In this document: one piece after another, positions 1 through 64,000 of the stretch | How the letters are laid out: each line of letters starts with the position of its first letter | How positions within the stretch are numbered: the first letter of the stretch is position 1 | Source: an uncultured Anaerolineales bacterium | GTDB lineage: Bacteria > Chloroflexota > Anaerolineae > Anaerolineales > E44-bin32 | DNA length: 64,000 bases | Direction of reading: 5' to 3' | Assembly: GCA_965195195.1 (NCBI GenBank) | Contig: CBDAFF010000010.1 | Location: 41,630 to 105,629, forward strand | Program-made: the position numbers and the translations under genes | Notes under the pieces: model-generated | Seen by the model: only the letters and a program-made list of their open reading frames with translations | Databases searched by the model: none | What the model was told of the DNA's origin: nothing

Positions 1-74
1 ATAAGCGCGAGAAGGGCTTGGTAATAAGGTCATTTCGAGAGAGCCTGGAAGCGGCGAGCAGGAAATCCACATAA
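1..74 (+). CDS. 3' end of an upstream gene (partial, unknown product)
   Basis: Open frame ...KREKGLVIRSFRESLEAASRKST* ending TAA at 72-74, followed by a hairpin at about 89-110. Confidence 0.4.
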   Translation, partial: KREKGLVIRSFRESLEAASRKST

Positions 75-94
75 GAAGTAGGAGTTTCTACCCC

Positions 95-147
95 TTGCAA
101 CCAGGGGGTATTTCGATTAATATATCATACCGACCGGTCGGTATGAT
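95..147 (+). promoter_or_regulatory. Sigma70-like promoter plus TetR operator palindrome
   Basis: TTGCAA(95-100)-17 bp-TAATAT(118-123), then the perfect 24-bp palindrome ATCATACCGACCGGTCGGTATGAT (124-147) just before a TetR gene. Confidence 0.75.
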
Positions 148-156
148 TGTGAGGAG

Positions 157-756
157 ATGATGAAACAGCAAGATCGGGCAACGCAAACGAAAGAAAGCAT
201 CCTTAAAGCGGCGGAGCATTTATTCGCCGTACAGGGCTACGAGGCGACGAGTGTTTCAACGATTTGCGACGCCGCGGGTGTGAGCAAGGGGGCTTTCTAT
301 CATCATTACAAAACCAAACAGTCGATATTTTTAGAGCTTATGCAGCGCTGGCTAAAGGGCTTGGATGAGCAGCTTGTCCTTATAGATGAGTCAACCGAGG
401 ATGTTAAAGAGGGATTGCTCTCCATGGGCGAGATCATCGGGCAGGTACTCGATGTTGGCGGCCCACAACTCCCGATTTTCCTTGAATTTTGGAGCAGGGC
501 AATTCGCGACCCTGACGTTTGGGAAGCTACAGTCGAGCCGTTTCAACACTATCGCGATTTCTTTGCCGCCCTGGTCCAGCGGGGGATAGATGAGGGAAGC
601 CTGAGAGATCTTGCCCCTCACAATACAGCCCGCGTTCTCATTGCCCTGGCGGTGGGGATGCTCGTTCAAGGTATTTTGGATACTGGGGGAGAGGAATGGC
701 AGAACATAACCCGGGAAGCACTGGAACTCCTGCTTCATGGAATAGCTGCGAGGTAA
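157..756 (+). CDS. TetR/AcrR family transcriptional regulator
   Basis: N-terminal HTH ILKAAEHLFAVQGYEATSVSTICDAAGVSKGAFYHHY; RBS GAGGAG. Confidence 0.95.
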   Translation: MMKQQDRATQTKESILKAAEHLFAVQGYEATSVSTICDAAGVSKGAFYHHYKTKQSIFLELMQRWLKGLDEQLVLIDESTEDVKEGLLSMGEIIGQVLDVGGPQLPIFLEFWSRAIRDPDVWEATVEPFQHYRDFFAALVQRGIDEGSLRDLAPHNTARVLIALAVGMLVQGILDTGGEEWQNITREALELLLHGIAAR

Positions 757-761
757 AAAAA

Positions 762-1718
762 ATGAATGTACTTCTTACTGGAGCTTGTGGAAATATCGGC
801 CAGAGCGCGTTGGATGAGCTCCTCACACGTGGGCACCAGGTTCGCTGCTTTGACCTTAAGACGAAAGCGAATGAGCGTGTCGCTAGATCCTATGAGCAGA
901 GAGCGCAGATCTTCTGGGGGGATTTACGCCGACCAGAGGATCTAATGGAGGCACTCCGAGATATTCAAATCGTTGTCCATTTGGCATTCGTGATTCCCAC
1001 ACTTTCCGCTACCGGAGTCAGCAGTGAGACAGAGCCTGAATGGGCGCGGGAGATTAATGTAGGGGGTACGAAGAACTTGCTTGACGCTATGAAACAGCAG
1101 CCACAGCCTCCGAAGATACTATTCTCTTCATCGCTTCATATCTATGGCAAGACCCAGCATTTGCCGCCGCAGCGGACAGTATTCGATGCCCCACACCCTA
1201 TAGAACACTATGCAAAACACAAGGTCGAATGCGAGGAGATGATCCAGCGCTCGGGATTAACTTGGGCGATCTACCGATTGGGCGCATCCCTGCCAGTACG
1301 CCTTTTGATGGACCCGGCGATGTTTGATGTCCCGCTGAACAATCGCATCGAATTCGTCCATAGAAGAGATGTGGGTTTAGCGATTGCGAATGGGCTGGAG
1401 ACGGATGAAATCTGGGGAAAGATCTGGCATATTGGCGGCGGATCCGGCTGTCAGCTCTATCAATGTGAGCTTGTGGAAGGGGTGATGGAAGCTGCCGGGA
1501 TTGGAATGCTGCCAGAAGACGCCTTCACCGATGAACCGTACCCCGTCGATTGGTTAGATACCGAGGAAAGTCAGAGGGTATTGAAATTTCAACGGCTGAC
1601 ATTGGCGGATTATATCGAGGATGTAAAAGAGAGTATTGGCTTTCGTCGCTTCTTTATTCGTCTCTTCCGACCGGTAATCCGCGCCTGGATTCTGAGTAAA
1701 TCACGAGTGCAAACCTGA
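762..1718 (+). CDS. NAD-dependent epimerase/dehydratase (extended SDR)
   Basis: LLTGACGNIG Rossmann motif and YAKHK catalytic motif; start moved to ATG 762 to avoid overlapping tetR. Confidence 0.9.
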   Translation: MNVLLTGACGNIGQSALDELLTRGHQVRCFDLKTKANERVARSYEQRAQIFWGDLRRPEDLMEALRDIQIVVHLAFVIPTLSATGVSSETEPEWAREINVGGTKNLLDAMKQQPQPPKILFSSSLHIYGKTQHLPPQRTVFDAPHPIEHYAKHKVECEEMIQRSGLTWAIYRLGASLPVRLLMDPAMFDVPLNNRIEFVHRRDVGLAIANGLETDEIWGKIWHIGGGSGCQLYQCELVEGVMEAAGIGMLPEDAFTDEPYPVDWLDTEESQRVLKFQRLTLADYIEDVKESIGFRRFFIRLFRPVIRAWILSKSRVQT

Positions 1719-1726
1719 AGGGCATC

Positions 1727-2524
1727 ATGATTGAAACGAGAAAATCTGAAGGAATCGCAGTTGTTACCGGCGCTTCAAGCGGGATAGGTGAAGCGGCAGC
1801 GCTGCAACTCACCGCTGAGGGTTTCCATCTGGTTTTGATCGCTCGCCGACGGGACCGCCTGGAGAAGCTTCAGTTTAAAATCCGGGAATCTGGTGGACCA
1901 GCGGATATCATCTGTTCAGATCTGAGCCAGGAAGGATCTTATTCGGCCATCGCTGATCAGGTGAAGAATATTGGATCCCCGATCGATGTCTTGCTCAACA
2001 ATGCCGGATTAGGCTGGTATGGATTTGGGGAGGAGATGCCGTGGAGTGTGGCCAGAAGTATGCTCGCGGTTAACGTGCAAGCAGTGACGGGGCTTACGCT
2101 CCAATTTTTACCGGAGATGAAAAGAATTAATCGCGGGCATATCATCAATGTCGGCTCGATTGTTGCCAGTATTCCCAGCCAGGGAGTGGCGCTCTATGGA
2201 GCAACCAAAGCGTTTCTAGATGGCTTTACAACTTCACTTTATCGAGAACTCGTGAACACAGGAGTTAATGTGAGCGTGGTCCGAACAGGAGCGGTCAGGA
2301 CGCCTTTCTTTAATAAGGTGGCTGCACACTCCGGGAGTGGTGTTATTCCGTTTCAGCGTCTTGCAGTTCAGCCAGAGACGGTAGCCCGACGAATTGTGGA
2401 GCTTTTGAAGAAACCCAGGCGGGCGATTTACGTGCCACGTTTGCTATGGGTGGTCCCCTGGATTGAAATGTACTTTAGCTGGTTTATCGATCGCCTTGGA
2501 CCACGTCTTCTGCGCTCCTCTTGA
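1727..2524 (+). CDS. Short-chain dehydrogenase/reductase
   Basis: TGASSGIG, NNAG and YGATK motifs. Confidence 0.95.
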   Translation: MIETRKSEGIAVVTGASSGIGEAAALQLTAEGFHLVLIARRRDRLEKLQFKIRESGGPADIICSDLSQEGSYSAIADQVKNIGSPIDVLLNNAGLGWYGFGEEMPWSVARSMLAVNVQAVTGLTLQFLPEMKRINRGHIINVGSIVASIPSQGVALYGATKAFLDGFTTSLYRELVNTGVNVSVVRTGAVRTPFFNKVAAHSGSGVIPFQRLAVQPETVARRIVELLKKPRRAIYVPRLLWVVPWIEMYFSWFIDRLGPRLLRSS

Positions 2525-2589
2525 TTTTGATCGCGAATGACCTGGGTAGAATTATTTACCCGGAAGGTTATCGCAGAATCGATTCTATA

Positions 2590-2859
2590 GATGGACCCCT
2601 CCGGGTCCTGGGCTTGATTTTCCGCGAGGCCTTGCTCTTAGGGCTTATCGGCGGTGTAATGGGTTTTTTCATTGCGTTTGGATTGATTGCTCTGTTGAAC
2701 TTAATTCTGATGATCGGTGAGATTGCTCAACCGATCTGGACTCTCGGGATATTCGTCCGCGCCTTCACGGTGGCTCTACGAATAGGATTGATTGGTGGTT
2801 TGTATCCAGCTCTAAGAGTCACCCGTCTTGAACCGGTAGAGGCATTGCGTTATGAATGA
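2590..2859 (+). pseudogene. C-terminal fragment of an FtsX/MacB-type ABC permease
   Basis: Only the last TM helices (RVLGLIFREALLLGLIGG...YPALRVTRLEPVEALRYE) are present; the N-terminal and periplasmic parts are missing. Confidence 0.75.
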
Positions 2860-2908
2860 GGGTTGTATCTAGTGAAAGAATTAAATCGGATTTCGAATCT
2901 AAGGATGG

Positions 2909-4111
2909 TTGAACATGAATAACAAAAGAGCACTGCGAGCTTTGTATTTATTGGTGATTACAGCGCTTCTGTTTCTTCCCGCGTGCAGTCAAGGCACGCC
3001 CGACTTAACCGAGGAGTCTAACAGCGTCATTCCGGAGAATTTTCAGCCCGTTGTCAGCGCCACGGGTATTGTGCTCCCTTCAAAAAAGGTTGTCTTGAGT
3101 TTCCCGACTCCAGGCATTGTGGATGCAATCATGGTGGAAGAAGGGGAGATGATTGAGAAGGGAACAACCCTGATGGCTTTAAAGGGGAGAGAACAGGCCC
3201 ATGCTGCCCTGGAGACTGCTCGCTTAGAACTCATCCTCGCAAACCAAAGTCTGGATGAGGTGCACCGCACTTCTACTCTTGTCAGTACGCAGACACAGTT
3301 TTCCTTTGCGAATGCCCAGGATGCGCTTGAAGATGCAGAGTATAACTGGCGTGTCCAGCAGGAAGGTTATCGCGCCAGTCAATCCACGATCGACTCTGCA
3401 CAAGCCGGCCTCGTGCTTGCGGAGGAGGAAGTCGATCGAGCCAAAGGCAATTACGACCATTACTCTGGTCGGCCCGAGGACGACGCACAACGAGCGATGG
3501 CGTTGATCGAACTCTCTTCTGCACGCAGTGCCCGTGATGCCGCGCTCAGGAGACTTAACTGGTATTTAGGATATCCAGATGAGACAGAGCAATCAATTCT
3601 CGATGCCAAGCTTTCTATAAGCGAGGCGGAACTTGGCGTTGCTGAACAGAATTGGTTAAGAGTTAAGGATGGTCCGGATCCAGAAACCCTCGAGCGGGCG
3701 GAAGCGCGGGTGGCTGCTGCGCAGGCTCATGTAAAAGCGGCTGAGGTTGCGCTCTCTCTGCTCGTTTTGGAAGCACCTTTCGCCGGGACGGTAAGTGATG
3801 TATACCCACAAGAAAAGGAGTGGGTCGCTCCCGGGCAGCCTCTGGTTGTATTGGCAGATTTACAAACTCTAAGGGTGGAGACTACAGACCTGAACGAGAT
3901 CGATGCTGCGCAAATCGAGATCGGCGATTTCGCCACCACCATTTTTGACGCGTTGCCAGATATTGTGGTTGAGGGTCAGGTCGTTTACCTCGCCAGTAAA
4001 TCTGACGAGGGGGCGGGCGTGAATTATAAAGTGATCATTGAATTGAATGAGATTCCAGAGAAAGTCAGGTGGGGGATGACGGCTTTTGTGGATATCGAAA
4101 TTGAGAATTGA
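2909..4111 (+). CDS. HlyD/efflux periplasmic adaptor subunit (lipoprotein)
   Basis: Lipobox LPAC, lipoyl half-motifs (GIVDAIMVEEGE / APFAGTV), long coiled coil, C-terminal RWGMTA. Confidence 0.9.
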   Translation: MNMNNKRALRALYLLVITALLFLPACSQGTPDLTEESNSVIPENFQPVVSATGIVLPSKKVVLSFPTPGIVDAIMVEEGEMIEKGTTLMALKGREQAHAALETARLELILANQSLDEVHRTSTLVSTQTQFSFANAQDALEDAEYNWRVQQEGYRASQSTIDSAQAGLVLAEEEVDRAKGNYDHYSGRPEDDAQRAMALIELSSARSARDAALRRLNWYLGYPDETEQSILDAKLSISEAELGVAEQNWLRVKDGPDPETLERAEARVAAAQAHVKAAEVALSLLVLEAPFAGTVSDVYPQEKEWVAPGQPLVVLADLQTLRVETTDLNEIDAAQIEIGDFATTIFDALPDIVVEGQVVYLASKSDEGAGVNYKVIIELNEIPEKVRWGMTAFVDIEIEN

Positions 4112-4309
4112 TCACACTGGAGAGGTCATGACCTCGTTTAATACCTACGATGAGGGTTGACAATGGATGCTGCTAGAGAATATCGCCACTTTCCGCTACA
4201 GGGAGCAATCAGGAATTGGTCCCTCTTGGTTTGCTCATCTTGCATGTAAAATCTAAAATCACATCTCGAAGATAATCCGATTATTCTTGCTGTCAAGGAG
4301 TGATAGTCT

Positions 4310-4954
4310 ATGGCTAAACATTTCGTGCTCGTCGCCGGAAATATCGGGTCTGGCAAAACGTCCCTCACGGAGCGGCTGGGGGAACGGTTAGGTTGGGATA
4401 CTGCGTACGAATCAGTGGTTGATAATCCCTACCTCGCTGATTTTTACGCCGATATGGCAGTCTGGGCCTTTCACCTAAATATCTTTTTCCTGGGCCACCG
4501 CGCAGACCAGCATCTAGCCCTGGCCGACTCTACCGCTTCGACGATTATCGACCGCTCAATATATGAGGACGCGGAGATCTTCGCCCGGGCTGCGCTAAGA
4601 TTAGGGACGCTTTCTGATCGCGACTACGAGAACTACCGCAAGGTCTTCGACCTCATCGTGGGGAAACTACCTTCCCCGGACCTCTTGATACACCTGAAGG
4701 CGCCTGTGCCTGTTCTGATGGGACGCATCCAGCAGCGTGCCAGGGATATGGAATTGGGGATCACTCAGGAGTACCTGGAGCTGCTCGATTCTCTCTATGT
4801 GGAATGGATCAACCGCTTCGATATCTGCCCGGTACTTACAATCCGCACGGACGATCTCGATTTCGTTCACCAACCCCGACACCTTGATACCATAATCAAC
4901 CGCATCCATGACAAGCTGACCGGAAAAGAGGAACTCCAATTTCCCAATGATTGA
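4310..4954 (+). CDS. Deoxynucleoside kinase (dAK/dGK family)
   Basis: P-loop GNIGSGKT, DRSIYED, and RIQQRAR lid. Confidence 0.93.
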   Translation: MAKHFVLVAGNIGSGKTSLTERLGERLGWDTAYESVVDNPYLADFYADMAVWAFHLNIFFLGHRADQHLALADSTASTIIDRSIYEDAEIFARAALRLGTLSDRDYENYRKVFDLIVGKLPSPDLLIHLKAPVPVLMGRIQQRARDMELGITQEYLELLDSLYVEWINRFDICPVLTIRTDDLDFVHQPRHLDTIINRIHDKLTGKEELQFPND

Positions 4955-5096
4955 TCCCTGAGTTTTCTGAAATTTCGATTGGCAAAGCTCTTTTAACACC
5001 TCCCAAGGCTTTTACAACTTTTTTACATACCTGACATGATCCTTTCGCATACTTCCTTGAAGCTATGTGTGTATTCAAATTTGAAGGAGGTTAGCG

Positions 5097-6269
5097 ATGT
5101 TTACAAAGTGGACGAGGATCATTCTGATTACTGCTGTTCTTACTCTGGGATTAGTCGGAGTTGCCTATGCCGAAGGGGATGCACCGGACAACCAGACCCG
5201 AGTTGCAGGGGTTATTCTCAACGTGGATTTCCCCGGAAATACGTTTGCTGTGCGCACGCTCAGCGGAACCGATGTACATGTGCATGTCACGGGCAATACC
5301 GAGTATCGCAGCCGCAACGGCTCTGTTCAAGGATTTGAAGATTTAGTCGTTGACATGCGCACCATCGTTATTGGCCAGGAGCGTGGGGATGGGACGATAA
5401 ACGCCTCAATAGTATTTGCAGCCACTGCAGAAGAGCTGCCCGAAATAATGCGCTTGAAGGGCGAGGTTAGTGGTGTAGGTGATAGCTTCTTTACACTCCT
5501 CGCGGAGGATGGGCGCAGTCTAACAATCAACGTCATTGAGCGCACCCGCTTCCGCAGCCGTAATGGGGAAGTGACCTCACTGCGAGATCTAGAGCCGGGA
5601 ATGGTCGCCCTCGTGGCTGCCGTAGATACAGAAGACGACGGCATCGTCGCCCTCGTTGTGGCGGCCGGGACTCCAAGCGGAGATATCCGTGACCGCATTT
5701 TCCGCACCACAGGTGAGATCACGGGGGTCGTCCCTGGACAGGAGACGTTCACCGTTCAATCAAAGGAAGGCGAAAGCGTCACGTTCGTCACTGGTGAGCG
5801 GACGAAATTCAGGAGCCGTGACGGATCGGTAACCGGGATCCATGATCTTAAGCGGGGAATGCTCACCATGGTAGGCGCGATTAAGATGGAAGATGGAACC
5901 AACCAGGCTTTAGTGGTGTTGGCCGGAAATCCTGAAGACCGTCCTGAGCGTCCCAATGTCGTCAGCGCTTCGGGGAAGATTATCTCGCTTGGGGGAAACT
6001 CCCTTACGATTGAGACCCGTTCCGGAGATCAGAAGACTTTCTCTGTGGATGGTTCGACTAAATACAAATCTCGAGATGGAAGTGTAAATGGCTTTGTTGA
6101 TCTTGAGGCGGGCATGGCTGCAATCGTCGTGGGAAGGGATCTCGGTAATGGCGAATTGCTCGCCGTAGTTGTGGGCGCGGGCCATATATCGGCAGAGCGG
6201 ACTGAGCGGACGGGCGATGTTCACCCGGAGGTGCTGCGGGATCGCCCCCCGGTCTCGCAGACGAGTTAG
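5097..6269 (+). CDS. Secreted protein with four tandem OB-fold-like (DUF5666-like) repeats
   Basis: Signal peptide ending VAYA; four repeats of T(E/R/K)(Y/F)(R/K)SR(N/D)G-V---DL--(D/G)M. Confidence 0.75.
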   Translation: MFTKWTRIILITAVLTLGLVGVAYAEGDAPDNQTRVAGVILNVDFPGNTFAVRTLSGTDVHVHVTGNTEYRSRNGSVQGFEDLVVDMRTIVIGQERGDGTINASIVFAATAEELPEIMRLKGEVSGVGDSFFTLLAEDGRSLTINVIERTRFRSRNGEVTSLRDLEPGMVALVAAVDTEDDGIVALVVAAGTPSGDIRDRIFRTTGEITGVVPGQETFTVQSKEGESVTFVTGERTKFRSRDGSVTGIHDLKRGMLTMVGAIKMEDGTNQALVVLAGNPEDRPERPNVVSASGKIISLGGNSLTIETRSGDQKTFSVDGSTKYKSRDGSVNGFVDLEAGMAAIVVGRDLGNGELLAVVVGAGHISAERTERTGDVHPEVLRDRPPVSQTS

Positions 6270-6310
6270 AGCTAAAATCCTAAAACGGCTTTGCGAAGCT
6301 TGTTATTTCG

Positions 6311-6347
6311 AAGATCCTGTGGGTCTGCACCCACAGGATCTTATTTT
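6311..6347 (+). terminator. Rho-independent terminator between convergent genes
   Basis: AAGATCCTGTGGGT-CTGC-ACCCACAGGATCTT followed by ATTTT. Confidence 0.8.
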
Positions 6348-6454
6348 AGTGAGAGATGTGCTTTAGAAATTACTGCGGATTGAGATGCATGAACCATTGG
6401 GATCGTTTAGAGCATCGCGAAGAAAAAAACAGAGTCGGATGTAAGGGTCTCCAC

Positions 6455-7309
6455 TTAGATTTTCTTCCAGACCTCCATGATATACAGCGCGTCTACATCC
6501 ATATCTTGTGGACTCTCGCACAAAACCCGCCCCCCGCAATTAAATGCGTTGAGCGCCCGAAGTAGAGCATCGAGGTTGAAATCCGAATCTTTTAGCATCA
6601 AGTGATTTCTCTCACCCTTTGGTCCAAACTCGATGCCAGAAAGGTGGCAGTGGAGGCGTTTGAGAGCCTGCTTTCCCAGGTGGGCCTCATAGCGCTCAAA
6701 AATTTCTACCCATTCAGCGTATGAATTGATTGAGCCGTCGCCTGGTCGTGCATGAAGGTGAGCAAAATCAAGACAGGGCTCGACGCCTTCGATCTCTTTC
6801 GATAACATGAGCGTGTCATCAAGTGATCCTAACAGGGCACCCTTGCCCATTGTCTCAGGCCGCAGCACAACCTGATTCCCCTGATTACGTAGTTCATCTA
6901 CACAATCCCGTAACCTCTGGATTGCAAGGGGCAAGACATCCTCGGGAGGTTGACCGAAGTAGGAGCCAGGATGAAAAACGATATCCGTCGCTCCAGCGAG
7001 GTTCCCATAGAAGGCGGCATCCATCAGGCGCTTCCGGCCCTTCGGCCACTCCTCCTTATCGGCATTTAAGTTAATGTAATATGGCGCGTGTACGCTGAGG
7101 CGCATTCCCAATTCGTCAGCGGTTTTCTTAATTGCCGCGCAAGTATTCTCAGAAACTCTCACAGATCGGACCCAACCAATCTCGAACGCAAAGAGTTCAA
7201 GTTTTGCTAGGTGACGGATCGTGCCGATGGTCCCTCCAGGTTTCTTGGGAGTAGAGCGGGGCGTTCCGACGGTTCCAAATATAAAATCTGCAAATGCCAA
7301 GTTATCCAT
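6455..7309 (-). CDS. nfo: Endonuclease IV-like AP endonuclease (TIM barrel)
   Basis: HAPYYINL, FHPG, ETMG, CLDFAH and CESP metal-binding motifs. Confidence 0.85.
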   Translation of the reverse strand: MDNLAFADFIFGTVGTPRSTPKKPGGTIGTIRHLAKLELFAFEIGWVRSVRVSENTCAAIKKTADELGMRLSVHAPYYINLNADKEEWPKGRKRLMDAAFYGNLAGATDIVFHPGSYFGQPPEDVLPLAIQRLRDCVDELRNQGNQVVLRPETMGKGALLGSLDDTLMLSKEIEGVEPCLDFAHLHARPGDGSINSYAEWVEIFERYEAHLGKQALKRLHCHLSGIEFGPKGERNHLMLKDSDFNLDALLRALNAFNCGGRVLCESPQDMDVDALYIMEVWKKI

Positions 7310-7423
7310 CCTTAATTGATCTTAGGTGAGTCGGCAGACAGTGGGTGATTATGGTTTCAATTGGATGCACGGGCACAAGAAGTTTCTTTACAGGGATGGA
7401 TGTTCTTTCTTTGGAGGAGTTAG

Positions 7424-9979
7424 TTACTCGTTTTCTTTACGGAGCGATCCGGTTTTCGGAGTCTGCTCGCGCGGTATGGAGAAACTGAACGTGCTCCCCT
7501 CATTCTCCTTGCTCGTTACCCAAATTCGACCCCCGTGCTGCTCGACGACAGTTTTAGCGAGAGCAAGACCGAGACCAGTACCATCGATGGGATTATTCGG
7601 ATCCATTACCGTAACCCGCCCACGGAAGAGGTGATCGAATACACGGGGTATTTCATCCTCGGGGATGCCCGGCCCGTCATCGATTACGCTGATAATTACC
7701 TCATCCCCATCCCAGCGAACCTTTATCTCGATTCGCGCTTCATCGCCACTGTATTTTATGGCGTTGCTTAAGAGATTCGACATGACTGAGCTCAAGCGGT
7801 TAGCATGGCCCACGATCAACAGCGATTCGTCGGGCGGTTCGTAAATTACCGTTTGATCTTTTTCATCGAAGAGAGGCTGCAAATCTTCGATTGTGTTACG
7901 GATTAAATCGTTAATCTGAAAGGGCTCATAGGCTATGTTAGAGGTTGACTCCACGCGGATCGTCTCCAGCAGACCGCTTATGAGGTTTGTCATGCTGTCG
8001 GTTGCGCGCTGCATCATGTTGAGCGCCTTGCGCTGCTGGTCGCTCAATTCGGCGTCATTGAGCAAATCTGCCCCCAGGCGGATTGCGTTAAGTGGGTTCT
8101 TCAAATCATGGGCGGCGGTGCCAAGAAGTTGAGAACGCATTCGATCGATCTGCTTCAGTGCAGTGATATCCTGCATAACGGCAACACGTCCGACTCCTGT
8201 GATTTCACTGATCGTCGCATAGAGAACACGTTCTGTGGGTGTCGTAACTTCGATACTCGTTGGAAAGGTGATCTCATCTTCCATTAGAAGTTCACCAAGC
8301 GGGTGATTGACGAATATCTCAGATGCGAAGCGATCTTTTGCCAGGTCAGGGTTAATTCGAAAAACTTGTCCTGCAGTTTGATTTACCAGAATGATCCGAC
8401 CGCTGATATCAGTCAGAACTACAGCATCCGCTGTTTCCACCAAAGTGGCTTCAAGGCGTGAGCGCTCATCCGCCACACCCTGGAATAAGCCGGCATTTTC
8501 GAGGGATACTGCAGCCCAGGAAGAAACCGAAGTTAGTAGTTGCTGGTCTGTTTCTGTAAATGCACCGCGAGGGTGATTGATGGCTTGGATCGCCCCCATG
8601 ACCTCGCCTCGCTGTTGAAGTGGAACGCAAAGTACAGATGTAGTTAGGATGCCGGTTTGGCCGTCGATCGCGCTTTGATATAGGGGGTTTGTGCGAACAT
8701 CATTCACAATCAAAGGGCTATTATTGCGAGTGACCCACCCAGCGATCCCCTCTTCCAGTCGAATGGCTACATCTCGAAGTCTCATTCGTGCGCCACCACT
8801 GGCTTTTAGCATCAATCTCTCTTTATCATCGTCGAGTAGGAAGAGAACGACCGCTTCTGCTTTCAAGAGATTTTGGGATTGCTCCATGGCTTTTTGGAGA
8901 GCGACTTCCAAGTCAAGTGTAGAGGTCATCTCCTTGCCAATAATGCTTAATTCTTGTAACTGGCTGGCGCGGGCTTCTGCTGTTTCGAAGTGGATCGCAT
9001 CCTGGATTCCGACAGTCCCGATATTGATAATCGCCTGAGCGAGTTCCAGCTCCTGCTCATCTAAATCGTGCCCTCCCTTGTTGTAGAGAAGGCGGACCAA
9101 CCCAAGGGAACCTTGTCGTGAGGCAAGTGGAAAAATTGCAGCGGTGGAGATCCCTTCCGCTTCCAGCATTGCGATATCTTTCGCGGATCCCGAAGGTGGA
9201 GTGAGGCTTATGATCTCGGGTTTAAGTTCCTTTTGCACCTTCTCGTGGACTGGGTAATCAGGCGTTTTGTCAGCAACTAGAGAAACTACAGTTTGCTGCA
9301 TTGATTTCCCTAGTTGTTGCCGGAAACGGTACGTCTCGCCTTTGCCTTCATCGAACGCGAATATTTCACAGGTGTCGGCTGATGTCGCTTTTAACAAGTG
9401 AGCTGCTGTCTGCTTGATGGCTTCTTTCCGATCCAGTGTGCCGGTGATGGCATGGCTGGCTTGGTAGAGCAGCGAAAGCTTATGCAGCAGGTAGCTCTGG
9501 CTTGTGGTTTGTTGGGCTAAGGCAAAAATCTCTGCTGCCCGCGAGGCTAGGACTTCCAATGTTTCTAATTCTTTTCCGCTATACGGATCGGGTTGATCTT
9601 TTGCGGCAAAAAGCAAACCGATGATCTTGTCGTCACTCAAGCAAGGCGCACATGCGACAGTGCCGGGGGCAAGGGGTAAGCCGAGTGCTCCGCTTTCGCC
9701 ATTTGTGGAGAGTGCACGCTTCGCGGAGAAGACTTCCATTAGGATAGGGTGGTCGGAGCCGAGTGCAACCCGACCGAGGTCGCGCAGCGGTAGACCATGA
9801 GCAATGCGAGGGGTATATCCCGCTTCCGTTTTATCAACATCATAGAGTGCGGCTCGGTCCGCAGAGACCAATTCACACGTAAGGAGAAGTAGGCTGGTTA
9901 GAGCCTGCATCGGGTTGTTGATATCGAAAGAACTCGTAGCTGCCTGATAGATATTTCCGCGCAGTTCCGTTGATTCCAT
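7424..9979 (-). CDS. Cytoplasmic GAF-GAF-GAF-PAS sensor histidine kinase
   Basis: H-box AAHDLKNPL; N box NLLSNAIKY, G1 DDGPGI, G2 GTGLGL; GAF segments (LCVPL...GAIQAIN); no TM helices. Confidence 0.92.
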   Translation of the reverse strand: MESTELRGNIYQAATSSFDINNPMQALTSLLLLTCELVSADRAALYDVDKTEAGYTPRIAHGLPLRDLGRVALGSDHPILMEVFSAKRALSTNGESGALGLPLAPGTVACAPCLSDDKIIGLLFAAKDQPDPYSGKELETLEVLASRAAEIFALAQQTTSQSYLLHKLSLLYQASHAITGTLDRKEAIKQTAAHLLKATSADTCEIFAFDEGKGETYRFRQQLGKSMQQTVVSLVADKTPDYPVHEKVQKELKPEIISLTPPSGSAKDIAMLEAEGISTAAIFPLASRQGSLGLVRLLYNKGGHDLDEQELELAQAIINIGTVGIQDAIHFETAEARASQLQELSIIGKEMTSTLDLEVALQKAMEQSQNLLKAEAVVLFLLDDDKERLMLKASGGARMRLRDVAIRLEEGIAGWVTRNNSPLIVNDVRTNPLYQSAIDGQTGILTTSVLCVPLQQRGEVMGAIQAINHPRGAFTETDQQLLTSVSSWAAVSLENAGLFQGVADERSRLEATLVETADAVVLTDISGRIILVNQTAGQVFRINPDLAKDRFASEIFVNHPLGELLMEDEITFPTSIEVTTPTERVLYATISEITGVGRVAVMQDITALKQIDRMRSQLLGTAAHDLKNPLNAIRLGADLLNDAELSDQQRKALNMMQRATDSMTNLISGLLETIRVESTSNIAYEPFQINDLIRNTIEDLQPLFDEKDQTVIYEPPDESLLIVGHANRLSSVMSNLLSNAIKYSGDEARIEIKVRWDGDEVIISVIDDGPGIPEDEIPRVFDHLFRGRVTVMDPNNPIDGTGLGLALAKTVVEQHGGRIWVTSKENEGSTFSFSIPREQTPKTGSLRKENE

Positions 9980-10114
9980 GTGTAGGTGTCCTGAGAAGTA
10001 GATTAAGGTTGGCTAGACTCGACATCACGAATTATGGCATAGATCAACCCACCCTGCAATGAATACAAAGTTCTATGGGTGGTGGCAGCGTATCACTGTT
10101 GAGATGGGTTCGGA

Positions 10115-10510
10115 CTAAAGGAGCGAGGTGATTTTAATGATTAGCGGGGGACCAAGAATGAGAAGTCCCACGAGAATGGCGACAAGTGAGGAAATCAGGA
10201 CTGCTGCTGCTCCGACATCTTTTCCAACCCGAGCAAGCGGGTGAGTCTCGGGGCTTGCCAGGTCGACGATGGCCTCGAGCGCTGTGTTTAGAAATTCCGC
10301 GACCCAGACTAATCCAATCGTAATAAGGAGTATCGCCCCAGAGAGCCTGTCTAGACCCACCCATATTCCGACTATAAAAACAAGTATTGTAGCGACGGCA
10401 TGAAGCCAGGCATTTCGCTGAGTGCGAATAACGTGCAGCCAGCCTGCAAATGCGTGACGGAAGGAGGCAAGACGGGATTGGGCTCTCTTGGGAGATGTCA
10501 TCCGTTTCAT
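10115..10510 (-). CDS. dgkA: Diacylglycerol/undecaprenol kinase
   Basis: SFRHAFAG, EFLNTALEAIVD and KDVGAAAV motifs; start at an ATGA overlap with the ybeY stop. Confidence 0.9.
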   Translation of the reverse strand: MKRMTSPKRAQSRLASFRHAFAGWLHVIRTQRNAWLHAVATILVFIVGIWVGLDRLSGAILLITIGLVWVAEFLNTALEAIVDLASPETHPLARVGKDVGAAAVLISSLVAILVGLLILGPPLIIKITSLL

Positions 10511-10959
10511 TCCAGGGATTGGATTGTGATTCCTAATTGGTCCAGAATTTGTTCTTGATGAGCCCACATCCGATGCTTGTCCTGTGGGAGAACGTGGTCA
10601 AATCCTAGCAAATGCAATGTGCCATGTACAGCCAGCAACATAAGCTCTTCGTATGTTGAGTGTTTTGCGTGCTTGGCTTGCTCTTGTGCTATCGGCACGG
10701 CAATGATGATGTCACCGAAATACATCAGGTCAAGATCCGGGTCAACGGTGCCGTCGGGGAAGGAGAGCACGTCTGTGGGGATGTCTTTGCCGGAGAATTC
10801 TCGGTTTAATGTCTGCATCTGCTCTCTATCGGTAAGGACGATTGTGAGAGCGCCGCTTTCAGCCTTCTCTGCATCCAACGCGGCAAGCGCTGCACGTTCT
10901 ACTTCAGAGTTATATTCGCTGTATTCGCTGTTGGACTTAACATGAGCCAGATGGGTCAT
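10507..10959 (-). CDS. ybeY: rRNA maturation RNase YbeY
   Basis: PTDVLSF and HGTLHLLGFDH. Confidence 0.95.
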   Translation of the reverse strand: MTHLAHVKSNSEYSEYNSEVERAALAALDAEKAESGALTIVLTDREQMQTLNREFSGKDIPTDVLSFPDGTVDPDLDLMYFGDIIIAVPIAQEQAKHAKHSTYEELMLLAVHGTLHLLGFDHVLPQDKHRMWAHQEQILDQLGITIQSLE

Positions 10960-10970
10960 GAGGGTTCCAT

Positions 10971-13112
10971 CTATGTGGATTGCACAGGTTGCGTATCTTC
11001 CTGGTTTTGAATGTTCTCCGCAGGTGATTTCGGGTACTGGATTCGCGGGTGATAGATGTTTGTAAGTGTCTTAACGAAGGATCGCCGAATGGTAGCTAGA
11101 TCCCGTAAAGTTAGATCCGTTTTGTCGAGTTGTTTTTCTTCCATGCGGTCGCTAATTATCCACTGTACGATCTCATTGATCTCTTCTTCACTTTGGGGTT
11201 TCTTAGCTCGAACGGCAGCTTCCGCGCCATCGGCGAGCATTAGCAACGCTGTCTCTCGAGAACGTGGAACAGGTCCTTTGTAGGTGTAGTCTCGCTTATC
11301 CACTTTTTCAGCATCTCCACCGATAGCTTCGAGTGCTTCGCGATATTGGAAGGAGACTTTCAGCGTTCCATGATGTTCGGCGATGAAGGCTTGGATGCTC
11401 TGCGGGATACGATGTTTGCGCGCCAGTGACAAGCCTTCGGGGACGTGGGAAAGAATGATGTTGGCGCTTGTTTTCGGGTCTAGCTGTTCGTGGATGTTCT
11501 GTCCTGGCACTTGATTCTCAATGAAAAATTGTGGATGAAGGGATTTCCCTACGTCATGATATTGAGCGCCAACGCGGGTGAGCAGGGCATTCACGCCAAT
11601 CTTGCGTGCGGCTTGTTCCGCCAGATTTGCTACTTGAAGACTATGTTGGTAGGTGCCAGGGGCGTCGCGTAGAACTTGTTGTAGAAGCGGATGGTCCGGT
11701 CTAGAGAGTTCAAGCAGCTGCAGATTCGTTGTTATGCCTAAAAGATTGCCAATGATTAGGAGTAAACCAAAACCAAGGCTGGCAGAAAGCAAACCGCTGA
11801 CGAGCGAAGCCACTAAGATGGTTGTCTTGCCAATGACGTCCATGGCGGGATCTGGCAGGCGGAATATAACAATTACAAGGGCAGAACCCATCGCAGCAGC
11901 AAACCCGGCGGTAGTGAACGAACTCAATCGTTCGGCTCGCTTGATCATCAACGAGGCAAGGATTCCACTGATGATGGCATATAGCGCGAGTTCGAGCCCG
12001 CGGGGCGCCAGAAAACCTGCTACGATCCCGATAAGGAGTGAGGTCATCACCCCCAGGCTGGGGCTAAAAAAGACTGTTACCAGAATGGGTAGAGCGGCAT
12101 ACGGGAAGATATAGGGAAACACGGTTCGGCCGGGTATCAGGGCCTGCATGCTAAGGGTGATGATAATGAAGTGCAGGCTAAGCGTAAAGGCGAGATTAGC
12201 CTTGGTTATTTCCTTGGGGTGTATGCGGTAGGCGAAGATCGTGAAAATACCGATCAGAAGAATGACCAATAGAGACCGAATAGCGATCTCAAGCCAAGGG
12301 TTGGGGGGCTTGAGAAGGTCATATTCCACTAGAGCTTCGATTTCAAGGGCTCCGACGACTTCTCCCCGGCTGATGATCGTCTCCCCTTCGACATAGGTTT
12401 TAATAATCGGCTCAACGGATTCTCTGGCCTCAGCTCTGGCGGCTTCCGTGGCCTCAACGTTAAGAATGGCATTAGGAGTAACGAACGGGGGGGCGAGTAC
12501 CTCAACGATCGTTGCTTGATTTTCTGGAAGGGAAATGCTCACTAATGCCGGTATGGTCCTTCTTGCTTCCTCTATTCGACCCTCGCGAATTTCATTGCGC
12601 ATGACTTGCTCAACGACGGTGAGCGTTTCAGATTTTACGGTTTGCCAGTGCACGTCTGACAACTCTAAGATCGAAAGCGAAGTGCCGGTATCCAGACGGA
12701 TATCGGACATTGAGCTCAAGTCGGATAGCTTCTCCTCATTCGTAGAGTAAGGATCGCTGCGGACTGAATCAATGAATGTTAGCGTAGCCTGAAGTCGTTC
12801 TAACTGCCGCCTCGTGATATTTGTGTCCGGTTGGTCATATACCTGTGCCACGCTCTCGCTGGCTGCGGTTCGTTCTCGTTCAGTTAAGACATCGCTGACA
12901 TATGACAAATCATAGAGAGCAAGAATATCTTGGGGGGCGACGTCGCTAACCTGCAAGCCGTACGTCTGAGCGCTGTTGTTAAGGGGAATAGAGAGAGCAG
13001 CGATCGTCCCAATGATTACAAAAAGTAGAATGAACCAAAGACGGGCTGCCGCTAAAGCACTCCGTAAACGTTCTAACGTGGTCAGGTCCGTGCGTGCAGT
13101 ATCGTCCATCAA
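10971..13112 (-). CDS. 7TM-HD membrane phosphohydrolase (PgpH/YqfF-like c-di-AMP phosphodiesterase)
   Basis: Extracellular domain, 7 TM helices, APGTYQHS, YHDVGK, EHHGT, LADGAEA; synteny with ybeY. Confidence 0.88.
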   Translation of the reverse strand: MMDDTARTDLTTLERLRSALAAARLWFILLFVIIGTIAALSIPLNNSAQTYGLQVSDVAPQDILALYDLSYVSDVLTERERTAASESVAQVYDQPDTNITRRQLERLQATLTFIDSVRSDPYSTNEEKLSDLSSMSDIRLDTGTSLSILELSDVHWQTVKSETLTVVEQVMRNEIREGRIEEARRTIPALVSISLPENQATIVEVLAPPFVTPNAILNVEATEAARAEARESVEPIIKTYVEGETIISRGEVVGALEIEALVEYDLLKPPNPWLEIAIRSLLVILLIGIFTIFAYRIHPKEITKANLAFTLSLHFIIITLSMQALIPGRTVFPYIFPYAALPILVTVFFSPSLGVMTSLLIGIVAGFLAPRGLELALYAIISGILASLMIKRAERLSSFTTAGFAAAMGSALVIVIFRLPDPAMDVIGKTTILVASLVSGLLSASLGFGLLLIIGNLLGITTNLQLLELSRPDHPLLQQVLRDAPGTYQHSLQVANLAEQAARKIGVNALLTRVGAQYHDVGKSLHPQFFIENQVPGQNIHEQLDPKTSANIILSHVPEGLSLARKHRIPQSIQAFIAEHHGTLKVSFQYREALEAIGGDAEKVDKRDYTYKGPVPRSRETALLMLADGAEAAVRAKKPQSEEEINEIVQWIISDRMEEKQLDKTDLTLRDLATIRRSFVKTLTNIYHPRIQYPKSPAENIQNQEDTQPVQST

Positions 13113-13567
13113 TCCTTCTGTGGGGGTGAGAGAAGCTCACGGACGAGGTCGCTGGCTATTTTCCCGTCAGCCCGTCCTTGAATCTGAGGCATAAGGACCT
13201 TCATAACTTTGCCCAAATCCTGAGGATCGGATGCACCAACTTCCTCGATTGCTCGTTGAACGATCTCTCTGAGCTCATCCTCCCCGAGAGGTTGGGGAAG
13301 ATAAACCTGTAGAATTTCGATCTCTGCAAGCGTGGAAACGAGGAGATCATCTCGCCCTGCTTGCTTGGCTTCTTCAATGGTCTCCTGACGGGATTTCACT
13401 TCCCGCTGGATGATCCCCAGGATGGTCGCTTCATCGAGATTGTCTTGACGTTCGATCTCGACGAGTTTAATGGCGGAAAGGACCATGCGCAAAGACCGTT
13501 TCCGCACATCATCCTTTGAGCGCATCGCTTCTTTGAGGTCTGCTTCGAGAATCTCTTTGTTTACCAT
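13109..13567 (-). CDS. yqeY: GatB/YqeY domain protein
   Basis: DLKEAMRSKD...EIEILQVYLP...DLGKVM...GRADG. Confidence 0.92.
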   Translation of the reverse strand: MVNKEILEADLKEAMRSKDDVRKRSLRMVLSAIKLVEIERQDNLDEATILGIIQREVKSRQETIEEAKQAGRDDLLVSTLAEIEILQVYLPQPLGEDELREIVQRAIEEVGASDPQDLGKVMKVLMPQIQGRADGKIASDLVRELLSPPQKD

Positions 13568-13848
13568 GCGTCCATTATACCTATGGTTTTTCATCATTGT
13601 GAAGGCTTGTGCGGGTTTCTTATTAGTCTGCGCATAGCCATATAGGGATTTCTTAGGAATTCAGAGGGCTATTTTGCAGGCTCGTCTGCAGCCGATAATC
13701 GTGAAGTTGACGTATTGATGTTCAAGGGAACGCCATCATGAAACTGTCTAGCCATAAGATTCAGAAAGAGCGTGACCGCCGCGGTAAATATGGAGGTTAA
13801 TCTGAGTATAAAATCAGGTCAAATTGGAAATCTTCCGCGGAAGACTAA

Positions 13849-15138
13849 TCACGCGCTGAGGTTCGTGATGATTCGCCCTTGCAGGTCTCCTTTTACAGGA
13901 CGGATAATTTCCACATCTGAGATCTGATTCCAGCGGTCTTCATCGTCGCTCGCTTTTATCCGCAGGTAGTTACCCGTCAGTCCAGAAAGATGCCAGCCAG
14001 TCTCTCCGAGGTCGGTGGTGCTCTCCCAGAGAACGGGCAAGATTTGCCCGATAAATAATTGGTGATAGTGCTCTGCAGATCGTGCGAATGCCGCTCTCAT
14101 AACCACGCTGCGTTCACGGCGTACAGAACTTGGGACGACATGATCGAAACCGGCAGCTGGAGTGCCCTCACGTTCGGAGTAAGTGAACACATGACCACCA
14201 GCAAAATTCATCGCCTCAACGAAGGCAAGACTATCATCGAACTCCTCTTCCGTTTCACCAGGGAAACCGACGATGATATCTGTTGTTATCGCAACATCTG
14301 GGATCGCTGCCCGGGCTGTTGTCATTAGATTCGAGAAATCAACTCGCGACGTTTTCCTTGCCATGCGGCGAAGTGTGGCATCGGAGCCGGATTGCAGAGG
14401 AAGATGTAGGTGACGGCAAAGTCTGGAGTCTTGCCAGAGTGAGAAGAAGTTTACGTCTAAGTTCCAGGGCTCAAGAGAGGACAGCCGCAAGCGTGGAATG
14501 TTCGTCTCTTTTAATATGAGCTGGATCAGGTCTCGTAAACTATTGCCTTGGTCCAGGTCTTTTCCCCAGGATCCAAGATGGACGCCGCAGAGCACAATCT
14601 CTTGGCTCCCACCTCGGAGAGCGGCGCGGACCTCCTTCAATACTGTTGCCGTTGGGATGCTTACTGCCGAGCCGCGCGCTACAGTCGTAACGCAGAATGC
14701 ACAACGATTATTGCAGCCATCCTGGACCTTAATGAACGCCCTCGTTCGCATTCTCGATCCGGGAAGTGGTTCGCGTTGAAGCGGCTCTCGATTAAATAGC
14801 TCGGGCGGCTGGCCAAGGAGATCTGCGACGAGACGGCTCTTGTCATCGTTTTTCACAACGCGTGTGACTTTTGGAAGCTCGAGGGCGCTATGTTCTTTCA
14901 GCGTAGCCCAGCACCCGGTGAGGATAATTTGATTGACTCCTGCTCTCGCAGCCCGTCGTGTTTTCTGTCTTGAATCCGCGTCCGCTCGTCGAGTAACTGT
15001 ACAGGTATTGATCACGGCCAGATCGGCTTGAGTCGGATCGCCTACGAGTTCACACCCGGCCAGCCGGAAATCGCGACCGATGCGCTCTATCTCACTTTGG
15101 TTTAGACGGCAGCCAACGCTGTCGAGAAACACTTTCAT
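13849..15138 (-). CDS. mtaB: tRNA t6A37 methylthiotransferase
   Basis: GCRLNQSE, NTCTVT, KVQDGCNNRCAFC radical SAM motif, HVFTYSEREGT, TRAM tail. Confidence 0.9.
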   Translation of the reverse strand: MKVFLDSVGCRLNQSEIERIGRDFRLAGCELVGDPTQADLAVINTCTVTRRADADSRQKTRRAARAGVNQIILTGCWATLKEHSALELPKVTRVVKNDDKSRLVADLLGQPPELFNREPLQREPLPGSRMRTRAFIKVQDGCNNRCAFCVTTVARGSAVSIPTATVLKEVRAALRGGSQEIVLCGVHLGSWGKDLDQGNSLRDLIQLILKETNIPRLRLSSLEPWNLDVNFFSLWQDSRLCRHLHLPLQSGSDATLRRMARKTSRVDFSNLMTTARAAIPDVAITTDIIVGFPGETEEEFDDSLAFVEAMNFAGGHVFTYSEREGTPAAGFDHVVPSSVRRERSVVMRAAFARSAEHYHQLFIGQILPVLWESTTDLGETGWHLSGLTGNYLRIKASDDEDRWNQISDVEIIRPVKGDLQGRIITNLSA

Positions 15139-15156
15139 GGATGGTTTTATTCAACC

Positions 15157-15807
15157 TCAGGGTTGTACTGTAGAGAAATTATCAAAACGTATTTCGACGT
15201 CGGGGTCTGTGTAAGTGCTGGCGATCAATCCCACGTCGCCCGAGCGTATGTTTTCAACGACGGCCTCGGCCACACGTGAGTTGTTCACATATAAGGTCAG
15301 GCGATCCCCGACACACTCTGCCTGGATGAAATTCCCCTCATCCCCCTTGTGTACGGCATCTGTCGGGAGCAATGATTCATCGCTTAGGAGTGTTTTCTCG
15401 CCATCTATATAATTTCCTATGCCGGCGAAACCATCGCTCGATATGAGGAAGAAGATGAAATTGCTTGGATTCTCATATCTACAGATAACGCCGTAAGCAT
15501 TATCTTCCGGCCCCTTAACTCTTTCGGCCTCTACGCTTATCCAAACATCTTGGAAGGATAACTTGGGCAGGCTCCAAGCGACGGTCTCCGGAGCAAAAAT
15601 CTCAATGTGATATGTACCATCCTGGTAATCTGCTCGATAGACATCATCCTGGTATCGATCCCAGCCGCTTGAAGTGCGAGAGAAGTCGTCTTGGAATAGA
15701 ACTTCACCCGGACCAGCTGGAGGATACAGCCAATTGCATCCTCCAAGGTAGATTGAGAAAACCGCGATCAGGCTCGCGGTGAAGGAGATTCTGCGCATTA
15801 GTATCAC
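15157..15807 (-). CDS. Lipoprotein with a concanavalin/DUF1080-like beta-sandwich
   Basis: Lipobox LGGC; FQDDFS...W, YGVICR, GDVGL...FDNF pattern. Confidence 0.65.
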   Translation of the reverse strand: MILMRRISFTASLIAVFSIYLGGCNWLYPPAGPGEVLFQDDFSRTSSGWDRYQDDVYRADYQDGTYHIEIFAPETVAWSLPKLSFQDVWISVEAERVKGPEDNAYGVICRYENPSNFIFFLISSDGFAGIGNYIDGEKTLLSDESLLPTDAVHKGDEGNFIQAECVGDRLTLYVNNSRVAEAVVENIRSGDVGLIASTYTDPDVEIRFDNFSTVQP

Positions 15808-15906
15808 TTTCTTTCACCTAGGCGCATTCTAGCACAGCCTATTCAATTGCAACGAGGTTAGATGGAGGATCTCAGCAAACTTGAATCCGGCAACGAACGA
15901 CAATTT

Positions 15907-17328
15907 TTATCGAACAGCCAATTCAAGCCAGCGTTTTGCGAGCATTTGATAACGTTCAGGTGCGTTCAGAGAGGAGGCGAGCTGCATGGCAGCCCATGCC
16001 CCACTTCTGTTTCCCTGAGCGTCGAATAACAAACCCAGATAATACTGAGTTTGTGCGTTCGATGGATCCAACGTAATGGCTCGCCAGAGAAGGCGTTCTG
16101 CCAGAATGTGATTGCCGAGTAGAAAATGGGTGTAGGCCAGCTCGGCAAGAGGGGCTGTTTCTCTTGTGCTTAATGCAACTGCATTTCGAGCCGCAGGAAG
16201 CGCAAGAGTAGGGATATCTACTTCATATTGATTGGAGAATCTCGCCAGCAAGAGCCAGAAGGCGGGATTTTTTGGATCGAGGTCTGCAGCCTGGCGGTAG
16301 GCGGCGGATGCAGCCAGGAGATCTCCAAGCCTAATATATATCTCACCTAATTGTGCAGCAATTGCCGGATTGAGCGGGTCGAGTTGAGCAGCAACGGTCA
16401 AGGCATCTCTCGCCTGTTCCTCCTCGCCTGCATTGAGCCAATGAAGGGCCAGAAAGACCTGCGGTAGGGATTGGTCAGGCAGCGCGTCGGCAGCGGCAAG
16501 CAGATCATTCAACCCGTTCTGCCCAATTTGGTCCTTTGATAAACCCAGATAGGCTCGAGCCTCATGGATATCGGGATCTATTTCCAGCAATCTTTCAAGA
16601 GAGGAGTTCGCCAATTTCCATCTACCCTGACGGGCGAAGATCTGCCCCACCTGTGCCAGAGTGTAAGTGGGAGATGGTTCGTTAGCAGAACCCTCGATCG
16701 CAAGAATGAGGTCGATTGCCAGCGGAGGTGTTTGATCTGCTCTCTGGGCGAGCGCATGAAGGAGCGGCAGAGAATCTACGGGCGTCAAAGCCGCTTTGGC
16801 ATATGCGTAAGCCTCCTCCGTCTCCGTATTGAGCGATGTTGTCATGGCCAGCGCCTCAAAGATCGGAAGTGCCTCGCCGAGGTCGTCGTTGGAAGCAAGA
16901 CGTTCAAGTGCAAGGTGCTCGATCTCCGAGATCGATTCCGGGCAATCTCTGATCAGGCCTTGCCAGGCATTGCCTAGCCCAGCGGTCTCTCCGGCGCGGA
17001 TGTTTACCCTTTGACGGAGGCAATAGGCTTCCCTGCTCTGCAAGTTGTGGACTTCTAGCGCGTCTAAATGAGCGCTGGCTGTACCCACATCATCGATATC
17101 TAAAGCCAGCTCGGCAACTTTCAGGTGCAATCCCGCAAGTGCTTTCTCAAACTTTATCGCATATTCGAGCTGCTCGATGGCGATCTCGAGATTCCCAGCC
17201 TTAAGGTTTGCCTGTGCTGTTTGCAGGGGATGGAGCAAGGGTTGCGCGATCGGTGACGGCGAGAGCACAAGGAGAAGAAGGATCGTGATGGTCAGCGCTT
17301 GCCAATGCCGGCGGAGTTTTTCAAGCAT
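15907..17328 (-). CDS. Tetratricopeptide repeat protein, N-terminally anchored
   Basis: Multiple TPR motifs (AAQLDPLN, AADLDPKN, AITLDPSN); hydrophobic N-terminus. Confidence 0.85.
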   Translation of the reverse strand: MLEKLRRHWQALTITILLLLVLSPSPIAQPLLHPLQTAQANLKAGNLEIAIEQLEYAIKFEKALAGLHLKVAELALDIDDVGTASAHLDALEVHNLQSREAYCLRQRVNIRAGETAGLGNAWQGLIRDCPESISEIEHLALERLASNDDLGEALPIFEALAMTTSLNTETEEAYAYAKAALTPVDSLPLLHALAQRADQTPPLAIDLILAIEGSANEPSPTYTLAQVGQIFARQGRWKLANSSLERLLEIDPDIHEARAYLGLSKDQIGQNGLNDLLAAADALPDQSLPQVFLALHWLNAGEEEQARDALTVAAQLDPLNPAIAAQLGEIYIRLGDLLAASAAYRQAADLDPKNPAFWLLLARFSNQYEVDIPTLALPAARNAVALSTRETAPLAELAYTHFLLGNHILAERLLWRAITLDPSNAQTQYYLGLLFDAQGNRSGAWAAMQLASSLNAPERYQMLAKRWLELAVR

Positions 17329-17554
17329 GATTAATCCCAGTGTATTACGGCTGAATTATAGACCGAGATAGGGAGAGCGGATATTTCTTATATTTACCGT
17401 TAAGGGTTGAAACCCATGAAGTGAAGCCTAAATGGGATGAACCTCCCGTTGTGGTGTGATAATGGACACTAATACTCTTCGAATCCACAAGATAGGTTGT
17501 CTCGCCAAGTTTGAGCGTCTATAATCGAGACACGTTTTTCCAGAGGTAGAGTGG

Positions 17555-18763
17555 ATGGATTTTCGTCTCACGACGGAACATGAAATGGTGCAGAAAATGG
17601 TCCGTGATTTCGCCCGTAAGGAGGTCGCGCCCACCATCAAAGAAGCCGACCGGGAACAAGAAATGGCCGCTCACGTCCTGCCCAGGATGGGGGAGTTGGG
17701 CATTCTTGGCATCTGCATCCCAGTGCGTTACGGTGGGCAAGGGATGGACTATATCTCATTGGGTTTGGCAAGCGAAGAACTTGAGGTAATCGATACCACT
17801 TTGCGAGTTGTGATGTCTGTTCACAATGGTTTAGCTGGCATGACTCTCTTCCAGTGGGGAACTGAAGAACAAAAAAATAAGTACCTCGTCCCTCTCTCGC
17901 GTGGGGAGAAAATTGGCTGTGGGGCGTTCTCAGAACCTGGCGCTGGTTCGGATTTTGCGAATATACTGATGACGGGCAAGCGGGACGGAGATGAGTACAT
18001 CCTGAATGGCGAGAAGATGTGGATCTCACTCGCAACCAAAGCGGATTTGGCTGTCGTAACGGTTCGGACCAAATCCGATGTGGCGAAACCCAGCACGGGG
18101 CTTACTACATTTATTGTTGAGCTGGATCGACCTGGGGTTTCACGCGGGGACATCCACGGGAAACTAGGCGTGCGTGCCGGGTCTACAGGATGGATTTCAT
18201 TCCAGGATGTGCGTGTGCCGCTTGAGAATCGAATTGGGGAAGAGGGCGAGGGATTCAAAGTCACGATGACTGCTTTCGACCATGGTCGGTACACGGTTGC
18301 CGCAGGCGCGACAGGATTAATTCGCGCCTCTCTTGAGGCCAGTGTGGCCTACGCGAAAGAGCGAAAATCCTTTGGAAAACCAATCGCTCACCATCAACTT
18401 ATCCAGGAGAAGATCGCACGCATGACGCGCGACTATGAGATCGCGCGTTTACTTTATTTGAAAGCCGGTTGGATGAAGAACGAGGGAGTGCGCAATACCT
18501 TTGAGACCTCCATCGCAAAACACTTCGCAACGGAGGCATCCTTTCATGCCGCATCTGAAGCAATTCAGATCCATGGGGCTTATGGATTCAGTGATGAATA
18601 CGATGTGGAGCGATTCATGCGCAATGCGCGCGGGGCTATGATTTATGAGGGCAGCAGTGAAATCCAGTCTTTAATCCAGGCGGATTATGCGTTGGGGTAT
18701 CGCAAAGATAAAGCAGTCCGATGTGAGCTTCCGGCGTATGACCCGCAAGCGCGGCAGTCATAG
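17555..18763 (+). CDS. Acyl-CoA dehydrogenase (short/branched-chain type)
   Basis: SEPGAGSD, LNGEKMWIS, QIHGAYG, IYEGSSEIQ. Confidence 0.95.
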   Translation: MDFRLTTEHEMVQKMVRDFARKEVAPTIKEADREQEMAAHVLPRMGELGILGICIPVRYGGQGMDYISLGLASEELEVIDTTLRVVMSVHNGLAGMTLFQWGTEEQKNKYLVPLSRGEKIGCGAFSEPGAGSDFANILMTGKRDGDEYILNGEKMWISLATKADLAVVTVRTKSDVAKPSTGLTTFIVELDRPGVSRGDIHGKLGVRAGSTGWISFQDVRVPLENRIGEEGEGFKVTMTAFDHGRYTVAAGATGLIRASLEASVAYAKERKSFGKPIAHHQLIQEKIARMTRDYEIARLLYLKAGWMKNEGVRNTFETSIAKHFATEASFHAASEAIQIHGAYGFSDEYDVERFMRNARGAMIYEGSSEIQSLIQADYALGYRKDKAVRCELPAYDPQARQS

Positions 18764-18829
18764 GCAATCGACAAGCTGCTGTTAAGACGTGAGATCGTGA
18801 AAAAACGTTTCTAAGATAAGGAGGAACCC

Positions 18830-19612
18830 TTGAATATCGTTGTCTGTGTAAAACAAACTCCCGATACAGCCGCAACGGTCACCGTTGAAGACGGGAAAAT
18901 TTCCTGGGGGGATGCGCCCTTGGTGTTAAATCCCTGGGATGAATTTGCCGTCGAAGAGGCTCTGCGCTTGAAGGAAGCGCATGGTGGTGAAGTTACGGCG
19001 ATCAGCCTTGGCCCTGAAGATGCCAAGGAAGCTCTTAAACAATCGCTGGCGATGGGGTGTGAGAACGCAATCCTCGTGAGCGATCCTTCATTTGCCGGCC
19101 TCGATTCACTGCAGGTCTCCAAAGTGCTTGCAGCGGCTATTGAGAAAGTCGGCGAGGTGGATCTCGTCTTCTTCGGCAGATCCTCGGTAGATACCGATTC
19201 GGGTATAACAGGTTCGCAGGTCGCACGTCGATTGGGCTGGCCGTCGTTATCGCTCGTTGCGGTGATTAACTCCCTGGATCCTGAAAGCAAGCAGTTGGAA
19301 GTAGAGCGGATGTTGGATGAGGGCCGGCAGCAGGTAGCGGCTTCGTTCCCCGCCGTAATCTCCGTCGTTAAGGAGATCAACGAACCCCGATATCCATCCT
19401 TCATGGGGATTCGGAAGGCATCAAAAGCGGAGATTCCGATCTGGTCCGCTGCAGAGTTAGGTGTTGAAGGGGACTTGGAGTCGGCGCTTACCTGGCCTGA
19501 TGTTTACGCTATACCGAAAGTCGAGACAGAATGTGAATTCGTAGAGGGGGAAACCCCTGAGGAGATCGCTGCGAAGTTAGTTGATCGCCTAATAGAAGAG
19601 AAGGTGGTCTGA
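18830..19612 (+). CDS. etfB: Electron transfer flavoprotein beta subunit
   Basis: VCVKQTPD, NPWDEFAVEEA, INEPRYPS. Confidence 0.95.
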   Translation: MNIVVCVKQTPDTAATVTVEDGKISWGDAPLVLNPWDEFAVEEALRLKEAHGGEVTAISLGPEDAKEALKQSLAMGCENAILVSDPSFAGLDSLQVSKVLAAAIEKVGEVDLVFFGRSSVDTDSGITGSQVARRLGWPSLSLVAVINSLDPESKQLEVERMLDEGRQQVAASFPAVISVVKEINEPRYPSFMGIRKASKAEIPIWSAAELGVEGDLESALTWPDVYAIPKVETECEFVEGETPEEIAAKLVDRLIEEKVV

Positions 19613-20649
19613 TGGCTAATAAAGTTCTCGTTTACGTAGATCACTTCAAGGGTGAGGCTTTGCCTGCTTCTTGGGAAGCGATTGGGGCAGCCCGAAAGAT
19701 TGCTGACTCCCTCGGTTTGGGAGTCACGGCGGTCATTGTTGGGCAGGATGTTCAGCCGCTTGCCAAGCAGGCGATCGAGTATGGTGCAGACGACGCAGTC
19801 GTTGCAGAGAACCCCGCGCTGGCGGAGTTCCAGCCAGAACCCTATGCAGATGTGCTCTCAAAAGCAGCTGCTGAGGCGGAGGTGCTTCTCCTGCCCACCT
19901 CAGGGCGGACGCGTGAGCTCGCAGCAATGGTCGCTGTGGACCTCGAGACAGGCATGGCGCCAGATGTGATCGAGATTGCTGTCGATGGCGGATTGGTGCT
20001 GGCCACTCGCCCGATTTACGCTGGCAAACTACTTTCTAAAGTGGTTATAAAAGAACGCAAGCCGCAGATTCTAACAACGCGAAGCCGTGCATTCCCAAAA
20101 CCAGAGCCTGATGCAAGCCGCAGCGGGGAGGTCACAAGCCTCGAGTTCGAGGTCGGAGATGTTCCCTCCGAGGTTCTTGGTTATAAAGAAGCGGCAGGGG
20201 GAGTGAGTCTGACGGATGCGGCAGTCATCGTCTCCGGGGGGCGCGGGGTTTCGAACAATCCCAGCCTAACTCCCCCGGATGAGATTACTGACGAAAAGGA
20301 GCAGGAGATCTGGCGTGCTCAACAGGGATTCGGGCTCGTAGGTGATCTTGCTGGCGTTCTCAACGCAGCTATGGGGGCGAGTCGTGCGGCGGTTGATGCG
20401 GGCTATATCCCTTATGCCAATCAAGTAGGGCAAACCGGGAAAGTCGTCTCACCCGATCTGTACATCGCCAATGGGATATCCGGCGCCATTCAACACCTTG
20501 CCGGGATGCGTACATCTAAAACGATCGTTGCTGTTAATAAGGACCCTGAAGCGCCGATCTTCAAGCTGGCGCGCTTTGGTGTTGTCGGCGATCTGTTTGA
20601 TGTTGTCCCTGCGCTCACTGCAGCCTTCAAGGAGCGACTCGGTAAATAG
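19612..20649 (+). CDS. etfA: Electron transfer flavoprotein alpha subunit
   Basis: VSGGRG, GASRAAVD, QVGQTGK, GISGAIQH. Confidence 0.95.
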   Translation: MANKVLVYVDHFKGEALPASWEAIGAARKIADSLGLGVTAVIVGQDVQPLAKQAIEYGADDAVVAENPALAEFQPEPYADVLSKAAAEAEVLLLPTSGRTRELAAMVAVDLETGMAPDVIEIAVDGGLVLATRPIYAGKLLSKVVIKERKPQILTTRSRAFPKPEPDASRSGEVTSLEFEVGDVPSEVLGYKEAAGGVSLTDAAVIVSGGRGVSNNPSLTPPDEITDEKEQEIWRAQQGFGLVGDLAGVLNAAMGASRAAVDAGYIPYANQVGQTGKVVSPDLYIANGISGAIQHLAGMRTSKTIVAVNKDPEAPIFKLARFGVVGDLFDVVPALTAAFKERLGK

Positions 20650-20678
20650 CGATAGTTGCGAATATGTGAGTGTGACTT

Positions 20679-20710
20679 TGCAGGGGCGCAGCTTATGCGC
20701 CCCTGCATTT
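20679..20710 (+). terminator. Hairpin after etfA (terminator or REP-like)
   Basis: TGCAGGGGCGCA-GCTTA-TGCGCCCCTGCA followed by TTT. Confidence 0.7.
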
Positions 20711-20812
20711 GTTAAGTCTTTGACGGCGCTATCAATTACAGGCAGAATGTATACATCTTCGACGTTCCGGCCTTCATTTTCGTATGGGCATCTTTGAGGT
20801 AAGCGTGATCGG

Positions 20813-21703
20813 TTGAAATCTATGATGCGCTATTTGAAACTGTTCTTTCGTATGGCTCGCCCCAATCAAATTCTGCTTATTGCCCTGGTCTTCTCATGGG
20901 GGATTCTGATGGCTCTGGTACGTGGATCAGCATGGTCTTCCCTTTCATACCTGCTCGGATTAGGGGCTGCGACCCTGGTTTCTGTCTCCATTCACTACGT
21001 GAACGAGTATGCAGATTATGAAACAGATAAGTTGACCAAGAGGACGCCTTACTCGGGTGGGAGTGGCGCTCTCCAGGATTCGGGTCTCGATAAAAATCTC
21101 GCTCTCAGGGGTGCGATTCTAGCGGTGATTTTTGGTTTCACGATTGCGTTTCTTGCGTTCCTAATGGGGCACCTTTCTCTGCAGGTGCTGACTATCCTGG
21201 GATTGGCAGCTTTCTTTGGTTGGGGCTATTCGCTCGAACCCCTGAAGCTCGCATGGAGAGGGTGGGGGGAGATCGATAATGCGTTGCTCGGCGCGTGGTT
21301 ATTACCGATTTACGGTTATACCGTGATCCATCACCGGGTAGATACCTTTATCATGGCTGCAGCTGCTCCATTCGCAATGCTTGCTTTTCTAAATCTTCTG
21401 GCAACTCACTGGGCAGACCGGGAAGCGGATCAATCTGTCGGAAAATTTACCCTGGTGACAAAACTTTCTGTTCCCCAACTGCGAATCTTGTACCTCTTGA
21501 CGATGCTGGGTGCATATACGTGGGTATACTGGCACGCCCAATATCCGTCACTGGTTAAGCTAAGCAGCTTTATCGTCATTCCCGTGAGCCTTTGGGGGTT
21601 TGTCAGCTTTACCAAACAGCACAATCCGGCTCCTTCCGTATTTGCGATGGTTGCATTCCTTCTCGTCCAGATTATCTCCTGGGGTTATATCTACGTTTCG
21701 TAA
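20813..21703 (+). CDS. UbiA-family prenyltransferase, MenA-like
   Basis: NEYADYETD, YSGGSG, YS-EP-KLAWRGWGE, DREADQSVGK; multiple TM helices. Confidence 0.85.
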   Translation: MKSMMRYLKLFFRMARPNQILLIALVFSWGILMALVRGSAWSSLSYLLGLGAATLVSVSIHYVNEYADYETDKLTKRTPYSGGSGALQDSGLDKNLALRGAILAVIFGFTIAFLAFLMGHLSLQVLTILGLAAFFGWGYSLEPLKLAWRGWGEIDNALLGAWLLPIYGYTVIHHRVDTFIMAAAAPFAMLAFLNLLATHWADREADQSVGKFTLVTKLSVPQLRILYLLTMLGAYTWVYWHAQYPSLVKLSSFIVIPVSLWGFVSFTKQHNPAPSVFAMVAFLLVQIISWGYIYVS

Positions 21704-21803
21704 GCAAAGCTGTTATCCAGGGACATGCCTCGTATGATACTCAAAACATGGTCTCCGAATGAGAGACCAGCTTTACGTTATGAGGAGTTGGATTAGATCT
21801 TCG

Positions 21804-22251
21804 TTATTGGATCGGCAGACCCTGCGCCACCCAATCTTGAATTCCACCGAGATCGTAAACTGGTTGATGGCCGCCCTCGACAAGTATCTGCGCTGCGGTT
21901 GAACTGCGGTTGCCACTGCGGCAGTAGACCACAACCGGAGTCCCCCCCTGGCACTTCATCCAGTCGGGCTTGTAAAGTTTCGACCGGGATATTGATGGCG
22001 TTTTGGATGTGACCGGAGGTAAATTCCTGTGGTGTCCGAACATCGATGAGCAGGTGAGGAGAGCCATAACCAAATTGATTTTGATATTCGAGCGGGGTGA
22101 TCCGTTGGGAGGCAAGTACAGGTGCGGTTGTCGAGGCGGAATTGGCGGTGGAGATCCAGGTGGCACCGCCAGTGATGAGAGCAAGCACAGCGAGGGTAAC
22201 GATGATGATCGTGCGCTTCGAAGATTGAGATGATCGGGATTTCTTAGTCAT
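21804..22251 (-). pseudogene. Membrane-anchored rhodanese-like protein, frameshifted at a G7 run
   Basis: N-half (IDVRTPQEFTSGHI) and C-half (VYCRSGNRS, DLGGIQDW) lie in different frames joined at C7, 21942-21948 on the + strand. Confidence 0.85.
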
Positions 22252-22603
22252 AACAGATATGTCTTCCTTTTCTTGGTTATTAATTTGATCAAGGATTGTA
22301 TCTTAAAGGCGCTCAATAAAGCTGGCTTCATAGAGGTAGGATTCTTCCAACGATGATCGAAGATTGCAAGCGTGGAGTGGAGCCAGGTGTGTGATCACCC
22401 TTGCCAGCCTCAGCACAAGATTTGGATAGTAGACTAATTGCCCTACGAGGATTCTGACGCTTAGATTCAAGGAGAAATGTTTATTATCAGATACTCGGTT
22501 AAAAAAACGACTCCGTATTGGCAGAACCGGTAAAAAATATTTAACACATTGCTCGTTCTTGATTTGACAAGAATGAAGGATAAGCACCAAAGAGGGTGGT
22601 TTG

Positions 22604-23398
22604 TTAAATATACAGGTCTCTCTTTGAGTACGTCACATATGCGCCAATCATGCTCACAGCAATGATTCCGATAGACAGCCACACAAAGGGAAGGTCGATT
22701 TTTGACTCATGCATTAGCGAAGCAGGGTCGAAATATTTAAACGGTGAAAAGTATTTCAGAAACTCCAGATTCTCGCTCATACCAGAAATAATGGAGAGGA
22801 AATAGGTACCAAGCAAGAGGAATACCGCCGTAGAGCTGGCCCGCTTGTGCTGTTTCATCGCACACCCCAGGAAAATGCCAACTGCCAGGAAGACAATCTG
22901 GACGATAAATAGTGCCAGCATACCCAGGGCTAGAAAGTTATAGAATTCACCGTCGGGCTGATATCTTGACACACTGACCAGCGTGATGCCCCAGGTGATA
23001 CCCAGTAAAGCAATGGAATTAACAAGCGCCGCCAGAGTTTTTGCGGTGACGATGCTGCTCCGTCGCACCGGTAAGGTAAGAGAAAACTCGACAGTTTTGT
23101 CCCGTTCTTCTTTCGAAATAATATCGCTTCCCCACATCACAGCAGAAATGGATAAGAGGAGACCGAAGAACGTGATCATCACGCCAAAAAAGCCCGAAAT
23201 CGTGGTTAGGTTGAAGGCATTCATATTAAATGCCGCCAGCATGGCAGGCGGCATACCATTTATAACCTCAATTAGCTCGGGATTTTCATAATACGCTGTG
23301 AACTTTGCGAAGCCCATGGTGTTAAATAAGATGACGATCACAGCCCATATGAGCAGAGATTTAAAGTTAGCCTTTAGTTCTCGAATAAAGATATTCAC
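22604..23398 (-). CDS. ABC-2 type transporter permease
   Basis: ISKEERDKTVEFSLTLPVRR motif, six TM helices, C-terminal KRDL. Confidence 0.9.
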   Translation of the reverse strand: MNIFIRELKANFKSLLIWAVIVILFNTMGFAKFTAYYENPELIEVINGMPPAMLAAFNMNAFNLTTISGFFGVMITFFGLLLSISAVMWGSDIISKEERDKTVEFSLTLPVRRSSIVTAKTLAALVNSIALLGITWGITLVSVSRYQPDGEFYNFLALGMLALFIVQIVFLAVGIFLGCAMKQHKRASSTAVFLLLGTYFLSIISGMSENLEFLKYFSPFKYFDPASLMHESKIDLPFVWLSIGIIAVSMIGAYVTYSKRDLYI

Positions 23399-23407
23399 CT
23401 CTCCTCC

Positions 23408-24220
23408 TTACACCGCCGAGCGGATATTCCTTCTTGAATACAGCACATAGCTGCCAAGAACAGAAATAACGATTGCAGCTACGCTTATCCACGCCAGGGG
23501 CAAATCATAGGCTGCGTGTTTAAGGATGTAGTTTGGCTCAAAATGTTTAAAGGGCGACAGGATTTCCAGCTTGTCCTCCCCGATCATTCCGCCAAAAGCA
23601 TTCAGCACATACAATCCAAACACCAGCGCCATCGAATACGGCGTCACACTTCGCACTCTTTTCACCAGCAATGAGATGAGCATCCCAACCGTGAGGAAGA
23701 ACAATTGAAAAACCGCGATGCTGAGCAGCAAAACTAGCACGGGCTTTGTCTCAAATTGTCCTCCATCGCTATACATGCGCAGAAATACAAAACTGCTGAT
23801 CCAAACAATAAGATTCGTGATGGTCAGACCCGTTATGGCCGCGAGCAATTTACTGGTCATGATCCTTGTGCGCCCTACTGGCTTGGCCAGAAGGAAGTCA
23901 GCCGTCAGGTCCGTTTCCTCAACAGAAACCAATGAAAACCCATAGTTGGCAGCCTGGATCGCCAGACAGATCTGAATGAAGAGGAAAATGAGCCCGAAAA
24001 AACCAAGGATCGTAGACATGTCTATATCCGTCATTCCAAAAGCGATTAAAAACTCCTCTGGAAAACTTGCCATCGCTTCATTGAGAAGTTTTGCATCAAC
24101 TGCAATCGAAGAGAAAATGGATAAGAAGATGAAAATCAATATTCCGATGGCCAAGGACCAGGTGAGGATAGAATTAATTTTCATTTTGAATTCATGCTTA
24201 TAAATATTCATAGACATCAC
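23408..24220 (-). CDS. ABC-2 type transporter permease
   Basis: EETDLTADFLLAKPVGR; paralogous to its neighbour. Confidence 0.9.
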   Translation of the reverse strand: MMSMNIYKHEFKMKINSILTWSLAIGILIFIFLSIFSSIAVDAKLLNEAMASFPEEFLIAFGMTDIDMSTILGFFGLIFLFIQICLAIQAANYGFSLVSVEETDLTADFLLAKPVGRTRIMTSKLLAAITGLTITNLIVWISSFVFLRMYSDGGQFETKPVLVLLLSIAVFQLFFLTVGMLISLLVKRVRSVTPYSMALVFGLYVLNAFGGMIGEDKLEILSPFKHFEPNYILKHAAYDLPLAWISVAAIVISVLGSYVLYSRRNIRSAV

Positions 24221-25099
24221 CTATTCGTAATAGTGCATGAAGATTTCTTCTAAGGTAGGCTCTTCGATCGTCACATCAGATACCTCTTGCGCACTGATTG
24301 CTCTCGTGATCAGATTGATATCACCCTTATAGAAGAAATTGACGGCGCCGTTTTCCTTCTCCAGCTTAATCACGCCGGGAACATTAAATTGCTTCTCATC
24401 AATCTCGTCAGCCACAATATGGATCTTTTTATAATTATCGTGTTGCAGCGTTCGTACGTCTTGAATATCAACGATGCTGCCTTCCTTGATGATCGCCACA
24501 CGGCTGCACATTTTCTGCACAACACCAAGGATGTGTGATGAGAGGAAAACCGTCACACCGCGTTCGTTCTCCTCGCGAATGAGTTTGTAAAACTTCTTCT
24601 GCATAAGAGGGTCGAGACCGCTGGTTGGCTCATCCAGCAGCAGAAGCTTCGGCTCATGCAAAAGGCCCTGGACAATGCCTACCTTCTTCTTGTTGCCATA
24701 GGAGAGGTCGTCGATCCGGCGATGCAGATCAAGCTCCATGATTTCGGACAACTCAACCATCCTCTTCGTGCAGTCTTTTTTGTAAAAACTAGCGGAATAT
24801 TTAAGCAGGTCGATGACCTTCATTCGGTCGTAATAAAAGACTTCGGAGGGCAGATACCCAATATCTTGCCTGATCTCAGGGCCATACTTGATGGCGTCCT
24901 TGCCGAAGATTTTCGCTTCCCCTGAGCTGGGATAGATCAAAGAACAAAATAAGCGGATCGTCGTTGATTTCCCAGCCCCATTTGGGCCGATGAAGCCAAA
25001 TATTTCTCCTTCATCCACGTTAAAAGAGACATCTACGATGCCCCTGGCTTTTCCGTAATATTTCGTTAGATTGTTAACTTCGATGATGCTCACAGTCAT
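24221..25099 (-). CDS. ABC transporter ATP-binding protein
   Basis: Walker A GPNGAGKST, signature LSYGN, Walker B LLLLDEPT. Confidence 0.95.
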   Translation of the reverse strand: MTVSIIEVNNLTKYYGKARGIVDVSFNVDEGEIFGFIGPNGAGKSTTIRLFCSLIYPSSGEAKIFGKDAIKYGPEIRQDIGYLPSEVFYYDRMKVIDLLKYSASFYKKDCTKRMVELSEIMELDLHRRIDDLSYGNKKKVGIVQGLLHEPKLLLLDEPTSGLDPLMQKKFYKLIREENERGVTVFLSSHILGVVQKMCSRVAIIKEGSIVDIQDVRTLQHDNYKKIHIVADEIDEKQFNVPGVIKLEKENGAVNFFYKGDINLITRAISAQEVSDVTIEEPTLEEIFMHYYE

Positions 25100-25639
25100 T
25101 CTCCCTTATTATGTGACCCCGAACTCTTTTTTTTCTCAGTAAGGCCATCCTCGAGAAAATCTAAAATAATAAACAGTTACCTGCTTTGTTCCCTCATAGG
25201 CATATGTAACTTATTCGGGAAAGTACTCTCCAGGACAAACGCATATATGAAACGACTATTTTAGCACACATCGTGATACCCGTATTTGCCTGCGCCATTA
25301 TCGATATTCTGACATTGTGGCTGACAATATAACGGAGCTTCACCTCCCGACCAATGTCGGTATAAACCCCGATGGTCGCCCAAGCGAAGCTATAACAGTG
25401 TGCATCGCCTTTGCTATGCTCCGCTGGTTGGGATTTTCCGCAGGGGCGTTGTGGGGGACTGTGTTGCATGAATTTGTGAATGGACAAGAATGGGCATGGG
25501 TTGCTTTTAGCGTCCTCACCGGACGTTCTTGATCCCCGTCATCATCTAGAACAAATATGGTTGACACCATATCAGAAAAACATGGTATCCTGTGCGAATT
25601 AAACAATCATTACTACTAACATTAAAGGAGAATCAGAAT

Positions 25640-26452
25640 ATGAAAAACAATTACGTGCTTGGCGCATTTCTAGCCTTTATTGGCATTGTGGCAGGAATAC
25701 TATCTCTGTATTTCCTGGCCGAAACATATAATACGGTCATACATACCCATTTCGCTGCCGGACAATGGGAAGAGAGCAACACAGTCCGCATCGTCTACGC
25801 AGTGCTCGGTTGGCTGGGAACAGCGGCTGGTGCGATGAGTGCCGCAGTATTGTGGGGATTCCTGAAAAAACAATCATGGGCATGGTTCTGGGGAGCAGTA
25901 GCCGCAACGATCCTCTTGCTGGCCGGATTCTTCCCCATGATCCCAGCCGCTGATAGCGGCCTGCCAACCCCCACACTCTGGGTGTTTATCCTGGCAGCTA
26001 TTATGTGGTTTGGGATGCTGCTTATTGGTGATGTGAATAAAAAGGTGATTGGGTTAACGTTCACTGCCGGGTTGGCCTATGTACTGACCTTTATTGACGG
26101 TGTAGCGCCAATTTCCAAATTCCAGAGCACATTCCAGACAGCAGAAACGTTTGTTCAGAACTCGAATACATTCTGGAATGGGCTGTATATAATGTCGCAG
26201 CAGGTTAATTGGTGGGGTGCAGCAGCCTGGGCAATCTTTATTTTCGCAGCACTCAAGCGGAAATCGTGGGCGGTTCCTGTGGGAATCTTCGCCGCGACAA
26301 TGTCTATGATCGGTGGTTATCCTATGGGCATCCACAACGTATTTGAAGTAAATCGATTCTCTATGTTCCTTCCAGCCCCAATCTTGAGTACTATCTTGTT
26401 GGTTATCCTGTGCTTGCCTAACACACAAAACCTGATCACAAATCAAGACTGA
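25640..26452 (+). CDS. Hypothetical polytopic membrane protein
   Basis: RBS AAGGAG before ATG 25640; about 8 hydrophobic segments; internal duplication. Confidence 0.8.
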   Translation: MKNNYVLGAFLAFIGIVAGILSLYFLAETYNTVIHTHFAAGQWEESNTVRIVYAVLGWLGTAAGAMSAAVLWGFLKKQSWAWFWGAVAATILLLAGFFPMIPAADSGLPTPTLWVFILAAIMWFGMLLIGDVNKKVIGLTFTAGLAYVLTFIDGVAPISKFQSTFQTAETFVQNSNTFWNGLYIMSQQVNWWGAAAWAIFIFAALKRKSWAVPVGIFAATMSMIGGYPMGIHNVFEVNRFSMFLPAPILSTILLVILCLPNTQNLITNQD

Positions 26453-26619
26453 CGTGAAAGGTAAAATACTCATATTTCACCGTCAGGAAGTTTAAATCCG
26501 ATCCTATTTGAAGGTAGAATGTCTAACCATTTGTAGGCGCGGACAATGGATATAAACCGGAGTTATAAAAAAAAGATATACTCTGCTTCTTCTTGCCAGC
26601 AAACCAAATCATAGTAAAA

Positions 26620-26648
26620 AACCACTTGAGATCATTCTCAAGTGGTTC
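26620..26648. terminator. Hairpin between the convergent membrane gene and tRNA-Arg
   Basis: AACCACTTGAG-ATCATT-CTCAAGTGGTT with an A-tract on its left (U-tract for the minus strand). Confidence 0.7.
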
Positions 26649-26660
26649 TTCCACATTCTG

Positions 26661-26732
26661 TACCCCTGCGGCGACTCGAACGCCGGCATCTGCCTCCGGA
26701 GGGCAGCGCTCTATCCACTGAGCTACAGGGGC
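26661..26732 (-). tRNA. tRNA-Arg(CCG), no encoded CCA
   Basis: GCCCCTG/CAGGGGT acceptor stem, anticodon arm CTGCC-CTCCGGA-GGCAG, GTTCGAGTC T-loop; upstream TTGAAT-17-TAAAAT. Confidence 0.95.
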
Positions 26733-26790
26733 TTTACTCTCTTGATTTTATCCCAATAAAAGAATTCATTCAAGATCGCCTGCTTTTTGC

Positions 26791-26842
26791 TTGACTTCGG
26801 CATCGTGGGTATGCTAGGATAGAACTACCGAACGGTCGGTAG
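26791..26842 (+). promoter_or_regulatory. Promoter plus TetR operator for the fad cluster
   Basis: TTGACT-18 bp-(TGc)TAGGAT, then the near-perfect palindrome CTACCGAACGGTCGGTAG (26825-26842). Confidence 0.75.
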
Positions 26843-26853
26843 GGTAAATATCG

Positions 26854-27432
26854 ATGCAACGCTCGGATATCATTCAGGCGGCTGCACAAATCTTTCGTCA
26901 GAAAGGGTATCACGGCACGTCGATGCAGGATATCGCCGATGCTGTTCACCTCCAGAAGGCCAGCCTCTACCATCACATCGCCGGAAAGCAAGAAATACTC
27001 GTCGACATCCTCGACCGCGCTCTCGATCTTCTCATTAAAGATATCGAAGCGGTTGCGAAATCTGAAATCAAGCCAGAAGAAAAGATCCGTCAGGCAATGC
27101 AAGCATACGTCGGACGTCTAACCGAGGACACCGACCTTGCCGCTGTGCTAATGCAGGAGCATCGAAGTCTTGCGGACGATCTTCAGGCTGCGCATATCGC
27201 TCGCCGTGATCGATTGGAATCTATCTGGCGCGAGATCCTCAGGGAAGGAACTAAATCTGGAGATTTCCGAAATACGGATGAGGTAATTACCACCTTCGCA
27301 ATACTGGGCGTTTTGAATTGGATGATTACCTGGTATCAACCGGGGGGTAGATTGACTGCTCGGGAAATCGCAAACCAATTCGGGGATATCTTCCTTAATG
27401 GTCTCTGGGATGGGAGAGATTCAACATCATGA
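26854..27432 (+). CDS. TetR family regulator (KstR2/PaaR-like) of the fatty-acid degradation cluster
   Basis: HTH FRQKGYHGTSMQDIADAVHLQKASLYHH; C-terminal ILGVLNWMITWYQPGG. Confidence 0.92.
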   Translation: MQRSDIIQAAAQIFRQKGYHGTSMQDIADAVHLQKASLYHHIAGKQEILVDILDRALDLLIKDIEAVAKSEIKPEEKIRQAMQAYVGRLTEDTDLAAVLMQEHRSLADDLQAAHIARRDRLESIWREILREGTKSGDFRNTDEVITTFAILGVLNWMITWYQPGGRLTAREIANQFGDIFLNGLWDGRDSTS

Positions 27433-28487
27433 AGGATCGTGAGCTTTCCCGTTTCGAGAACTCTGGGGGCGACCGCATCTACCGTATCCCGCTGGACATC
27501 TTCCCGGGAATGCATGGGTACGCACATCTTGTGATTACGAAAGACCTTGTTGTTCTCTTCGATGTGGGGTCCGGATTTGGAGACTCGAACGAGCAGCTCG
27601 AAGCTGGCCTCGAGCGGATTAACGTGGAATTCAGAGAGACTGCGGGGTGGGATCGGATCACTCACGTCCTCATCTCCCACGCTCATATTGACCATTACGG
27701 TGGCTTGCATTATGTCCGCGAGAGGACGGGTGCGCCGATTGGGATCCACGAGCTCGATCGGCGTGTGCTGACGAACTACGAGGAGCGGTTGGAAGTAATC
27801 GAACCTCGCTTCCGCGCCTTCCTGCTTGAATCCGGTGTCTCTGAGTCTAAAACAGAAGAGTTAGTAACGCTCTATCTCTTGCATAAGCAGTTGTTTTCCT
27901 CAATCGAAGTAGATTTTTCCTTTGAAGCTATGGGAATGCGATTGAACGGTTTGGAGTTTGTCCATGTTCCCGGGCACTGCTCTGGGCAGGTCGTTGCCCG
28001 CGTTGGCGACATCTTGCTTTCGGCGGACCACATATTAGAGCAAACCTCGCCCCATATGGCGCCGGAGAGCCTCAGCTTGAACACCGGCCTCGAGCATTAT
28101 CTGGCCTCGCTCCAGAAAGTTGTTCCCCTTACAAAACAAGTCCAGCTGGCGCTGGGTGGACATGAAGGTCCCATCGAGGATCCCGAAGCAAGAATCGAGG
28201 CGATTATCGCTGTCCATCGGGAGCGACTTAATCAAATATTGGATCTCCTGGATACCCCGGCAACGATATACGAAGTGTCCCAGGAACTCTTCGCGGAGAC
28301 AGAGGCATACCATCAAATCCTGGCGGTTGAGGAGACTGCTGCTCACTTCGAATACCTCTATTCGCGTGGCTTTGTTGAATTGACAAACCTTGATGATTTC
28401 GAGGGTGGGGGGGATACGCCTCGCAAATATATTCGCAGGCAAATTGAAGAAAGTGTTATGCCTGCTTTGAAGGGAGGGAGTGATTAG
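27429..28487 (+). CDS. MBL-fold metallo-hydrolase
   Basis: SHAHIDHYG, PGH, ADH and GGH motifs. Confidence 0.92.
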   Translation: MKDRELSRFENSGGDRIYRIPLDIFPGMHGYAHLVITKDLVVLFDVGSGFGDSNEQLEAGLERINVEFRETAGWDRITHVLISHAHIDHYGGLHYVRERTGAPIGIHELDRRVLTNYEERLEVIEPRFRAFLLESGVSESKTEELVTLYLLHKQLFSSIEVDFSFEAMGMRLNGLEFVHVPGHCSGQVVARVGDILLSADHILEQTSPHMAPESLSLNTGLEHYLASLQKVVPLTKQVQLALGGHEGPIEDPEARIEAIIAVHRERLNQILDLLDTPATIYEVSQELFAETEAYHQILAVEETAAHFEYLYSRGFVELTNLDDFEGGGDTPRKYIRRQIEESVMPALKGGSD

Positions 28488-28575
28488 AATCTTGATTAAT
28501 ATCGAAATTCAGGAGTATGAGTAAAGAGAAGAGACATGGAAAAGAGGATGCATTTCCTTTCTAAAGGAGTGACCT

Positions 28576-29667
28576 ATGTATTCATTTGAACCAACTGAAG
28601 AGCAGCGAATGCTCATCGATGCCGTCGAACGGTACGCGGCAAACGATTTGCGTGAAGCAGCTCGTGATGCAGAGGAATCCGGCGAGATACCAGGCGCGCT
28701 CATTGAGAAGGGCTGGGAGATGGGCGTCCTTCAGGCCAGCGTTCCCGAGCAATACGGCGGCTTTGGTGAACATTCTGCAGTTACAGGAGTGCTTGCCGCA
28801 GAGGCGATGGCATGTGGTGATCTGGCGATCGCGCTGGCGGTGATGGCGCCTTCTACCTACGTTATGCCCATCCTGTATGGCGGGACGGAGGCGCAGAAGG
28901 AAGAATTAATCCCGCCGGTCATTGAAGCCGAGTGGAAGCCGTATGTGGCCGCCATCACCGAATCCCGGTTCGATTTCCATCTTGGCGAAATGAGCACGAT
29001 TGCGAAGAAGACTAAAAGTGGATATTCGCTCACCGGCGAAAAGGCATATGTACCCTTCGCCGACCAGGCGGAATCATTCCTGGTATTTGCCGCGCTGGAC
29101 GGGAAGACGCAGGCGTTTATCGTTCCACCGGACGCGGAGGGATTGACCGTCGGCGAGAGGGATAAACTCCTTGGCATACAAGCACTGCCGACATTCCCCT
29201 TAACTCTGGAAGACGTCAAAGTTCCGACCGATGCTCGTTTGGGCGGGGACGATGGATTTGATCCAGCGACGGTCATCGCTAGCGCTCAATTCACCATCGC
29301 CGCGATGGCGATTGGCTTGAGCAAGGCGGCGCTTGATTATGCATTGCCCTATGCGAAGGAGCGCGAAGTCTGGGGTAAACCCATTGCCCAGAGGCAGTCG
29401 ATCGCTTTCATGCTGGCCGAGATGGCGATCGAGGTTGAATCGAACCGCTTGCTGGCATGGGAAGCCGCCTGGATACTGGATAACGAACAAGATGCAGCGA
29501 AGGCCGCTTACCTGGCGCTTATGGGCGCCTCTGACACGGCAATGTCCGTAACAGATAGGGCGGTGCAGGTGCTGGGAGGCCATGGCTATATCCGCGAACA
29601 TCCTGTGGAACTTTGGATGCGCAACGGGCGTGGTATTTCAACCTTCGCCGGGATGGCGATGGTTTAG
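28576..29667 (+). CDS. Acyl-CoA dehydrogenase-like subunit (FadE24-like)
   Basis: ACAD fold, QVLGGHGYIREHPVELWMR; lacks the C-terminal YEG motif. Confidence 0.9.
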   Translation: MYSFEPTEEQRMLIDAVERYAANDLREAARDAEESGEIPGALIEKGWEMGVLQASVPEQYGGFGEHSAVTGVLAAEAMACGDLAIALAVMAPSTYVMPILYGGTEAQKEELIPPVIEAEWKPYVAAITESRFDFHLGEMSTIAKKTKSGYSLTGEKAYVPFADQAESFLVFAALDGKTQAFIVPPDAEGLTVGERDKLLGIQALPTFPLTLEDVKVPTDARLGGDDGFDPATVIASAQFTIAAMAIGLSKAALDYALPYAKEREVWGKPIAQRQSIAFMLAEMAIEVESNRLLAWEAAWILDNEQDAAKAAYLALMGASDTAMSVTDRAVQVLGGHGYIREHPVELWMRNGRGISTFAGMAMV

Positions 29668-29698
29668 AAGATTCGAGAGATCTTAGGGAGAAAAGCCC

Positions 29699-30940
29699 AT
29701 GATTAGCTTCAAGATACCGGAGAAGATCGAGCAGTCCGTTGTCATTATGGAAACCATAGCCGAAAACATGATGCGGCCTGTCTCACGCCACTTTGATGAG
29801 CATGAGCACGAGATCCCCTGGGATTATATTGAGTTCATGCACAGCTCACAGAAAGCGATGGGTGGAGGGGGAACCCTGACCGATTCTGAGAAGAAGAAAA
29901 AGAAAGAAGGACCAAGCATCAGTTTCCAACGCCTGGCTTTCACGTCCGAGATACTCTCCTGGGGGGATGTAGGGATGTGGCTTTGTACACCAGGCGGCGG
30001 ATTGGGAGGGGCTGCGGTGAACGCGACGGGGACACCCGAGCAGAAGGAGCGATTCCTCACACGCTACCGCGGGGAAAAGCCTGTCTTCGATGCGATGGCG
30101 CTCACAGAGCCGCATGCAGGATCGGCAATGCCCGCCGAAGTGCGCATGACGGCAGTTCGCGATGGCGAGGAATGGGTCCTGAATGGAGAGAAAATCTTCG
30201 TAACCGCGGGGAATAAGGCGCTCGTAGACTCTGATGGCTTCGTTGTGATGTGGGCGACGATTGATCCCGAAGCCGGTCGTGCGGGTGTGCGTCCCTTCGT
30301 CGTTGAAGCCGGAACACCCGGCTGCACAGTTACAAAAATGGAGCACAAGCTTGGAATCCGCTCCAGTGACACTGTTTCGATCGTGCTTCAGGATTGCCGC
30401 ATCCCCTTTGACAACATACTTGGCAGCCCTGAAGTGGTTAAAAAGAAGAAGACCAAGAAGGGTTTCAAGGGCGCCATGGCTACGTTCGACGCCACACGCC
30501 CGCTGGTGGCTGCATCAGCGCTTGGGATAGCGCGTGCAACTCTCGAGTTATTGAAAGAGATGCTCCAGGAACAAGGTATGGAGATCCGCTATGGTCTTCC
30601 TCGCAGCAAAATGACGAACATCGAGCGTGAGATCATGGATATGGAAGTGATGCTGCGATCGACATGGCTGCTCACCGTAAAGGCGATGTGGTTGGCGGAT
30701 GAGCGCAAAGCCAATACGATCGAAGCCTCGATGTGCAAAGTGAAAGCCGGGGATGTGGTCGTCAAGATCACGCAGCGTGCTGTCGAGTTGATGGGACCAC
30801 TTGGTTATTCACGCGAATATCTGCTGGAAAAGTGGTTTAGAGATGCGAAAATCAACGATCTCTATGAGGGGACAGGACAAATAAACCGCTTGATCGTCGC
30901 TCGACGGATTTTGGAATACACACGACACGAGTTGAGTTGA
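29699..30940 (+). CDS. Acyl-CoA dehydrogenase (FadE23-like)
   Basis: ALTEPHAGS, LNGEKIFVT, KLGIRSSDT, DLYEGTGQI. Confidence 0.93.
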   Translation: MISFKIPEKIEQSVVIMETIAENMMRPVSRHFDEHEHEIPWDYIEFMHSSQKAMGGGGTLTDSEKKKKKEGPSISFQRLAFTSEILSWGDVGMWLCTPGGGLGGAAVNATGTPEQKERFLTRYRGEKPVFDAMALTEPHAGSAMPAEVRMTAVRDGEEWVLNGEKIFVTAGNKALVDSDGFVVMWATIDPEAGRAGVRPFVVEAGTPGCTVTKMEHKLGIRSSDTVSIVLQDCRIPFDNILGSPEVVKKKKTKKGFKGAMATFDATRPLVAASALGIARATLELLKEMLQEQGMEIRYGLPRSKMTNIEREIMDMEVMLRSTWLLTVKAMWLADERKANTIEASMCKVKAGDVVVKITQRAVELMGPLGYSREYLLEKWFRDAKINDLYEGTGQINRLIVARRILEYTRHELS

Positions 30941-31044
30941 TCGACTTGGTATCTGGGCAACGCCCGGTGCCGTTCAAGCCGTGAATGAATGTAGCTCTTA
31001 ATGTGAGTCAGTAATTCCTAACTCACGCATTAGGAGGGGAGCCT

Positions 31045-33498
31045 ATGAAATACCACATTCGAAAAGCAGCCGTAATTGGATCGGGAACGATGGGAGGCGG
31101 GATTGCCGCTCTGTTTGCAGGCCTGGGAATCCCGACGCTCTTGCTCGACATCGTTCCCTTTAAACTCACAGCTACTGAAGAAGCAGAGGGAAAAACTTTA
31201 AAAGACGCATCCGTCCGTAACCGGATCATCGAGGCGGGCTGGAAGGCGGTTACAAAGAGCCGCCCCCCTGCCGTTCTGAGCGAGACTTCCAAGCAGCTTA
31301 TTTCGCTTGGGAACCTCGATGACGACTTTGACCAGCTGGCAGATGTCGATCTAATCGTCGAGGTCATCATCGAAAATCTCGACATCAAACGAGATCTCTT
31401 CGAGCGAATAGATGCCCTCCGCGCCGCCCACACAATCATCGCCACTAACACCTCCGGCTTGCCGATTCAAGCACTGGCGGAAGGGCGCAGCGAAGGTTTC
31501 CAGGGGCACTTCCTGGGGATGCACTTCTTCAACCCTCCGCGCTGGCTGAAACTGCTCGAAGTGATTCCACATGCCGGAACACTGCCGGAAGTGCTGGATT
31601 ATGTCGTTAAATTCAGTGAGGAGATACTCGGGAAGGGCGTGGTGATTTGTAAGGATACGCCAAACTTCATCGCCAACCGGATGTTCTCCATCACCAGCGC
31701 CTATGAGGTTGCCTATGCTTTGGACCACGGATACAGCATAGAAGAGATCGATACCATCATGGGCGTCCTTGTGGGGCGGCCAAAGACGGCGATCTACCGC
31801 TTGCGCGATCTCATCGGGAATGACATTGCAGCTCACGTGGGAACGAACTTGTACGAATTGATCCCTGACGATGAAAGCCGCGATATCCTACGGCATGAAG
31901 CGTCGGTCAAAATGCTGGAGGGGATGATCGAACGCAAATGGCTGGGGAACAAAACAAAGGCGGGTTTCTACAAGCGTGTTGATAAGGAAGATGGATCGAA
32001 GGAATTCTGGCTCTTGGATCCAGAGACCATGGAGCATAAAGCACCGCAGAAACCACGTTTCGAGCTCTTCAGCAGCGGCAAAAAGCATGAAGATCTGGGT
32101 GAGCGTTACCGCTGGATCCTATCCCAGGTCGATGATGAGGATGCATCCGAGGAGACACGTCGACTAGCCCGCTATATCTGGGAGACGACGGCATTCGCTC
32201 TTGGGTATGCCTCACGTCGTGTGCCGGAGATCGCCGACCGCTTTGTCGATATAGACATGGCGATGAAGTGGGGATTCGCCACCGAAATTGGACCTTTCGA
32301 GATCTGGGATGCGCTGGGCGTAAAGGAAACCCTTGAGCGGATGAAGGCCATGAAGATCGAAGTAGGGTCTTGGGTCAAGAAGATGGTCAAGGATGGGACC
32401 AAGTCCTTCTATAAGTATAAGAAAGGGGAGGCGGTCAGCTACTACGACTTGAAAGAGAAGAAGTATAAGCCGCTCAAGAAGGATAAGAGAATCCTGCCCA
32501 TTGCCGGCTTGAAAGCGAAAAAGGGCGCGATTTTGAAACGCAACGCCTCCGCTTCGCTGATCGACATGGGCGATCGAGTAGGTCTGGTCGAGTTCCACAG
32601 CACTGCGAATGCGCTTGATCAAGATATCTTTGACATGCTCACGCATGCCATGGATCTCGCCGAGGAAGATGAGCTAGATGCGATCGTGATCGGCAACGAA
32701 GGGCAGCATTTCTCAGCAGGGGCGAACATCTTCCTTGTCTGGATGGCTGCTCAGCAAGAGGATTACGACCAAATAGATGCATTAGTTGAAGGTATGCAGA
32801 TTGTCCTGATGCGTATGCGTTACTTCCCGAAGCCGATTGTCGCTGCGCCGCAGGGGATGGTCCTTGGCGGTGGCGCTGAGCTCAGTATGGCCTGTTCAAA
32901 GCGGGTGGCTGCTCCTGAAACCTTCATCGGTCTTGTCGAGATGGGTGTTGGAGTGATCCCTGCTGGGACGGGCACGAAGGAGTTAATCCGCAGGGTTATC
33001 AACCCGGTCATGCGTATTCCAAACGCTGATCCGATATCTGTCATGCAGAAAGTATTTGAACAGATCGCGCTGGCTAAGGTTGCGACAGGTGCCTTTGAAG
33101 CTTTTGAGATGGGCTTTTTCTTACCGGGTGACCGAATTGTGATGAAGAAGGAGTATCTCCTGGCAGAGGCCAAGAGCAGCGCGCTGGCCATGGTCGCGGA
33201 GGGCTATCGCCCACCGAACGTGGAGCGAGTTTACGCTGCGGGCAGGGATGTTTTAGCTGCACTGAAAGCCGCCGTGTGGGGCCTGAGAGAGGCTGGTTGG
33301 GCGACCGAACACGATGCTGTAATCGCCGACAAGCTAGCCTGGGTTCTCTGCGGTGGGGATCTGACCGATCCAACGTGGGTTCCAGAGGAGTACATCCTGG
33401 AATTGGAAAGAAAGGCGTTTGTTGAGCTATGCCATGAACCGAAGACGCTCGATCGATTGGCTCATATGATCGAGCATAACAAGCCGCTGAGAAATTAG
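31045..33498 (+). CDS. fadN: 3-hydroxyacyl-CoA dehydrogenase/enoyl-CoA hydratase (FadN-like)
   Basis: GSGTMGGG, NTSG, HFFNPP, C-terminal crotonase domain FSAGAN, ends KPLRN. Confidence 0.9.
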   Translation: MKYHIRKAAVIGSGTMGGGIAALFAGLGIPTLLLDIVPFKLTATEEAEGKTLKDASVRNRIIEAGWKAVTKSRPPAVLSETSKQLISLGNLDDDFDQLADVDLIVEVIIENLDIKRDLFERIDALRAAHTIIATNTSGLPIQALAEGRSEGFQGHFLGMHFFNPPRWLKLLEVIPHAGTLPEVLDYVVKFSEEILGKGVVICKDTPNFIANRMFSITSAYEVAYALDHGYSIEEIDTIMGVLVGRPKTAIYRLRDLIGNDIAAHVGTNLYELIPDDESRDILRHEASVKMLEGMIERKWLGNKTKAGFYKRVDKEDGSKEFWLLDPETMEHKAPQKPRFELFSSGKKHEDLGERYRWILSQVDDEDASEETRRLARYIWETTAFALGYASRRVPEIADRFVDIDMAMKWGFATEIGPFEIWDALGVKETLERMKAMKIEVGSWVKKMVKDGTKSFYKYKKGEAVSYYDLKEKKYKPLKKDKRILPIAGLKAKKGAILKRNASASLIDMGDRVGLVEFHSTANALDQDIFDMLTHAMDLAEEDELDAIVIGNEGQHFSAGANIFLVWMAAQQEDYDQIDALVEGMQIVLMRMRYFPKPIVAAPQGMVLGGGAELSMACSKRVAAPETFIGLVEMGVGVIPAGTGTKELIRRVINPVMRIPNADPISVMQKVFEQIALAKVATGAFEAFEMGFFLPGDRIVMKKEYLLAEAKSSALAMVAEGYRPPNVERVYAAGRDVLAALKAAVWGLREAGWATEHDAVIADKLAWVLCGGDLTDPTWVPEEYILELERKAFVELCHEPKTLDRLAHMIEHNKPLRN

Positions 33499-33642
33499 CA
33501 GATGGGCGTCAAGGTTATGCAGTCGACGTCGTGATTGGGGAGAGACGGTTGTCCAGCAGCGTGAAATGTTTCTGCTGTCTGATCGCAACGCAACACCTCA
33601 CTCCCGTCATAAGCGATTGCCATACTTGAAGGAGTTGGAGCT

Positions 33643-34815
33643 ATGGGTAGAGAAGCAGTCATTGTTTCAGGAGCAAGAACTGCAGTGGGCCGGTCGAAGC
33701 GCGGAATACTGGTAAATTACCGAGCGGAGGACATGGCCGCGGCGGTTGTCAGGGAAGCCTGGAAACGCGCCGGCGATTTGGACAAATCCATCGCGGATGA
33801 TGTCGTGATCGGGTGCGCTTTCCCGGAGGGCAGCCAGGGTTTGAATATGGCTCGACCCGTTGCCATGCACGCCGGATTTCCATCTTCGGTCCCGGCGATG
33901 ACGGTCAACCGTTTCTGCTCATCGGGTCTGCAAACGATCGCCCAATCCTGTGAACGGATCATTGCCGGTGGAGCCGATATCATCGTCGCCGGCGGGGTGG
34001 AAAGCATGAGTATGGTTCCCATGACCGGGTTCCGGATCAGTCCGCATCCCGACTTAATGGATACCATACCTGAAGTATACGTTAGCATGGGCCAGACCGC
34101 GGAAAACGTTGTGAAAGAATACAACGTCAGCCGTGAAGATATGGACGAGTTCTCCTTCCGTAGCCACCGGAAGGCCGCAGAAGCGCAGGACGCCGGCAGG
34201 TTCAAAGAAGAAATTGTCCCCCTGGAGGTCACGACAACAACACTTGAGGGGACTAATAAAGTGATCTTCGATCAGGACGAACTGATCCGGCGCGACACGA
34301 CGATTGAAGGACTCGCCAAGTTGAGACCGGTTTTCTCCCCGAAAGGGTCGGTCACGGCCGGAAGCTCCTCGCCGTTGTCAGACGGCGCAGCTGCGGTAGT
34401 CATCATGAGCGCCGAGAAAGCCGATGAGCTGGGGTTAGAACCGTGGATGCGTTTCATTGGCTTCACAGCAGTAGGCGTACCACCGGAGATCATGGGCATC
34501 GGCCCGATCAAGGCTGTCCCAAGAGTGTTGGAACGCTATGGGATGAAGCTTGAAGAATTCGATCTGATCGAGTTGAATGAGGCGTTCGCCTCCCAGAGTC
34601 TGGCGGTGATTCGCACGCTGGATTTGAATACAGAAATTCTCAACGTCAACGGTGGGGCGATCGCGCTTGGTCACCCCCTGGGCGCTACTGGAGCCAAGCT
34701 GACCGTGCAGATCATGCACGAGGCGAAGCGCCGTAAGTCGAAGTATGTCATGGTAACCATGTGTATCGGCGGAGGGATGGGGGCAGTGGGAATATTTGAG
34801 AATCTGCTGCAGTAG
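33643..34815 (+). CDS. fadA: Acetyl-CoA C-acyltransferase (3-ketoacyl-CoA thiolase)
   Basis: NRFCSSG, NEAF, GHPLG, CIGGGMG. Confidence 0.95.
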
Positions 34816-34852
34816 ATGTAGACAAACCTAAATCACTTAAGCGAAGGAGTTC

Positions 34853-35176
34853 ATGATGGCATTAACTGTAAAAGATCTGATGGAACGCATGCCGGGGGCG
34901 CTTATCCCAGAGAAGGCTGAGGGGGTAGATGCCGTGATCCAATTCCACCTGGGCGAGGACGGCGGCGACTGGATCTGTACGATCAAGGATTCGACTTGCA
35001 CGGCTGAGCCGGGAGTCCATGAAGAGCCAAATCTCTCTTTGACGGCTGAAGCTGCGGATTACATGGATATGATCACGGGTAAATTAAACCCGATGACGGC
35101 CATTGCCACGAAGAAGGTCGTTCTAAAAGGAGATCTAAACCTGGCGATGAAGTATATGAATCTATTCGCGCTCTAA
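34853..35176 (+). CDS. SCP2 lipid/sterol-binding domain protein
   Basis: GKLNPMTA...LKGDLNLAMK motif. Confidence 0.88.
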   Translation: MMALTVKDLMERMPGALIPEKAEGVDAVIQFHLGEDGGDWICTIKDSTCTAEPGVHEEPNLSLTAEAADYMDMITGKLNPMTAIATKKVVLKGDLNLAMKYMNLFAL

Positions 35177-35208
35177 CTTCGCCCGTTCGTAAGCGCATAA
35201 CTATAGAA

Positions 35209-35239
35209 GTAATCGAGTCCCAATTCGGGGCTCGATTAC
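35209..35239 (+). terminator. Hairpin terminator after the fad cluster
   Basis: GTAATCGAGTCCC-AATTC-GGGGCTCGATTAC. Confidence 0.7.
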
Positions 35240-35250
35240 GTTACAAGGAG

Positions 35251-35447
35251 GAGATTGCTTCGCGGAGTTCAGCCTGCGAAGTCCCCGTCCGCAGGGAGTG
35301 GGGAGCGAATTCGAATGGGCTCTGCATGACATGTTCCTGGCCATCGTCATTCTTTCGCCGTTTCACGGCTTTCTCAAAATGACATTTATTTGTGGAAAGC
35401 TCTTCCCACACTTGTCATTGCTAGGAACGAACTGGCGAAGCAATCTC
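35251..35447. repeat. Degenerate REP/MITE-like palindromic element
   Basis: 13-bp inverted ends GAGATTGCTTCGC / GCGAAGCAATCTC with internal GTCATT/AATGAC motifs. Confidence 0.6.
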
Positions 35448-35563
35448 ATCCTTAGAAAATGGGGAGGGCGTTGCTGGGTTGTTTTATCGCGCGAACTTCA
35501 ATGCGTATAGGCTGTACCTACGTCTGGAAGCTCTGTTAATTGATTCCATAAGTCATAGGATCG

Positions 35564-36214
35564 CTAAGTATGAACCATGTGCAGGTGATTTCTATGGATC
35601 TTAGCTGTTGAGGGATCAAGACCCAAGGCAAAGAGGACTTCTTCCGGCCGCCCTGTGGCACCTTCGTTCGCTGCCAGTTTCATCCTGATTGATGGGTGTT
35701 CCATCCCGTCACTCGAGATCTCTAGTTCATGAATGAGCGGTCGGAGGTCATAGGTCTTTCCCCGGCGCTCCCGCTCTAGCACCTTTTTTAAGAGAAGATC
35801 ATGAATATCACTTGAGAGATCTTCTTCTGATAGACCTGCATCGATCTGAACGATATACGAGACGGCATCGATTTGGCTGGGGAGAGCTGGTTCGTTCAAG
35901 GCAGCGCGTTCAACTTCGAGAATCCTGGTTCCTGGTGGTACAGAATGCTGCAGCCGTTCCAGTATCTCGCTGCAATGTATTTCTTCTGTGAGCCAGATGT
36001 CCGCTAGTTCGTGTTCGCTTGTACACCCGAGGGGCAGAGCCGTGCTTAGTTGAATGCGCGGACGGGGATTGAATCCCTTTGAGTACAGAAGGGGGAGCCC
36101 GGCTCGGCGTAGAAGGCGCCCCCAGGATCGGTGAAGGTCGAGGTGGCTTGTATAGCGCTGCGCCTCATCCTTCGTAAAGGTAATCCGATAACGATAGCGG
36201 TCGTCATTCGTCAT
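35564..36214 (-). CDS. Radical SAM-linked protein (TIGR03936/DUF2344-like)
   Basis: YTSHLDL...RRAGLPLLYSKGFNPRPRI...ALPLG-TS. Confidence 0.88.
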   Translation of the reverse strand: MTNDDRYRYRITFTKDEAQRYTSHLDLHRSWGRLLRRAGLPLLYSKGFNPRPRIQLSTALPLGCTSEHELADIWLTEEIHCSEILERLQHSVPPGTRILEVERAALNEPALPSQIDAVSYIVQIDAGLSEEDLSSDIHDLLLKKVLERERRGKTYDLRPLIHELEISSDGMEHPSIRMKLAANEGATGRPEEVLFALGLDPSTAKIHRNHLHMVHT

Positions 36215-38138
36215 CTTGTTTTATCCCTACGGGAGATGGACTTTCAGGTGAAGCGTGCGCTGGTGAACGGACCTCGGGGCATTGCCAGCCCTCGCCTGGA
36301 TTCTCCCGGCGTAGAGCAGCGTACTTTGGCAGAATCCCACAGGCGAAGCAACGTTCACGGCAATCCACGCGTGTTTTTCCCTGTTGGCTCAAAAGATAAT
36401 CTTCGGTCAGAAACTGCTTCTTAACCGCGGCGTCTATGTGGTCCCAAGGAAGGGTCTCGTCAATTGGGCGTTCGCGGTGGCTGTAAAACGCGGGATCCAG
36501 GTCAGCGGCTTCGAAAGCTTGAAGCCAAAGGTTGAAATCGAAGTGTTCATGCCAGGCATCGAATTTCGCCCCGCTTTTCCAGGCATGATAGATTGCTGCA
36601 CTCGTCCTTCGGTCACCGCGGGAGAGCCAGGATTCGAGCATCGTCTCCCCGGGCTCATTCCAGTTTAATTTTAATCCTCGACCGCGCAGCTCCTGCTTAA
36701 GAAGGTTCTGTTTCATCACGATTTGCTCTGTTGTATCACATGGGGTCCATTGGAATGGTGTGTGGGGTTTAGGGATAAAGGTGCTGACGCCCGCGTTAAC
36801 TTTTGCCCTTTTACCCATAATCTTCCGACCTTCGGCCAAGATTGTCTTACATAGTTTGGCAATAGCCTGGACGTCCTCAAGCGTTTCGGATGGGTGGCCG
36901 ATCATGAAATACAGCTTTATCGTGTGCCATCCCCGGCTGTAGATCTCGCGCACGGTTTCTAGGAGCAGCTCTGTGTCGATTGGCTTGTTGATAATCTCGC
37001 GCATGCGCTCTGTTGCCGCTTCAGGAGCCAGAGTGAAGCCTGATCGCGATGAGTGCCCATGCAGCAGGTCCATCAGCTCGACGGAAACAGTCTCGATGCG
37101 CAGAGAGGGGAGCGAGATTTTTATCTGCTGCTCTCCAAAGCGCTCATTCACAGCACGCACCAAAGGCAAAATATGCGTGTAGTCGGAAGATGACAGCGAG
37201 AGAAGGCCTACCTCATCGATGCCGGTGATATCTGTCGCTTCCTGAATGGCGTCAAGGACTTCTGTGATGGTGCGTTCGCGAACGGGGCGTGTGATCATGC
37301 CGGCCTGACAGAAACGACATCCGCGGGTGCAGCCACGCATGATCTCGATGGGTATGCGGTTGTGCGTTACGTCGATAAAGGGCACGATGAAACGCGTGGT
37401 GGGTTTGGGCATTTTTCCAACGATGCGCTTCAGAATCGGGAATGGCGCATCTTCATGGAGAGGTTCGACCCGGGAGATGGTCCCATCTTCCATGTAATGG
37501 ATCTTATACAGACTGGGCACATAGACGCCCCAGATCCTGGCGAGTTCGAGGTGAAGTTCTTCTCGTGGATGTCCGCTGGCTCTCCAATCTTGAACACAGT
37601 GAGCAATCTCAAGGACAACTTCTTCGCCCTCGCCAATCACAAATGCATCAAAGAACGCGGCCATCGGCTCCGGATTGAGCGCTGCGTGACCTCCCGCGAT
37701 TACGACTGGATCATCCCGTTGGCGTTTCGCTGCGAAGAGCGGAATACCAGCGAGATCGATGAGGTTTAGGGTGTTTGTAAAAAGGGTTTCGTAGGGAAGT
37801 GAAAACCCGATGATGTCAAACTCAGAGACCAGGTGTTTTGTCTCCAGAGAGTACAGCGGAAGCCCGGACTGACGCATTGCGGCTTCCATGTCCGGCCAGG
37901 GAGCATAAACTCGCTCAGCGAGGATATCTGTTTCGCGATTCAAGACATCGTATAGGATCGCGAGGCCAAGATTGGACATGCCGAGATCATAAAGGTCTGG
38001 AAAAACTAGCGCTACACTCAGGTCTACGCTTTCCCAGTCCTTAACGACCTGGTTCAGCTCTCCTCCTGTGTAGCGACCCGGCTTCTGTACGCTAGGAAGG
38101 ATGCGCTGCAGCGCTCGCTCAATTTCTTGTGAATGCAT
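36204..38138 (-). CDS. B12-binding-type radical SAM protein (TIGR03960-like)
   Basis: KPGRYTGGELN, FPDLYDLGMSNLG, RGCTRGCRFC, PKPHTPFQW, C-terminal C-x3-C-x2-C. Confidence 0.9.
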   Translation of the reverse strand: MHSQEIERALQRILPSVQKPGRYTGGELNQVVKDWESVDLSVALVFPDLYDLGMSNLGLAILYDVLNRETDILAERVYAPWPDMEAAMRQSGLPLYSLETKHLVSEFDIIGFSLPYETLFTNTLNLIDLAGIPLFAAKRQRDDPVVIAGGHAALNPEPMAAFFDAFVIGEGEEVVLEIAHCVQDWRASGHPREELHLELARIWGVYVPSLYKIHYMEDGTISRVEPLHEDAPFPILKRIVGKMPKPTTRFIVPFIDVTHNRIPIEIMRGCTRGCRFCQAGMITRPVRERTITEVLDAIQEATDITGIDEVGLLSLSSSDYTHILPLVRAVNERFGEQQIKISLPSLRIETVSVELMDLLHGHSSRSGFTLAPEAATERMREIINKPIDTELLLETVREIYSRGWHTIKLYFMIGHPSETLEDVQAIAKLCKTILAEGRKIMGKRAKVNAGVSTFIPKPHTPFQWTPCDTTEQIVMKQNLLKQELRGRGLKLNWNEPGETMLESWLSRGDRRTSAAIYHAWKSGAKFDAWHEHFDFNLWLQAFEAADLDPAFYSHRERPIDETLPWDHIDAAVKKQFLTEDYLLSQQGKTRVDCRERCFACGILPKYAALRRENPGEGWQCPEVRSPAHASPESPSPVGIKQDDE

Positions 38139-38394
38139 TTAATGGACTTAACCCGGATAAATTTGGATAAAAGTATTCTGAATATTATAGCATGTGCAGT
38201 TCGCCCGGTTTTCGCCCTTCATAGGTTGGCTTTGTTCACTGATCCCATAATTTAATGGGATCGAAGCAGGTGGAACAATAGACTTTTAACTCAACAGGAC
38301 CGATAAGCCTAACTGGGCGAATTATCGATGGATGATGTTTATGGTGAAAGCTGAAAAAATTAATACTCACATCATGGCCTATCCCGTCTCTCTG

Positions 38395-38423
38395 TTGACG
38401 CTTAAAAACACGAATGGTAGAAT
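38395..38423 (+). promoter_or_regulatory. Sigma70 promoter of tRNA-Glu
   Basis: TTGACG-17 bp-TAGAAT. Confidence 0.75.
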
Positions 38424-38433
38424 GACCTCCGTT

Positions 38434-38506
38434 GCCCCCATCGTCTAGAGGCCTAGGACGCGGCCCTCTCAAGGCCGAAACCGGGGTTCGAACCCCCGTG
38501 GGGGCA
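38434..38506 (+). tRNA. tRNA-Glu(CTC), no complete encoded CCA
   Basis: GCCCCCA/TGGGGGC acceptor stem, CGGCC-CTCTCAA-GGCCG anticodon arm, GGTTCGAACCC. Confidence 0.95.
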
Positions 38507-38709
38507 CCTGCTGCCTTTCGAAACAACCCTCGTCATGCTATAGTGGCGGCGGTTGTTTTCCATTTACAATTTAGCGGATACACTGTCGTCAAATTATATT
38601 GGATTCAGACTGTAATTAGTGCGCCTGAGTTAACCGTCTGTTACCGATAGGCGGGGAACTGACATCTTGCCTTTGACTATTCGCGAGACGAAAAGTTTGT
38701 GAGGTCCTG

Positions 38710-39996
38710 ATGAAAAAGATTGCTCGTAACCATAGCATTTTTGCACTCCTGATCACGCTGATACTCCTGATTGCTCTTTCCTCATGCAACATACCCTTCA
38801 TTGATGGAGGCGGGACAGAAGAGGCGATGGATGATGGAGTGGGAAGCGGCGCCATTGCCGGGCGGGTTTGGCATGACCTGTGCGCATCCCCACCAGAAGG
38901 GACCCAGACGGATACGGCTCCGAAAGGATGTATTAGCGGACCCGATGGAATGAATTGGGTTGCGAATGGGAAATTGGACGCTGCTGAGATTGGACTCCAC
39001 GGCGTGGAGGTCCAGTTGGGTGATGGCGCATGTCCCTCCTCAGGCAGAGATAAAGCAATCACTGGCGCGGATGGGCTCTTTCTCTTCAGTGGGTTGGAGG
39101 CAGGGGATTACTGCGTTTTGATTGACCCCGAGAGTGAGGTAAACGCCAGCGTCTTGGCGCCAGGTATTTGGACATACCCTGTATCAGCGTCAGGGTCTGG
39201 TGTGATTGGAAAAACGGTAACGCTGGCTGTTGATGAAGTGAGGTCTGATATCTATTTTGCCTGGGATTACCTCCTTCTCCCACCTTTCGTTGCGATCCCC
39301 ACAAACACCCCGGTTGTTGAATCAACCGCCAGCGCAACTGCGACACTTGAGCCATCGGCAACCCCGGCGGCGACGAGCACGCAGACGCCTACCGCCTCCC
39401 CGACGCTGGGCACTTCCGATCCGCGGGCGTCTTTGGGCGATCCGACATGGCAGGATGACTTTGATGATGCGAGTGATTGGGCGATCTATGAGGATGACCA
39501 CACCCGTTTCGAAATTGTTGAAAACAAGCTAGCCATGACGGCTTTCAATGCTGATTTCTACAACGGGTGGTTGCTCAGCTGGCGAAAGGATCTAAATTTC
39601 TACATCGAAGCTACTGGAACTGCAGAAACCTGTTCGGGTAGAGATTCTTATGGGTTGATGTTCCGTGCCCCCGCGTCTGACAAAGGGTATATTGGGTATC
39701 TATTTGGAATATCCTGTGATGGTCGCTATTCACTGCGCTCCTGGGATGGGGAGGTGATGACCCATATTCTCGACTGGACGCCAAGCACCCATCTCGCAGC
39801 CGGATCGGACCAAACCCACCGAATTGGTGTTTTGGCCCAAGGGAATGAGTTGAAGCTTTATGCGCAGGGTGAGTTGCTTACGACTCTCACGGATACTACT
39901 CATGGTGAAGGTCTTTTCGGCTTATTCATAAGCGCAGCCCAGACTCCCAATTTTACAACCAATGTCGAAGAATTCCTCTACTGGGATCTTGAATAG
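38710..39996 (+). CDS. Lipoprotein: SdrD-B/Cna-like domain + Pro/Thr linker + DUF1080-like domain
   Basis: Lipobox LSSC; GAIAGRVWHD...TGADGLFLFSGLEAGDY; PT-rich linker; WQDDFD...YGLMFR. Confidence 0.75.
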   Translation: MKKIARNHSIFALLITLILLIALSSCNIPFIDGGGTEEAMDDGVGSGAIAGRVWHDLCASPPEGTQTDTAPKGCISGPDGMNWVANGKLDAAEIGLHGVEVQLGDGACPSSGRDKAITGADGLFLFSGLEAGDYCVLIDPESEVNASVLAPGIWTYPVSASGSGVIGKTVTLAVDEVRSDIYFAWDYLLLPPFVAIPTNTPVVESTASATATLEPSATPAATSTQTPTASPTLGTSDPRASLGDPTWQDDFDDASDWAIYEDDHTRFEIVENKLAMTAFNADFYNGWLLSWRKDLNFYIEATGTAETCSGRDSYGLMFRAPASDKGYIGYLFGISCDGRYSLRSWDGEVMTHILDWTPSTHLAAGSDQTHRIGVLAQGNELKLYAQGELLTTLTDTTHGEGLFGLFISAAQTPNFTTNVEEFLYWDLE

Positions 39997-40102
39997 ACTT
40001 GACATGGAATGATCGAGGGAATGATAACTTGTAGTCCGAGGTTCAGTTTAGGAGATCGACAGTCTGTATACTTGATACTTCGAATGAAGGAGAGCATTTA
40101 CT

Positions 40103-40522
40103 TTGCAAATCGTATCGCAATTAAAACTTGATCAAACTCAGAAGACATTCTTAATAGGAGCCTTGCTCGCCATGGCGTTCTTTTTCATTGCGGCTGGAAT
40201 CGCCGAAATGGCGATCGCCGTAGATCAAGAATGCCGAGACGAAGTGGCGTCGGTGAGGTTGGCGCCAGATCCTTTTACTGTGTGCTTGCCGGAATGGAAG
40301 TATTATGGCTTAAGGGCGGTGTCAAGGGGTGTGGTGTGGGCCTTCAACCCGGAGTCGGCTCCTATCTTTGGTTGGCTTGTAATGAGCTTGATTTATGGTG
40401 TCTTGGGCGGGATTAGCGCGCAGTCCTTCGGACGCAGGGGCATCATCGCTTTTCTTGGTATTTTTCTCGCTTTAGCCGCGCTGTTCGCTGGCATTGGATT
40501 TATGAAGACGTTCATCGCTTGA
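40103..40522 (+). CDS. Hypothetical membrane protein
   Basis: RBS AAGGAG, three TM helices, TTG start. Confidence 0.7.
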   Translation: MQIVSQLKLDQTQKTFLIGALLAMAFFFIAAGIAEMAIAVDQECRDEVASVRLAPDPFTVCLPEWKYYGLRAVSRGVVWAFNPESAPIFGWLVMSLIYGVLGGISAQSFGRRGIIAFLGIFLALAALFAGIGFMKTFIA

Positions 40523-40620
40523 AGCTACCCGAGGGGGAAATCAAGATCGGGAAAAGGCATTTCACGGCAACTCCAGGAATTATTTTTAAAGAGAAATACT
40601 TGCTAGCTGGAAGGAATCCA

Positions 40621-40646
40621 AAGAACCACCCAATCGGGTGGTTCTT
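40621..40646. terminator. Bidirectional hairpin terminator
   Basis: AAGAACCACCC-AATC-GGGTGGTTCTT between convergent units. Confidence 0.75.
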
Positions 40647-40664
40647 GGTTGTGCTGCGGCATCC

Positions 40665-40724
40665 TTATCCACAAGGGAGGAGCGATGCCGCAGCAGGTTC
40701 GTCATAATATTCGATCATTGGCAT
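40665..40724 (-). CDS. Putative small peptide (MP)MIEYYDEPAAASLLPCG
   Basis: Very strong SD GAAAGGAGGAGGTGAT before ATG CCA ATG; followed by a hairpin and a terminator; too short for the ORF track. Confidence 0.5.
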   Translation of the reverse strand: MPMIEYYDEPAAASLLPCG

Positions 40725-40805
40725 CACCTCCTCCTTTCAAAAATAGCGAAGGAAAGGTGTTCAAAACACTTAAGAAAGTATTACATAGGGATTATTTAAA
40801 GTCAA

Positions 40806-41825
40806 TTAGAGGATAAGCATGGCATCTCCAAAGGAATAGAAGCGATACCCTTCATTTGTCGCCATCTTGTAGATCCGTAGGATTTGCTCCCGGCTGGAAA
40901 AAGCCGATACCATCATTAATAGCGTAGAGCGTGGGAGGTGGAAGTTTGTGAGCATCGCGTCCACGACGCGAAATTCAAACCCTGGCAAGATATAGAGCGA
41001 AGTCGGCCCCTCGTATTCAGAAATGTCCTGATGCGAGGATATCCGCGCAGCGGTTTCCAGCGCCCGAACGGTCGTCGTCCCAACGGCGACAACCTTTCCG
41101 CCCGCTTTCTTCGCGGCTTTAATCGCTTGAACAACGTCCAGCGGTACGTGGCACCATTCACTATGAATTGGATGTTTATTTGGATCATCCTCGCGGACAG
41201 GGACAAAGGTATCCAAACCGACATGGAGGGTGATCTTGACTATTCGAACGCCTTTATCCTCAATAGATGTCATCGTGTTTGGTGTGAAGTGCAATCCTGC
41301 CGTAGGTGCCGCGGCAGATCCAGGGTATTTTGCGAAAGTTGTTTGGTATTCGCGATTTTCCTCTAATGGCGTGTGGATATATGGCGGTAAGGGCATTTCG
41401 CCCAATTGATCCAGGAGGGGAGAGATCGCTTCGGAGAAAACAACAACCCGCCGCGGTCCCCCGAGATCCTCTCGGATTTGCGCTTGCGGACCGTTTAGGA
41501 CCTGAAGTTTCCTGCCGGGTTTAAGACCACCGCCTCCTACCATCACCTCCCAAGTCATTTCTCCCAACCGGTGAAGCAGCAATACCTCAGCGCGCCCACC
41601 GCCGGGGATTTTCCGGGCCTTCAGTCGGGCGGGAATGACCCGTGTCTCGTTGAGCACCAGGACATCATTCGCATGGAGGTAGTCGGGAAGCTGGTGGAAA
41701 ATCCGATGTGCAACACGATCATCGCCTCGATTAAACACGAGTAAGCGAGAGCTATCCCGTGGTTTCGCGGGTCTCTGGGCTATGCATTCTTCAGGTAGGA
41801 AGTAATCGAAATCCGTTGTTTGCAC
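40806..41825 (-). CDS. queA: S-adenosylmethionine:tRNA ribosyltransferase-isomerase
   Basis: DFDYFLP, PLPPYI, AAPTAGLHF, TNFHLPRST, YRFYSFGDAM. Confidence 0.97.
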   Translation of the reverse strand: MQTTDFDYFLPEECIAQRPAKPRDSSRLLVFNRGDDRVAHRIFHQLPDYLHANDVLVLNETRVIPARLKARKIPGGGRAEVLLLHRLGEMTWEVMVGGGGLKPGRKLQVLNGPQAQIREDLGGPRRVVVFSEAISPLLDQLGEMPLPPYIHTPLEENREYQTTFAKYPGSAAAPTAGLHFTPNTMTSIEDKGVRIVKITLHVGLDTFVPVREDDPNKHPIHSEWCHVPLDVVQAIKAAKKAGGKVVAVGTTTVRALETAARISSHQDISEYEGPTSLYILPGFEFRVVDAMLTNFHLPRSTLLMMVSAFSSREQILRIYKMATNEGYRFYSFGDAMLIL

Positions 41826-41828
41826 GGG

Positions 41829-42062
41829 TTACCGGTTAAGGAAACGGAGCAAGATATTGAGCGCTAACGTTACCAGCAGGCTCAAGATGATTGATGTTGC
41901 CAGAGGGATGAAGCATGAGAATCCATCTCTTTCGATGTGAATATCCCCTGGAAGACGGCCAAGAGGTAGATCGAAACGACCTGCCAGCCACAGACCGATG
42001 CCGATGATGATAATTACAAACCCGGCGAGAATTACCCAACGTGCGATGGTAGAGAGATCCAT
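41829..42062 (-). CDS. DUF2905 family small membrane protein
   Basis: GRLPGDI...FIPLATSIILS; usual position between ruvB and queA. Confidence 0.88.
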   Translation of the reverse strand: MDLSTIARWVILAGFVIIIIGIGLWLAGRFDLPLGRLPGDIHIERDGFSCFIPLATSIILSLLVTLALNILLRFLNR

Positions 42063-42078
42063 TTTCGTTCGGCGCGAC

Positions 42079-43110
42079 TCATAGTTCCGGAAGACGTGTC
42101 TGCGCTGAGCCTTGATACGGCAATCCGAGATGCTCGTATGCTTTTGGCGTGGCAACGCGGCCCTGCGGGGTCCGGTCGATAAATCCGAGTTGGAGCAGGT
42201 AGGGCTCGACGACATCCATAATCGTGTCTGGCTCTTCGCTGATCGAGGCAGATATCGTTTGAAGACCTACGGGTCCGCCATTGAACTTCCGAATAATTGT
42301 GTCCAGAACTCGCCGGTCCGAATCGTCCAGGCCGAGGTCGTCGATTTCCATTAGGGCTAAGGCTTGCCTGGCGATTTCTTGAGTAATTCGACCATCGGCT
42401 CGAACTTCAGCGAAGTCGCGGACCCGGCGAAGCAACCGCAAAGCGACACGTGGGGTCCCTCGTGCGCGGCAGGCGATTTCTCTGATCCCTGGTTCGTCCA
42501 TGCTCACGTGGAACACTTCAGAAGCTCTGCGTACGATCCCCACCATCGATTCCTCGTCATAGAAATCCAAACGGTGAATGGCTCCAAAGCGGGCTCGAAG
42601 AGGGGCGGTCAAAAGCGCAAGGCGAGTTGTGGCGCCTACGGTTGTAAAACGGGGAAGCTTCAGACGAATTGAACGTGCACTTGGTCCCTTGCCAATTGTC
42701 AGATCGAGTGCGAAATCTTCCATAGCAGGGTAAAGGATCTCTTCGACTGCACGCCCGAGGCGGTGTATCTCATCGATGAAGAGGATGTCCCCCGCTTGCA
42801 GGTTGGTGAGGATTGCGGCGAGATCTCCGGCTCGTTCAATCGCTGGGCCGGAGGTGATCTTCAAATTGACACCCATCTCTACGCAGAGGATATGAGCGAG
42901 CGTCGTCTTCCCCAGACCCGGAGGTCCGTAGAAAAGGACATGATCAAGCGCCTCGTTACGACCCTTTGCCGCCTCGATCAGAATTGAGAGGTTTTGCTTA
43001 ACCCGGTCTTGCCCGATCATTTCGTGCAGGTAACGCGGTCGGATAGGGACTTCGTTATGATCATCCCCGTGGTTGTCAGGGGATACAATTCGATCCTCTT
43101 TTTCACTCAC
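42079..43110 (-). CDS. ruvB: Holliday junction branch migration helicase
   Basis: [33 protein letters not shown]. Confidence 0.97.
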
Positions 43111-43169
43111 GATATCGATTATACAGGATGCTTGGTTTGCGCGAAATCAACTCAAAAGTGATGGATATG

Positions 43170-43907
43170 CTAGTTGTCTTCCCGAGATATGAGCTTTACT
43201 AAGAAATGCTCCGCGAAAATTGGGTCAAGAGTGATCCCAAGTGGAAGGTAGACTTCTGGCGGAATACCAATATCTGTCAGGTAGAGGTCATACATCGAAG
43301 GATCAAGGCCGCGTTTGGGTAACGCCAGTGTGACCGTTCTGTCGGCTCGTATCGAGACGCCCGGGCATTCACCTGTCGTTGCATCAACACCAGACGGGAT
43401 ATCGAGTGAGACTACATTCTTTGCCCATCGGTTGCTTGCTTCGATTAACAGTGCGGAGCTACCGCGCGGCGCACCTTGCAGGCTGTAGCCGATCAATGCG
43501 TCGACGACAACGGTTGCTTCGGAGATCAACTTTTCTGAATCTTCTAGTCCTGCTGCGATAATCCCAGCTGAAGAGAGGATCGCGAATTGCGCTCCCGCCG
43601 CTCCTTCCAAGGCCTCCGTAGGCCTCGTCATGAGGAGTTGGATCTTGAAACCTCGATTATGAAGGTGTCGGGCGCAGCATAGACCGCCACCTCCATTTCC
43701 ACCAGATCCAGCGAGGATGGTGATTTTTCCTGTTGCCCCACCGATGACATCAATAATGTGAGAAGCCAGGTTTCTGCCCGCGTTTTCCATCATTTGGAGA
43801 ATGCCAAGTTGGAAATCCTGGACAGAAATACGATCGACTTCTCGCATTTCGTCTTCTGTAACGGATGGAATTTCTCTTCCGTCCTCAGCGAGGAAATATG
43901 CTCGCAT
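43170..43907 (-). CDS. nnrE: NAD(P)H-hydrate epimerase (YjeF N-terminal, stand-alone)
   Basis: MMENAG, GSGGNGGGG, VDALIG, SLDIPSG, DIGIP. Confidence 0.88.
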   Translation of the reverse strand: MRAYFLAEDGREIPSVTEDEMREVDRISVQDFQLGILQMMENAGRNLASHIIDVIGGATGKITILAGSGGNGGGGLCCARHLHNRGFKIQLLMTRPTEALEGAAGAQFAILSSAGIIAAGLEDSEKLISEATVVVDALIGYSLQGAPRGSSALLIEASNRWAKNVVSLDIPSGVDATTGECPGVSIRADRTVTLALPKRGLDPSMYDLYLTDIGIPPEVYLPLGITLDPIFAEHFLVKLISREDN

Positions 43908-44149
43908 CTCACTTCACTCCATGTTGGGAATCTTATCGATGCCTGTCATCATGACAAATTCCCCTCGAAGAACGCGTATGGTGTCACTATCACAGGCGAC
44001 TAGCGATAAACCTGGTCTAGGGGGGCGTTAACCTGGGAACCGATTGATGAGACGATATCAGGGTTTGGTTAAAGAGTCAGATTCAGCGCTTAGTGATATT
44101 CAGTGAGAAAAATGATCTGATAGCCTCCACAGCAAGCCCTTTAGCGTTG

Positions 44150-44554
44150 TTAGTATTTCACGACAGGAGGGAGTTTTTTTGCTTGGGCGACCCAGGATTT
44201 TACTTGTTTAGACGAAGGAAGCCTGCGAACGAGGGCTTTCTTCTCATTAATCTCAACGAGTGCATCGAAAAGTTTCTCTGGCGCACGATGACGGAGCTCT
44301 TTCACTGTATCCACACCAGCTTCTTCGAGGAGGTCGCTATATTCCTCTCCTATTCCTTTTACTCGCATAAGGTCAGCGAGATTAACCCACTCAAGGACAA
44401 GCTTCTCCGAGATTCCGGTCTCCTCAGCCAGATCCTTTCGCCCTCGTTTATCGGCACCAATCTGGAGGAGCCGACCTGTAGATCGAACTCCAACCGCGTG
44501 GAGTTTCTTTGCGAACTTTGGCCCAATGCCTTCGATGTCAGCGATCTTCGCCAT
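44150..44554 (-). CDS. DUF4332 helix-hairpin-helix protein
   Basis: IADIEGIGPK and ADLMRVKGIGEEYSDLLEEAGVDTVKEL; RBS GGAGGAG. Confidence 0.88.
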   Translation of the reverse strand: MAKIADIEGIGPKFAKKLHAVGVRSTGRLLQIGADKRGRKDLAEETGISEKLVLEWVNLADLMRVKGIGEEYSDLLEEAGVDTVKELRHRAPEKLFDALVEINEKKALVRRLPSSKQVKSWVAQAKKLPPVVKY

Positions 44555-44884
44555 ACAATACTCCTCCTGTGTTTTGTATTTAATGACCCGATGCATTCTA
44601 AAAGCGTATCGGGTATTGGTCAATGTCTCTCTGGGCCTTATTTTCCCTAAACGTTGTCAACAATAGCTGGGAGGAGTAGAACCTGGGAACTGGTTGACGC
44701 CGCCTAGGTCCTTATCTATACTGACTAGTGTGCTTGTTTTCTTTGAAGCACCACTTGTCGGATTCTAAGATTAAACATCAAGAGCGAGCACGACGTGGCG
44801 TTGGTCAACACTAAGCAGCAGACAAATGTTATCCGAACCTTGGACTAGATTGGATGGAGGCATTCCCTGGCCATAGGAATTGGG

Positions 44885-45832
44885 TTGCGACATGTGAAGG
44901 CAGCATTGGAGCGCAAAGCCAGTGCTGTTCAGCACGAATTCATCCAAGTGAGCGAGCAGTTGGATGATCTTGGGCGGCAGATAGCGGATGCTGATGAAGA
45001 GGAGAAGAAAACGATTCGTGAGCAACAGCAAGCCCTCCGGATTGACCAGCAGCAGATTGCTGAGGATGTGAATCTCTGGCGAAGGCGTGCGCGCGAAGTG
45101 ACTCAACAACCTGGAACAACCAGCCTAAGAGCTTACTTGAATGACTTGCTTGAGTTAAATGAAGAGCTGGTAACCCCGGCTGTCCAAAATGCGTTAGCCC
45201 TGTTAGATACACCACCTGATGAGCGAGGCTTTCCTGACGAGCAACCGATATTAACTCAACAAACTCCTGTTGGCCGCTTGCTTGAGCGTGCAAGAACTGA
45301 GTATGACCTGCGTGTAAGCGACCAGGCGATTCGGATGAAGGAAGCAATTGCCTTCGCCAACCGCGCTGGTATGGCTCAAGATGAGGACAGCATGGCTGAG
45401 ATTGTCGCGGCGATGGATGATCCTGACCCGCTTGTGCGCGAATTAGCTATATTCACGACCATCCAGCTACTCCGGTTCCGTGCATTGCGTCTAGCAGACT
45501 TGGAGCAGGCACATACCGCCGTCCAACAACTGACGCAGATACCAGACCCAGCAATAGTCCCGGTGCTGATAGAGATCGTTGAGCAACCCCGGGTGGGTTA
45601 TATCCAAGAGGGTGACGAGTCCAAGCAAGTGGATAATAACCGGTCACGAATGGTAGCCTTATTGAAACTGGTTGAGTGGCATACCGCAGAAGCTCAGATT
45701 GCGCTTCAGAAATTGAAATTTGATCGTGACCCCCACATTGTGAAGGCTGCGCAGCGAGCTTTAGAATTATTTCCTGAACGATGGAATGGAGAGTTCCCTG
45801 GCCAGAAGAATACGCCAGACACGGGAGGGTGA
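44885..45832 (+). CDS. Hypothetical coiled-coil/HEAT-repeat-like protein
   Basis: 315-aa ORF with a coiled-coil N-terminus and DDPDPLVRE / DRDPHIVKAA HEAT-like motifs; start uncertain. Confidence 0.75.
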   Translation: MRHVKAALERKASAVQHEFIQVSEQLDDLGRQIADADEEEKKTIREQQQALRIDQQQIAEDVNLWRRRAREVTQQPGTTSLRAYLNDLLELNEELVTPAVQNALALLDTPPDERGFPDEQPILTQQTPVGRLLERARTEYDLRVSDQAIRMKEAIAFANRAGMAQDEDSMAEIVAAMDDPDPLVRELAIFTTIQLLRFRALRLADLEQAHTAVQQLTQIPDPAIVPVLIEIVEQPRVGYIQEGDESKQVDNNRSRMVALLKLVEWHTAEAQIALQKLKFDRDPHIVKAAQRALELFPERWNGEFPGQKNTPDTGG

Positions 45833-45855
45833 GCGCACATTCACCTAAGCCTCTC

Positions 45856-45883
45856 TTGACACACATAGGTTATTCGATATAAT
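45856..45883 (+). promoter_or_regulatory. Consensus sigma70 promoter of rpoC
   Basis: TTGACA-16 bp-TATAAT. Confidence 0.8.
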
Positions 45884-46048
45884 TCCCCTCGTAATCGTCG
45901 TGATAACCGATTTGTTTGGTCGGCGCAGGAAGCGCTTGAGGTTAAAAGACGCCTCATGCGCTTGTTTTCGTTTGCACCCACAGTAGCACGGATGTTCGAA
46001 TAATATCGCCGATACATTTCAACCATCGCCACGCGCGAGGGAGTAAAT

Positions 46049-50323
<4,275 letters not shown>

Positions 50324-50350
50324 TTGGCACGGTTGTCTTTAAACTAATCG

Positions 50351-50380
50351 TTGACAGGTTGATAACCCACTCGTTATAAT
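50351..50380 (+). promoter_or_regulatory. Sigma70 promoter of rplU-rpmA-rpmE
   Basis: TTGACA-18 bp-TATAAT followed by a structured leader of about 120 nt. Confidence 0.8.
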
Positions 50381-50503
50381 GCTACGTCTGCCCCAGCGCA
50401 AAGACGTTGGGGCGGGTGTATGAATCCCCAACTTCCCCGCCGGCCGGCAGTTGCCGTAACAATTGCTGCGGGTGCGGTGGTGAAGCGAAGCTGGAGGAAG
50501 TGA

Positions 50504-51049
50504 ATGAAGTACGCAATCGTAAGTTCCGGCGGTAAACAATATATCGCTCGGGAAGGGGAGCCCATAGAAGTCGATCGGCTGCAGCTGGATATAGGCAAAC
50601 CGGTTGAGTTTAAGGAAGTGCTCCTTGCAGTAGATGGCTCTACGATTAAAGTCGGCACGCCTTTGATCAAAGGGGCTTCAGTTAAAGGCAAGGTGCTCGA
50701 CCAGGTAAAAGCCAAGAAGATCATCGTCTTCAAATATATCCCGAAGGAACGTTATCGTCGCAAGAAGGGTCACCGGCAGCAATATACGCGAGTGTCCATC
50801 GATAAAATTGTGCTTCCTTCAGCTGAAAAGAAAGCGACGAGCAAAAAAGAAGCTGATAAAGCGGAAAAACCCCCCGCGAAGAAGACCACGAAGAAGGCTG
50901 CTTCGACGGCGAAGAAAAGCACAGCTAAGGTTTCCAAAAAGGAAACCGGAACCAGCAAGGAAAAGAAGGCAACCAAAGCTAAGTCAACTTCAGCAAAGAC
51001 TGGTTCCAAAACTTCTTCTACCGGTAAAAAATCTACGGAAAAAAAATAG
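50504..51049 (+). CDS. rplU: 50S ribosomal protein L21 with a Lys/Ala/Thr-rich C-terminal tail
   Basis: YAIVSSGGKQY...GHRQQYT core, then about 75 aa of low-complexity basic tail. Confidence 0.96.
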   Translation: MKYAIVSSGGKQYIAREGEPIEVDRLQLDIGKPVEFKEVLLAVDGSTIKVGTPLIKGASVKGKVLDQVKAKKIIVFKYIPKERYRRKKGHRQQYTRVSIDKIVLPSAEKKATSKKEADKAEKPPAKKTTKKAASTAKKSTAKVSKKETGTSKEKKATKAKSTSAKTGSKTSSTGKKSTEKK

Positions 51050-51064
51050 TGTAGGGATAAGAGA

Positions 51065-51319
51065 ATGGCACATAAAAAAGGCGGCGGTTCAGTCCGTAAC
51101 GGACGTGACAGTCACTCCAAGCGACTGGGTGTGAAAAAATTTGGCGGTGAGCGTGTGCGATCCGGAAATATTCTGGTGCGCCAACGTGGTACCCGCATTC
51201 ACCCTGGGCTGAACGTAAAACGTGGCAAAGATGACACATTGTATGCTGTCGCAGAAGGGCTAGTTCACTTCGATTTCGTTCGCAAAGGACGCAAACGAGT
51301 CAACGTAGTCACAGAATAA
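51065..51319 (+). CDS. rpmA: 50S ribosomal protein L27
   Basis: [30 protein letters not shown]. Confidence 0.98.
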
Positions 51320-51421
51320 ATACTCCATATCACATGGCAGAAACAGGCCGGTGCAGTTACCGCCGGATGTCGATTATCAGGTGATAAGGTATTGGCTCAT
51401 AATTGGTGAGGTTGTAATCTG

Positions 51422-51895
51422 ATGAAAGAAAATATCCATCCGAAGTATTTCCCCAACACGACGGTCGTTTGTGTCTGTGGCAACACATGGCAAACAGGAT
51501 CTACGGTTGAATCGATTCACACTGATGTCTGCTCAAAATGTCACCCATTTTACACGGGTGAGCAGCGCATTGTTGATACGGAAGGGCAAGTTGATCGCTT
51601 CTACAAGAAGCTCGAAGCGCGGCAGCAGCATATTGAGGATGCAGTATCCCGTGAAGCAGCGAAAACATCACCAGACCTTCTCATTGAAGAATTGGAGCTT
51701 AGCGCTCGTGCGGAGTCGTCACTTGCAAAAGCGGGCATCCTGGATGTCGGCAAAGCGATTGAGATGATGGCAGAAGGCGATCAGGCGTTGCTTGAAATCG
51801 ATGGTTTTGGGCGAAAGAGTCTTGCGGATCTTAAGCGAGCCTTAAAAAGGCGTGGTTTTGAATTGCCAGAGGCTGCACTAGAACCGCAGGTTTAG
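51422..51895 (+). CDS. rpmE: 50S ribosomal protein L31 (Zn type) fused to an RNAP alpha-CTD-like domain
   Basis: MKENIHPKY, CVC...CSKCHPFYTG, VDRF, then IEELELSAR...LLEIDGFGRKSL. Confidence 0.93.
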   Translation: MKENIHPKYFPNTTVVCVCGNTWQTGSTVESIHTDVCSKCHPFYTGEQRIVDTEGQVDRFYKKLEARQQHIEDAVSREAAKTSPDLLIEELELSARAESSLAKAGILDVGKAIEMMAEGDQALLEIDGFGRKSLADLKRALKRRGFELPEAALEPQV

Positions 51896-51937
51896 AATTC
51901 CAAACTTGCTCAAATAATAGGCTGGTGTAAACTCAGG

Positions 51938-51964
51938 GCAGGTGTTAAAGCACCTGCTCATTTT
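51938..51964 (+). terminator. Putative terminator after rpmE
   Basis: GCAGGTG-TTAAAG-CACCTGC followed by TCATTTT. Confidence 0.55.
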
Positions 51965-51990
51965 CTTTGGTTAAGGAGTAGATAGATCCT

Positions 51991-52563
51991 ATGCGCCATC
52001 AAACAGGAAGCGTGGAAGTTGTCACAGGATCCATGTTCTGCGGCAAGACTGACGAGATGATTAGAAGGTTAAGGCGCGCGGTTATCGCCCGGCAGAAAGT
52101 CCAAGTCTTTAAACCGAGTATTGATACGCGTTACTCTACCGAGAAACTCGCATCTCACGCTGGAACAGAATTTGAAGCCACACCCGTTAAAGATCCAGAG
52201 CAAATCCGCGACCTTATAGAAGAGGGCACAACCGTAGTTGCGATCGATGAAGCGCAGTTCTTTTCCGAGAACTTATGCGACATTATCCAAGAATTAGCGG
52301 CAGCCGGCTTGCGCGTGATCGTCGGCGGTTTGGATACCGACTTTCGAGCGGAACCTTTCGGTTGCATGCCGAAGTTGATGGCACAGGCGGAACGTGTGGA
52401 TAAGCTGCACGCAATTTGCATGGTCTGTGGAGGGGCGGCATCACGTACGCAACGGTTAATCAACGAAGAACCCGCGCATTTCGATGATCCAATTGTTGTG
52501 GTTGGCGCCAGTGAGATGTATGAGGCTCGCTGTCGCGAGCATCACGTGGTTCCAAGGGATTGA
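51991..52563 (+). CDS. tdk: Thymidine kinase
   Basis: GSMFCGKT, IDEAQF, GLDTDF, AICMVC, YEARCR. Confidence 0.96.
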   Translation: MRHQTGSVEVVTGSMFCGKTDEMIRRLRRAVIARQKVQVFKPSIDTRYSTEKLASHAGTEFEATPVKDPEQIRDLIEEGTTVVAIDEAQFFSENLCDIIQELAAAGLRVIVGGLDTDFRAEPFGCMPKLMAQAERVDKLHAICMVCGGAASRTQRLINEEPAHFDDPIVVVGASEMYEARCREHHVVPRD

Positions 52564-53123
52564 AGATGCTGCCGTATGAGGAGTTCCTAGAGGAAATTCT
52601 GATCCCCAGAGATGTACTTCAAGCGAGAATTGCAGAACTTGGGGAGGAAATCAGCCGGGATTATGAGGGCAAGAGCGTTCTGCTCGTTTGCATCTTGCGC
52701 GGTGGGGTTATGTTCCTCACCGATTTGATGCGCACACTCACGATCCCACATGCCATCGATTTCATGGCTGTATCCTCTTATGGAACCGGAGCACGGCAAT
52801 CAAGTGGGCAAGTTAGAATCACGCTTGACCTTCAGAGCTCAATCGAGGGCGAGGATGTTATCCTCGTTGAAGATATCATCGACAGCGGACATACAATCGC
52901 ATCCGTGATCGAATTGCTCAAAACCCGTCAGCCATCGTCTGTGCGGGTATGTACATTATTAGACAAGCATGAGCGCAGAGAGGCGGAGGTCTCGATCCAT
53001 TACAGTGGTTTTAAAATCCCCAACAAGTTCGTCTTTGGCTACGGACTCGATCTTGATGAATACTATCGGAATCTCCCTTTCATCGGTGTAGTGAAACCAG
53101 ATAAGTATATCCCCCCGGATTAG
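52560..53123 (+). CDS. hpt: Hypoxanthine phosphoribosyltransferase
   Basis: ILRGG, VEDIIDSGHT, FVFGYGLD, YRNLP. Confidence 0.96.
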   Translation: MKMLPYEEFLEEILIPRDVLQARIAELGEEISRDYEGKSVLLVCILRGGVMFLTDLMRTLTIPHAIDFMAVSSYGTGARQSSGQVRITLDLQSSIEGEDVILVEDIIDSGHTIASVIELLKTRQPSSVRVCTLLDKHERREAEVSIHYSGFKIPNKFVFGYGLDLDEYYRNLPFIGVVKPDKYIPPD

Positions 53124-53138
53124 GTTCCCTTTTTTCGG

Positions 53139-54626
53139 ATGACCCTGCAGAAATTCCTCACCCCCGCGCTCCTCGAGCTTTTACCCTCACCAGTTGAAGG
53201 TCCGCAAGTATGGCTGGTGGGAGGTGCAGTTCGGGATCATTTCTTACAACGTCAATCTTTCGATCTTGATTTTGTTGTTGCTGGCGATGCACTTCGCCTT
53301 GCCCGGCGGATTGCCGATGCGTTGGGGGGTAAATACTACGCCCTTGATACGGAACGGGGAGCGGGGCGTGTATTAGCGTCTGGATCTAATGGAGAGGAAT
53401 GGGTCTTTGATTTCACCCGAATGAGAGGCTCCAGTCTTCAAGATGATCTCTGGTATCGTGATTTTACAATCAATGCGCTGGCGTTTGACCCTCATAATCT
53501 CGACATTCTTATTGATCCGACAGGCGGTCTGAAAGATTTAAATGATGCGCTTCTGAGGGCATGCAAACCTAAGGCAATACAAAATGACCCCGTGCGTGCC
53601 TTGCGGGCTGTACGCATCGCCTCGGAGCTTGAATTCCGCATCGAGCCGAATACTATTCAGCAAGTCAAGGCAGCTGGTTCATTGTTACCTCATGTCTCGG
53701 TCGAGAGGCTGCGGGACGAGCTCTTTCGCATGCTTGACCATCAACAACCAGCACGATCGCTGCGATTGCTGGATCATCTAGGTCTCTTCGATACGCTCTT
53801 CTATGAGCTTTTTGATCAATCACATATCGGAGATAAACGTGACTTCGCCAGGCAGGCATTCACGGTAATCTCAACTGTCAGCGGATTATTCCAGGTCTTG
53901 GCGCCCAGGCATGATCCCGATGCCGCCGCAAACTCGACGCTGGGATTAATCACCATTCGCCTGGGGCGATTTCGTGAATCGTTGTCAGATTATCTTGACG
54001 AAGAGCTGAGCTCTGGACGAACTCAACGGGCTTGGGTTCTTCTGGGAAGTCTATTTTCAACTAACGTTAATCGTGACCTTTCTGATGATCACGATGGATC
54101 TCCTGCAGGAGTAGATCGGGGGAGTAAGACGTTTGCAGCTTCGGCATGGTCTGACCGCTATCACATGAGCCGCAAAGAAAAGGACTGGCTTGAACGATTT
54201 CTTGTTGGGGACATCCCTCAATTATCAGACGAAGCTGGCGGGAAAAATGATCTCCAAATCCATCGCTTCTATCAGCGAGCAGAGGGCGCCGGCGTTGGGA
54301 TTATTTTCGATGATCTGGCTAGCTTCCTGGCAGGAATAGATGGGGCGCCAGCTGAGGAAGAATGGGAAAGTCGTGTAAATATTGCCCGGCAGTTGCTTGA
54401 AGCATTTTTCAACCGACGAGATGAGATCATAAATGTGGAATCCCTGCTGAGTGGGGAAGAAATCATCTCAGAATTTATACTCAAGCCAGGACCGGTGATT
54501 GGAGAACTTATTCAGCGCTTGATTGAGATTCAGGTTGCAGAGAAGATTAATACTCGGGATCAAGCCTTGGATGCGGTAAGAACAATTCTTACAAACGAAT
54601 CCAAGGAAAGCGGTGATTTACTTTAG
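53139..54626 (+). CDS. Class II tRNA nucleotidyltransferase (probably CC-adding)
   Basis: LVGGAVRD, DLDFVV, RDFTINAL, DPTGG, DPVRALRA. Confidence 0.88.
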   Translation: MTLQKFLTPALLELLPSPVEGPQVWLVGGAVRDHFLQRQSFDLDFVVAGDALRLARRIADALGGKYYALDTERGAGRVLASGSNGEEWVFDFTRMRGSSLQDDLWYRDFTINALAFDPHNLDILIDPTGGLKDLNDALLRACKPKAIQNDPVRALRAVRIASELEFRIEPNTIQQVKAAGSLLPHVSVERLRDELFRMLDHQQPARSLRLLDHLGLFDTLFYELFDQSHIGDKRDFARQAFTVISTVSGLFQVLAPRHDPDAAANSTLGLITIRLGRFRESLSDYLDEELSSGRTQRAWVLLGSLFSTNVNRDLSDDHDGSPAGVDRGSKTFAASAWSDRYHMSRKEKDWLERFLVGDIPQLSDEAGGKNDLQIHRFYQRAEGAGVGIIFDDLASFLAGIDGAPAEEEWESRVNIARQLLEAFFNRRDEIINVESLLSGEEIISEFILKPGPVIGELIQRLIEIQVAEKINTRDQALDAVRTILTNESKESGDLL

Positions 54627-54819
54627 CAAACAGGGAGACCTGCCCGCTCTGCGCATAGCCAATCTTGGTCGTGGCGAATGGCGTAAGACAGGAATTGCTT
54701 AGGTATCCAAAGATTTCCCCGGGCAATTCATTGAGGATGTCGTTCCTGGTGAATGGATGGAAAGTTTCCTGCGACAAGCCAACGTTCTGGTGTTGATAAT
54801 CTAATTCAAATCTACTTCT

Positions 54820-55116
54820 TCAAGGAAAGATCACGCTGAGTACGGGCTCATAGAAACAACGACACCCCTTACTGTACGAGCACCCGTTAACCGGTAATTC
54901 AGGAACCGCATTTTTAGGATAGGTGCCCTCAATTTGCCGGCATGCGGGGCACGCATCATGGTTGACGATTAGGCGGACTTGGCTTACACGAGGGTTTGAT
55001 TGCATATCTTTAAGGGCTTTAGCGGTCGCAGAATGAAGGGAAAGGTCTGCTCCACACTGGATGCATTCACCTGCGGTATCGGGGGATTGTTGATTGCATT
55101 GTGTACAGGTTCGCAC
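54820..55116 (-). CDS. Small Cys-rich protein with two putative metal sites
   Basis: RBS GAGGAGG plus GTG start; CTQC..CIQC ribbon and CPAC...C-x5-CRC. Confidence 0.8.
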   Translation of the reverse strand: MRTCTQCNQQSPDTAGECIQCGADLSLHSATAKALKDMQSNPRVSQVRLIVNHDACPACRQIEGTYPKNAVPELPVNGCSYSKGCRCFYEPVLSVIFP

Positions 55117-55304
55117 GTAATACCTCCTCTGATTGGGTCCACCTAGATTCTATTGAAGAGATCGTGTGTGTCAATACGCCTGATAACAAACTCGCGAACC
55201 TAATTTGAAATCATCCTTGAAAAATTGTTTGCAGAATTGTGAACTGTGATTATTGTTAAATGCAGGATGAAGCGAATGTTTGTGGCTTTTGCAGAGGGTA
55301 TCTG

Positions 55305-56507
55305 ATGTCACGCTGGACGAGAACGATATTGCATTGCGATCTTGATGCATTTTTCTGTTCGGTTGAGAGCCTGCTCAACCCTGGTTTGGAAGGGATGGCG
55401 TTCGTTGTCGGTGGTGCAGCGGATGGACGTGGGGTCGTCTCCTCGGCGTCTTATGCTGCCCGCGAGTTCGGTATCCGTTCGGCTATGCCTACTGCTCAAG
55501 CTCTGCGTAAAGCCCCGGATCTGATCGTGATTTCTCCTCAACATGCACAATACAGCAAGCACTCTCAGCAGATCATGAGTTTCCTCCGCGATTCTGCGCC
55601 GGTTGTTGAGCAGTTGTCTATTGATGAAGCCTTTCTCGATGTTAGCGATGATCCACGTACCGGGCTTGATGTGGCACAGTTCTTACAGAGGGAGATTCTT
55701 GAGCATTTAAAACTTCCTACTTCTTGGGGTGTTGCTAGCAATAAACTGGTCGCCAAGGTCGCAACGGAGGTTGGGAAACCGAGAGGGTTAATCGCGGTAC
55801 CTCCGGGACAGGAGGCTGCGTTTCTTGCACCTTTGCCGGTGAGAATGCTGTGGGGTGTGGGCCCGAAAACAGCGGAGCGCCTGGCTGCAAGAGACATCCA
55901 TACGATTGGAGACTTGGCGAGTATGCCCTCGCGCTTAATAATTGAATCTCTCGGCGATCTTGGTCTGGAACTTGCATCAAGAGCGCGTGGGGAGGACGAT
56001 CGCCCGGTTGTAGAGGGGCGAGATCCTAAGTCAATGTCGGCAGAGAGGACTTTTAGCGCCGATATATCTAACTGGCCCGAACTACGGACAGTTATTCTTA
56101 GACTGAGTGAAACTGTTGGCCGAAGGCTGCGTAAAGCGAAGCTGGCAGGGTATACGATCAGGGTTAAGGTCCGTTGGCCAGATTTCACGACCCTAACGAG
56201 GCAGGTTCGTCTGGAGCAGCCGACGGATCGAGAGCGGATTATATTCGATGAATCCCGCAAGCTGTTTCAGGGATTATGGAAGAAAGGTCAAGCAGTCCGG
56301 CTCTTGGGGGTGGGGGTTGCAGATTTACATGAGCCTATACGTCAATTAGACCTGTTTGATCGCAAATGGGATCGTGATGAGAGACTGCAGCAAGCCGTAG
56401 ACTCCATCCGCAACCAATATGGACCTGATTCTTTAAGACGGGCTGGCGGCTTAAGAAAGCAAGCAGCAGCGGAGAATGATGAGCAGCCCGAGGAAGATGT
56501 TATGTAG
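55305..56507 (+). CDS. dinB: DNA polymerase IV
   Basis: HCDLDAFFCSVE, SYAAREFGIRSAM, SIDEAFLD, LWGVGPK, little-finger domain; ATG 55305 preferred over 55260. Confidence 0.95.
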   Translation: MSRWTRTILHCDLDAFFCSVESLLNPGLEGMAFVVGGAADGRGVVSSASYAAREFGIRSAMPTAQALRKAPDLIVISPQHAQYSKHSQQIMSFLRDSAPVVEQLSIDEAFLDVSDDPRTGLDVAQFLQREILEHLKLPTSWGVASNKLVAKVATEVGKPRGLIAVPPGQEAAFLAPLPVRMLWGVGPKTAERLAARDIHTIGDLASMPSRLIIESLGDLGLELASRARGEDDRPVVEGRDPKSMSAERTFSADISNWPELRTVILRLSETVGRRLRKAKLAGYTIRVKVRWPDFTTLTRQVRLEQPTDRERIIFDESRKLFQGLWKKGQAVRLLGVGVADLHEPIRQLDLFDRKWDRDERLQQAVDSIRNQYGPDSLRRAGGLRKQAAAENDEQPEEDVM

Positions 56508-56556
56508 AAGGTACGGGAGTTGAAATGGGCAAGCCATCGAGAGTATTCAGGGAGAC

Positions 56557-57666
56557 ATGTACATGACCCTTTATGGAAAAGGTTACTTCATCTGGAAAAT
56601 CCCTTGGTGTGATGAGGGTGATCCAGAGGCAATCGCGGCTACTGCTTCTGCTGCTGGTCTTTCGCATGTTCTGATTAAAGTGGCAGATGGGGCAACATGG
56701 CCATACAACTTCGATTTTGATCGGAATGTCGACCTGATTCCTCCAGTGCGTGATGCGTTGAGGAATGTAGGTGTTGAGGTTTGGGGTTGGCACTACGTTC
56801 GGGGTGATGACCCGGTGAATGAAGCCCGCCTGGCAGTCGACAGAATGAATGCGCTCCACCTCGACGGATATGTCATTGATGCCGAAGGGGAGTATCGCAC
56901 AACAAGCAAGAGAGCTGCTGCAACCCGGTTTATGAAGGAGATTCGCGCGGGGATGCCTAATCTTCCTATCGCACTTAGCACCTATCGTTACCCGCGAATG
57001 CACATGGCATTACCCTTCCCGGAATTCCTTGAATACTGTGACTTCAGCATGCCCCAGGTCTATTTTGAGCAGAGCCACAATCCGGAGGAGCAGCTTGAAC
57101 GCTGCGTCGAGCAGTATATGGCGTTAAAGCCGGCGAGGCCCATCGTTCCTACACTGCCGTCATATGCGTATAGAGGTTGGTGTCCAACAGCGGATGAAGT
57201 AACACGCTTTCTGCACAAAGCGCGTGATCTCGGGCTCTCAGCTACAAATGCCTGGAGTTGGGATTTCGCGAGGCGCCCGAAATATATGGACCTTTGGGAT
57301 GCAATGGCTGACTTCGATTGGCCTGCAAACGCTCCCGCTGCAGATATGCCGGAAAGGTTGGTCGGTCGAATGAATGACCACGACCCCATCCTTGTCTCCG
57401 GCCTGTACGCGGATCGCGCCGCACATGTGACCGGCGAACGGACAATCGTTGGGAGAGAACCGGTTCAGCAGTGGTACCAAACACTTTTTACGAACATTCT
57501 ACCCAACGCGCACTTCGAGATTACTGGCAAATCCGGGGAAGGGCGAACGCGTCATTTCATGTGGAGAGCAACGAGCGAGCGAGGAGTTATCTTGGACGGA
57601 AATGATACGCTCGGCTTGATTGATGGCAGGATCCAATATCACTACACTTATTTCACGGTAAACTGA
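56557..57666 (+). CDS. GH25/DUF1906-like TIM-barrel domain fused to a SnoaL/NTF2-like domain
   Basis: HVLIKVADG, VWGWHY, VIDAEGEY, MPQVY; C-terminal LYADRA...GREPVQQWY...GRIQYHY. Confidence 0.65.
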   Translation: MYMTLYGKGYFIWKIPWCDEGDPEAIAATASAAGLSHVLIKVADGATWPYNFDFDRNVDLIPPVRDALRNVGVEVWGWHYVRGDDPVNEARLAVDRMNALHLDGYVIDAEGEYRTTSKRAAATRFMKEIRAGMPNLPIALSTYRYPRMHMALPFPEFLEYCDFSMPQVYFEQSHNPEEQLERCVEQYMALKPARPIVPTLPSYAYRGWCPTADEVTRFLHKARDLGLSATNAWSWDFARRPKYMDLWDAMADFDWPANAPAADMPERLVGRMNDHDPILVSGLYADRAAHVTGERTIVGREPVQQWYQTLFTNILPNAHFEITGKSGEGRTRHFMWRATSERGVILDGNDTLGLIDGRIQYHYTYFTVN

Positions 57667-57769
57667 ATCCTTCTCCAACTTGAGCTCCAACGTTCGAGTA
57701 TTCCGCAGAGACAATCCAGAACCAAGCCCAATCTGATTGTTTAAATTATTCGATCAGAATGGCGATCAG

Positions 57770-57801
57770 AAAAGCCCCGGATTTTCTTCACCGGGGCTTT
57801 T
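57770..57801. terminator. Bidirectional terminator
   Basis: AAAAGCCCCGG-ATTTTCTTCA-CCGGGGCTTTT between convergent genes. Confidence 0.85.
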
Positions 57802-57822
57802 AAACCATGCCGCTTGTTAGGG

Positions 57823-58245
57823 TTATTGCTCAGCAGGCAAGATCTTGTAGGAAAGCTTGATCGGTGCTATCTGTTTGAACATTGCTTGTGCAGGGCAGTA
57901 TTTATTCTCTGATAGCTCAATTGCACGCTGCACTGCGGTTTCTTCGACATCATGTCCACAAATTAAATACTCGATTTCAATATTAGTGAATACGCGCGGG
58001 TGCTCCTGCGCTTGTTGGCTGCGGAGCTGGACTTCGAAGGCAGTCACATTCTGCCGTTTCTTCTGCAAAATAGAAATTACGTCCATGGCGGTACAGCCGG
58101 CGAGACCGATGGCGATCATTTCCATCGGGCGAAAACCATCGTTGTCACCACCGACTTTCGGGTTTGCACCGAGCGGGACTGAAAAACCCGTTTCTGCTTC
58201 GCCGATAAAAGACAAGCGTTTGCTCCATGTGACCTTTGCATCCAT
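57823..58245 (-). CDS. OsmC/YhfA family protein
   Basis: RPME...LAGCTAMDV and KYCP; RBS AAGGAG. Confidence 0.92.
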   Translation of the reverse strand: MDAKVTWSKRLSFIGEAETGFSVPLGANPKVGGDNDGFRPMEMIAIGLAGCTAMDVISILQKKRQNVTAFEVQLRSQQAQEHPRVFTNIEIEYLICGHDVEETAVQRAIELSENKYCPAQAMFKQIAPIKLSYKILPAEQ

Positions 58246-58261
58246 TGATTTTCTCCTTAGC

Positions 58262-58822
58262 TCATTGGCGTAACATGGGTGATATTGTACTCTCAAGCAC
58301 ACTTAGACAAGTTGCTCCGCTCCATGCGTAGCGAACGATTCCCTCTCGATCAATTACGATGGAGTAGGGTAGGGAAAAGGAATTAAGAGAGCGTAATGTG
58401 CTCTCGTCCGGATCCAGCCAGATCGGAAAAGTTAGATGGAACATATCCACGAATTGGACCACAGTTTCCTTCTCTTCCCCAACATTGACACCCAGGAGCA
58501 TAAACCCACGCTCAGCGTGTGTGCGGAAGAAAGCCTCCAGATCAGGCATCTCTCTGCGGCATGGAGGACACCAGGTCGCCCAGGTGTTTAAGAGGATTAC
58601 ATCACCCTTGTAGTCCACGAGTGAGACTGTTGATCCTGCGATATCCGTAAGTTCAATTGCCGGAGCAGGATACTCCACTTTCATTGGCTCCACGCAGTCC
58701 TGGGGTTTCTCGATCCCCGTATCACTTCGTGCTTGATTAGACGCAATCACTGCAGTGAGAATTGCCATGGCAATAAAGATGAAGCCGGTTCCGAGGAGTA
58801 GTATGTGCATGGTTCGACGCAA
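58262..58822 (-). CDS. TlpA/ResA-family membrane-anchored thiol-disulfide reductase
   Basis: N-terminal TM helix, NTWATWCPPCRREMP, LPYSIVIDREG. Confidence 0.92.
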   Translation of the reverse strand: MRRTMHILLLGTGFIFIAMAILTAVIASNQARSDTGIEKPQDCVEPMKVEYPAPAIELTDIAGSTVSLVDYKGDVILLNTWATWCPPCRREMPDLEAFFRTHAERGFMLLGVNVGEEKETVVQFVDMFHLTFPIWLDPDESTLRSLNSFSLPYSIVIDREGIVRYAWSGATCLSVLESTISPMLRQ

Positions 58823-58973
58823 GGATTAAACCCTTTTTTTGAAGGTCTCTTGGTTGGGAATAAGATTACACTGGAACGAGAACATCTCAGTTTGAACAAT
58901 TGAGGGAATAATAATGCTTCGGTCCTCGCTCAATGGATTGCGTGGTCCTCACCCGGAGGGGCGGAAGATCCTA

Positions 58974-59168
58974 TCAGTGGAAAACACCGCCTGAAACATA
59001 ATCGCAATTCTTGCACACCAGGTTTAAACAGCCGTCATAATCCAGATTAGCCAACCCGCAATTTGGGCAAGGTTCTCCGGCTCGAGGTTCTTGTGAAGGC
59101 GAGTGTTTTGGCACTTTCAAGGTTATATCTGCTGGCTGCTTCTTGTGCCTTTTTTTGGTGCGGGACAT
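58974..59168 (-). CDS. Small zinc-ribbon protein
   Basis: CPNC...YDGCLNLVCKNC; basic N-terminus. Confidence 0.65.
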   Translation of the reverse strand: MSRTKKRHKKQPADITLKVPKHSPSQEPRAGEPCPNCGLANLDYDGCLNLVCKNCDYVSGGVFH

Positions 59169-59216
59169 GTTGATCTTGTCTCTCAAGCTTCGCTCTGAAA
59201 ACAGGCAAAACTCTCG

Positions 59217-59465
59217 TCAGCTGGCCAGATCATCAAGGCTCAGAACTTTAAATAATCGCCCTCGAACTTCACCAGGAACGTTGATATCTGCTTCTTGCTG
59301 CTGGTAAAGGTAGACTGTTTTCTTAAGCGTGTCAACGAAGACTCTACAATTGGGGCAATCGACAAGGTGTTTCTCAAGCTCATCGCAAGTTAATGGATCA
59401 ATGTTATTGTCTAGATAATCTGAGATCTGGCTGAGAAATTCTTGGCAGAGGTTATGTTCAGACAT
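59217..59465 (-). CDS. Soluble zf-HC2 (ZAS) anti-sigma factor
   Basis: C...ISDYLD...HLVDCPNC; no TM helix; overlaps the sigma stop. Confidence 0.92.
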   Translation of the reverse strand: MSEHNLCQEFLSQISDYLDNNIDPLTCDELEKHLVDCPNCRVFVDTLKKTVYLYQQQEADINVPGEVRGRLFKVLSLDDLAS

Positions 59466-60057
59466 TTGATAACCGTTCCATTCTCTCTGAAAAGTAACTG
59501 GAAAGGATTTCCCGAAGCTGCAGGCGGGCTCTGAGAAGGCGGGTTTTTATTGCCGACTCTGAAATTTGGAGAACATCCGCTGCCTCGCGCGTTGAGAGTC
59601 CATGAAGATCGCGCAGAACAAATGCTGCCCGGAGGGTGGGGGAGAGCGATTTTATGGCGATGTCCAATGTGTCCTGTGCCTCTGCACTCATCAGTTCGGC
59701 TTCCGGTAGGCAGCACCAATCTTTTAATTCGCGAGAGATCTCTGCGCCATCATCAAGCAGTAAAGGTTCGTCGACGGGTACGGTATCCAACTCATGTTTG
59801 CGGAGCCGCATCAGTGCTTCATTCGCAGTAATTCGGTAAAGCCAAGTACTTAGTTTCGATCCACCCCTGAAGTTCTCAAGCCCTCGATAGGCTTTTAGGA
59901 AGGCTTCTTGAAGGATATCTTCCGCCTCAAGAGGGTCTCCCACCAGACGCAGAGCAAGCTTATACAGTTTTGGAGAATACGCGTCGACCATCGCCGCGAA
60001 AGCTTCACGGTCACCGGCTTTTAATGCGTTGATTGAGATCGGTTCTCTCTCTTGCAT
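59458..60057 (-). CDS. ECF sigma-70 factor
   Basis: AEDILQEAF, STWLYRI, region 4 KTRLLRAR. Confidence 0.95.
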   Translation of the reverse strand: MQEREPISINALKAGDREAFAAMVDAYSPKLYKLALRLVGDPLEAEDILQEAFLKAYRGLENFRGGSKLSTWLYRITANEALMRLRKHELDTVPVDEPLLLDDGAEISRELKDWCCLPEAELMSAEAQDTLDIAIKSLSPTLRAAFVLRDLHGLSTREAADVLQISESAIKTRLLRARLQLREILSSYFSERMERLSNV

Positions 60058-60211
60058 TGGATGCAGAATCCGTTAAATAGTTGCCTGATTAATGTTGCCG
60101 GAATAAAGTATACACGAAGGCAATGATCAATTGTTCTTCAAAACCGAGCGTGGAAATTTCCATGACCCAATGTAAATCGTATTTAGCTTATCGTAGAGAG
60201 CTCGTCTGACT

Positions 60212-62629
60212 ATGGCCCCAGCACTTTCCACAGACCAATTGAATTTCACCTTACAACCACAATCGGACACTTGGTCGATTCGCACACTCTCCCAAAACCT
60301 GCAAATCATGAATGCTTCGATGGCTCTGACTTGGAGGGAAGCCGGAAGGACACATACAACAGATCTAGAATTCTCCCGAGCGGAAAATGTTACTAAGGAG
60401 CAAGCTGCGCACTCGTTGGGACCTGCAAACCACCTAACACTGCGAATTCCGATAAATTCTACCCTGGACGCGGAGGTGTGTTTCTCGCTGCTTCATTCAT
60501 CTCTAACGATGTTGTGGCGACTCGAGATCAGGAATAAAGGAGCCTCCGCTATCCAGCTAATTTCGGCAGATATGATGGCAGCAGGGTCCGATGAGAGCAC
60601 GGGCTTTTTGGGTCGCATCAGACAGACTCGCGCCCATTTCAACGAAGAGAGAAATGACAGACTGAGTGGTGTTCACTTCTCCTCACCTGAGGTTGACTTG
60701 GCGTTCTATTCTAACGGGTGGCAGAGTTGGAGTTACGCTGGGCTGGTAGGAGCAGACCAATCGATGCCTGGGACTCGACTAGGGCCAATCAGGCGCACAA
60801 TGATAGACCCGCCGGGCGCGAGTATTTCTAGGGGACGAGGTAGGCTCCATTCAGACATGTTCGGTGTGCTTCTGGATCGCAATAGCTATACTGGAATTCT
60901 GGCGGGTTTTCTATCTCAAAATGAGGCATTCGGGACGGTAGTGTCTTGTTTAGAAGGCACACAACCTTCACTTCATCTCCGAACTAACCTGGATGATGTG
61001 CTCCTGGATCCGGGTGAAAACTTCATCACAGATTGGTCTTGCCTTGATTTCATCGACACGAAATCCAGTGACCCCCTGTCAGCATATCTGAATTTAACGG
61101 CTGACGAGAACTCGGCTCGAGTCGCAAAACCATCACCGCTGGGGTGGTGCTCCTGGTATTGCTTCTTTCAGAATGTCCATCAGACCCATATTCACGATCA
61201 TCTTAAATGGGCAAAAGAATACCATAATGAAATCCCGCTGGAGGTTATTCAAATCGATGATGGATATCAATCAGATATCGGCGATTGGCTGACAACGAAT
61301 GAACGCTTTCCCAGGGGCATGGCTCAGCTTGCGGGAGAGATTCAAGGATCGGGTTATGTGGCGGGTTTATGGATTGCGCCTTTTATCGCCCTTCGTTCCG
61401 CGCAAGTCGTGAAGAGAAATCCGGATTGGGTTCTTCGAAACCGATATGGTCTGCCAGCAAATACGGGTTGGGTTTGGGAATCTTTTGGTCGTGCTCTTGA
61501 CGTGACCCATCCTGGCGTACAAGAGGATATTACCAACGTGATTGATACTGTGGTAAACCATTGGGGTTATTCATACCTCAAGCTCGATTTCTTGTATGCG
61601 GCAGCGCTCGCTGGCAAACGATACAACCCGCGACTCACAGGTGCGCAAGCGCTTCGGCAGATGTTGATGAAGATCAGGGATGCGGCAGGTGACGAGAGTA
61701 CTCTCGTCGGGTGTGGCTGTCCGTTAGGTTCTGGTATTGGCATCTTCGATTCGATGCGCATTGGCCCTGACGTAGCGCCTTCCTGGAAGCCAAGATATGC
61801 CTTCGTCGACGCGCTCATCCAGAACGAGACAGACCTTCCTTCAGTTCGCAACGCGCTTCATAACACGATCACACGCTCCCCGCTTCATCGCCGCTGGTGG
61901 ATTAATGATCCAGATTGTTTGCTCCTAAGGAAGGATGAGACACAGTTGTCTGAAGCGGAGGTCCAGACCTTGACGACAGTAGTGGCCCTCTCGGGTGGAG
62001 CAGCGATCGTCTCCGACGATTTGCTCGCACTGGATGCGGAGAGAAGAAGCTGGCTTGCCCGCTTGTGCCCACCATTACCTGGGAGAATGCATGTCGCCGA
62101 TCTCCTCGAGGAAGAGAGACCGAAGCTGTTGCATATGGAGCTTGCAGGACCTATTGGAAAATGGTGGCTCATCGCGATCCTAAATTGGGAGTCGGAAGAG
62201 AAGCAATTCGGGATCCCGCTTGAAGTGTTCGGACTTAACCCTTCACTCGATTATCATTGTGTCGATTATTGGAACGCGCAGTACAAGTCTGTTAGCGATA
62301 GCGTTCTCTACTCAGGTACCATCGCAGCCCATGGGGTAAAACTGTTTGCGTTGCGTGAAGTGCGAGCTGAGTCACTTTGGGTCGGGGATACTTTACACAT
62401 ATCGCAAGGATTGTGTGTGAAGTCCTGGGATTATCATGACCAAACACTCGTAGTGATGATAGACTGTGAGCGGGGAGCTCAAGGTCAAGTTTGGCTCGCT
62501 CTACCTGTTCCCCCGAAATCTTTGCGAGTCGAGGGGAGCGAATTGGCATATGAGGCAGTCAGTGCAAAGGTCTATTCAATTTGTCTTGAGGTCGATGGAC
62601 CGGCAATCCTGGAAATTGAACAGTCGTGA
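60212..62629 (+). CDS. Alpha-galactosidase (GH36-like)
   Basis: GWCSWY, IQIDDGYQ, YLKLDF, MRIGPD, INDPDC. Confidence 0.88.
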   Translation: MAPALSTDQLNFTLQPQSDTWSIRTLSQNLQIMNASMALTWREAGRTHTTDLEFSRAENVTKEQAAHSLGPANHLTLRIPINSTLDAEVCFSLLHSSLTMLWRLEIRNKGASAIQLISADMMAAGSDESTGFLGRIRQTRAHFNEERNDRLSGVHFSSPEVDLAFYSNGWQSWSYAGLVGADQSMPGTRLGPIRRTMIDPPGASISRGRGRLHSDMFGVLLDRNSYTGILAGFLSQNEAFGTVVSCLEGTQPSLHLRTNLDDVLLDPGENFITDWSCLDFIDTKSSDPLSAYLNLTADENSARVAKPSPLGWCSWYCFFQNVHQTHIHDHLKWAKEYHNEIPLEVIQIDDGYQSDIGDWLTTNERFPRGMAQLAGEIQGSGYVAGLWIAPFIALRSAQVVKRNPDWVLRNRYGLPANTGWVWESFGRALDVTHPGVQEDITNVIDTVVNHWGYSYLKLDFLYAAALAGKRYNPRLTGAQALRQMLMKIRDAAGDESTLVGCGCPLGSGIGIFDSMRIGPDVAPSWKPRYAFVDALIQNETDLPSVRNALHNTITRSPLHRRWWINDPDCLLLRKDETQLSEAEVQTLTTVVALSGGAAIVSDDLLALDAERRSWLARLCPPLPGRMHVADLLEEERPKLLHMELAGPIGKWWLIAILNWESEEKQFGIPLEVFGLNPSLDYHCVDYWNAQYKSVSDSVLYSGTIAAHGVKLFALREVRAESLWVGDTLHISQGLCVKSWDYHDQTLVVMIDCERGAQGQVWLALPVPPKSLRVEGSELAYEAVSAKVYSICLEVDGPAILEIEQS

Positions 62630-63435
62630 GGTCGGGAATGACGATTGATCAAACGATCCTGCTCATGACGATCATTTTCGGGTTGGGTGTATTGGTTGCC
62701 GTTCGTGTTGGCTGGGTACAAATCCAGGCGGCACGGAAATTACCCTATTATCTTCTGCGCAAAGAGCGGATGCTCGTCGGGTGGCGTTGGTTTGCACTTG
62801 CTGCTGTGTTTGTCGTTGCGGGCATCGTGTCGGCGTCTCTTGGGCGCAGGGCTGTCTATGCACTATATCCCCCAACTCCCTCCATCACGCCAACCGCAAC
62901 GAAAACTTCCACGCCCACAATAACGCCAACTCTAAAAAACACAAACACACCGACGATTACGCTCACATCCACGATTACCCCGACGGCAACGCAGACGCCC
63001 ACACCATCGCTCCCGGATGAGATCCGCATTCTCCTCTTACGTGAGACACAGACTCCTGATCCCGAGGCGGTCTTCAGTCCCGTGCTGGTGGCTCGGCGGA
63101 TCGATCGTCAAAATCTTCCGATCGGAGCGTCTGATGTTTTTACGAACCCAGTCAGAAGGCTGTTCGGGACATTCAGCTATAACTATCTCACCGACGGTTT
63201 GCGATGGACTGCAATCTGGTATGCCGGATCGGAATTGATCTGTTTGGAAACCCATGCGTGGGATGGGGGAACCGGTGGTTATGGATATACAGAGTGTGAA
63301 CCGGGAGCCTGGTTTCCTGGAGAGCATGAGGTCCAGATTTTCTTGGGCGAAACGTGGAGGGTCTCAGCGCAGTTCACAATTGAAGGTGATCCTCCAACTC
63401 CGACATTGACACCAAGTCCGACTATGCAACCCTGA
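62626..63435 (+). CDS. Hypothetical membrane protein with a Pro/Thr-rich linker
   Basis: Two TM helices, TPT repeats, C-terminal beta domain WDGGTGGYG. Confidence 0.75.
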   Translation: MRSGMTIDQTILLMTIIFGLGVLVAVRVGWVQIQAARKLPYYLLRKERMLVGWRWFALAAVFVVAGIVSASLGRRAVYALYPPTPSITPTATKTSTPTITPTLKNTNTPTITLTSTITPTATQTPTPSLPDEIRILLLRETQTPDPEAVFSPVLVARRIDRQNLPIGASDVFTNPVRRLFGTFSYNYLTDGLRWTAIWYAGSELICLETHAWDGGTGGYGYTECEPGAWFPGEHEVQIFLGETWRVSAQFTIEGDPPTPTLTPSPTMQP

Positions 63436-63546
63436 TCCCGGGTTAAGTACTGGCACTTTGATTTGCTTGTGAATTGGGGGAACATCAATTCTGACCATCG
63501 AGTCTTTGCTAACTCTAGATGGTGTACCGGTGACACGGTGTGGCAT

Positions 63547-63656
63547 TTAACCTCCCGCAGGTTTAGAAACTGCGGGAGGTTAACGCGCAAACCTCAAGGC
63601 GCAGGCAGCACCTGCAACCGGAGGTAAAGTAAAGACGCAGCATGCTGCGTCTCTAC
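63547..63656. repeat. Cluster of REP-like palindromes
   Basis: TTAACCTCCCGCAG-9-CTGCGGGAGGTTAA (63547-63583) and GTAAAGACGCAGCATGCTGCGTCTCTAC (63629-63656). Confidence 0.6.
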
Positions 63657-63856
63657 GGATGGGGCATATGCCCGGTCGGCTGAGGGCTAGCATTGCCCTA
63701 CCGGGTTCTTACTATTTGCAATCTTGCTCACCAAAAAATCCATGCGGCGGCAGGAGAAAACTCCGTGATTCGAGGGATGATTGACTCGTCAGAGATATCC
63801 ATGGTTATGTTACCTATCCACAACAATTGGAGGAGAACCAATGCGGATAGCAGTTC

Positions 63857-64000
63857 TTACAGCGAGCGAATGAGATTCGTCAGCGCGGTGTAGCCTCTTT
63901 CTAGCGGTGGTATTTCAATATATTCATGAGGGGTATGCGCACCGTCACCTCTTGTTAAGCCGATGCAAATAGCGGGATACCCCTTGCTTAAAGGGGCATT
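63857..64000 (-). CDS. C-terminal end of an M20/M25/M40 metallopeptidase (partial)
   Basis: Manual translation NAPLSKGYPAICIGLTRGDGAHTPHEYIEIPPLERGYTALTNLIRSL*, with the AH-x2-(H/D)E motif of M20 C-termini. Confidence 0.8.
   Translation of the reverse strand, partial: NAPLSKGYPAICIGLTRGDGAHTPHEYIEIPPLERGYTALTNLIRSL

What the first reader, a model, noticed from the sequence alone, without database searches (positions are those of the whole stretch)
51422..51895. Ribosomal protein bL31 fused to an RNA polymerase alpha-CTD-like domain
Seen: the first ~66 aa are a canonical Zn-type bL31 (CxC...CxxC). A helical linker follows, then LIEELELSARAESSLAKAGILDVGKAIEMMAEGDQALLEIDGFGRKSLADLKRALKRRGFEL (about 51680-51865), with no stop or new RBS in between. 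Established: this matches the alpha-CTD pattern (E. coli LELTVRSANCL...LLKTPNLGKKSLTEIK). Equivalents of DNA-contact residues R265 and G296/K298/S299 are kept, while N268 becomes Ser. bL31 bridges the 50S central protuberance and the 30S head, and alpha-CTDs bind DNA, activators and NusA. Inference: a ribosome-tethered alpha-CTD could link the lead ribosome to RNAP, NusA or DNA, a possible lineage-specific transcription-translation coupling device. Its position right after a stand-alone rpoC fits this. I cannot verify whether the fusion is already described.
Basis: partly seen in the sequence, partly recalled or inferred. Interest (0 to 1): 0.88.

Follow-up and report, generated by a model that had tools for sequence, protein, structure and literature searches.

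The report
bL31 fused to an alpha-CTD domain
The only gene for ribosomal protein bL31 in this Anaerolineales bacterium, as in nearly all sampled genomes of its order, ends in a copy of the small docking domain of RNA polymerase's alpha subunit, which may tie ribosomes to the transcription machinery, though its partner is unknown.

Summary
ORF 51422-51895 (+) encodes 157 aa. It has a Zn-type bL31 (Pfam 98.4 bits), a predicted long helix (54-81) and a true RNA polymerase alpha-CTD fold (PF03118, 39.6 bits against a cut-off of 23.8; Foldseek hits are alpha-CTDs).

It is not a chimera. It is the only bL31 gene found in the genome. The fusion is in 39 of 41 sampled genomes of the order and in 22 of 151 genomes of the class. 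It was not found elsewhere in a 301-genome phylum sample. RpoA keeps its own CTD.

- The R265 equivalent is conserved, but N268, K298 and S299 are not conserved across the family.
- rpoC adjacency is not conserved (0 of 27 loci), and the gene sits in its own bL21-bL27-bL31 unit.

New here: alpha-CTD-like modules also sit on NusA, on bS16 (in lineages other than those with fused bL31), inside beta' and on an HTH protein in this class. A second family fuses bL31 to another HhH domain (DUF4332).

Best reading (about 0.35): a ribosome-tethered adaptor that binds the transcription elongation complex. Binding is untested. No paper describing the fusion was found.

The parts
51422..51895 (+). rpmE gene for the fused protein bL31-alphaCTD (157 aa plus stop)
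51422..51619 (+). bL31 domain, residues 1-66, Zn type (C17, C19, C37, C40)
   Evidence: Pfam PF01197 at residues 1-64, 98.4 bits. NCBIfam L31 equivalogs. PDB bL31 chains match residues 1-68.
51581..51664 (+). Predicted continuous helix, residues 54-81. It starts in the usual C-terminal part of bL31 and extends it by about 16 residues.
   Evidence: AlphaFold2 model, mean pLDDT 80.9. Median dN/dS of residues 61-86 is 0.46.
51665..51679 (+). Short connector, residues 82-86 (TSPDL; family consensus SPxRP)
   Evidence: alignment A1
51680..51859 (+). RNA polymerase alpha-CTD-type (HhH)2 domain, residues 87-146
   Evidence: PF03118, 39.6 bits against a cut-off of 23.8. 42% identity to the genome's own RpoA CTD over 59 aa, E 4e-14. 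Foldseek hits are alpha-CTDs.
51860..51892 (+). C-terminal tail, residues 147-157. P149 of a 'LPE' motif is kept in 46 of 54 sequences. pLDDT is low from residue 152.
50351..50380 (+). Promoter-like site (TTGACA-18-TATAAT, 12 of 12) between rpoC and rplU
   Evidence: consensus scan only
50504..51049 (+). rplU (bL21, 181 aa, with a Lys/Ala/Thr-rich C-terminal tail), first gene of the conserved bL21-bL27-bL31 cluster
51065..51319 (+). rpmA (bL27)
51936..51959 (+). Terminator-like hairpin (10 pairs) plus T-run directly after rpmE
   Evidence: consensus scan only

Best explanation
Identity (about 0.97 sure). This is the organism's only detected bL31. It is a Zn-type bridge-B1 protein whose C-terminal helix is lengthened. 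It ends in a folded domain of the RNA polymerase alpha-subunit C-terminal domain type, an (HhH)2 fold. The fusion is old. The tree is compatible with a single origin. It is kept under purifying selection in the window's order (labelled Anaerolineales in public records) and in some other families of the class Anaerolineae.

Mechanism (inferred, about 0.35). The N-domain of bL31 sits on the 50S central protuberance and its C-part on uS13 of the 30S head. The helix and short connector would therefore hold the alpha-CTD-like module on a short arm above the 30S head. I propose that the module acts as a docking adaptor that mimics RNAP's own alpha-CTD. It would bind a component of the transcription elongation complex, most likely NusA. 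In E. coli, NusA offers two alpha-CTD sites and sits between RNAP and the ribosome in coupled complexes. Such binding would help to hold the lead ribosome at RNAP.

Shown: domain identities, fold prediction, conservation, phyletic spread, and the same module on NusA, bS16, beta' and an HTH protein in the class.
Inferred: position on the ribosome, the partner, and any effect on coupling.
For: - Both domains score over the curated cut-offs. The CTD-only model matches solved alpha-CTDs.
- It is the only PF01197 hit in the 92.5%-complete genome.
- Spread of the fusion: 30 of 301 phylum-sample genomes, namely G000, all 27 other genomes of the order, G031 and G250. 39 of 41 order-sample genomes, covering all 18 families sampled. 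22 of 151 class-sample genomes. All 120 best database clusters carry PF01197+PF03118.
- The bL31 CTDs form one clan in a 116-row domain tree (SH-aLRT 84).
- Thirteen CTD columns are at least 90% conserved. Median dN/dS of the CTD is 0.42.
- The R265 equivalent is R in 50 and K in 4 of 54 sequences. Basic residues are kept at K138 (51 of 54), position 139 (K44, R8) and R142 (51 of 54).
- The same module occurs on other parts of the gene-expression machinery in this class:
  - NusA C-terminus: own genome 20.9 to 24.7 bits; G121 40.8 bits.
  - bS16-CTD: 43 bits. 119 of the 120 best clusters carry PF00886+PF03118.
  - A domain inserted in beta' of G455: 36.1 bits.
- In the class sample, bL31-CTD (22 genomes) and full-length bS16-CTD (4 genomes) never occur together.
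- A second, independent bL31 fusion carries another HhH domain, DUF4332.
- In E. coli TTC-B complexes, alpha-CTD I binds NusA AR2 and alpha-CTD II binds NusA-N, while RNAP and NusG sit on the 30S head (passages of bioRxiv 10.1101/2020.03.01.972380).
- bL31 binds uL5 with its N-domain and uS13 with its C-part (passages of PMC10931766).
Against: - No binding data exist and no partner is identified.
- Family-wide, several residues that E. coli alpha-CTD uses at its DNA/AR2 face (roles recalled) are not kept. Of 54 sequences, the N268 position is E in 15, A in 12, D in 11 and N in 7. K298 is K in 43. S299 is S in 34. The 30 RpoA CTDs of the same order keep all of these in 30 of 30.
- The CTD evolves much faster than the bL31 core (dN/dS 0.42 against 0.16, with dS near saturation) and than the near-invariant RpoA CTD.
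- The link with the long NusA C-terminal extension is loose. In the class sample, by my count from the listing, a match to the NusA extension in an open frame of at least 550 aa occurs in 13 of 22 fused genomes. It also occurs in 25 of 129 unfused genomes, and none was detected in the fused families f105 and f128.
- rpoC adjacency is not conserved (0 of 27 loci).
- Other ribosomal proteins of this genome also carry long tails (bL21 Lys-rich, bS16 acidic), so extensions are a general habit of the lineage.
- From recalled ribosome geometry, uS13 lies some 50-70 A from uS3/uS10, where RNAP and NusG dock in E. coli. That is at the limit of the arm's reach.
Confidence: 0.35

Rival explanations
1. 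Intra-ribosomal structural role. The CTD docks on the organism's own 30S head or central protuberance (rRNA or uS13/uS19/uL5). It would reinforce or tune bridge B1 and head movement, as most ribosomal-protein extensions do.
For: - The domain hangs from the bridge-B1 protein by a short arm: helix 54-81 plus 5 residues.
- Conserved basic residues R96, K138, K139 and R142 would suit RNA contacts.
- Many Chloroflexota bL31 proteins carry charged helical tails without a CTD.
- Other ribosomal proteins of this genome have tails.
- The variant with a non-Zn bL31 core also keeps the CTD (L011, L166).
Against: - The same module sits on the 30S-body protein bS16 at the end of a long low-complexity linker in other lineages. 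It also sits on NusA and inside beta'. A site-specific ribosomal docking role does not explain this.
- (HhH)2 domains are mainly known as DNA or protein binders (recalled).
- No lineage-specific rRNA feature was examined.
Confidence: 0.25
2. General nucleic-acid tether. The (HhH)2 module binds DNA or mRNA backbone without sequence preference. It would keep translating ribosomes near the template or nucleoid, or handle mRNA near the head.
For: - Of 54 sequences, the R265 equivalent is R in 50 and K in 4, the G296 equivalent is kept in 52 and the K298 equivalent in 43.
- Independent fusion of bL31 to DUF4332/HHH_5, another HhH-type domain.
- A stand-alone DUF4332 gene lies 7 kb upstream in the window.
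Against: - The N268 equivalent is acidic in 26 of 54 sequences and is N in only 7.
- The K271/R272-equivalent pair is weakened. In RpoA it is K and R in 30 of 30. In bL31 position 102 is A in 20, K in 17 and E in 7.
- The window's domain has a net negative charge (my count from the sequence).
Confidence: 0.2
3. Little or no function of its own. The CTD is a tolerated appendage, or serves only in regulating the operon's own mRNA, as bL31 does in E. coli.
For: Relaxed evolution relative to the core. bL31 acts as an autogenous repressor in gamma-proteobacteria (passages of PMC10931766).
Against: - The fusion is kept across an order with at least 18 families and in several further families.
- Thirteen columns are at least 90% conserved and dN/dS is well below 1.
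- No unfused second bL31 copy was found.
Confidence: 0.07
4. Assembly or gene-calling artefact (chimeric contig, or a missed stop or frameshift).
For: None found.
Against: The same open frame is found in 39 of 41 genomes of the order, in 23 of the 80 best loci of named public MAG records and in 120 of 120 best protein clusters from several sources.
Confidence: 0.01

Closest known systems
C-terminal domain of bacterial RNA polymerase alpha subunit (alpha-CTD, Pfam PF03118)
   Same: Same family by HMM (39.6 bits) and same predicted fold. 42% identical to the genome's own RpoA CTD. Also sits on a flexible connector. R265 and G296 equivalents are kept.
   Different: Attached to a ribosomal protein, not to the alpha N-terminal domain. 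It forms a separate clan from the RpoA CTDs. It evolves much faster. The N268, K298 and S299 equivalents are not conserved.
NusA acidic-repeat (AR1/AR2) (HhH)2 domains and the alpha-CTD:AR2 contact in E. coli coupled complexes (TTC-B)
   Same: Same fold class. This organism's NusA also ends in an alpha-CTD-like (HhH)2 domain. In E. coli, alpha-CTDs dock on NusA AR2 and NusA-N in the RNAP-ribosome complex (passages).
   Different: Only 25% identity to the own NusA domain, and a separate clan in the tree. No contact between bL31-CTD and NusA has been shown.
NusG/RfaH KOW domain bridging RNAP to uS10 (works-like comparison)
   Same: A small, flexibly tethered domain that would link the two machines at the 30S head (passages).
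   Different: There the tether starts on the RNAP side and the fold is KOW. Here it starts on the ribosome side and the fold is (HhH)2. The function here is hypothetical.
Canonical bL31 type A (Zn) and type B paralogues
   Same: The N-terminal 64-69 residues match the L31 models end to end. The Cys motif is present. It is probably the bridge protein contacting uL5 and uS13 (passages of PMC10931766).
   Different: About 90 extra residues with a folded domain. No type B paralogue was detected in the genome.
bS16-alphaCTD and bL31-DUF4332 fusions
   Same: Ribosomal protein plus a C-terminal HhH-type module, in Chloroflexota.
   Different: A different ribosomal protein (30S body) or a different HhH family, in other lineages. 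bS16-CTD and bL31-CTD were not found together in the class sample.

Membership tests
Ribosomal protein bL31 (PF01197 / TIGR00105) | Full-length match to the family model over the curated cut-off | tested here: met
   PF01197 at residues 1-64 of a 65-position model, 98.4 bits against 27. TIGR00105 89.9 bits against 38.35. NF000612 98.4 bits against 70.
Ribosomal protein bL31 (PF01197 / TIGR00105) | Type A zinc motif (two Cys pairs) | tested here: met
   C17, C19, C37 and C40 are present in the window protein. Each is kept in at least 90% of the 54 aligned sequences. The motif is absent from the L011/L166/P0158 subgroup.
Ribosomal protein bL31 (PF01197 / TIGR00105) | Serves as the cell's bL31 (present in ribosomes at bridge B1) | not testable with these tools
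   Indirect only: it is the single PF01197 match in the genome, and the conserved gene order bL21-bL27-bL31 holds in 27 of 27 loci.
RNA polymerase alpha-CTD (PF03118) | HMM match over the gathering cut-off | tested here: met
   39.6 bits against 23.8, E 4.4e-10, residues 81-142 matching model positions 8-66 of 67.
RNA polymerase alpha-CTD (PF03118) | Compact (HhH)2 alpha-CTD fold | tested here: met
   CTD-only AlphaFold2 model, pLDDT 84. The listed Foldseek PDB hits are alpha-CTD chains or alpha subunits, for example 7vpd_S (TMt 0.89, rmsd 1.3 A), 1doq and 1lb2_B. These are predictions, not a solved structure.
RNA polymerase alpha-CTD (PF03118) | Part of RpoA, tethered to the alpha N-terminal domain | tested here: not met
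   It is tethered to bL31. The genome has a separate RpoA (323 aa) with its own CTD at 70.8 bits.
RNA polymerase alpha-CTD (PF03118) | DNA-contact ('265') determinant R265, N268, G296, K298, S299 (roles recalled from the E. coli literature; numbering) | tested here: not met
   Window protein: R, S, G, K, S. Family of 54 sequences: R265 position R50/K4; N268 position N in only 7; G296 position kept in 52; K298 position K in 43; S299 position S in 34. The order's RpoA CTDs keep every one of these in 30 of 30.
RNA polymerase alpha-CTD (PF03118) | Binds UP-element DNA, activators, sigma region 4 or NusA | not testable with these tools
   The one complex prediction gave no verdict (see Tried and rejected).
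NusA AR-type (HhH)2 domain / HHH_5 | Closer to NusA C-terminal repeats or generic HhH models than to alpha-CTD | tested here: not met
   No HHH_5 hit at E <= 1. 25% identity to the own NusA domain against 42% to the own RpoA CTD. A separate clan in the tree.

The most novel reading that the evidence does not exclude
Anaerolineae may run a coupling system of their own. Alpha-CTD-like (HhH)2 modules are placed on RNA polymerase (alpha, and an insertion in beta' in some families), on NusA and on the ribosome (bL31 at the 30S head, or bS16 at the 30S body, depending on lineage). Together they could form a network of like-with-like docking contacts that physically ties the lead ribosome to the elongation complex. 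This would act beside or instead of the NusG-uS10 bridge.
Probability: 0.2. Interest if true: 0.9.

Novelty: new variant of a known kind. Interest (0 to 1): 0.7.

Why it matters
How ribosomes are held at RNA polymerase outside E. coli and a few model bacteria is an open question. Here a ribosomal protein carries RNA polymerase's own docking domain, and it does so across an entire order of common environmental bacteria. Related lineages place the same module on bS16, NusA and beta'.

If the module binds the elongation complex, this would be a ribosome-borne coupling factor, a kind not described so far in the searched literature. The idea can be tested directly by pull-downs and cryo-EM.

If the module instead packs on the ribosome, it is an unusual case of a transcription domain recruited as a ribosome part.

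Either way, public annotation hides the feature: the proteins are named only 'ribosomal protein L31' or 'S16'.

Tried and rejected
1. Complex prediction of the bL31 CTD (alignment A2) with the NusA C-terminal region (alignment A3): 'no answer', score 0.00 in two runs, controls not run. This is no evidence either way.

2. Foldseek with the full-length model returned only bL31 chains in the top 50, because the bL31 half dominates. I repeated it with a CTD-only model.

3. Phyletic co-occurrence of the fusion with the long NusA C-terminal extension looked perfect in the phylum sample: the same 29 non-own genomes. It did not hold in the denser class sample, where the NusA extension is also found in at least 10 unfused families and is undetected in 2 fused ones. 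I reject it as specific evidence.

4. rpoC neighbourhood as support: rejected.

5. Apparent long matches outside Chloroflexota in the genome-contig scan (Kerfeldbacteria L219, Gemmatimonadetes L197, Patescibacteria L211 and L218). These are basic helical tails with no CTD by my HMM of the domain. L182 is a 68-aa bL31.

6. The long bL31 forms P0155, P0162, P0185, P0247, P0166, P0171, P0188, P0202 and P0151 have no confident second Pfam domain; only P0151 shows a weak, sub-threshold Rtf2 hit. They are low-complexity tails.

7. Literature. Searches found no paper describing a bL31-alphaCTD, bS16-alphaCTD or bL31-DUF4332 fusion. The library lacks most subscription journals, and supplements were closed.

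9. Sequencing-run and read-mapping tools were not used. Conservation across independent assemblies already answers the chimera question.

10. The donor of the CTD and the order of events cannot be stated. The tree is unrooted, has 73 columns, and most forks are unresolved.

Full report
THE OBSERVATION

ORF 51422..51895 on the + strand starts with ATG, encodes 157 residues and has no internal stop.
- Pfam finds Ribosomal_L31 over residues 1-64 (98.4 bits, cut-off 27) and RNA_pol_A_CTD over residues 81-142 (39.6 bits, cut-off 23.8, E 4.4e-10). No generic HhH or NusA model is listed up to E = 1.
- NCBIfam agrees: L31 equivalogs plus the C-terminal ends of the rpoA models.
- Among solved structures, bL31 chains match residues 1-68 (E 3e-22) and RpoA chains match residues 72-150 (E about 3e-5).
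- AlphaFold2 with a 54-row alignment gives the bL31 beta-sheet, one long helix at residues 54-81 and then five short helices (pLDDT 80.9).
- A model of residues 80-157 alone (pLDDT 84) finds alpha-CTDs or alpha subunits in every listed Foldseek PDB hit. The best TMt is 0.89 at 1.3 A. E-values are modest (1.5e-3 to 5e-2), as expected for a 60-residue domain.
- I took E. coli RpoA from NC_000913.3. BLASTP maps R96=R265, E92=E261, S99=N268, G130=G296, K132=K298 and S133=S299.

REAL GENE, ONLY COPY, WIDE BUT BOUNDED SPREAD

The genome is 3.39 Mb in 95 contigs and 92.5% complete.
- It has a single PF01197 match, which is this gene.
- It has three PF03118 matches: RpoA (323 aa, own CTD at 70.8 bits), this gene, and the C-terminus of NusA.
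- In the protein collection, all 120 best clusters (153-165 aa, 70-100% identity) carry PF01197+PF03118. The sources name them only 'ribosomal protein L31', from Anaerolineales, Anaerolineae or Chloroflexota MAGs.

Phylum sample of 301 genomes: a full-length match occurs in G000, all 27 other genomes of the window's order, and G031 and G250 of two other orders of the class. The remaining 271 genomes show the bL31 part only or nothing; 2 had no match. This sample includes five genomes flagged as unpublished, all among the unfused ones.

Order sample: 39 of 41 genomes, covering all 18 families drawn, carry the fusion. The two misses are 87% and 88% complete.

Class sample: 22 of 151 genomes carry it, in families f1, f2, f4, f8, f95, f98, f105, f122, f127 and f128.

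Among the 80 best loci, 23 are fully fused. All have Chloroflexota-lineage titles, including one Ardenticatenaceae record. The long matches in Patescibacteria and Gemmatimonadetes are basic tails without the domain.

RpoA: in the order sample, 40 of 41 genomes have RpoA in one match (39 of them running to position 313 or beyond of 323), and the 41st has it in two pieces on two contigs. RNA polymerase has therefore not lost its own CTD.

HOW THE DOMAIN EVOLVES

Alignment A1 holds 54 sequences: 49 from genome loci and 5 database representatives. I left out six near-identical or duplicate loci (L019, L020, L024, L031, L034, L092). I also left out four loci (L077, L079, L081, L094) that my motif filter missed. 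Those four are also fused.
- In the CTD, thirteen columns are at least 90% conserved: L93, R96, L101, A104, G119, L124, G128, G130, L134, K138, L141, R142 and G145.
- Compared with 30 RpoA CTDs of the same order, which are nearly invariant, the bL31 CTD keeps R96 (R50, K4) and G130 (52).
- It varies at the N268 position (E15, A12, D11, N7, K5), the K298 position (K43, S6, A4) and the S299 position (S34, A14).
- It has its own conserved features: G128 (53 of 54; N in RpoA), K139 (K44, R8; acidic or Q in most RpoA) and P149 of a terminal 'LPE' (46).
- Nei-Gojobori estimates over 243 pairs give median dN/dS of 0.16 for the core, 0.46 for the helix and connector, and 0.42 for the CTD. dS is near saturation and the pairs are not independent.
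- In a quick maximum-likelihood tree of 116 alpha-CTD-like domains (73 columns), the bL31 CTDs are one side of a branch (SH-aLRT 84) and the RpoA CTDs another (98). This is compatible with one fusion event. It does not show donor or direction.

CONTEXT IN THE WINDOW

The gene order is rpoC (46049-50323), rplU (bL21), rpmA (bL27), rpmE-CTD, tdk, hpt and a CCA/poly(A)-polymerase-family gene.
- A 12-of-12 promoter-like site lies at 50351-50380, after rpoC.
- A 10-pair terminator-like hairpin lies at 51936-51959, after rpmE.
- In 27 related loci with about 6 kb on each side (less where contigs end), bL21-bL27-bL31 is kept in 27 of 27 and tdk follows in 24 of 27. rpoC is present in 0 of 27.

The rpoC neighbourhood is therefore not part of the feature.

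A WIDER PATTERN FOUND ON THE WAY

(a) NusA. This genome's NusA (625 aa) has, after its KH domains, a helical stretch and then an alpha-CTD-like (HhH)2 domain. That domain scores 20.9 bits as a protein (below the cut-off) and 24.7 bits in the six-frame search. After it come a long acidic region, a poly-Lys run and a conserved end motif. This long form is in 39 of 41 order genomes. In G121 the NusA domain scores 40.8 bits.

(b) bS16. In other families of the class, bS16 ends in an alpha-CTD-like domain. The G424 protein (195 aa) has PF00886 plus PF03118 at 43 bits. 119 of its 120 best database clusters have both domains. In the class sample, 4 of 151 genomes have the full form. None of them is among the 22 genomes with fused bL31. 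The f9 genomes have a longer bS16 with a weaker match (18.3 bits).

(c) beta'. In G455 the beta' subunit holds an inserted alpha-CTD-like domain (36.1 bits, residues 727-783, inside Rpb1 domain 3). Eight further genomes show such matches in open frames of 1502-1560 aa, which I did not verify. The window's own rpoC has no such hit.

(d) An HTH_3 protein with the domain, in G395 (29.8 bits).

(e) A second bL31 fusion family. It carries HHH_5/DUF4332 instead (P0141, 240 aa). By my count, 30 of the 120 best clusters carry PF01197 with DUF4332. The window itself encodes a stand-alone DUF4332 protein at 44153..44623 (-) that is 50% identical to that C-terminal half.

HOW IT MOST LIKELY WORKS

Established knowledge:
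- bL31 bridges uL5 of the central protuberance and uS13 of the 30S head (passages of PMC10931766).
- In E. coli coupled complexes, RNAP and NusG hold the 30S head (uS3, uS10). NusA holds the 30S body (uS2, uS5). The two alpha-CTDs dock on NusA AR2 and NusA-N (passages of bioRxiv 10.1101/2020.03.01.972380).

Inference: the extended helix (about 16 residues beyond a normal bL31) plus a 5-residue connector would hold the CTD a few tens of angstroms from uS13. Lineages of this class put the same module on RNAP subunits, on NusA and on one of two ribosomal proteins. The most economical single explanation is a shared docking function within the transcription-translation assembly, with NusA the most likely partner. 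I give this about 0.35.

Against it:
- There are no binding data.
- The alpha-CTD's DNA/AR2-face residues are only partly kept.
- The domain evolves fast.
- The link with the NusA extension is loose. By my count from the listing, a match to the NusA extension in an open frame of at least 550 aa is seen in 13 of 22 fused and 25 of 129 unfused genomes of the class sample.
- The arm's reach is borderline on recalled geometry.

Rivals:
- A structural role on the ribosome itself (0.25).
- A general nucleic-acid tether (0.2).
- A tolerated appendage (0.07).
- An artefact (0.01).

COMPARISON AND NOVELTY

By model score and predicted fold, the domain belongs to the alpha-CTD family. It fails two features of the canonical alpha-CTD: attachment to RpoA, and the conserved DNA-contact set. 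It is therefore an alpha-CTD paralogue, not 'the' alpha-CTD.

The architecture is visible in precomputed Pfam annotations. Seven literature searches found no description of it in the library held. That library lacks most subscription journals, and supplements were closed.

I rate it a new variant of a known kind, with interest 0.7. A specialist in transcription-translation coupling would find ribosome-borne alpha-CTDs surprising, and the idea is directly testable. The function is still open.

LIMITS

- Genome samples are samples, and related genomes are not independent.
- Structure and fold results are predictions.
- The roles of E. coli residues, and distances on the ribosome, are recalled and not computed here.

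Noticed in passing
L228:415-999 (-) (genome G424); also L139:1489-2457 (-) (G290): Ribosomal protein bS16 fused to an alpha-CTD-like domain. G424: 195 aa, PF00886 plus PF03118 at 43 bits. 119 of its 120 best database clusters have both domains. In the class sample it occurs in lineages other than those with fused bL31. The G290 form (323 aa) has a long Ala/Glu/Lys-rich linker and only a weak match (18.3 bits).
   Followed up: partly
L225:2-2815 (-) (genome G455), residues 727-783 of the partial beta': RNA polymerase beta' with an alpha-CTD-like domain inserted in Rpb1 domain 3 (36.1 bits). Eight more class genomes show such matches in open frames of 1502-1560 aa; these were not verified.
   Followed up: partly
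L003:1105-2979 (-) (own genome, contig C16); alignment A3: NusA of 625 aa with a lineage-typical C-terminal extension: an alpha-CTD-like (HhH)2 domain, a long acidic low-complexity region, a poly-Lys run and a conserved end motif (consensus xEYDPDxG...KRKR...W). Found in 39 of 41 order genomes and in many other families of the class.
   Followed up: partly
window 44153-44623 (-): Stand-alone DUF4332/HHH_5 protein (157 aa, 145.7 bits). It is 50% identical to the C-terminal half of a separate family of bL31-DUF4332 fusion proteins (P0141, 240 aa) seen in metagenomes.
   Followed up: partly
window 50504-51049 (+): bL21 of 181 aa. After the L21 domain (residues 3-102) comes an about 80-residue Lys/Ala/Thr/Ser-rich tail with no Pfam domain.
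   Followed up: no
L141:919-1698 (-) (own genome, contig C29): bS16 of 260 aa with an about 170-residue, strongly acidic, repetitive tail and no CTD.
   Followed up: no
L227:492-965 (-) (genome G395): 158-aa protein joining an HTH_3 DNA-binding domain to an alpha-CTD-like domain (29.8 bits).
   Followed up: no
L011:995-1438 (-) (G250); L166 (Ardenticatenaceae record); P0158: A subgroup of fused bL31-CTD proteins (148-149 aa) whose bL31 core has lost all four Zn-binding cysteines.
   Followed up: no
window 50351-50380 (+): Perfect sigma-70 consensus (TTGACA, 18 nt, TATAAT) 28 nt after the rpoC stop and upstream of rplU.
   Followed up: no
L005-L010, L229 and P0145-P0247 (other Chloroflexota and unnamed metagenome proteins): Many bL31 proteins outside the fused clade carry charged helical or low-complexity C-terminal tails of 35 to over 200 residues without a recognised domain.
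   Followed up: partly
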